DNA of 63,831 nt, filler included, from Sluysia triapertura (Eukaryota), in the NCBI GenBank assembly GCA_046118255.1. It is 5 parts of 5 records of this genome, joined end to end, with 100 filler letters (N's around TTAATTAATTAA, not from the genome) between each part and the next. Parts side by side here need not be neighbours in the genome. Positions count along the whole stretch, not along the records: positions 1 to 12,173 come from JBJNIA010132290.1; 4 more parts are not named here. One strand, 5' to 3'. Shown here in pieces: positions 1 to 63,831 of this stretch (the stretch's first letter is position 1; every line of letters starts with the position of its first letter). The notes beneath the pieces are model-generated. The model saw only the letters and a list, made by a program, of their open reading frames with translations, had not been told where the DNA came from and made no database searches. The translations under genes and the position numbers were made by a program.

Positions 1-1339
1 ATTTGATTTTCAAGAATTTAAATTTGGTATAATAGTTATTGACATAGTTATAAAAAAGGGATTACGGTAAAATTATATTTGATATACTAACGATTGAAAT
101 AATAAAGCTTTAAGCTGATCAAGATAATAATATTGAGTTATAATAACTCACAGATTTTAAAGACGCAACAATATTGCCAAAATGTAAATTGTGAACGATT
201 ACTAAGATTTAACAATTTCTCCAACAGTGCTTCTGCAAAAATGAAAATTGATGATTTTACAATATGGCAGATTTTTAAATGTCTATTAGGTGGAATGTTA
301 CAAAAATATTGTTTATTATATTTATTAAATCTATTGAGTTTACTGTTATTAAAATAAAATCTACTATCAAATTGTAATTTTCGAATTTATTTAAATTATA
401 ATTATTAAAATACAAATTATGGCTATTAATTATTAAAATGTCTTTAAAGAAACTTCTCTATATTTTTAAATTTATGTTAATTTTATTAAAAATCGGATAA
501 CACAAGTAATATAGAAAACATCTATTCAAATAATATTTCAACTGTATTATAATTAAACATTTAGATATTATTAGTTCATCAAAAATAAAATATTTGCAGG
601 TGCCTGAACATGTAGGAGAAACTTTAAACAAGATAATACAAAAATGATCATAGACTAAGAAGAAACAATAATAAAAATCAAAATGTCATACTTGAAATAA
701 TATATATGGCATATCTTCACATCTGGTGTAGAGAGAATCAATATGTAAATGTAAAATTTGTAAATTATGTAATTTAAAAAGTTATAATTTGTAATATTGT
801 AAATTTTATTAATATCAATTAGAAAATTAAAATCGTCAAAATTATTTTCTTGAAATTAATAAATCATCGAAATCATTTTTATTATAATATTATTAGTTTT
901 GAAAATATTACTATTTGTTTAAATCACTAAATTAGTTAATTTAAAAATTAATATTGAAAAAAACTATAAATAGCGAAACTGAATCGCTAAAGATCATTAA
1001 TTTTAAATCTTCATCAATTTTAAGTAAAAAAACTTCATCAATTAAAAATTTAGTTAGAAGTTATAGTTTAAAATTATCAATCGATTTTGTCGAAGTATCT
1101 ATTTTTTCATTGAAAAAATATATGTTGGTTAAATAAATTATTGAGCAATTGTTTTGTAGATTATTTTTAAACTTTCCTTAGTCTTTTTAAGTTATTATTC
1201 TTTAATAAAATTCATTAAAATCACACCTAAATTTCAACTTTTAGAAAAATCTGGAATTGCCAAAATAAATTAGAATAAAGAACATTATTTTTTTAATAAT
1301 AATATCAAATTAATTATTGTTACTATAATTTAAATTATT

Positions 1340-1495
1340 GTCTTTATATACGTTGTTGAAATTTATTATTAATTAACCTTGTTCTACATTGTTGAATTTT
1401 AATTTATTAACTATTTTACGATTAAATAACCTTGTTATACATTGTTGAGTTTTACTTTATTAAATATTTCACGACTAATTAACCTTTATCGCACG
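1340..1495. repeat. Degenerate ~53-bp tandem repeat (2 full units plus partials)
   Basis: AACCTTGTT(C/A)TACATTGTTGA...ACGA recurs at 1375 and 1428, and AACCTT again at 1481 (53-bp period). Confidence 0.75.
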
Positions 1496-1619
1496 ATTAA
1501 TTTATTATTCATAAATACATTTATAAACGTATTTTTCTTGTTTTAATTGAGTTTAGGGTACTTATTACGATCAATCGTAAACCAAAAATTGCGTATAAAA
1601 ATTTAACAAAGTAACATAT

Positions 1620-2495
1620 TATTGACCTCCAATTTTTTCTCTTGACGCTGAGAGTACATGTGCTGGGCCTTTTTTGAGTAAGTCCAGTATCATAGAAAGC
1701 TCACCTAAAACATAAAACAAAGCAAAAATATTTCTAGGTAATATAGGTAGCAAAATTTTTACATATTTAACCAATATTTCACATATTTATGAAATATTGT
1801 TGACGTAGTTAATGTATAGTGTCGATCCAAAATAATCGTTAAACGGTCATTTGTATCGTTTACATTATCTTTGTATTTATGAAATGCATTTGTGAAGTTT
1901 GCCAGGATATATTTGATAACATGCATTTGATTTAAAGGTTGTTGAAAATCTGTTGATAAGATCGTATTATCGCTTACAACAATAACATTCTTAATAACAC
2001 TATTACTAAGTTTAACAACTTTTTCAATGTCAACAATTTTATCATTATAATAGAGGGAGTTTCAATCACCATAATTTTCGTAAAATAAGTTAAACATTTC
2101 TTCAATAATCTCAAACCATGCACATAAATAGCTTAAAATTTTATTGCAAATTTCATAGTTGTTTTCATAAAATAGAATTTAAATTCTATCTAAACATCAA
2201 TAACATATAAAGTTTCATCACTAGTATTAAAATATGTAATATTAAAGTATTACAATAATAATATTACAATAATATTAAAGTATTACAATGTTGGACAGTT
2301 TCCAATATTTCTCCATGATAATCATCACCATTTGAGTGATCGTATTTTATAGGTTCAATTGGTGATTCTTGATTAAAACTTGGTATTCTTGGTCGTAATG
2401 TGACAGCGTGATCATTAGGATGATGATCAATGTGTAAAGCGTATTTGAATAAATTTGAATTTGAATTAAAAGCTTTAAAAAAATATAATCCTCAT
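1620..2495 (-). pseudogene. Decayed intronless ORF of an unknown family (paralog of 49200-49963)
   Basis: Manual translation gives long protein-like runs (ALHIDHHPNDHAVTLRPRIP...DYHGEILETVQH; KILSYLCAWFEIIEEMFNLFYE) broken by stops and shifts. Motifs match the 49524..49763 ORF. Confidence 0.45.
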
Positions 2496-2649
2496 AAAAA
2501 TAAAGTTTGAGGTTTAACATAATTTATAACAAAGCAAAAATGGTGAGGAAAAATTGTACATATCAAATTTTTAAAATTGGAGTGTCCAATAAAAAGCAAC
2601 TGTTTTGTTGCTATATAGTTATTTGATAAAATTTTAATTATTAAAAACT

Positions 2650-2705
2650 GTCAGTGGTTGACAGTAAATTAAGTGTCGGGTAATTAAAACACTGTCAAGA
2701 CTGAC
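2650..2705. promoter_or_regulatory. TGACAG-containing inverted repeat upstream of the orphan ORF
   Basis: GTCAGTGGTTGACAGT-N25-ACTGTCAAGACTGAC. An ATTGG/CCAAT pair at 2576-2590 lies between it and the ORF. Confidence 0.5.
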
Positions 2706-2840
2706 ACTTATATTAGTTATTAGAAATAATAATGATTATAATAATTATGTTTGGTTAACCTAATAATTCAAAATTTAATATTATCAAGTTATCTTTCCAC
2801 ATAAAACAATCGTTACATTGATTCAACAATCAACCAAATA

Positions 2841-2996
2841 TGTTGGGGTAAAAAGGCCTAAGGTGCCATAGCGTAAAATTGACTACAATAATCTAAGATC
2901 GTTAAACGGGGATATAACTCAGTGGTAGAGCATTCGAACTGCGCAGCGATGGTTCCGGGTTCGATCCCCGGTCAGTCCATTTTACGAAGTTTAACA
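2841..2996 (+). mobile_element. Short TGTT...AACA element (solo-LTR/Ginger-like) with an internal tRNA-derived unit; complete copy
   Basis: Starts TGTTGGGG, ends TTTAACA, AATA on both sides (2837-2840, 2997-3000). Homologous copies at 23696, 28523, 54172 and 61949(-). Confidence 0.75.
2908..2979 (+). tRNA. tRNA-like (pseudo-tRNA) Pol III unit inside the repeat; resembles tRNA-Cys
   Basis: A box TAACTCAGTGG, D-arm GGTAGAGC, perfect T-arm CCGGG-TTCGATC-CCCGG, 72 nt followed by a T-run. Acceptor and anticodon stems are mismatched, so probably not a functional tRNA. Confidence 0.7.
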
Positions 2997-3119
2997 AATA
3001 CATTAAATGCAATAGATTAAGTTTCCTATAGCATAACATAAATTCTTAAGTAATACCTACAGTAGAAGAAGCAAAAACTGAGTCAATCTAGAATTGGATT
3101 CATTAAATTTAATACTATT

Positions 3120-3340
3120 ACTGAGTTTTTCTTACTTAGACTTACGAAAAAGTAGAGGATTTTCTTTCGGTGAGTCCACTAACGTAGTAGACTTACAGAT
3201 TATGGCTAGTCGTTGGATTTTCAAATCACTTAAAATTTAATATGGAGGTTACTTATCTGGCTTTGTCTAAAAATTTTATGAGATTATTACAGATTAATCT
3301 TAATGGTTATTAAATATGAATCCTATGAAAAGGATTTGAA
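3120..3340 (+). repeat. Structured dispersed repeat, copy A (bulged stem-loop family)
   Basis: GTGAGTCCACTAACG...CGTTGGATTT (3170-3220) matches the reverse complement of 24079-24130 and resembles 11299-11338. Confidence 0.6.
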
Positions 3341-5271
3341 TTAAGTGTTTATTTTGCGTATCCGAATGAAATTCGGACAAAACTTTTATGCACTTGCTAA
3401 TTTATTATTTTAAAACTATGTAATTTACTAATTGTATCTTTTTACAAAAAATCAAAATTAAGTAAAAGATGATTATATATTGCAATAAGGACAATTAATA
3501 AAGTATTACAGAAAAAACGATTAGAATATGTATGTGAATGATTTTTCTTAATTAACTATTATAAGTTAATCTAATCTAATAAATTTTAAGATAATATTTT
3601 ACGATAGAACCGTGAAAGGGTTCTAACTCTAATTCAAAAATTAATTTAAGTATATTTTACGATAGATACGTAAACGTATTTGCATCTTATAAATATAAAT
3701 TAACGTTGGAATAATATCGTTCTAGTAAACAAAGAAAATCATTGAAAATCTTGATTACTTTTGGCTCTTTACGTGATTAACAAATTTTGGTTGATAACTT
3801 TTGGTAGTCAAATTTTGATTGCGAAGAACACATTTTTGATTATGTAAATCAAATTTTTTGTGTAAAACAAATTTTTGCTTGTGTGATTTGTACAAAATTT
3901 TTTGCATATATACATTGATTTTACTTGTCCTTAAACGATATTTAAACTATAGTATTTAATTTACAAATTGGTTAATATTTTGCAAATTAATAATTTACGA
4001 ACAAATTAATAAAAATACTTACATTTTAATATTTAATTCAATATTTTATTCTTAAATCCAAACAGAATAATAAAAATCAATAAAATATTATAATCGTGAC
4101 AAATAATAACAAGATATGATATAGAATGAATAACATATACATTTACAAAAATCAATAAATTGTCAGTACACACACATATTATAGTTATAGTGCACACACA
4201 TTATTAACATTATAAATAAGCAGTCAAAAGTTTTATCAGTTTTATTGCACTAAATTAATACTTATTTGGTTACTTCTATATCATTCTATGTAGATTGTTA
4301 ATGTTATTTAAATCATGGTCCTGAAATGTTTTTGTGGGGTTTTTATCTGTTAAATAAGTTTATTTTTAATTGAAGTTTCACTAAATTTAAGAAAATGTAC
4401 GCATTTGAGCTTCACTTAAATTGCTAAAATTATGCAACAGTTTTATGTAGGTTTAGTTTAATTATTCTGAAATGGCAATTTGCAGAGCATTAGTGATCCG
4501 TGAAAATGGAAAATGTTTTACTGCGTATAGTTATTGAAGAAAACAATTTGGTTGCAATTTATTTATATATTACATTTTAAACAACATTGATATTTAAATT
4601 TTTTAAAAACGTTCCATCTAAGAATGCTATGAGCACTGGTTTAATCATTAGCGTCCAGTGGATTTCAAGTTTTTATAAGGAATATGTTCATTATAAAGTT
4701 TGTATAACTCAAATTCGCAAAATTTAGTGCATTAATGATTCACTAGACGTTTTATGCTGTAGATATTTTAAAATACTCTTTGTATCAATTATTTCGTTTT
4801 ATAAACACTTAAACTTTGAAAATAAGAAAAATTAATATAAAAACAGTTCAAATAGATCTTGCTTTTTACGCAACCGTTTCTTTTATATTATTCTCATACT
4901 TGTATTATCTGATATGTTGACATAAGCGTTTAGTGTGCTACCTCATATTCATGTATTCTTTTATAATTAAAACCAAATTCATCTAAATAATAATAATAAT
5001 AATATTAATAATAATAATAATTACATTTCAATTTATTGATTAAAAATGTTGTTTAAAAAAGTTTACAGTAGCCATTTTATTTAATGACTTCAAAAACAAA
5101 CAATACATCAAATCAAAAACTACAAAAGACAGTTTCTAACTTAATCTCAACAGTTATTACGTTTTCGTGACAATAGATTGTTCAGTATGAGAATTCAGTA
5201 AACATTTTTGGTGTTTTAAGCATTAATATACATATTAATGATATACATATTAAAATTCGTAATGGACCACA

Positions 5272-5778
5272 TTGTGTTTTTTTGTATTTGATTATAAACA
5301 TGATGTAGATGTATTTTCTTTACGAGTTGATTTTCCTCGAGATTTTAAGCGAAGTACTTCACGTCGTCATGACAATAGAGATCACAGATTTGATCGCGAT
5401 TCAGATAACAGACGTAGTAGTAATATTAGTAATAGCGACCATTTAGAACCATACGAAATGTATATACCAACATCATTTAGATACTACCCATCCATTGGTA
5501 TTTGTTACAATGATTATCGTAATATGGCTCATTTTCATAATTATAAGAACACTAATTCCAGCAATCAACATATTCATGATTCTATTCGTTATCAAGTAAT
5601 ACCAACACCTCCAGCTTCACTCGACACGTCAAACAATGTTCATAAACATAATAATTCAACAAATTTTATAAATGTCATTAGTAAGCAATTTTATACTCTT
5701 GATTTTTATTCTGAAATTTTTATAATTCAATGTTTTGTTGTATGTATTAAATTAGCAAAAATTTATTGTGTTATTTAA
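5272..5778 (+). CDS. Probable exon encoding an Arg/Asp/Ser-rich low-complexity protein of unknown identity
   Basis: 168-codon open frame with raised GC and protein-like composition (RRHDNRDHRFDRDSDNRRSS). Likely donor GTAAGC near 5681. No family recognised. Confidence 0.4.
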   Translation: MCFFVFDYKHDVDVFSLRVDFPRDFKRSTSRRHDNRDHRFDRDSDNRRSSNISNSDHLEPYEMYIPTSFRYYPSIGICYNDYRNMAHFHNYKNTNSSNQHIHDSIRYQVIPTPPASLDTSNNVHKHNNSTNFINVISKQFYTLDFYSEIFIIQCFVVCIKLAKIYCVI

Positions 5779-6119
5779 AAGTTTAATTTTGATAAAGTAA
5801 AAGTCCTTAAGAACCATTTTTAAATTAAAGAATCGAATAATTTTGTAATTAAATTATCAGAAAATAAAAATTTTATTTTATTAGCTTGTAAAAAATTTAT
5901 ATGAATAATCATTGTTTTAATTTTAACAAACAATATCTTTTAACACAAACATTTCAACTTTATATATAAAAATTATAATAATAATTAATAATAATAATAT
6001 AATCGTTTCGTTTAATTAAAATACTAATAATAATAATTAATGATAATAATAAGGATAAAAATAAAATAAAAATAAAAATGCACATATTGCATAAATATTT
6101 ATCTTAACACATATCAGAG

Positions 6120-7022
6120 TCTGCTTTTTATTCATTAAGTTGTTTTGCTAATGTTTCTATTTTCGATATGTAAATAAATTTTTTATTTTAATTTTTCATC
6201 CATATTTCAAATTCAGTAACATTCTTTCTAGTAAAATGAAGATCTAAAATAATATCTTGAAGTGAATTCTACTTGAGTTGAAATGTCTATAGTTGATACT
6301 CGTTTTACGGAACGTTTGTCTATTATTAAATCTAGATAATCTATTGTCTAATAATTGTCTAATCTATTGTGATAATAATTGACTCAAAAATTGTGCTTTT
6401 CTGAATCGAGTTTTTAAGTCACAATCTATTTATAAGGAGTTTCTTGAGTCATGATAAAGTTCAAAAAACTTTTTATACTATCTTTTCGTATAACTGGTAA
6501 GAATAGCAAATTAAAAAGACGTGAAAATTTTATCACTTTCTTTGGTAACATCAAACTTAAGTTGCATAAATAAATCTAATATATCAATAGCTCTTTGCAC
6601 ATTTAAGATATTACGTGAGAACTCCAATATAATTATTATCAGTTTCAACAATTTTTCATTATTTACTCAAAGTAAAAGAATTGATTTTTTTGGACATTCA
6701 TGAAAACATTAGTTTAATCTAAATAAATTAATTCGTAAAATAACTTGAATATTTGTAAGTTATTCTGACGTAGCTGTTCACTAGAATAAATTGATTGAAT
6801 TACATCTGACAGTAAAATTTTTTCATTCATCATCATTACGTGACGTTGTTTTGATAATCTTGAATGACCACGTAACCATAATGCGTGCTTTACATTATCG
6901 GTATCATCTTCCAAACATCTAGAGCTATTAGTAGTTTTTGTAAAAGTATTATTATCTTCGCTTTCCGCAGCAATAGAGGCATGAGCTGATAAATTGTGAG
7001 AATCGACAGCATGACTAAACAT
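6120..7022 (-). pseudogene. Decayed intronless orphan ORF
   Basis: 102-aa ORF (6714..7022) continues as protein-like sequence broken by stops to about 6120, preceded by a C/A-rich leader. Confidence 0.35.
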
Positions 7023-7875
7023 TCGAAATAAAATACCAAACAGAGAGAAAAGTAAAAAATATGAAAGAAAGTTGTGAAAGGAAATTGGCTAAGTTAAAGA
7101 TGTGAAAAGAAATTCCATTCAGTTTATTGTTGTTTTTCAATTTTAAATACAAATTTAATGATTTTTGATGTAATGAGTGCTTTGAGTGTTATAAAATTGT
7201 GAATTTTGTTCAGTGTGATATGTACAAGTTTTGTGTAAATGTTGCGTCTTTGAAAATTATTAATTACGCTAAATCAATATCAATTTAATTAACATAAATA
7301 AAATCTCAATAATTTAAGTAGTCACTATATCAAGTATAAATTTTCAGTAATTCTATTACTTTGATAATAATAATTATTATAATAATTATAATTATAATAA
7401 TTAAATAATAATAATAATTTAGTTTTTGAAAATCAAATCAATAACGACAACACAATAATTTACTGGTTAAATACAAATTATTATTCTTATAAATATCCAC
7501 TAAACAATAATAAAAATGAGTAAAATGACGTATCAAGAATATAACAAACTATCTAATGACGCAATAAATACTAAATATTAATTATTATTCACGATTATTT
7601 CTTAATAATAATCAAAAATAAATTTCCCAAAAACAACACAAAGCAAAAACTATTCTAATTAAATCCCCCAAAAAATAATACTATTTTTAATTATAAAATA
7701 AATTCAAAAATTTATTAAAACATGGATCTTCTCATTTGCATTGTTATGTTAGGTTAAATTTTTTGGTATTCCTTTTTATATTTTCTCATCATCCAATCAT
7801 TCCCAATTTTTTGATTAAACATTCTATCAGACAAATCACTGAAACATTCTTTGAGAAATAATCCAACAATAATAA

Positions 7876-7907
7876 CTTTGACAGTGACATGGTACAGACT
7901 GTCAAAG
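7876..7907. promoter_or_regulatory. Perfect 10-bp inverted repeat CTTTGACAGT-N12-ACTGTCAAAG
   Basis: Read directly; same TGACAG core as the palindromes at 2650 and 50221. Confidence 0.55.
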
Positions 7908-7909
7908 CT

Positions 7910-8345
7910 TATTAGATACAAAACAAAAAAAATTGATTTACGATTATCTATTATTTTCTTTTACTCTACTCAGTCTACTTTACTCAACTCACATTAATAT
8001 AATAATCATTATTATTGTTAACATACATAAAAAATAATGAATTTAATTTTAGTTTTCCGAATTTAATTGATTTTTGGTTTTTCTCACCCCATTTTCTTAT
8101 GGAAAATATTTTAAGCTTCTTCTTACTCTACAAACATTTCAAACTCACTTTTAGATTCTCCTCTTCCATTTCATATTCCATTCATTATATTCGCATCATT
8201 ATAAATGTAAAAACTTCAACATAATTAAGAATTAATTAAAATTTGACTTTGCTCAATATTAAGGCTTTTCTTGCATGAACTCGGTCAAACCATACCTTCA
8301 TCGAAAGGTCTTTTCAAAACAAATGCATACACAGTTTCAAATTAA
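7910..8345 (+). repeat. Interspersed repeat; inverted copy at 48255-48705
   Basis: CATGAACTCGGTCAAACCATACCTTCATCGAAAGGTC (8274-8310) aligns to the reverse complement of about 48288-48324; similarity extends over ~430 bp. Confidence 0.75.
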
Positions 8346-8702
8346 GTGTACTTATATTATTTTATTATCAAGTTTATTACAAGTCGATTTTATTATTTAT
8401 TATTACCGACTTAATTATTAAATATTATTATTATTAAAATTTAAAAATAATAATTTATGACGTGCCAGAATGTACCTTGATTTACCTTGACATGCTCAAT
8501 TAAAATTTTCGTCATATTTAAAATGTTATATGTATAAATTCATTTCATAATAAACGTATATAGACTAAGTATTTAATCACCTTAAATTCAAAATTCAAGG
8601 TACAATATTCACACTTGTGTATGCTTATCTTTGTATTGTTTTAAATTGCATAGTGTAAAATATATATTTTCGAAAAACATACATTGGTTGTATAAATAAG
8701 TT

Positions 8703-9039
8703 ATGAAAGAACCTAATAACAACGATGAGAAAGATGTTATTAAAACACGAAAGGAGAATGTAGTTCGAATATCAAATAAAGTTGAAGAGATTTTGATTAG
8801 TGACACTCACTATGCTACAACTGAAGAATCATTAAATCAAAATATCCAAAGATCAAGTTATTCCACTTTTCACGAAAGTGGAATTTCACATTACGACAAT
8901 GACAGTATTGAAAGCGAACTTTATGATGAAAATCGAGAAAATTCCGCAACAATGTCTTCTCAATCAACATATACATTTCGAGAAGGTAGTTTTTTAACGA
9001 AAAGTATGATTGAACCAGAACTAGATATGTACTTTAAAG
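8703..9039 (+). CDS. SLC38A7/8-like amino-acid transporter, exon 1 (long hydrophilic N-terminus)
   Basis: ATG-initiated open frame ending AAAG|GTAT (phase 1), in frame with the next exon. Confidence 0.7.
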
Positions 9040-9122
9040 GTATTTTTTGAAATTATATTACAAATCGATACATGAATTATTTATTATAAAATCAATAAAA
9101 ATTACATAAGTGTACAATTAAG

Positions 9123-9247
9123 GTAGTTCTACATGGCAAAGTGGAATTTTAGTTATGACAAATATTTGTCTTGGTATGGGAATTTTGAATTTTCCTCAAA
9201 TTGTATATGAAACTGGCGGTATTGTAAATACAATTGTTATATTACTT
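9123..9247 (+). CDS. SLC38A7/8-like amino-acid transporter, exon 2 (TM1 region)
   Basis: AG|GT...CTT|GTTAGT. Translates GSSTWQSGILVMTNICLGMGILNFPQIVYETGGIVNTIVILL, matching the N-x-x-LG-x-G-x-LNFP...GG signature of SLC38A7/8 (Aa_trans family). Confidence 0.8.
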
Positions 9248-11254
9248 GTTAGTTTACTTATAATAAACATTTATGAACAGAAATTACATTTATATGAATT
9301 AACATAAAATTCTTTAGCCTATTAATTAATTTAATAACTTAGCATTATTAATATTTATAATATTAATAATAAAATAATATTATTAATAATAATATTTATA
9401 ACAAAATAGTTGTAGATTTTAATCTTATTCAAGTGCTAATTTTTAATGTTTTACCTTAACCAAAATATAAATTATAAATTATCTCAAGCAATGAATATTA
9501 CAACTTAGATATTATTCGTCCCTGTTAATCAGGAAACAAATTAATGAAAAATTAAAAAAATTTGATGTTTTAAAATAATTACAAAATTTTAATTTAAATT
9601 TAATTTTGAATTATTGTAATTATTGAATTATTGCTTGTAGTAATTTCTTTGTAAACTAAGATATTTTATGACTTAGTCACTATAAGTCTTTTTACAAAAT
9701 GTGCAATCAGTTAGGTTGCTGTACATTATTTCGAAACCCACTAATGATAGTTGATCGAGCAATCTTTATTCTTTCTAGTATGATTATATTAGAATAATGC
9801 GCACTTATTGGAATTTATAAAATGTCATTCCATATTGTGCATTTGAGATTGTGTTATTTAAAACTTTAATATCATTATATCTAGCTTTGTAGCTTTCTGC
9901 TTCTTAGTTTGACTTGAATAAGAATTGTTAAAATTATCGTACGTATTCATAATTCATGAAGAACAATATCACAAAAGCATAATTAAAGCAAAGATCTGTG
10001 TTTTTAAATATTAGCTGAAATGGAAATTTTAACTTAAATATTCTATAATTTATCAATATTTTACACTAATTAAATGCTACTATGCATAATATATGGATAT
10101 ATTTGTGGTGCATAGGTATTTTCCAGTTAAATTTACATAGCGGTATTTTAAGCCCATTTAGAATTTAATTTAATTTAGATTAATTTATACATTTTAAAAA
10201 TAAAGTGACTTTGTTATTTAATTTCAAAATATGATACTGATTTTAAAATGGTCTTAACGATTTAACAGTCTTAACAAGTTTATAACTGTGGTGATTCAAA
10301 AACAATAGTACACTTTTGAACTCTGCACAAATCATTTTATTCATATTCAATCATTTCTTATTTTGTGTGCACATTCTCACACATTTTCACACTTGAAGCA
10401 ACCTTCTCTACATCATATAATATCAACTTTGATTAAGATTAAATACTTTTTATTTGTCATTTTATTAATTTAATTATTGTAATTCTTTTATTATTCTCTT
10501 GATATTGTTTTATTAATTTTACTAGTTATTGTTTCAATATCAAAAATTTTTATGATTTAAAATTTAAAAAGAATAATTATATTCAATACCCAAAAACATG
10601 TTAATATCTTCAACAGATGCACATTGTAAAAGTTGATCGTCTGCTCAAGTGTGCCAAATTGTCAGAATAATAATCTCTCGATGCGAAGTTCATAAATGAT
10701 ATCATACATTTTAAGTTACTCCTAATATTAAGAAAAGTTTTAATTAAACAGTGGAACGAAAAAAAGAAGAAACTAACGAATTTTAAAAATTGAGTCTGAA
10801 TCGGTTAATACTACATTGAATTTGATTTTGAATTATAATTTTGAATTTTCTGTAAGAATGAAATTTTCTGCACAACCTTCCTAACTGTATTATGTTCAAT
10901 TCACTATATGTAGAAATAGACCAGGAATACGAAACCAAATATAAAATGTCTGAGGTATATTTTAATGTAACCAGTAGTACGGGAGTTAACTAATATTCAT
11001 TATGATTAATTTTGGTCGAATCAGAAAGAAGGATCGTGTTAGATCTGTTTTAGAACCAGCAAGATAATAAGGTGTTAAAATTATTGGATAAAATATTGAA
11101 TATAAAATAATACAATACAGCTAGAAAACCAAGTAGAGTGAAACAAAGCTTGAGAATCGAAAGCCAATGTTTGAGAATGAATTTTTAACAGTATAATTTA
11201 ATGTTAAATTATTCTGATGTATTGAGTTAAGAATTAAAAAGAATAATGTAATTG

Positions 11255-11640
11255 GTTATTTTAAATAGTCTATTTCCACCAATTAATTGTTTAGTAAAAT
11301 GAGTCCGCCTGCGACCCTAGTCTTACGCACTAGGATTTGAAGAAATTTGACTTAAAAGAACATATGGAAGTCAAATAATACAATATGTCGGTAGTGTTAT
11401 TAATTAATTAGTTAATTCGTTTTAGTTAATTAGTTTTAATGCTTGATAATCGTGAAAGTCAAAAAATATTGAATCTTAAAACTGCGCAATAATGTTATGC
11501 TTTGAAATTATGATGCAACCGATTTATTTTCCGCTTTTGCAGAGATTAAGTTTGTGAGATTTTATATAGGATCCTCTTTGGACAGAATCTCTGAAATAAT
11601 TGATTTTTCTACAGAATTATAATCGGTTTTAACAATTAAG
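11255..11640 (+). repeat. Structured dispersed repeat, copy B
   Basis: ATGAGTCCGCC...TAGTCTTA...AGGATTT (11299-11338) flanked by hairpins with perfect stems TAATTGGT/ACCAATTA and ATTTGACTT/AAGTCAAAT. Confidence 0.5.
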
Positions 11641-12173
11641 AGATCAATTTTATTAATTTAAAACTGTATAAATTAAATTTAATTGAATTTGTATATTTAT
11701 ATATTATTAACTTTTTAAGCCCAATTTAAAAGGGTCTTTAATTAAATTTTTCGAGCGTCATATATAAGCGGCTGTTTTACTTTAAGTATAATTTCTTTGT
11801 ATGAAAACGATAATATTAATATGCAATATTCACAAAAACGATTTTATGAAAATGTACAAAATGATTTAGAATTTAATTGATTAATATTATGCAATAATAT
11901 CAAAACTTTCAAGAATTATATTTTTAGATTCAAATTAAAGGATTCTTGAAATTATTACTTAAAATTTTGAGTTAATATTACAAACACATTAAAATATGTT
12001 AAAATTTATAATTATAAACTAAGGTTTAATTTAAATATTATCGTAATTAATATTTAATAATTTAATAATTAATGTTTTCTCTAGATTAATTTTTTGTATT
12101 AAAATTTTTTCACAAGTCAAGATTCTCAAAATTGTTAATTTTTATTCAAACGAATATTAATGTAATGTTATAC

Positions 12174-12273
12174 NNNNNNNNNNNNNNNNNNNNNNNNNNN
12201 NNNNNNNNNNNNNNNNNTTAATTAATTAANNNNNNNNNNNNNNNNNNNNNNNNNNNNNNNNNNNNNNNNNNNN
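12174..12273. other. Artificial assembly linker (44 N + TTAATTAATTAA + 44 N)
   Basis: Exact 100-bp structure with a six-frame stop core; identical at four sites. Confidence 0.97.
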
Positions 12274-12360
12274 TTTGTGATATAAGATTTAATTTGTATA
12301 ATTGTTATATAAAAATATATAGAGATTCAGTTTTATTTGATTTTTAGTTATTAAAGAGGG
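12274..12360 (+). repeat. Interspersed repeat shared with 52195-52320
   Basis: ATATAT(A/C)GAGATTCAGTTT(T/C)ATTTGATTTTT(A/C)GTTATTAA(A/G)GAGGGA occurs at both sites. Confidence 0.7.
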
Positions 12361-13915
12361 AACACAACAGTAAAATTAGTCGGCTTATCACCGACTAAAA
12401 GAGAATATACAGCTTTAATTTCCGTCTTGTTCAATTTCTGATTTTTAATTTCCTAAAAGCATCATAAACTGCTATATAAGTAGTTACATTTTTGCATAAA
12501 GTTAGAAAAAAGAAAAGAGATAGAGCTAAGACTTAAGAAGATTAAAGAAAACTTTCTAGCCGTAAGGACGCTGCTTCAGTTCATCGCTGGATAACGGTGA
12601 AACTGAAGTTATTTCTTTAGCAATCAGCTAAAATCAAATAGGCTAGGAATAAAGGTTAGTGAATTAATTTGTATTTTGTATTAATACGGGTGCGAAAATT
12701 TAAATAAGTTGTCACTCCTAGTTGTGATTTGTCGTAAAGAATAATTTATAATGTCGTTATAGAGAATAATTCGTATTTTTGTTATAAATAGTACTTTGTA
12801 TTGTCGTTATAAAGAATAATTCACACTTTTTAGTTGTGATAATTCATAGAATATAATGAGATTAATAATTGAGTTTTTAATTGATAAAAATAAAGCCACA
12901 ACAAATTGATCTAGTGAGTATTGAATTTAATGAGATTCTATTTAAGTAAATTGAACTGATACTGATTTATTGCAACAGTGTGAATAACTGAAGTTATTGA
13001 ATTCAAAAAAATTAAGCTTTTGTGTCAGTATTTGATTAAATACTTTAGAAATAATTGGATGAGAAAGCATAAAAGGATACTTGAAAATTTTACAACACAA
13101 GTAATAAAACTTCATTACTGCTGATCTGAAGATTCATGTAATAAATTTTGAATTTATTTTATTTTGAAATTAGTTTTTTCGAAGACTTCCTCTTTAATTA
13201 TTTCTTCTTATAATGCAAGCATTTAACCCATAACGTTATTTGGTAATAGCGCTTTTGTCTTCTTTTATTTATTCTTATATGAAGTCCTTTTTTGTTTAAG
13301 CTATTTCTTTTGAATTTCGAATTCTGAAATACTTTCGGTTCAGAATCTTCAAGCTCACTTAATATTGAAGCTGTGATACTTAAACCAAACTTACCTTTTC
13401 TAAACACCCATTATTAAACCTTTACAATCGTTGCACATCGGTAACACCAATGTTTTTCACCCGTGAATTACTTTACTACTACTGTGATTTATTTTCTTTA
13501 ATAATACCAGAATAAACCACATATTACTATTTTTCGATCTCATTCAGTTGAAATTTTAAAAATACAATTAAACATGTTAAGATTTTAAACAAAACGATGT
13601 ACCATTTTTGTTAATACGTTGAATATATATAATCTTATATATATTACAAACAGGTGTATTACTTATGGTACAAACTAATATTTTATATATATCATATATT
13701 CTATATTTGACATGAATTTTAATCATAAATATTTATAATATATATAAAGTAATGATGACACAAATCACGAGTATGTCTAAATCATCAGACTTGTTTCATT
13801 AAAATAAGTATAATATTCTATTTGAAAACAAAACATTATATTTGAGAACAATATCTATAACAATGTTCAACTAAAATTAATTGCTTTTAATAATAATTAC
13901 TTAAAAACAATTGAT

Positions 13916-14674
13916 TTAGAATTCTGTTTTACTGTGCCGATTCATATGAAGTGGTTTCTCGAGAAAATTATATAAAATATTTTTTCTATATATAATATCT
14001 TTTCTTTTTGTAACAGAAACATTATTTTCTATTAAGTGCGATAATCGCTCAATTTCTGAATTAACAAAATCCTGATCTCCTTCTACAACTTTAGCAGCAA
14101 TTCTTAAGTATCTATCTGCTTTGGCTAAGTTTTCCGCATCATTACGCATATATTCTTTGGCAGATTCATCTCTCATTTTAAGTAATAATTTTTGTCTATT
14201 GACTTTACTTCTTTCAGTAGACATTTTTTGAGCTAACTCATTAAAATGATGCAAACAACCTTCTAAAACTAGTCTTAAATTTGTATTCAAAAAAATAAAA
14301 AGCTTCATATTTTCATTGTTCTTTATTCCTTCAAATTTCAAAGGATTTGACATTTTACGATTATTAAACAAAAAATATTCTGGCAATTTAGCTTGTTCTA
14401 TATTATATGTTTTTAAAAACATATTATTTTCATTTCGAGTTACACTAACTGTAAAACAAATAAAGTTATCTAAAAGAACACTCGAATTGCAAATTTCTTT
14501 AAATACTTGTAACGATTTTTCATTTGGATACTTGACATCAAATTTAACAAAAGAATAGTTAAACTTATTTATTAATTTATTAAATACATCCGAATTTATC
14601 TTAACATTTCCAATAATATCAAAACATAAACATGAAATTGGAATAATAAATAGGATAATTAATTTAAAAATCAT
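13916..14674 (-). CDS. ERP29: Endoplasmic reticulum resident protein 29 (ERp29/Windbeutel family), intronless
   Basis: 252-aa ORF with a signal peptide, FVKFDVKYP thioredoxin-like motif, GCLxxFxxLA linker, helical C-domain EIERL...RKNIL..F and a KDEL-like C-terminus KTEF. Confidence 0.9.
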   Translation of the reverse strand: MIFKLIILFIIPISCLCFDIIGNVKINSDVFNKLINKFNYSFVKFDVKYPNEKSLQVFKEICNSSVLLDNFICFTVSVTRNENNMFLKTYNIEQAKLPEYFLFNNRKMSNPLKFEGIKNNENMKLFIFLNTNLRLVLEGCLHHFNELAQKMSTERSKVNRQKLLLKMRDESAKEYMRNDAENLAKADRYLRIAAKVVEGDQDFVNSEIERLSHLIENNVSVTKRKDIIYRKNILYNFLEKPLHMNRHSKTEF

Positions 14675-15305
14675 TTTTTGAAACTAATATAGATACAAAG
14701 TACTATATACAGTAATAGACAAATGAATATATAAATAATATTTATATATTAATATAAATCATGGTAAAACATATTAAGAGTAATAATCTAATGATATTTT
14801 AAATTATTTTTAATGTTTTACCACGTACAATAATTTAAACAAAATACATTAAATTCAAAATTAATTTTTTAAGTTAAAAATTTGTAAAATATTAGTTTAT
14901 TAATTAATTATTTTATCTTAGTATTATCTGATGAAATGTTTATCGTTTGTCTAAAATTAAATGCAGAACTCTATTGCCTAATACAAACACTTCAAATAAA
15001 TAAAACTTGGCTACGCGTAGGATCCACCTTCCTATTTATCTACGTAAATGATTGCTTAACATTTTTCTATACAATACTAAATGAAATGTTAAACTTCTAC
15101 CCATAGTAGTTCTAATATTATTAAATTTTTTTAAAGTTCCGAAATGAGATAATATTTAATAAATGTTACAAAGCACTGAATTATACAATAGATGATTTGA
15201 TTCCATTTGATAATGCAATAATTATAATTGAATAAAAATAAGTTAAAAAATTATTTAATTATTTAAGTTTAATATAAATAAAATTATTTTTTATCCAATC
15301 GAACT

Positions 15306-15427
15306 ATAAATAATTTTGTGCCACTACAAAAAGCTATGCGTATGGGTCGTTTCTCAGTAATGACGTCCGGAATGTTGTAGGCAACCGAATAAACTCCACT
15401 TGGTAGATCTGTAACTATGCCAACCGT
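15306..15427 (-). CDS. Probable terminal exon of an unidentified gene
   Basis: GC-enriched block after a TTTTTAG acceptor, open as TVGIVTDLPSGVYSVAYNIPDVITEKRPIRIAFVVAQNYL*. Upstream exons not resolved; lower coordinate approximate. Confidence 0.4.
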
Positions 15428-18094
15428 CTAAAAATAATATTTTAACATATAAGAATTGCATTAGATAATTTATATTTAAATAACTACATATCATTTTTCT
15501 TTTTTACTATTAACTTTTTCTTGTAAAGTTATCTAATGCAAATTAAATTAACTTTCGAATATTTTCACAACTGAAACAAAGATTTGTCAAAATTTCCTTT
15601 TTTCCTTTACATATAATAAACATATTTTTATTATTTTTAAATATTAAAAATATCATATTCAAATTATGATAGAATTCAATTACCGATTTTTTAAAAATAT
15701 TAACAGAATTAATTACGTTGTTAAAGCACAATAAATTGTTTAAATCTAAATTCCTGATGTAGGAATATTGTAAACTGTAAATAATTAAATTTTTCCTGTA
15801 ATTTAAATAATTAAAATTACTTTTTGTGAACAATTAAAATAATTAGTAAAAATATTAATAATTATTTAATGGATAAAAAAGAAATGAAAATTATATAAAA
15901 TGAAGTAATGAATGAAATTAAATATTTTACATTAATAATAACAAATGATGGATGTTAAATGTTCTAATGGATTCGCAAAAAGAAAATAAATATTTTAATT
16001 GACTAAGATAATGAATTGTTAACTGAGCATAAATATCGTAAACAATTTTAGAAGAGGAACAACAAAAACTCGACAAATTTAATTTCTACTTCTGCTTCGT
16101 CTAAGTTTTCGGATTTCATTAGAAATTATATTACGATTAATTAATTAAGCAGTAAGTTTAATATCTATAAGGTCCCTCTCGATTTCGCGGGAGATATAAA
16201 TTATCACTTAAACTATTTTAATCAAAGTTGGTCATTGACCAATTATAAAATCTCTAAAATTAACGTAAAGAATAAATAAATAAACACGACTTTATAATTA
16301 TTATTATCATTGTTCCTAAATTTTAACTATTTGATTAACGTTTTATTTTTAATTTGAATTTTTTGGTTTAAATGTGTAATTAATTATTTGTCTAATTAGC
16401 TACTTGAATTATTAATTTATTAAATAAACTTTAGTTATTTTAGTTACCTTTATTGTCAAAAGCGAAATAAGAAAAATAATAGAGAAAAAAACTTTTTCTA
16501 AGTTAAAATCCTTTACAAACTATTGTTAAAAAGCTTCGATTAATCAACTTTTATGTAAGTATGCCTCTATAAATTGTGCACTGGGACGGACCCATTTTTA
16601 AGAGAAGTTATTTTGCAAAGTTAAATTATAACGCAGCACTGAAAATAAATACAAAAATAAAAATGGCAATCAATCTATGCCAAAAAAGTTCTGTAAATTA
16701 ATAGCATAAAAAATAGAATAAAAGATGCATTTTAGTGTCAAAAAACATGTGGATAAATATGATACTAAACTGTAAATATTTGAAAATGGTTTGTCAAAGA
16801 ATATTATACTGTGGTTCATCTTAACACGATTTTAATATAAATTAAAAGATATAAAAAAGTATTTAAAATAGCAAAACTGATGAAATAGTTATATGTGAAA
16901 CCAAAAACAATAAAATATAATAATTTGTAACACTCAATAAAACAATATACTTAAAAATAAAAACATTTTAAATAAATCTTGAATATTATAAATATTGCTA
17001 AAGTTAAAATTATATTGGATTTATTTTGTAATATCTGCAACTCATTAAACGATTAAGCAATTTATAAAATAATTTACAAATACCGGTAAGTATTAGGAAT
17101 CAAATATATTCGTCAATAAAACATGAAAAATTCGCTAAAAAGTTAATACTAACAAACACAAACAAATACTAGCTAGCAAGGTGGTACATCAGTAAAATAA
17201 TGTTTATTGTAATTAACTAGTACATCGAGAAAGTTGTTCTATTATGGTTGTACAGCCATAACAGAATATCAAATACATAAGAACTATTATATAGTTAAAA
17301 TATTGAACAGAGGGAAATTGAATATAGAAAGGATCTTATATAATGACAATTTAATAATTATTGGCTATAAATTCTGAACAGAGAATATATATATATATAT
17401 ATAAACAAGAGCACAGTGATATTAAATTATTAAAACTCATTTTGAAGACTAATTCATTCAGGTAGTTAATAGTTTATATTTTACATTTAATTTACTTTTG
17501 GAACCTTTATGACAATTGATTTATTTGAACATTTTACTTCATTGGTGATTTTTCGTAAACTCCTGGAAATTAAAAAATTAAAATAATGCAGAGTTAAAGT
17601 GAAGTATTATTAAAAGATAAAATAAAATATCACAAACCCTGATAAATAGCACTTTGTTTAAGTATTACTTATTGTTATTATATGAAATAAATATTCAATA
17701 AAAGTTTGATTTAGATCTTTATGGAAATATTAGATTCAAACTCATATTGAATTTAGTAGATCCATCTCTGATAATCTAGATATTAGTCATTGAATAATAG
17801 TCCCAAAGTTTAAAATATCAAGGTAAGCGAACTTTATAAATTAAAATCAAGTGAATAAAGATAATTAAACTTAAAAACTTTTAATAAAGTTTTAAAATAA
17901 AATTACAGCATGCAAATTGTTAAATTTAAATTAATTTCAAAAAATTAAACTTGAACTTACTTTTTCATACACTAAAAAGCATAAAACAAATATATTTTGA
18001 AAAGATTTTAAAACACCTTGGTAATGAGCAAAGAAAAGCAAGTCAACAAAGATATAAGAAACATTGCATTTAATTAGCAAGAGGAAAAAAATTA

Positions 18095-18265
18095 TAGATT
18101 GAACTGGAGCATCATAGTGCTCTGTTTTTTGTTTCCGAATTAATTTTATTAATATTATGGATCCGCCTAGAGTACACGTTTTATATTCTCACGAAAGACG
18201 TACTTATAGGATTTAATTAACTTTAACAAAGAAGGCTTCAGTGTATGAAATATTAATTCGATTTT
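18095..18265 (+). repeat. Structured dispersed repeat, copy C
   Basis: GAACTGGAGCA...TGCTCT hairpin, then ATGGATCCGCC...AGGATTT (18157-18214) enclosed by CGAATTAAT/ATTAATTCG. Same layout at 46899-47110. Confidence 0.6.
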
Positions 18266-18934
18266 TATACGCAATACAATAATCTTTTTACGTTTATTAA
18301 TAATTAACACAATATCGTGAAATAAATATGTTATCTACAATTAGCTATAACAGTGTTAAAATAATAAGAATACTACTGAACTTAAAATATTAACGTACTG
18401 GGACTAGTATCACTAAATTAAAAATTATCAATAATCTTCAAAATATCCTTTGGAAATGTTATTTACTAAGTATCAACAATTATCAATTAAAAATTATTAC
18501 GAATATTCAAAAATATCAGAGATAACTAAAATAAGCTCCTCCAAAATCTCTAAATTATTACAGTTGTAAAGATAAAGTATGCGGTTTATATGTATGTAAC
18601 ATATTCTCTACCTTGTATATTTGTTCTTTTAATTGTATGTGCCTAATGAGTATCAATAATTATGCACCAATATTAATTCAGTTAAGCTGTTTAAAAGTTT
18701 TATTCAAAATATTTATCTGTGAATTTTATATTCGTCTATGCTGTTCGAGTATAGTTTACTATTAAAAAGTTTCACTTAGTTTGTCCTTAATATTATGTCT
18801 TGTCTTATAAAAGACGTTGTCTTATCTCACCAAAGCTTTTATTTTATCGCTTAAAAGATTTATTCTCCCTTACAATTATAATTTTCACAATAACTAGTAA
18901 TAAATACATTATCTTTTTCACAATAATAATTTTC

Positions 18935-19410
18935 GTCTGAATGATAATGAATTTTACAATTATTATTTCTTTATAAGGTTATTAAATTTTAATTTCTTAT
19001 TTTTATTCAATCATAATTTAAGATAATTTTAGTCGATCACAATGCTTTTAAATTTTAATATCATATTACTTCTCTCTATTCTATCTAATTTTTAATTTAT
19101 AATGATTTTGTTGGAATATACTTTTTAAATTTTGATTACATATTTAATCCTCCTACTTTAACATTATTTACAAAATGATTTTGATCGAATAGTATGCTCT
19201 TAAATTTTAATTACATATTATTTCTGTCTAATCTTAATTTAGAATGATTTTATTTATATAATCAGTTGTGGTAGTAGAATTTAATATTCATAAATTTTGA
19301 TTTCATGTTTTCCCTATCCATTCTCAATTTAAAATGACTACTCTGTACAGTTTCAAATGATTATTATTTGTTATTAAATTTTGAATTTATATGTAATCTC
19401 AATTTAAAAT
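18935..19410. repeat. Degenerate ~70-90-bp tandem repeat (about 6 units)
   Basis: Recurring AATGATTTT...TAAATTTT(A/G)ATTACATA blocks near 18939, 19023, 19101, 19174, 19243 and 19332. Confidence 0.65.
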
Positions 19411-21099
19411 AGTTATTCTATAAAAACATGATTTCAACATCGAATGTTAAAATTGAGCATCATGTTTACACAGTAATGATTTTATAACTATTATCTTAAG
19501 ATAGTTCCAGATAACAAAAGATTTTAAATTTTTGTAATACACTGCTGATACTTTAGATTAAGTTATAATGATTTTAAAGAGGATTTTATGATTATCTTTA
19601 GGATAGCTAAACATTATCAAATTTTTTAAGTATAGTTTATTCCTTACACCTAAGTAAGGCTAAAATTTAAACTTACATATTTAAATGGAAAAAATTGAAA
19701 TCGAATGTCAATATCTTCTTCAAGCTAAACGTGGACGAATTCGTAAATTACTCTCATTTCTTTTCTGTGACGAATTAGCAAAACCCTAAATTATTTCTTT
19801 TTCTATTAATATTTTAATAATTTTTTTACGTAAGATTTACTAGTTTTTTAAATCCTTGTTTTGTTCCATTTTTGGCACAGTTTCAAACAATATTATATCC
19901 AGAAATTTTATTTCATTTGATACAAAATACTTTTTCTAATATTGTTATTTTTATTCAGGATAGAAAATAAAATTGTTAGTTTATTATTTTTCTAGTATTT
20001 TTATTATCCTTTCAGTGAACATACCAACTTTCAATTATTATTATTTTAGATACAGGTATTAATATTATTTTGGAGTATAATTCAATATCAACAAAGGAAC
20101 GAAGACACGATACGTCAATAAAATAGAAATGAAAAATACAAACTAACACAAGGTCAGAATTAAATTATAAAAATAAATTAATTTATATTGTGATAATGGG
20201 TATTCAAAATCTATTAAAATATTCATTATATTTCTGAAATATAAATAGCTTTGCCTTTTTATAATATTTAACATTTTCTGGTATATTTGCACACTTTCAA
20301 AATTTTAAAGCGAAACCATTTCATATAAGAAATTAGTCATAATCACAAATATACATAGATTAAGATTCTGCATATATTTAAGTACGAAATAAAATTGGCC
20401 TTATTATAGAATTAACTATAGGGAGAGATTAACTGTAGAAAAGATATAGAATGAAATTAGAAATTTAATTGGTTATACATTTTAGTACTTACAAAAATAA
20501 CGATATAAAGTGATGCTTTCAGAAAGAATTCATACAATTAATATACAAATATATAACTAGTATATAACTATTTAATTTCTGGAATCATATGTAAACTGAT
20601 GAATTGGCATTATCGCCATTGGTTCAAACAAGTATGTAACTTTGGATTAACAGCTTTGGAGTTAATTGATTTAAGAGTATCCAGAAGTACACTATCCAAA
20701 AACATATATAATGAAACAAAATATAAATTTTGAATAAAAATAAAAAGGTAGAATTGGAATTTTTGATGTGAAATTAAACAATCACATGGTATTTTTATTG
20801 CAATTTATATTTATATTTTAAGTAATTTAATAAATTTTTTTACAGAGTTAAATACTTAGAAATGAAAACTCTAGCATAAAACTTCAACTCCCATGATACG
20901 AGATTAATTTTAACGTGATTTGAATTAAAACTTTTTTAAAATAAAATATCACACACGTTATAACTTATAACATAATTTTGAAAGAGCAAATGTTTACAAA
21001 TGTTAATAAAGGTCTGAAATTTTAAAAGTAAATCTATTGAATATTTTTTAATTAATAAGATTCATAACATTCATTTATTGCGAAAATAGGATAATACTG

Positions 21100-22350
21100 T
21101 TAGGTTGCCATTACAACTCAACAAAATAAAGCCTTAAAATTATGTAAAACTATTTAAAATCATAAAAAATATTATAAAATCAATTAAAACTAATGAAAAA
21201 CATTTTTTTCCAAAAAAAGAAAACTAGCTTCTATAAATAGCATAGAAGCTTCTAGAATGTTCTAGGACATTCCGTCGATTTTCATTGGACGATGACTAGT
21301 ATATAAACTAGCATCAATACAATGAAAATCGCCATTTGCAAAACAGCCATTTATAAATTTGCTAATTCCAAATTCAATTATTTTCAAATCGGTTAGAGGA
21401 TTTAATTCGCGGCAATATTATCTTTGGATTTCCACAAATTATTCCATAATTCAAGTAATTTGTTTTTTAGGCTTGGTATTAATTTCACTTAAGGAAATTA
21501 ATATCTTAAAACCAACTCAATTTTGAATAACTTTATGCTCAAGGTTCCCCGATATATTTAGGGGCAAAATACACGTAAATTAATTGAAGATATTAAATAC
21601 TTTCATAAGTTCTAATATTAAAATCAGACAATTTGTTTCTATTCTTATTCTACTCTTATTATTTCTTATTATATAACTTAGCCATTCAAATTGTAAATAT
21701 TTGTTTTTAAAATAAAATTTTGTGGTTTTTAGTGAATTCACCTAAGAATTAGTTGACCCTCTTACTATAAAATTAAAAATTCCATTGATTTTGCTTCGTT
21801 TAACTTATCTTGTTGCAGAGGTGCCTTCTTCACGACATAAGACGCTTAATGCAACCGAACCCTGCTCGATTTTCTATTTTGCCGTAGGTTTCGACATAAA
21901 TTTTAATAAAAACATTATTAAAAAACTGTAACAAAATATCTGGTTATATTTAACTTTTTACTTCTTTTTACACAATAAGAAATAATTAATCAACTTTATT
22001 GTTTAAGTATCTTCAAGAACTATTTGATAAAGTATTTATAACGTTAATCAAAGAAATCATTTTTACACATTTTTGTTTAGCAAAAAACTCTATTTTAAAA
22101 CCTTCACATTTCCGACATTATTAAAAATTAACTTTTTTAAAGAAATTATTTCACTTTTTGGTAACCTTAAATAACTGATAAAATAAAATTAATAAATGTT
22201 TCAAGCAACATGATTCTAAATCGAGGATTCCATAATCGATGAATTTTTTTAGTTATAACTTTGTAAGACAAGAAAATGTTACCAGATCAATTAACTTAAG
22301 AATTAATTATTGTGATAACCGATTTAACTACGGACGCATCAATAAATTAT
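21100..22350 (+). repeat. Repeat element carrying a heat-shock promoter and a decayed downstream exon; inverted copy at 33830-34950
   Basis: Colinear matches to the reverse complement of 33830-34950 at the promoter, at TTCCCCGATAT, and at the CGACATAAGACG...TATTTTG(C/T)CGTAGG block (about 21825-21890). Confidence 0.7.
21244..21307 (+). promoter_or_regulatory. Heat-shock element array + CCAAT box + TATA box
   Basis: aGAAgcTTCtaGAAtgTTCtaGGAcaTTCc (21244-21273), ATTGG (21284-21288), TATATAAA (21300-21307). Confidence 0.75.
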
Positions 22351-23695
22351 TTTCTTTACCTAATATTTCAAGAGCACTGTAATCGTCACAGTGTGTATAT
22401 TAATTTTGTTTGAATTCACTTTTTACATTGTTTAAGATGTAATGCATTTTGGCAAACTCAATTACTTATGTGGATAATTTCGAGTCATAAAAGTTTGTTT
22501 CATCCAAAATATTCTAAAATACATGAGTAATATAAATTTAATTGAATATAATTTTACTTAATGAAACCAATTACTAACATTAAAAGAACTTCGGTCTATA
22601 ATTTTTAAAAGATTCATATTACTTCCACCAAATACTATATACTGATCACCAAGCCATTTAGATACGTAGCCCTAAATTAAGAATAAATAAGTAGTATTTG
22701 GATATTTTTTATAAATTATTTTAATTTTTTTAAAAATGAGAATATTTTGTTATAAATCATATTAAGTAACAAATATAAACAATAGAGTTATTAATAACTA
22801 ACCATACTAGCCGAAGTTTTATCTTGTAACGATTTAGATATTGGTTTTGTATAAAGTTGTGAGTGTTGCGTATTTGTGGATGTCTGATTGCTACTAGAAA
22901 ATTCACGAACAGCATCGTCATTAAAGCGCCAAATCTGTACATAAAGAACATCTTATTTACCACAATAATATTTACTATATCATTAAAATATAATTATATT
23001 CATTGTCATGTCTTAAAGATAATATAATCACGCTACAAATCGGATATTGAATTATTAAATTCATTTATGCACCTCATTTATTGAAAGCAGTCATCATTCG
23101 ATTTATGACAAAAAATGGAAGTAATAAGATTTTAATTTCCGCACTTATATAATGAACAATTATTGATTCAATAAAACAAAATGGATTATTTGAGACTTAT
23201 TGTATAGTATATAGTTTATTAAGATATTGTACTAAATAATGGTAACATTAAATCATTTTAATAATAACGTTATTATGATTTCTTTGCAAATAATTTAGGC
23301 TTCAGTAAACTTAATGAATTTTTAAAGTAAAAATTTAATTTAGGAAATGATTGATTCTTGTCAAAATTTAATAATCATATGAATTTATACATAAAAGTTG
23401 AATAATTTATTATAAAAGCTTTATTGTTTGACAAATTTCTAAAATGTTACATTACTTTTCAATTCAATTATTATTTCCGACTTTATGCAAAAAATCACTA
23501 AGACTATTAAAGTATTACTTTTAATGTCTAGTTTTATCCGTTAACAAGACTATTGTTCAATTTATAAATGTCTATCATTAACTGTAAATTCAGTGGATTT
23601 TTATATGAAAATAATTATATTTAATAAATTTCGCTTTTATAATTATTTTTAAAAACAAAATGATTTATCTTATTTTCTTATTTATTAAAATAATA

Positions 23696-23771
23696 TGTTG
23701 GGGTAAAAGGCCTAAAAAAAGTGCCAAGTAGTATAATTGAATATATTAAAAATGAAATTGTTAGACGGGGC
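23696..23771 (+). mobile_element. tRNA-carrying TGTT element, 5' part (cut by the linker)
   Basis: TGTTGGGGTAAAAGGCCTAA...GTGCC...TTGTTAGACGGGGC matches 2841-2911; 5' flank AATA. Confidence 0.75.
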
Positions 23772-23871
23772 NNNNNNNNNNNNNNNNNNNNNNNNNNNNN
23801 NNNNNNNNNNNNNNNTTAATTAATTAANNNNNNNNNNNNNNNNNNNNNNNNNNNNNNNNNNNNNNNNNNNN
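23772..23871. other. Artificial assembly linker
   Basis: 44 N + TTAATTAATTAA + 44 N. Confidence 0.97.
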
Positions 23872-24200
23872 CTAATAATACGTCTCCAAGTTTGGTATAA
23901 AACGTATATATTAGGCGAACCGACCTATCGGATAATTTGTTAAGTATACGAAAATACTAGCACTACATTTAATCGAAAGATTTTATTAAAATTTTAAAAG
24001 ATAACATTTTTGTTGACCCAATTTCTTTCGGAAAGGCACTCATATATATTAAAATCTCCAGTTAAAATTAATCTTTCTAAATCCAACGGCTAGCCCTAAT
24101 AGTTAAGACTAAGTACGTTGGTGAACTCACATTTATTTACTTTTATTCGTGAGTATTTAAAATAAGCTTTAAAATCTCGCAAACCTAAGGCTTCTAGGTA
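23872..24200 (-). repeat. Structured dispersed repeat, copy D (contains both hairpin types)
   Basis: Reverse complement reads GTGAGTTCACCAACG...CGTTGGATTT (24130-24079), then AACTGGAG, then GGTCGGTTCGCCTAATA...TATTAG (23926-23872). Confidence 0.65.
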
Positions 24201-24413
24201 AATAAATAAAGTCGTGCATATTAATGTGATAAACTTTTTTAAAGTGTTAATTTATAAAATTTATTAATTCAGCTAAAATTATGTCATTATTTTTTAATGT
24301 AATGGCTTCATTATTGACATAATGATGTAGAATGAGAAATTTTATCAATGCTAAAAATACAGAAATGATTTTAAGAAAATAAAGCAAAATTTAAAAATTA
24401 AATATTAGATTAA

Positions 24414-24552
24414 CCCTTTGGGTTCATTTGACGAGTACGACTTGTTCTGCGAATAAAATTATATTTTTGTTATTTATAAAATAAATGTATTCTTCATTAT
24501 ATATTACAGTAAAATTAAATGTTAAAGTTCATATAAATGAGGACTCAAAGGA
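24414..24552. mobile_element. piggyBac-type MITE
   Basis: TTAA on both sides; imperfect TIRs CCCTTTGGGTTCATTT / AAATGAGGACTCAAAGGA. Confidence 0.7.
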
Positions 24553-24909
24553 TTAATATCTTATAAGACATTTTTATTAATTTTTATTCTTTTTATATAC
24601 CAAGTTTAAATCTAAATTTAAATTGATTTATTATTTTAATAATTAATGTTCACACAAATGATATTTTCAATTTTAATTTGTTGTCTATTATATGTATAAT
24701 ATACCCTTTCGCGCCTAATGGGTTATGTGCTTGTATTAAATTAAACATATTTTATCGATATAATAATCAATTACTGCAGAATGCTAATTTGAGAAATGTG
24801 ATGAACATCAGAATCGTCAGTACAATAAAGTTACAATAAATAATAAAAAATAAATATATAATAAATAAAAATAAATATATAATATCTAAAAATAAATATA
24901 TAAACTTAC

Positions 24910-24995
24910 TTCGAAGCATTCGCAGTAATTTTTAAGACATGATGATTTTAAACAATTGCAACCTTTACTGTGCTTTTTTCCAACTTCTTTATATT
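24910..24995 (-). CDS. LIN54/tesmin-like CRC-domain gene, exon with the first part of the second CXC domain
   Basis: TTTAG|...|GTAAGT. Translates (E)[28 protein letters not shown], in phase with the upstream exon. Confidence 0.85.
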
Positions 24996-25071
24996 CTAAA
25001 TATTAAATGTAAAATTTACATTTTATATATTACTTATATCATTCAACAAATAATAATTACTATTTACTAAC

Positions 25072-25320
25072 CAATTTTAGAATTAAAGACACTAGGATCT
25101 CTTTCCAAATATAAATTTACTATTTTAGCACGTTCTTCTGCATATTTAATATTGTTTTTGCAATTTATACAACTACAACCATCTGTACAGACATTTCCAG
25201 TTGAAAAACACTCGCAATACAATTTCAAGCATCCAGATTTTGTACACGTACAACTACGATTATTTGATGTATTAGTAATATCATTAATTGATTCGAAATT
25301 AGATCCAGAATTATCAGTGA
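25072..25320 (-). CDS. LIN54/tesmin-like CRC-domain gene, exon with the first CXC domain
   Basis: CTCTKSGCLKLYCECFSTGNVCTDGCSCINCKN plus linker LERDPSVFNSKI; canonical AG and GT at both ends. Confidence 0.88.
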
Positions 25321-50275: not shown

Positions 50276-52482
50276 TGGTGGTGACAATAGACAAAGATTA
50301 GTAAATTTATAACAAAAGAATAAAATTATAAAATAAATGCATAAATTTTCCTTTTTAGAAGATTAATACATGATCTTTTCTTTCTTTCTTTATTATATTA
50401 TTCTTACATATGATGAGACGAAAAAGATTAAATAATTTGATAAAAATGAGTGAAATAGCAATGCTAACATAGTGTATAATGCTGGAGTTTTCGTTGTTAT
50501 TTAACTACATAAGATTGAATTTTTAAAATTATATTTGATTTATCTTGAAATCCTGAAAGTTTTATCATGTTGAAAATGTATTTGAAGCTAAATTACTGAG
50601 TAAGAATTATTTTGAAGGATCGGATAAATATATTTAACTTTTAAAGATATGATAAATGAAGTGAATCGAAAATGAAATAAAGGATCTTTGAATAAGTTCT
50701 TAAGTATTAATTGAAGTTTAAAATTAAATAATAAGGTTTAGGTATTGAAATATTGTGGATAAAAGAGTTTACTGAGAAAATTGTGATTTAAGAAATCTAA
50801 GAGCAATTGGAATACAACTCTGTAAGGTGTTATGGAATGGTACCAAATGTAATTATGGTTTATATGTTGTAGATTTGTGCTTATGATTTGGTTTGTACAA
50901 ATAAACTATTGAATGAATATTATTAATTATTTGGTATTAATTGTTAAAGTGCAGTATAAAATAAGGGGTTCGAAAGTATTAAATGGATTATTTCGAATGA
51001 GTTTGTTGTTGGATTATTACGAATGTCAAGTAATGTTTCTGGTTAAATGATTAATATGAACTGGCAGTGTTGAATATAGTTGTGGTTTAGATGTTGTGGA
51101 ATTGTGAATATAATTTGATTTTTAAAGAGTATGTAATATATGGATGTATAATTGTTGGGATCTAGTGAAAAGAGAAGGAAAAAGCGGTAGTTCTTAAAAA
51201 AAATTTAGTGGTTATCAAGTTCGGTCACTACAATATTTATGATTATTATAGATTTTAATTTGTTTTTTGTAATTGTTAATAATTTCATTTTTTTATTATT
51301 ATTTTTTAGATTGTTTAAAATATATTAAAATGTTGTTGTTTTCGACTTTATTATTGACCTTTACTATTAGAAAAAGGCTTATCATTGTAGTAAATATTTT
51401 CTGTGATTTCTATCGTTAGTGTTATTATTATTAAGAATATTTTTTTGACATTTTAGTATAAGACCCAACGTGTGACGTACCTTTAACGTGTTACGTGTGA
51501 TACAAAGCACTGTTATTAAAAGAAGTTGTATACTAGACTATAAATATAGGTAAATTAGGATGATGTATTTTTATATTTGTTTGTATAATTCCAATTGTGA
51601 TATTAAATTGTGAATGGATTCTTTTAAAGAGATACAGATTTGTTCTTCACAAAACTAATTATCTCCAGATAATTTTCAGGCAATCTAAAGTCGGAAATTC
51701 ATTGGAAATTAATATTGAAATATCATTTTAGTAATTTGTCAGCATAAAACCGACTCTAAGAAAATAGTATGTGTAGTAGACATGCAAAATAATTAAATTG
51801 AATTCCTGACTATCTGACAATTATCCGTATACTATATAAAGCGCACAGTTTTTACATGAAACAACAACAAATAACAAAAAACGATAACGGTAACAAGCGA
51901 CAAAATAGTCAATATCCAAAGATCAGAACTATTAAAACAACTTCTTTCATTAAGGACGCTGGATTCAATTGAGTCTGAATTTTTTTCTTCAGTAATAATA
52001 TTAAAATAAAGATATGTTTAGTATAGAGTTAGGATTCATTTTGTTTTTATTATTATTTTATATTTTATTTTTGGTAACAACCTTTATGTTGTGTAACCCT
52101 GTGATTTTTAAAGAGTTAGACAATAATTTATTAAAGAATTTGATTTAAAGAATTATTTTAAATATATAAAAAGTTTGATTTATAAAACTATAATTGTGAT
52201 ATAAAGAAGTTGATTTATAAAATTATATTTGTCGTATAAAAAAGATTTGATGCTTATAATTGCTTTATAAGAATATATCGAGATTCAGTTTCATTTGATT
52301 TTTCGTTATTAAGGAGGGATATTAGTAATCAAAAAAAGAGAAGAAATGTTGGGATTACCCAACTGTAGATCAGAAGATGAGCTAGAAACATTTAGAATTA
52401 TTAGATGAAAGAAACAACAGATACAAAGTGATGCAATGAACATGATAAACACTGTTGGAATAAGAATCCTGAAAAATAAATC

Positions 52483-52842
52483 ATTTATAATAGTGTTTAC
52501 AGCTAAAGAATATCTTAAGGTTCCAAAGACCTATATAAGGTTTTGAGACCTTATGGAAACTTGAGATGGACTTGAAAAACCTTTATAAGCGTTATGATAC
52601 TTTTGAACTTGTAAATTTTTTAAGCATCTATAAGCATTTGAGATCCTTAAGTAAACATATAAAGTGTATAAAATATTTAAAATGATTGGGAAATAAAATC
52701 TTTGTTCAAAATTATAAAGGTAAGTTCATTGTAGTTATAATTAACATGAAGAAGTAGAAAAAGGAATCAGAGAGGTGAAGGTGAAAACATCTAGAGCATT
52801 CTGAATACCTTATAAATTACCAAACAACTTTAAAACCTTAAT
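52483..52842 (+). repeat. Direct copy of the 47767-48150 repeat (cut by the linker)
   Basis: Aligns with 47767-48150. Confidence 0.8.
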
Positions 52843-52942
52843 NNNNNNNNNNNNNNNNNNNNNNNNNNNNNNNNNNNNNNNNNNNNTTAATTAATTAANN
52901 NNNNNNNNNNNNNNNNNNNNNNNNNNNNNNNNNNNNNNNNNN
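52843..52942. other. Artificial assembly linker
   Basis: 44 N + TTAATTAATTAA + 44 N. Confidence 0.97.
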
Positions 52943-54171
52943 AGCTATTAAAACTAGATTGAAACCAAATTAGTAATCTTTTTGTACTTCAAACTAATTT
53001 TAATCATTGTATTTTATATCATTTAAATATATTCATTATTATATTCAATTACATTCTTTATTTACATATACATAATTACACATCTTCTATTTTATAAAAA
53101 TATTAAAATTCTATTTTCTTAAATAATTATAAAAATATTAAAATCATGTTTATGTTTTCCAATATTCTACTGTACTATATGTAGGATATATTTAGCACAT
53201 ATTTATTATCAAAAAATAAGTAACGTTAAAAATAATGTTACTTACAGTCTTTTTTTGACTGCTTCATCAGATTAGGATGCAGTTAAGAATTGGGAAATAT
53301 TTACTCACTACATTATCTAAATTTCAATTTAAATCAATCTACAGTTCTAAGTAACCATACATTTAGCATTAACTGGAACCTTATTACCACGAAGATTAGA
53401 AGCATGATGTTTTTCATATATTATTTTATGATAATATACTTATTATAAAACTCAATTTGTTTCAAGAGTTTCAATTTATTTAGTTTGTGTTCTCGGATAT
53501 ATTATTTAAATTAATACCTTAATAATTTTCCCTAAATCTCAGTAATTTCAAAATTATAATTCTGTATGAACTTTAGTTTCCTCTGTAGTTTAATTCTAGG
53601 ACTAATGTTTTGAGTGAGATAAACTCCTTTAATTTTTATAATCTTTTCGGTTGTTACTAAAACAAAATATTCTAAAGATTTTAATTATTAAAAGTCCAAT
53701 TATACATTTTTAATGTGTAGATTTCTTTTCATTAAAGACAACAAGATAATACTACAATTCGAAGATGTATTACCAAAAAAATATAAAATGGTTTAAAATA
53801 AATAACAAATTGTCCAAGATAATAAAAATAGTTTATTATTATTATTACTATAAATACTTCTAGTATCTTTAATGATTTTAAAAAATGTTTTTGTTTAGCC
53901 TAAACTAAACTTGTAATTCAAAATTTAGCGTAATATTTTGTATCTCCTAACGAAAATAGAACTTACCAAAAAAACTTACTGATAAATTTTTAAATCAACC
54001 ACAAATGAAAAATAAATTCAATCAAATATCGCCGGAACCAAATTAGAGAGTATCAGTTGGAATGAATACCAAAATTGTATAATAATTATAGATCGTTTAA
54101 CCAACAAAAGCAATTGATTAATTTCAATCATCTAGCATTTTAATTGACTCTATTTTATACCACCAGCAAGT

Positions 54172-54328
54172 AAGTGCCATTTAGAATAATAATAGTATAA
54201 TAGACTATATTAAAATTAAATTGTTAGACAGGGCTGAAAGCTCAACGGTAAGAGCACCGAACTGAATAGCTGTGAAACGAGAGACCCCTTGTTTGAATTG
54301 CGGTCAATCCATTTAATGAAGTCTAACA
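54172..54328 (+). mobile_element. tRNA-carrying TGTT element, 5'-truncated copy
   Basis: AAGTGCCAT...TTGTTAGACAGGGCTGAAAGCTCAACGGTAAGAGC...GGTCAATCCATTTAATGAAGTCTAACA; same 3' terminus as the 2841-2996 copy. Confidence 0.7.
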
Positions 54329-55364
54329 TTTCTCTAATTCAAGTTCTTTTGCACTATTTCTTAAAGTTTTATTTTCAAGTTATTTATAGTTACATTTGTA
54401 TTCCAATTTAAGATTTAATATTGATTTTTAATAATATTTATTATTAATTTTTTACTTATTAAATAGAAATAAACTCTTTAATGACTTTATAAATTAATAA
54501 ATCCTAATTCGTAATTATCAACAAAACATAAATTCCACTACATCACTAAAATGAATTTTAAATTGAATTTTATCAAAAAGATTTTGGTATTCAAAGTCCC
54601 TTTATGTTTCTATTAATATCGATTTTTATATTGAGTAAAACTTAAATTAAATGAAAAATTCAATATTGAAAACAATATAAAAAATTAACATTCTTTTAGA
54701 AATTCCTATTTATTATTATTATTGTTATAATAATAATTATTATTAAATTAATAGAGTTTCTTTTTAAGAATAAGACAAAAATTCATTTATTTTTCAAATG
54801 CAATGCAAAGAAAAACATCAATAATATTTAATAATTTGGTCTGCTAAAGAAAGTATTTTTTTGTCAGTCAATAATATCAATATCATTTAAAAATGGAAGA
54901 CATTTTGAAATATCCGAATGTTTTTTTTAAATAAAATTTTATTTACATTGTCTACATGAAGTTATTAATAATGAAAAATTAATTGATTATTTTGTTTTGT
55001 TTTTTTTACAAATTTGTTATTAAAATAACAAATATTATTTTATTAAATTTTCGAATTATTGCGAAAAAGCATCCGATTACATCATTAGAGTGTAGCTTGT
55101 TATAAGAATTAATTTTCATTATTATTCATTATTTCGTTTAATATTTTTAAAACTAGTTTGTATTCAATCTTCTGATTTTTTAATTACTAATGAGATTTCA
55201 AAATGATTTTCGTTTGCTTATAAAATTAATTTATGTATATTTATTCTAATAAATTAATTACTACGAATTTTCGTTCAAAATTATTAATAATTTAAATAAA
55301 AATGTGACTTGGTTTAATTTAAATCACAAATGAATGAAAGTTGGATGATAACTTACAAATATGG

Positions 55365-55800
55365 GGAATATGTACCCATATTGTCTATACACGTCCCATT
55401 TAAGCAGTAAGTTGTTCAAGACGATGGTATTCAAGAAAGTCAATGAATTCCTGGAAGGTCAGTTTTACAAGATTACATTAATTAATTTGTTTTCCTAGTA
55501 AAAAGTTGTCCAAATTGAAAAAGTGGTAGTCAGTGGAGGATGATGATGGGGTGCCAACTCGAATTCTTGTCATTTTGCAACAGTCATTTATGCATTGTGT
55601 TTGGTTTACAAATCAACGCTGTTTTTCGTCCCAATTTGTTGCAGTATATTTCTCTTACACCAGATCACCACTAACCGTAATTTCTTTTGATGAATACTGA
55701 GCTTTGGAGCCTGTTTTTGGTAATTTATCTTTGTCCAACTATTGTGCTGAATGTTTGTGATTGTCATATTGGATTCATTTCTTATCACAAATAACTGTTA
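55365..55800 (-). mobile_element. mariner transposase catalytic-domain remnant
   Basis: Minus strand VICDKK*IQYDN (TCDEKW motif), IHQKKLRLVVIW, HPP..TDYHFF..LDNFLLGK and CIDNMGTY; stops and frameshifts present. Confidence 0.8.
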
Positions 55801-55949
55801 GGCAAAATTATGGGGATCACAAAAATGTTTGTGAAAATCAACATTGTTCTAAAAGCTGACACAAAAGTATGTTAAGATACAAAAAGCTTAAGCAAACGTA
55901 AAGGAGAAAGGAAACAAAATTTATATTTTATTTTTAAAATTACAAAAAA

Positions 55950-58900
55950 AATTGGAAATGGAAAATACATGTCGAAAGGTAAGAGGAAAATTGTTGTCGA
56001 ATTATAAATAAATAAAGAAAGAAACTATTGAGTGTGTTTTTATTATTACAAAGCATGGACAAAATAAAACGAAACACCCAGAAGGAGAAGAAAACATTTT
56101 GTACAAATTAGGGATGCCCGAAAAATGAATTCCAAGATAAAAGAGGAGAAAATATATATACAATATATACTGCATCAAATAACACTCAAAGAAAAAAGAG
56201 TACCCAAACAGTATACACTGGATTGGGAATTCTGCAGAAGAATGCTCCAAAATGAAATTCTGATAGAACTAAGATAGTAATAGATGACCAGTATTCAAGT
56301 GGGATTCTGGAGATAAAGAACTTTGTAAATGTTAAAGGACGGCCAAGGACAGCTTGATACACTGGCGCGCCATCTCAGTGATATCAGCTTTGCGAAACGT
56401 AACTTTTTTAAGAGAATGTCATTTTCGAGATCCCATGAACCGAGTGCAAAAACTACAAAGGTATCAAGGGAAACCTGACATTTAAGTTCCAACTGGAGTT
56501 TCTCCCTAAGATCAGAGTACTTAGCAATATTAATAGACCTGGCCGCTATAAATTTGTCATATTCATCGATGGGTGATTTGACATCAATGAGAAAGAATTG
56601 GGATGAATTGGTGCCCTGCGCCTGAATGCCGGGTCTTCGGTAATCATCAGTAAGAGGAGTTTGCGTGTCTTTTGTATAAGTTTACTAGAGAGGCCTTCTA
56701 GTATCTTATTATGTCTCACTCTACGACCCGTAACATTGTAATGAAACAGGCATAAGACATGGGTAATAGTTTCAAGTTCAAAGCCGCACCAGCGACAAGT
56801 GATAGGAAGATGAAGCCTAATATTTTGTGGGCAGAAATTGAGTTTGAGAATATTATTTCTGGTTTTAATATAACAGATTTAATATAACCTCACTGTTTCC
56901 AAGGATGTCGCACTTAATTTGGTCCTGGAAATGAAGAAAGGAGACAGAAATTTGATATTTACGTTGCAGATTGAGGATAGACCGTCGAATTTTGATCCAC
57001 AAAGTTTGGTGACATGCGCGCCTATCAGATTTACTCCATTCAACCATAATAGAGCATCAGATAGATTTTCGACTTTAGTCAGTCTATCAATAGCAACTCG
57101 GACAATTTCATGAAAGAAAGGGATACGGATAAAGTCGATACGACTATTGAAAAGTCGGAAAGCGCAAACTATATTCTGGCACATGTAGTCGTCGTAGGAA
57201 GAGATCAAACCTAAACCCCCGTGATTTTTGAGCGCAAAGAAGAAGGCATTGTTAAGAGGGAAATTTTTCAAACCTAAGAATGCCCTGAAGAGATGTTTGA
57301 TTTTCTTATCATACCCGACAGATTGTCTGGCGTGAGGACTGCAAAGGGTTTGAGTGTTTATATGAAATGGTAAGCGCGAGTGGATGAAGTTGCGAAACGA
57401 GAGGGATTTCTTTGACAACATAGAGTAGAATCTTTCACTTTCTCCGCGAGCGCTAAGTTTTCTTCAAGGAGATCATTTATATTGCGTTTTTCTAATTCAC
57501 CAAAATGAACTCCTGGATACATTGTATTGTCACTATTCTTCATATTGATAATGGGAATGTTATCAATGTGAAGAAAAAGATTGGAGTTGGTGTCCAGAAT
57601 ATTGTGAATGTAAAACATTTGCTAGGGCTGAAGATCAAATTAGCAAACTTTGAATGCTCAACAACTTAATTAAGCATGCGCTGAAAGTCCCTCTATGAGG
57701 TAGAAATTAGTGCAATGTCATCCGCATAAGCTAGATAAGGAGGAAATGACATTCCACTACTTGAAATGTAATCCTCCCGAGAGTTGGTGAATTTGTTAAC
57801 AGAAAGTCGATTGCCAAGCAGAGAGGGTAATAGAGAGAGGCAGTCTTGTTTTACCCCGCATTTGATAGGCACTGGTTCAGTAATAAGATTCTCACAATTG
57901 CACGAATTGCTGCTATCTTTGTAAAAATCCCTAAGAAGATTGAGTGTGTGCTGGTTCAGCCAAATAAGTTGGTGGTGAAAAGAACCGAAAAATCGAGGAA
58001 AATTACATGGAGTTCAATTTTCTTCGATTTCCTATGATTAAGGGATGCAATAATTTCTTGAAGTGAGTGTAATATAAAATTGTGCTCAGGGCAACCATCA
58101 GATCGAAGAACCGCTTGGTATGTGCTGATAAGGTTGCCGGCATGTATCCAGTAGAGAAAGCAGTCATTAAGGATTTTTGTGAAGACTCTATATGTCGCAT
58201 CGAGTATTGCAATAGCTCACCACGAAGAAACTTCCTGCGCTAAGTGGAACTTATAAGGTTTGATGATAAGTAAAGTGGTAAAAGTTTTCCAAGTCTGTGT
58301 CAGTTTTTCAATGGAGAGGATTTTATTATAAAGGAGATACAAAAACTGTCCAAATGGATCAACATTGTTAATTTGTTCGAACGTGATTTTTTATCGGACC
58401 CTGGAGCAGAATTCTTACAAAACTTCAAGATAGCCATAATCTCTGGTTCCGTGATAAAGTCATGAGTGTAAATGTCTAAGAAGTATGGCAGCATACCAAT
58501 TTCTGAAGGATCAAAGGAGGGAAAAGTGCCACAACTGTAATAGTTACAGAACTCGGACCCAGAAGTAGTAATTGAGGGTAAGCAGTACCGATGATAATTT
58601 GAAACGCCTTAGTTTGATTCTGCTGAAAGATTTTATCTATATCCTGCTGAACTTCCTTATTGCCATTTTGTGACTTTTCAAATTGAGAAAGGATGTTGGG
58701 AAAATTGGAGGAAACAATATATGCACCAAGTCACAAAATTCGGAAAAGATTTCATCGACAGAAAGTTCATCCTTACATATTTTGTTACAAAGTGATTGAA
58801 GAGATCGATGAGGGTGGAAGTTTCAGAGAATGGGCAGCGACATTATAGAGTATTTCCCTTGTGGTGTCGATATCAAGTTGGAAAACATCATAATGTCAGG

Positions 58901-60880
58901 ATTACGTTTATAGTGTAAAGTAATATCACAAATAAAGGGACCGAAATCTGTGGCACCAATTTATGTTGGATATGGAATAAGTTTATGAGCGAACCATTGC
59001 TCATAAACAATGCATGCGACCATGACGTTTTTAATGAAGTCACATAATAAGTAGAGGTGACACGGAGAAGTATTCAAAGAATAAACAGTAGAAATTGTTC
59101 TCCCTATTGAATATGAGGAGGATCCAATGGTTCTGAATATTCAGTACCTATAAGAAGTGTTCCCTTTAAGGTTGTGTTTTTTAACTTGGTGGCCCTTGAG
59201 ACTACCACGGTCATTGGGATGGAGTTTTTGGGTAATCCCACAGGAATTACAACGGACTGTAGGGGAGGATACTATGTATACATCCTCTGGAATGAGCGAT
59301 AGTGCAGCCGATTTCTTGCCTGCTCCACGAATGTTATTGTTAAGAACATTCGTCGCAGGTCTTAATGGCGCCGCAGGTGCATTTCACTTTTAATTCACTG
59401 AAGGGGATAGTGAATTCGTATTGGTTACGGAAATGCCAGAGTAGTTCCTTGCAGTCGGAACGGATTTTCATAGTTAGTTCCTTCATGGTACAATTCACTA
59501 GGGAACAACTGACATAGCTCTTAGGGGTGATAATAATGTGAGAATCATTATCAAACTTGATGCAGTCGCTCAGGTCAATAGTATTCTCCACAGACGTAGT
59601 GACAGAAGGAACGTCGTCAGCAACAGTATCAGCAGTATGATAAAGATCCACAGTCAAGATGAATGCCATCAGAAGCTTGTGATAATGCAGGAGAGGAGGT
59701 CTCTAAGCAAGGGGCAGTAACAGGAGGTGCAGAGTTGGCCACAGGTGGACTATCAACGTCCTTAACATTAGGGTTAGGGATGGCTACGTCGGTGACAGCT
59801 GGAATTTCCAGAGGATTCTCAGGAGAGGCGACTGATTAATCAGTGTGGATACGTTATTAATAGGCCGAGGTTCTGTGTTATTTAATTTTACACAGAAAAA
59901 TGGGTTTCCATCGATGGTAAGTATGATGTTGTTAGTGGAGAACCCTTTTGTTACATAGATTGGGGATTTCGGCACCTTCATAGCTGGGTTGATAACAAGA
60001 TTCAGTGTGACATAGTGGAATTGTATTTTCATCCAGCCATTTTTTGAAAAAATATCGCGACTTTTAGGATTGGATGTTTCGGCATATTTAGGGGGTGCTA
60101 TATTAAAGCGATTTTCGTTACTCTTAGGGTTAGGCGGCTTAGGTGCGGAGGATGTTTTCTTAATAATAAGGGGTTTAATAAGCCGAGGATATGAGATTTT
60201 GACATGTGTACATTTTGGGGCAGCGTTAGTCCCCTTAACTATTTGGGCGAATGTGTACTTAACATTGGTCCATTGAGGGACTATTGCTCTTGGCGGAGGT
60301 TGAAGGCAGTCCTTCTTAGGTGGGACGAGATGGTGGACTTCAGACGCATTTTTCTTCTTCTGTGGGCCAAACCGACTCAGGCCTCAGAAAGCAACGAATT
60401 GCATATGGATCGGCGCAAAGCGAGGGCCTCAAGATCTCCGCAAAGCATCACTCTACAGTCATAAGAATTGTTCTGGAGCTTAAAAGGAAAGATGATTTTG
60501 GGAGAAACGTGATGCCATTGATATCAAGAAGGGAACAAAGCGCTGAGAAAGCCCTTTCCCTATCGCATTGGTAGCTGGATTGCTTTTGGGGCATAGAGGG
60601 TCAATGACGTCTGAAGATCCATCATTGACGTCAGTGATAAGTAAAGAAAAATGAGATCTGATGTAGATTACTGCACACATCGTAGGGAAGCCCGGGATGT
60701 ATTCAAAATGGAACTTTTGAAAAGAATGGGGTTCTTATAGTAAGTGCCACACATGAAAGTAACAAGAGCGATATCTATTTCATCTTCATAGAGCCAAAGG
60801 TCCTTATTACTATGACCAGCCCTTAGGTGTTTTTGTGACGTGGGAGGAAGGAGATGGTACGACAACGACAACAACAACAG
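55950..60880 (-). mobile_element. Decayed NeSL-clade (RLE) non-LTR retrotransposon: Ulp1 protease - RT - CCHC - restriction-like endonuclease
   Basis: WLYEDEID/SHFSL/QNNSYDC (C48 protease, about 60455-60800); LAYADDIAL (YADD 57717-57728); GGLGL thumb region; CRWC...THVLC; RPG...IDVK...KY and FALGSW..END (56295-56800). Many stops and shifts. Confidence 0.88.
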
Positions 60881-60900
60881 AATAAAGAAGATAAAAATGA

Positions 60901-61858
60901 TTAAAATATTTGGACTATATGAAAGAAAAATATATCATGCACACATTTACAGCTCAGACATACACAGTAAAAAGGTCGGATCAAGCGGAGTAAAAATAAT
61001 AAAATAACGTTAGCAGCAGCAGGAAAGGATCTTCGTGGGTCTAGGCCAAGACCCCTGCAACAGAGTACTCGAACAGCCGACCTATCCTCGGTCCATTTTT
61101 TGCTAACAACAGTTGAAGATCCATCTTCGGATTCCAAAAATGCAGAAACACTGGTAAAACTATGTGTGTCATCCGCAATACCATCTTCATTCCATTCAGA
61201 AGCAACTGAAACAGAGCGATTACTCTCTGGCAACCACGAACAGCGAAGTCTCCATCGCCATGTTGAAGTTGCAGCAGCAGGATCCGTATTATCATCACCT
61301 TCCCTTCGGGGTGAGGTATTAACAGCATCATATGTATTATTATCTTCCTCATCAGTATCATTATCTTCATCTTCATCGTCTTCTTCGTCATTGTTATATT
61401 CCTCATAAACTGGATGTTTATCTTTATAATCACCTTCTTCTTCATCATCTTCTTGATCATCATTACCTTCTTCTTCATCAACTTCTTGATCATCATCGCC
61501 TTCTAATTCATCCCCACCAATATCTTCTTCACGAGCAGCTGGACATTCATTATCTTTTTCGTCATCTTCTTCAGGTTCAACATTTCCATCATCTATCACC
61601 GAACATTGTTGTCGTATTTATCATTGCTTCACAAGGATTAAGCACAGAAATGAATCTGGTGCCTAGTACAAGTGAGAAGCAACTTGCATCATTTTCTTTT
61701 AATATGTCATTGTTGCAGGTACCATCCATCCATATTGACCTGGAAGGCAACTCGGGATGATCGTGGAGGAGGTACCTCAACCAACAATCTGACAATATGC
61801 GGCAAAGTGCCTCCAAAAAACCGACATCAAAGAGAAGTTCTTTCATGTGCATTAGCAT
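60901..61858 (-). CDS. Asp/Glu-rich ORF(s) upstream of the retroelement; possibly its 5' ORF
   Basis: 232-aa highly acidic ORF joined by a frameshift to an 89-aa ORF; same strand and GC level as the element. Confidence 0.4.
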
Positions 61859-61949
61859 TCTCTATCCACTGGGCTATCAGCCCAGTCTAACAATTTTAGA
61901 TTATTATAGTCAATTATACTAAATGACACTTTAAGTCTGTATCCCAACA
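61815..61949 (-). mobile_element. tRNA-carrying TGTT element, copy abutting the NeSL-like region
   Basis: Minus strand TGTTGGGATACAGACTTAAAGTGTCATTTAGTATAATTGACTATAATAATCTAAAATTGTTAGACTGGGCTGATAGCCCAGTGGATAGAG; the 3' part is lost or degenerate. Confidence 0.72.
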
Positions 61950-62779
61950 GATACAAAAATATTTGTGACTAGAAAGTTTCCAGAAATTTTTCATGAAGTT
62001 CATATGAAACTCACTTATTCAAAATTTTCTCTTTAAATGAGTTAATTCATTGGCAATCTGAGATGGATTAGATGGGTCGTCATTCTGAGCAACCGTGTGG
62101 CTCATTTGGGAGGCTAATGTTTCCTGTATGAAAAGATTCTTAATATATCTTGAATAAAACATTGTCTTTCTACGAAATTTATGCGATAAATTTCTTCCAA
62201 AGATAATTAAACTCTGGAGTTGTCTCTCAAAATTTCTTTCTGTATTCTACTGCTGTAGAATCATATTGGATAATTTCTGGTTTAAACGCCATTTAGCATG
62301 AGAATTTGCATCCTAAGTTTATTTCTTTTCTTCTTACATTAATACAATTTCTTTATCCGTTTCATCTTTGATTCAGAAATAGGTTGTAATAAAGAATTGA
62401 AAGGAGATAATAGAAAAGGAAAGTTTAAGAAAGAGTTATATAGGAGGTTAAGAAGGAATGAATATGAATAAGGGAAAGAGTTATAAGAGAAATTTAGTGA
62501 AATTGAAGGTGTTTAATGGAAATTTCATTTAGTTTAATTTTTATTTTGAATTTTAAAATATGAATTTATTAAGTTTATATGCAATGAATAAATTAAGATG
62601 TTGTGTAAATATATTTTCTTGGTGTGATGAAAACTTCGTGTAGCGGTGCTGGTCACCACAGTTCAACCTAATTTTTTAAAAATTTTCTTCACACAAATTA
62701 ACAAAACATCACTCATCACAAACATACAATCACAAAACCAACTTCAAAAAGCTTAAAGTTAAATTTAAGAGTGTTAAAG

Positions 62780-63490
62780 ATATCAATGAAGCAGTATCGG
62801 CATTAATTAAAACAAAAAACCTATAAGTTTTCAAACTGATTTGAGTAAACAGTACTAGAAAAACGTGACATTAATAATTATTCAGTGTTTAGTCAGTAAA
62901 AGATAACATTTAATTAACGACTTAATTGTACTATGTGAGATAGATTAAAAAATTTTTACAAAATATTACTAAAATGGATTGATGAATTACCTATTGTAAT
63001 TGATGCATATAATCACAGTAAACACAGAGAACTTTATGTACTTAAAATTAAATATTAAATCAAATAATTTCAAGAAAATATTGTACAAAATAAACAAAAC
63101 ATTAAGCTACGTAAGAATATCAAAAATTTCAACTTCACTTTAAAAAATTATTAGTAATAATGATAATTTTATTAACAATGATAATAATAATAATTAATAA
63201 TAATAATGCTTTCAATTCATGAAATTTGTACAAGAAAAATCCTCTAAATTATGTATAAACAGGTGACCATGGCGAGGCAGTACTTCGAAATTTTTATTAT
63301 GAATTACTTTTATTAGAAAAACCAATAATTTATCTTATTAAATAAAATTAAGAAACTAAAAGTATATGAAAAAAGAAACGATATTTGTTAAATTAGTTGG
63401 TAGAAAAAACTGAAGATACTTGAATCTAAATTATTATTTATTTATTATTATCAAATGATTATTGAAACTTGGTTACTTGGTTAAAACCTA
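62780..63490 (+). mobile_element. Maverick/Polinton- or Ginger-type retroviral-like integrase remnant
   Basis: FQTDLSKQY (QTDxGxEF-like, about 62829), KWIDELPIVIDAYNHSKHR (62972-63028) and a GDH motif (about 63262); heavily decayed. Confidence 0.6.
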
Positions 63491-63770
63491 TTCGGATTAT
63501 GTTATTGAATTACAAGGATTTGCAGATGAAATCATGTGGATCTAAAATTAAATTAGTAATACGATTAAATTAATAATAACGATTAATTTAATTAAAAATA
63601 TGAATTAATAATAAAAATTATTAATAGAATCAATAACTGAAAATTAAAAATAAATCAATAAATAAATAATAATAATTTAAACTAAACAATATTTCATTAA
63701 CTGTAAACATAATATATAATTCATTTAAAATAATATTTAATAAATGGAGATTATTATTGTTAGTTTTATT

Positions 63771-63774
<4 letters not shown>

Positions 63775-63826
<52 letters not shown>
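63775..63826. repeat. (ATT)n microsatellite at the window end
   Basis: Read directly. Confidence 0.95.
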
Positions 63827-63831
63827 GCTAT

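What the first reader, a model, noticed from the sequence alone, without database searches (positions are those of the whole stretch)
3120..3340. Dispersed family of bulged stem-loops with conserved pairing but divergent sequence
Seen: six hairpins (3170-3220, 11299-11338, 18157-18214, 24130-24079 minus, 23926-23872 minus with its end cut by a linker, 47011-47070) follow one plan: a G/U-rich basal stem (e.g. GAGT/ATTT), a 3-nt YCR bulge (CCA, CCG, TCA, TCG), a C(C/T).../...GG upper stem and a variable loop. Upper stems differ yet still pair: CTAACG vs CCAACG with CGTTGG; CCTAATAAG/CTTATTAGG vs CCTAATAtATACG/CGTATTATTAG, an apparent G-C to T-A swap. Copy D links the two hairpin types through an AACTGGAG motif also seen in copies C and E. 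Inference: a ~300-400-nt structured RNA (or ssDNA) module under structural constraint, such as a non-autonomous retroelement, a priming/packaging signal, or an unknown ncRNA or ribozyme. No canonical hammerhead core was found.
Basis: partly seen in the sequence, partly recalled or inferred. Interest (0 to 1): 0.72.

Follow-up and report, generated by a model that had tools for sequence, protein, structure and literature searches.

The report
Retrotransposon LTR hairpin, read backwards
The "dispersed structured RNA" is the end of the long terminal repeat of a very abundant Ty3/gypsy-type retrotransposon family, read on the antisense strand: a conserved hairpin flanked by short boxes that match the tRNA-Met primer, so it is an ordinary kind of element with a tidy, retrovirus-like priming region.

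Summary
Window 3120-3340 lies inside a 1.09-kb solo LTR (3119-4209, sense strand is window minus). The LTR has TG...CA ends and a 4-5 bp target duplication. It belongs to a Ty3/gypsy-like superfamily in a 619-Mb AT-rich eukaryotic genome.

The hairpin motif occurs 3,604 times, against 14 for the control pattern. In 393 places the LTR end is followed by an invariant 18-nt primer-binding site. This site is complementary to the 3' end of an elongator tRNA-Met gene.

The two main stems keep pairing through compensatory changes between LTR families. They are part of a box identical to the T-arm of the same tRNA (positions 48-56).

Best reading: a cis-acting R/U5 leader structure of the retroelement RNA, with PAS-like contacts to the tRNA primer. 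It is not a free-standing ncRNA or ribozyme. The LTR identity is shown; the priming role is inferred. No RNA data exist. Folding energies are only weakly better than shuffles.

The parts
3119..4209 (-). Solo LTR of family A, 1,091 nt. Read on the sense (minus) strand it runs TGTTAA...CAG(T)A. It contains the whole finding region.
   Evidence: The left boundary is sharp in 25+ copies. The right end ...TATTAACA is shared by copies with otherwise different ends. There are more than 2,000 first-look candidates in the genome, and scored copies are 77-88% identical. No primer-binding site or gag lies beside it in the window.
3114..3118 (.). Left copy of the target-site duplication (ACTAT). The right copy is ATTAT at 4209-4213, or CTAT/TTAT if the LTR is taken as ending in CA.
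   Evidence: One search compares 5 nt before the TG with 5 nt after ...TTAAC. Results: L012 AAATA/AAATA, L025 AATAG/AATAG, window 4 of 5, L003 4 of 5, L004 1 of 5.
3170..3220 (-). The outer stem is 3179-3184 with 3211-3216. The inner stem is 3187-3190 with 3206-3209, and one of its pairs is broken in this decayed copy.
   Evidence: Covariance model hit of 67.5 bits, pair counts, and a strand-neutral G.U versus A.C count of 34 to 35.
3170..3177 (-). Box 1. The + strand reads GTGAGTCC, which equals tRNA-Met positions 49-56 (GTGAGTTC) at 7 of 8 bases; the one difference would still allow a G.U pair. On the sense RNA it is complementary to the 5' half of the T-arm of the primer.
   Evidence: The tRNA gene is read. 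GTGAGTYC occurs in 21 of 29 PBS-bearing LTR ends sampled without regard to the hairpin, at +35 to +58. Exact matches to the tRNA reach 10 nt.
3243..3249 (-). Box 2. The + strand reads TGGAGGT, which equals tRNA-Met positions 41-47 (3' strand of the anticodon stem plus the variable loop).
   Evidence: GGAGGT occurs in 15 of 29 sampled LTR ends; the 9-nt tRNA match TCTGGAGGT occurs in 6 of them, against a background of 0.05 per 330 nt.
3145..3151 (-). Degenerate remnant (CGAAAAA) of the conserved GAATAAA word. In 5' LTRs this word is complementary to the TTTATTC spacer next to the primer-binding site, giving a U5-leader-like stem of 7-10 bp.
   Evidence: GAATAAA is present in 24 of 29 PBS-bearing ends. 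The inverted repeat TTTATTCTAT/ATAGAATAAA is seen directly (for example in L079).
11244..12022 (-). LTR of family B, which may reach about 12157 and is then cut by the contig end.
   Evidence: A family-B locus (L038) has an ORF 45% identical to the gag, on the opposite strand beside the LTR.

Best explanation
The window copy is a decayed solo LTR.

Shown:
- The LTR has TG...CA termini and a 4-5 bp target duplication.
- In 5' LTR copies, the terminus is followed by a 10-nt spacer and an 18-nt primer-binding site complementary to the 3' end of elongator tRNA-Met(CAU).
- After that come gag, a zinc knuckle, protease and a Ty3-like reverse transcriptase on the same strand.
- A hairpin of about 45 nt lies 50-100 nt inside the LTR end. 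Its two main stems are kept by compensatory changes between LTR families.
- Directly 3' of the hairpin (in RNA sense) is an 8-10 nt box complementary to the 5' half of the T-arm of the same tRNA. Upstream of the hairpin is a second box of 7-9 nt, complementary to the 3' strand of its anticodon stem plus the variable loop.

Inferred:
- On the genomic RNA the hairpin and the two boxes form, with the primer-binding site, the platform on which tRNA-Met is placed and activated to start minus-strand DNA synthesis.
- This would work in the manner of the primer activation signal and U5 stems of retroviruses.
- The GAATAAA/TTTATTC complementarity across the LTR end would close a U5-leader-like stem.

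I put the LTR identity at about 0.95 and this specific priming role at about 0.5.
For: - Repeat family with a sharp boundary and thousands of copies.
- The invariant word CTGGTCCTCACTCTGGGCACCAGTTTATT precedes the + strand TG start in 393 places, with 0 for the control.
- Its last 18 nt before the spacer equal the 3' end plus CCA of a tRNA gene with the T-loop TTCGATC (6 exact hits, control 0). The full gene has the anticodon loop CTCATAA.
- A family-A copy has a gag 73% identical to it.
- On one contig the order is zf-CCHC, RVP, then RVT_1 with YLDD.
- The reverse transcriptase piece matches Ty3 RT best (4OL8, E 8e-27, against 2e-11 or weaker for other solved RTs).
- Target duplications.
- Covariation in the stems.
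- tRNA-identical boxes at fixed positions.
Against: - There is no RNA evidence at all. Only one run, not recorded as RNA, holds the window.
- The transcription start and poly(A) site are unmapped, so whether the hairpin is in R or U5 is open.
- Folding energies are close to shuffled controls, and RNAalifold on sense-strand leaders gives almost no covariation term (-0.06) and a partly different inner pairing.
- Only three or four pairs covary, and the copies are related by descent, so the shuffle test overstates independence.
- The two boxes lie 5' of the primer-binding site in the reverse order to that needed for one continuous duplex with the tRNA.
- Integrase and the polypurine tract were not found or not looked for.
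Confidence: 0.8

Rival explanations
1. The pairing matters in DNA rather than RNA. The window + strand is the sequence of minus-strand strong-stop DNA, and the hairpin (with its complement in the 3' R region) helps or accompanies the first strand transfer, as TAR and cTAR do in HIV-1.
For: The stems are Watson-Crick on both strands (G.U 34 versus A.C 35). Family-level wobbles (CTTA/TAGG, the type-5 T.G, the basal G.T pairs) exist only on the + strand. The + strand folds slightly better in several copies.
Against: It requires the hairpin to lie in R, which is unknown. The basal G.T 'stem' is explained by tRNA identity instead. It does not account for the two tRNA-matching boxes.
Confidence: 0.15
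2. There is no selected structure. The conserved words are linear signals (tRNA-complementary boxes, protein or integrase sites, perhaps a splice donor), and the stem complementarity is inherited from one ancestor plus a few chance double changes.
For: The z-scores are weak. The window copy's best fold is a different one. The RNAalifold covariation term is about 0. Most stem columns are more than 90% invariant.
Against: Three independent both-side changes are fixed in whole families, and there is also a fifth hairpin type with a largely different stem sequence that still pairs. Slid controls collapse.
Confidence: 0.15
3. The hairpin loop presents a 5' splice site or U1-binding site (sense strand GGUAAGU) used for a subgenomic, envelope-type mRNA or to silence the 5' LTR poly(A) site. 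This does not exclude the best explanation.
For: GTAAG is conserved at the 3' side of the loop in most types. One related element carries glycoprotein gene remnants.
Against: The type-5 loops lack the GT. There are no RNA reads to show a junction.
Confidence: 0.1
4. One reading: an autonomous structured RNA or ribozyme, or a SINE-like non-autonomous retroelement, transcribed from the + strand.
For: The hairpins are dispersed and conserved. A tRNA-like sequence lies 140 nt upstream.
Against: No Rfam family reaches E 1 apart from that weak tRNA-like hit, which belongs to another repeat. The unit has LTR ends, a target duplication and, elsewhere, a primer-binding site, gag and pol on the other strand. 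There are no A and B boxes and no tail.
Confidence: 0.02

Closest known systems
Primer activation signal (PAS) and extended tRNA contacts in the HIV-1 leader (PMC1865047)
   Same: Both have an 8-nt motif in U5, tens of nt upstream of the primer-binding site, that is complementary to the 5' half of the T-arm of the primer tRNA. [quoted passage not shown] Both lie next to U5 stems.
   Different: The host element here is Ty3/gypsy-like, not a retrovirus. The primer is elongator tRNA-Met, not tRNA-Lys3. The box abuts a separate covarying hairpin rather than being masked in the extended PBS stem. Here there is only sequence complementarity, with no functional test.
U5-IR and U5-leader stems and the U5/T-loop contact of avian retroviruses (from general knowledge; U5-IR is mentioned in PMC3601003)
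   Same: Both have a stem that joins U5 to the sequence beside the primer-binding site across the LTR end. Both have a U5 hairpin close to the primer-binding site.
   Different: The sequences are unrelated. The stem here (GAATAAA/TTTATTC) shows no covariation, because one arm is invariant.
Ty1 boxes and the Ty3 bipartite primer-binding site in yeast (reviews PMC5371799, PMC4974528)
   Same: These are LTR retrotransposons whose RNA pairs with more of the primer tRNA than its 3' end. The reverse transcriptase here is closest to Ty3 RT.
   Different: Ty1 and Ty3 use initiator tRNA-Met, and their extra contacts lie elsewhere (downstream of the primer-binding site, or at the 3' end of the RNA). No equivalent hairpin is described for them, to my knowledge.
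R-region hairpins of retroviruses (TAR, the poly(A) hairpin); conservation of long R regions is linked to stem-loops in PMC3601003
   Same: Both are stem-loops conserved inside otherwise fast-evolving LTRs.
   Different: Whether the hairpin here lies in R is unknown. There is no sequence similarity.

Membership tests
LTR of an LTR retrotransposon | Terminal TG...CA dinucleotides with sharp boundaries shared by many copies | tested here: met
   Read on the + strand, copies begin TG(C/T)... and end ...TTAACA. On the sense strand this is TGTTAA...CA.
LTR of an LTR retrotransposon | Short (4-6 bp) target-site duplication around solo copies | tested here: met
   two copies are perfect at 5 of 5, and two (including the window) match at 4 of 5, among five or six testable copies. 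Chance of 5 of 5 in this base composition is about 0.005.
LTR of an LTR retrotransposon | Primer-binding site complementary to a tRNA 3' end just inside the 5' LTR | tested here: met
   an 18-nt site for elongator tRNA-Met, 10 nt from the LTR end, found in 393 places.
LTR of an LTR retrotransposon | Two identical LTRs flanking one internal region; polypurine tract before the 3' LTR | not tested
   Contigs are short and no more genome sequence could be fetched.
Ty3/gypsy (Metaviridae) | gag with a zinc knuckle, then protease, then a reverse transcriptase of the Ty3 type | tested here: met
   (PF03732, zf-CCHC, RVP, RVT_1). One search gives Ty3 RT as the best solved relative, at E 8e-27.
Ty3/gypsy (Metaviridae) | Integrase downstream of RT-RNase H | tested here: inconclusive
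   No integrase ORF of 60 aa or more lies downstream of RT in the one long locus (L101). That copy is degenerate there.
Retroviral-type primer activation signal | Motif upstream of the primer-binding site complementary to the 5' half of the T-arm of the cognate primer tRNA | tested here: met
   The + strand CGTGAGTTC equals tRNA positions 48-56.
Retroviral-type primer activation signal | The motif enhances tRNA-primed initiation and changes with the primer-binding site when the primer changes | not testable with these tools
   This needs biochemistry, or LTR families with another primer. Family B appears to use the same tRNA (L038 flank).
Self-cleaving ribozymes and other Rfam families | Match to a curated covariance model | tested here: not met
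   at E up to 1 the only hit is a sub-threshold tRNA-like one at 2908-2979.
DNA transposon / MITE | Terminal inverted repeats | tested here: not met
   Beyond TG/CA the two ends are not inverted copies of each other.
tRNA-derived SINE | Pol III A and B boxes at the 5' end and a 3' tail | tested here: not met
   None is seen in the element. The tRNA-like piece at 2908-2979 lies outside the repeat boundary.

The most novel reading that the evidence does not exclude
A large Ty3/gypsy-like lineage uses a three-contact platform for its primer, elongator tRNA-Met. [quoted passage not shown] The two boxes bracket a covarying hairpin. If so, primer-activation logic of the retroviral kind would predate or extend beyond Retroviridae, and could be studied across thousands of natural variants in one genome.
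Probability: 0.4. Interest if true: 0.5.

Novelty: new member of a known kind. Interest (0 to 1): 0.3.

Why it matters
For the scan, this finding should be filed as repeat annotation rather than as a new RNA class: it is a solo LTR plus a second LTR fragment. The residual interest is comparative. The family gives a clean natural example, outside retroviruses, of U5 sequences matched to parts of the primer tRNA other than its 3' end, next to a hairpin kept by compensatory change. That supports the view that extended primer-template contacts are a general feature of LTR retroelements. It also offers many natural variants for testing that view.

Tried and rejected
- Ribozymes and known RNAs: an Rfam E-value scan of the whole piece found nothing but a weak tRNA-like hit. 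ARAGORN found no tRNA.
- Coding: ORFs are sparse under genetic codes 1, 4, 11 and others, and Pfam found nothing for the window's ORFs.
- tRNA-derived SINE: rejected, because the repeat boundary lies 140 nt downstream of the tRNA-like piece.
- LINE or SINE 3' stem-loop with 5' truncation: considered because coverage falls away from the sharp end. Dropped when a common far end, a target duplication and the primer-binding site appeared.
- HDV-like or hammerhead ribozyme at an element's 5' end, spliced-leader RNA (because of the conserved GTGAGT), snRNA promoter element, Helitron end, terminal inverted repeats: each considered by eye and dropped on the evidence.
- Strand from wobble pairs: uninformative, at 34 versus 35.
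- Expression: only one run, kept as contigs and not recorded as RNA, holds the window.
- First tRNA pattern, which assumed a fully Watson-Crick acceptor stem, found nothing. Allowing G.U found the gene.
- More genome sequence could not be fetched.
- Pfam did not name the gag-like ORFs of L030, L027, L013 or L038. BLASTP linked two of them, L030 and L038, to the named gag.

Full report
**What the window is.**
- The piece is 12,173 nt at about 23% G+C and almost without long ORFs under any genetic code.
- It is contig C132290 of a 619-Mb assembly in 263,945 contigs, so it comes from an AT-rich eukaryote.
- An Rfam scan at E up to 1 gives only a sub-threshold tRNA-like hit at 2908-2979 (25.3 bits). 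ARAGORN finds no tRNA.

**The finding region is part of a dispersed repeat.**
- A search of the genome with window 2880-3420 returned more than 2,000 first-look candidates.
- All 39 scored copies other than the window itself start within query positions 219-309, that is window 3098-3188; most start near window 3121. They are 77-88% identical.
- Aligned with their flanks, the copies share a sharp left boundary (+ strand TGCTGAG...) with unrelated sequence before it.
- Long copies run to about window 4100-4219. Copies with otherwise different right parts all end in ...TATTAACA.
- The second hairpin in the piece (11299-11338) lies about 50 nt inside the left boundary of a different, older repeat, family B.
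- Relatives of family B show that the window copy has lost about 15 nt from the middle of that hairpin.

**The hairpin is real and very common.**
- The pattern GAGTCCNCC, then 25-55 nt, then GGATTT has 3,604 exact hits against 14 for the reversed control.
- Across the listed hits and fetched loci the flanks differ widely, but the plan is constant.
- The outer stem is CCAACG/CGTTGG, or CCTACG/CGTAGG in family B and a few other copies (e.g. L059, L064).
- The inner stem is CTAG/CTAG, CTGG/CCAG or TTGG/CCAA.
- A fifth type has a largely different stem that still pairs.
- I built a covariance model from 29 ungapped copies and aligned 95 matches from 100 sources. On that alignment:

| Measure | Result |
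|---|---|
| Cells forming a standard pair | 93.9% |
| Cells changed on both sides | 57, against 22 +/- 6 in shuffles (0 of 500 reach it) |
| Cells paired with the 3' partners slid | 17-49% |
| AU to UA | 4 sequences |
| CG to UA | 14 sequences |
| AU to GC | 38 sequences |

- These are family-level events, so they amount to about three independent compensations, plus those of the fifth type.
- Thermodynamics are unimpressive. The z-scores run from -0.2 to -2.7, and the window copy prefers another fold in which GTGAGTC pairs with GACTTAC.

**What it is.**
- Four of the 29 family-A copies, and a copy of another type, share the same sequence just before the TG start.
- Searching that word, CTGGTCNTCACTNTGNGCACCAGTTTATT, gave 393 hits and none for the control.
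- Nearly all of the 30 fetched places show, after it, the TG start, a GAATAAA word and the hairpin.
- Read on the other strand this is: LTR end ...TCTCACA, a 10-nt spacer, then TGGTGCCCAGAGTGAGGA.
- That 18-mer is the complement of TCCTCACTCTGGGCA plus CCA.
- The genome holds tRNA genes ending TTCGATC-CTCAC-TCTGGGC-A (6 exact hits, control 0).
- One full gene was printed (C215247:3097-3170). Its reverse complement has the anticodon loop CTCATAA, a U31-U39 position and an ordinary T-loop, which marks an elongator tRNA-Met (read by eye).

**The coding side of the element.**
- One is Retrotrans_gag (PF03732, E 1.5e-6, above its cut-off).
- A family-A locus has an ORF 73% identical to it, and a family-B locus has one 45% identical.
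- On contig C14090 the same strand carries, in order from the primer-binding site: gag with a CX2CX4HX4C knuckle, aspartic protease (RVP) and RVT_1 with YLDD.
- The reverse transcriptase piece matches Ty3 RT far better than any other solved RT (4OL8, 8e-27; next class 2e-11).
- Solo copies have target duplications, counted as 5 nt before TG against 5 nt after ...TTAAC. Two are perfect and two, including the window copy (ACTAT/ATTAT), match at 4 of 5.
- Hence window 3119-4209 is a solo LTR whose sense strand is the window minus strand. The hairpin lies 51-101 nt from its 3' (U5) end.

**The unexpected detail.**
- The conserved words that flank the hairpin are pieces of the primer tRNA.
- In 29 LTR ends chosen only by their primer-binding site, GTGAGTYC occurs in 21, at +35 to +58, and GGAGGT occurs in 15. 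The background for each is about 0.05 per 330 nt.
- Exact matches to the tRNA reach 9-10 nt. 16 of 29 hold an exact 8-mer of tRNA 39-56 in this orientation, against 1 of 29 in the other and a mean of 0.6 for shuffled 18-mers.
- On the sense RNA these boxes are therefore complementary to the primer.
- The conserved GAATAAA (24 of 29) is complementary to the invariant TTTATTC spacer next to the primer-binding site. This gives a 7-10 bp stem across the LTR end, like a U5-leader stem.
- The primer-binding region also folds on itself.

**Mechanism, and how sure.**
- The LTR identity and orientation rest on several independent lines, and I hold them at about 0.95.
- It is inferred, at about 0.5, that the hairpin and boxes act in tRNA placement or primer activation on the genomic RNA.
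- Wobble counts in the stems are symmetric (34 G.U against 35 A.C). The strand that folds cannot be told from sequence, and a role of the complementary hairpin in minus-strand strong-stop DNA remains possible.
- The boxes are in the wrong order for one continuous duplex with the tRNA.
- RNAalifold on sense-strand leaders recovers the outer stem but gives no covariation bonus.
- No RNA data are available.

**Novelty.**
- Conserved stem-loops in LTRs and extended primer contacts are known in retroviruses and in Ty1 and Ty3 (PMC3601003, PMC5371799).
- This is a new member of that kind, in an unnamed AT-rich genome.

Noticed in passing
window 2839-3006 (tRNA-like core 2908-2979, + strand): A degenerate tRNA-like sequence with good A-box and B-box-like words but a broken anticodon arm (Rfam 25.3 bits, below threshold; ARAGORN finds none). 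It is itself part of another repeat, with copies in L019, L023 and L035 at 82-92% identity. It is possibly a tRNA-derived SINE head or a pseudogene family.
   Followed up: partly
L101 about 7010-8968, minus strand (contig C14090): Frameshifted pieces of a Monjiviricetes-type viral fusion glycoprotein gene. They match profile positions 3 to 622 in order across five ORFs. They lie between the gag and the protease-RT of a retroelement that carries the same primer-binding site and hairpin. The last piece is in the same ORF as the protease. This is an unusual gene order, or a rearranged or nested copy.
   Followed up: partly
Hairpin loop, e.g. window 3193-3199 read on the minus strand; L068, L079: On the sense strand the 3' side of the loop reads (G)GTAAGT in most hairpin types, which is the consensus of a 5' splice site. 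It is absent from the fifth hairpin type. Its function is unknown.
   Followed up: no
window 3170-3197 and the same place in other copies: An alternative + strand pairing of GTGAGTCC with GGACTTAC competes with the long hairpin and is the minimum-energy fold of several copies. On the sense strand it has one or two A.C mismatches.
   Followed up: partly
window 3570-3674, inside the LTR: Two direct copies (47 nt, 58 nt apart, 70% identical), each ending in TTTTACGATAGA, lie in the presumed U3 part of the LTR (D6).
   Followed up: no
window 1362-1467: Two tandem 53-nt units, 87% identical (D3).
   Followed up: no
window 5420-5979: An unrelated repeat. It is 77% identical to L006:103-618 on the other strand and overlaps the 171-aa ORF at 5263-5775, which has no Pfam match.
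   Followed up: no
genome, 10 places listed: A variant of the tRNA-Met 3' part with ATCAATC in place of the T-loop TTCGATC occurs at least 10 times. This may be a tRNA-Met-derived repeat or a pseudogene family.
   Followed up: no
L038 about 1470-1500: Beside a family-B LTR the + strand reads ...ATCTGCGCACCA, which looks like a decayed copy of the same tRNA-Met primer-binding site. If so, family B uses the same primer.
   Followed up: partly
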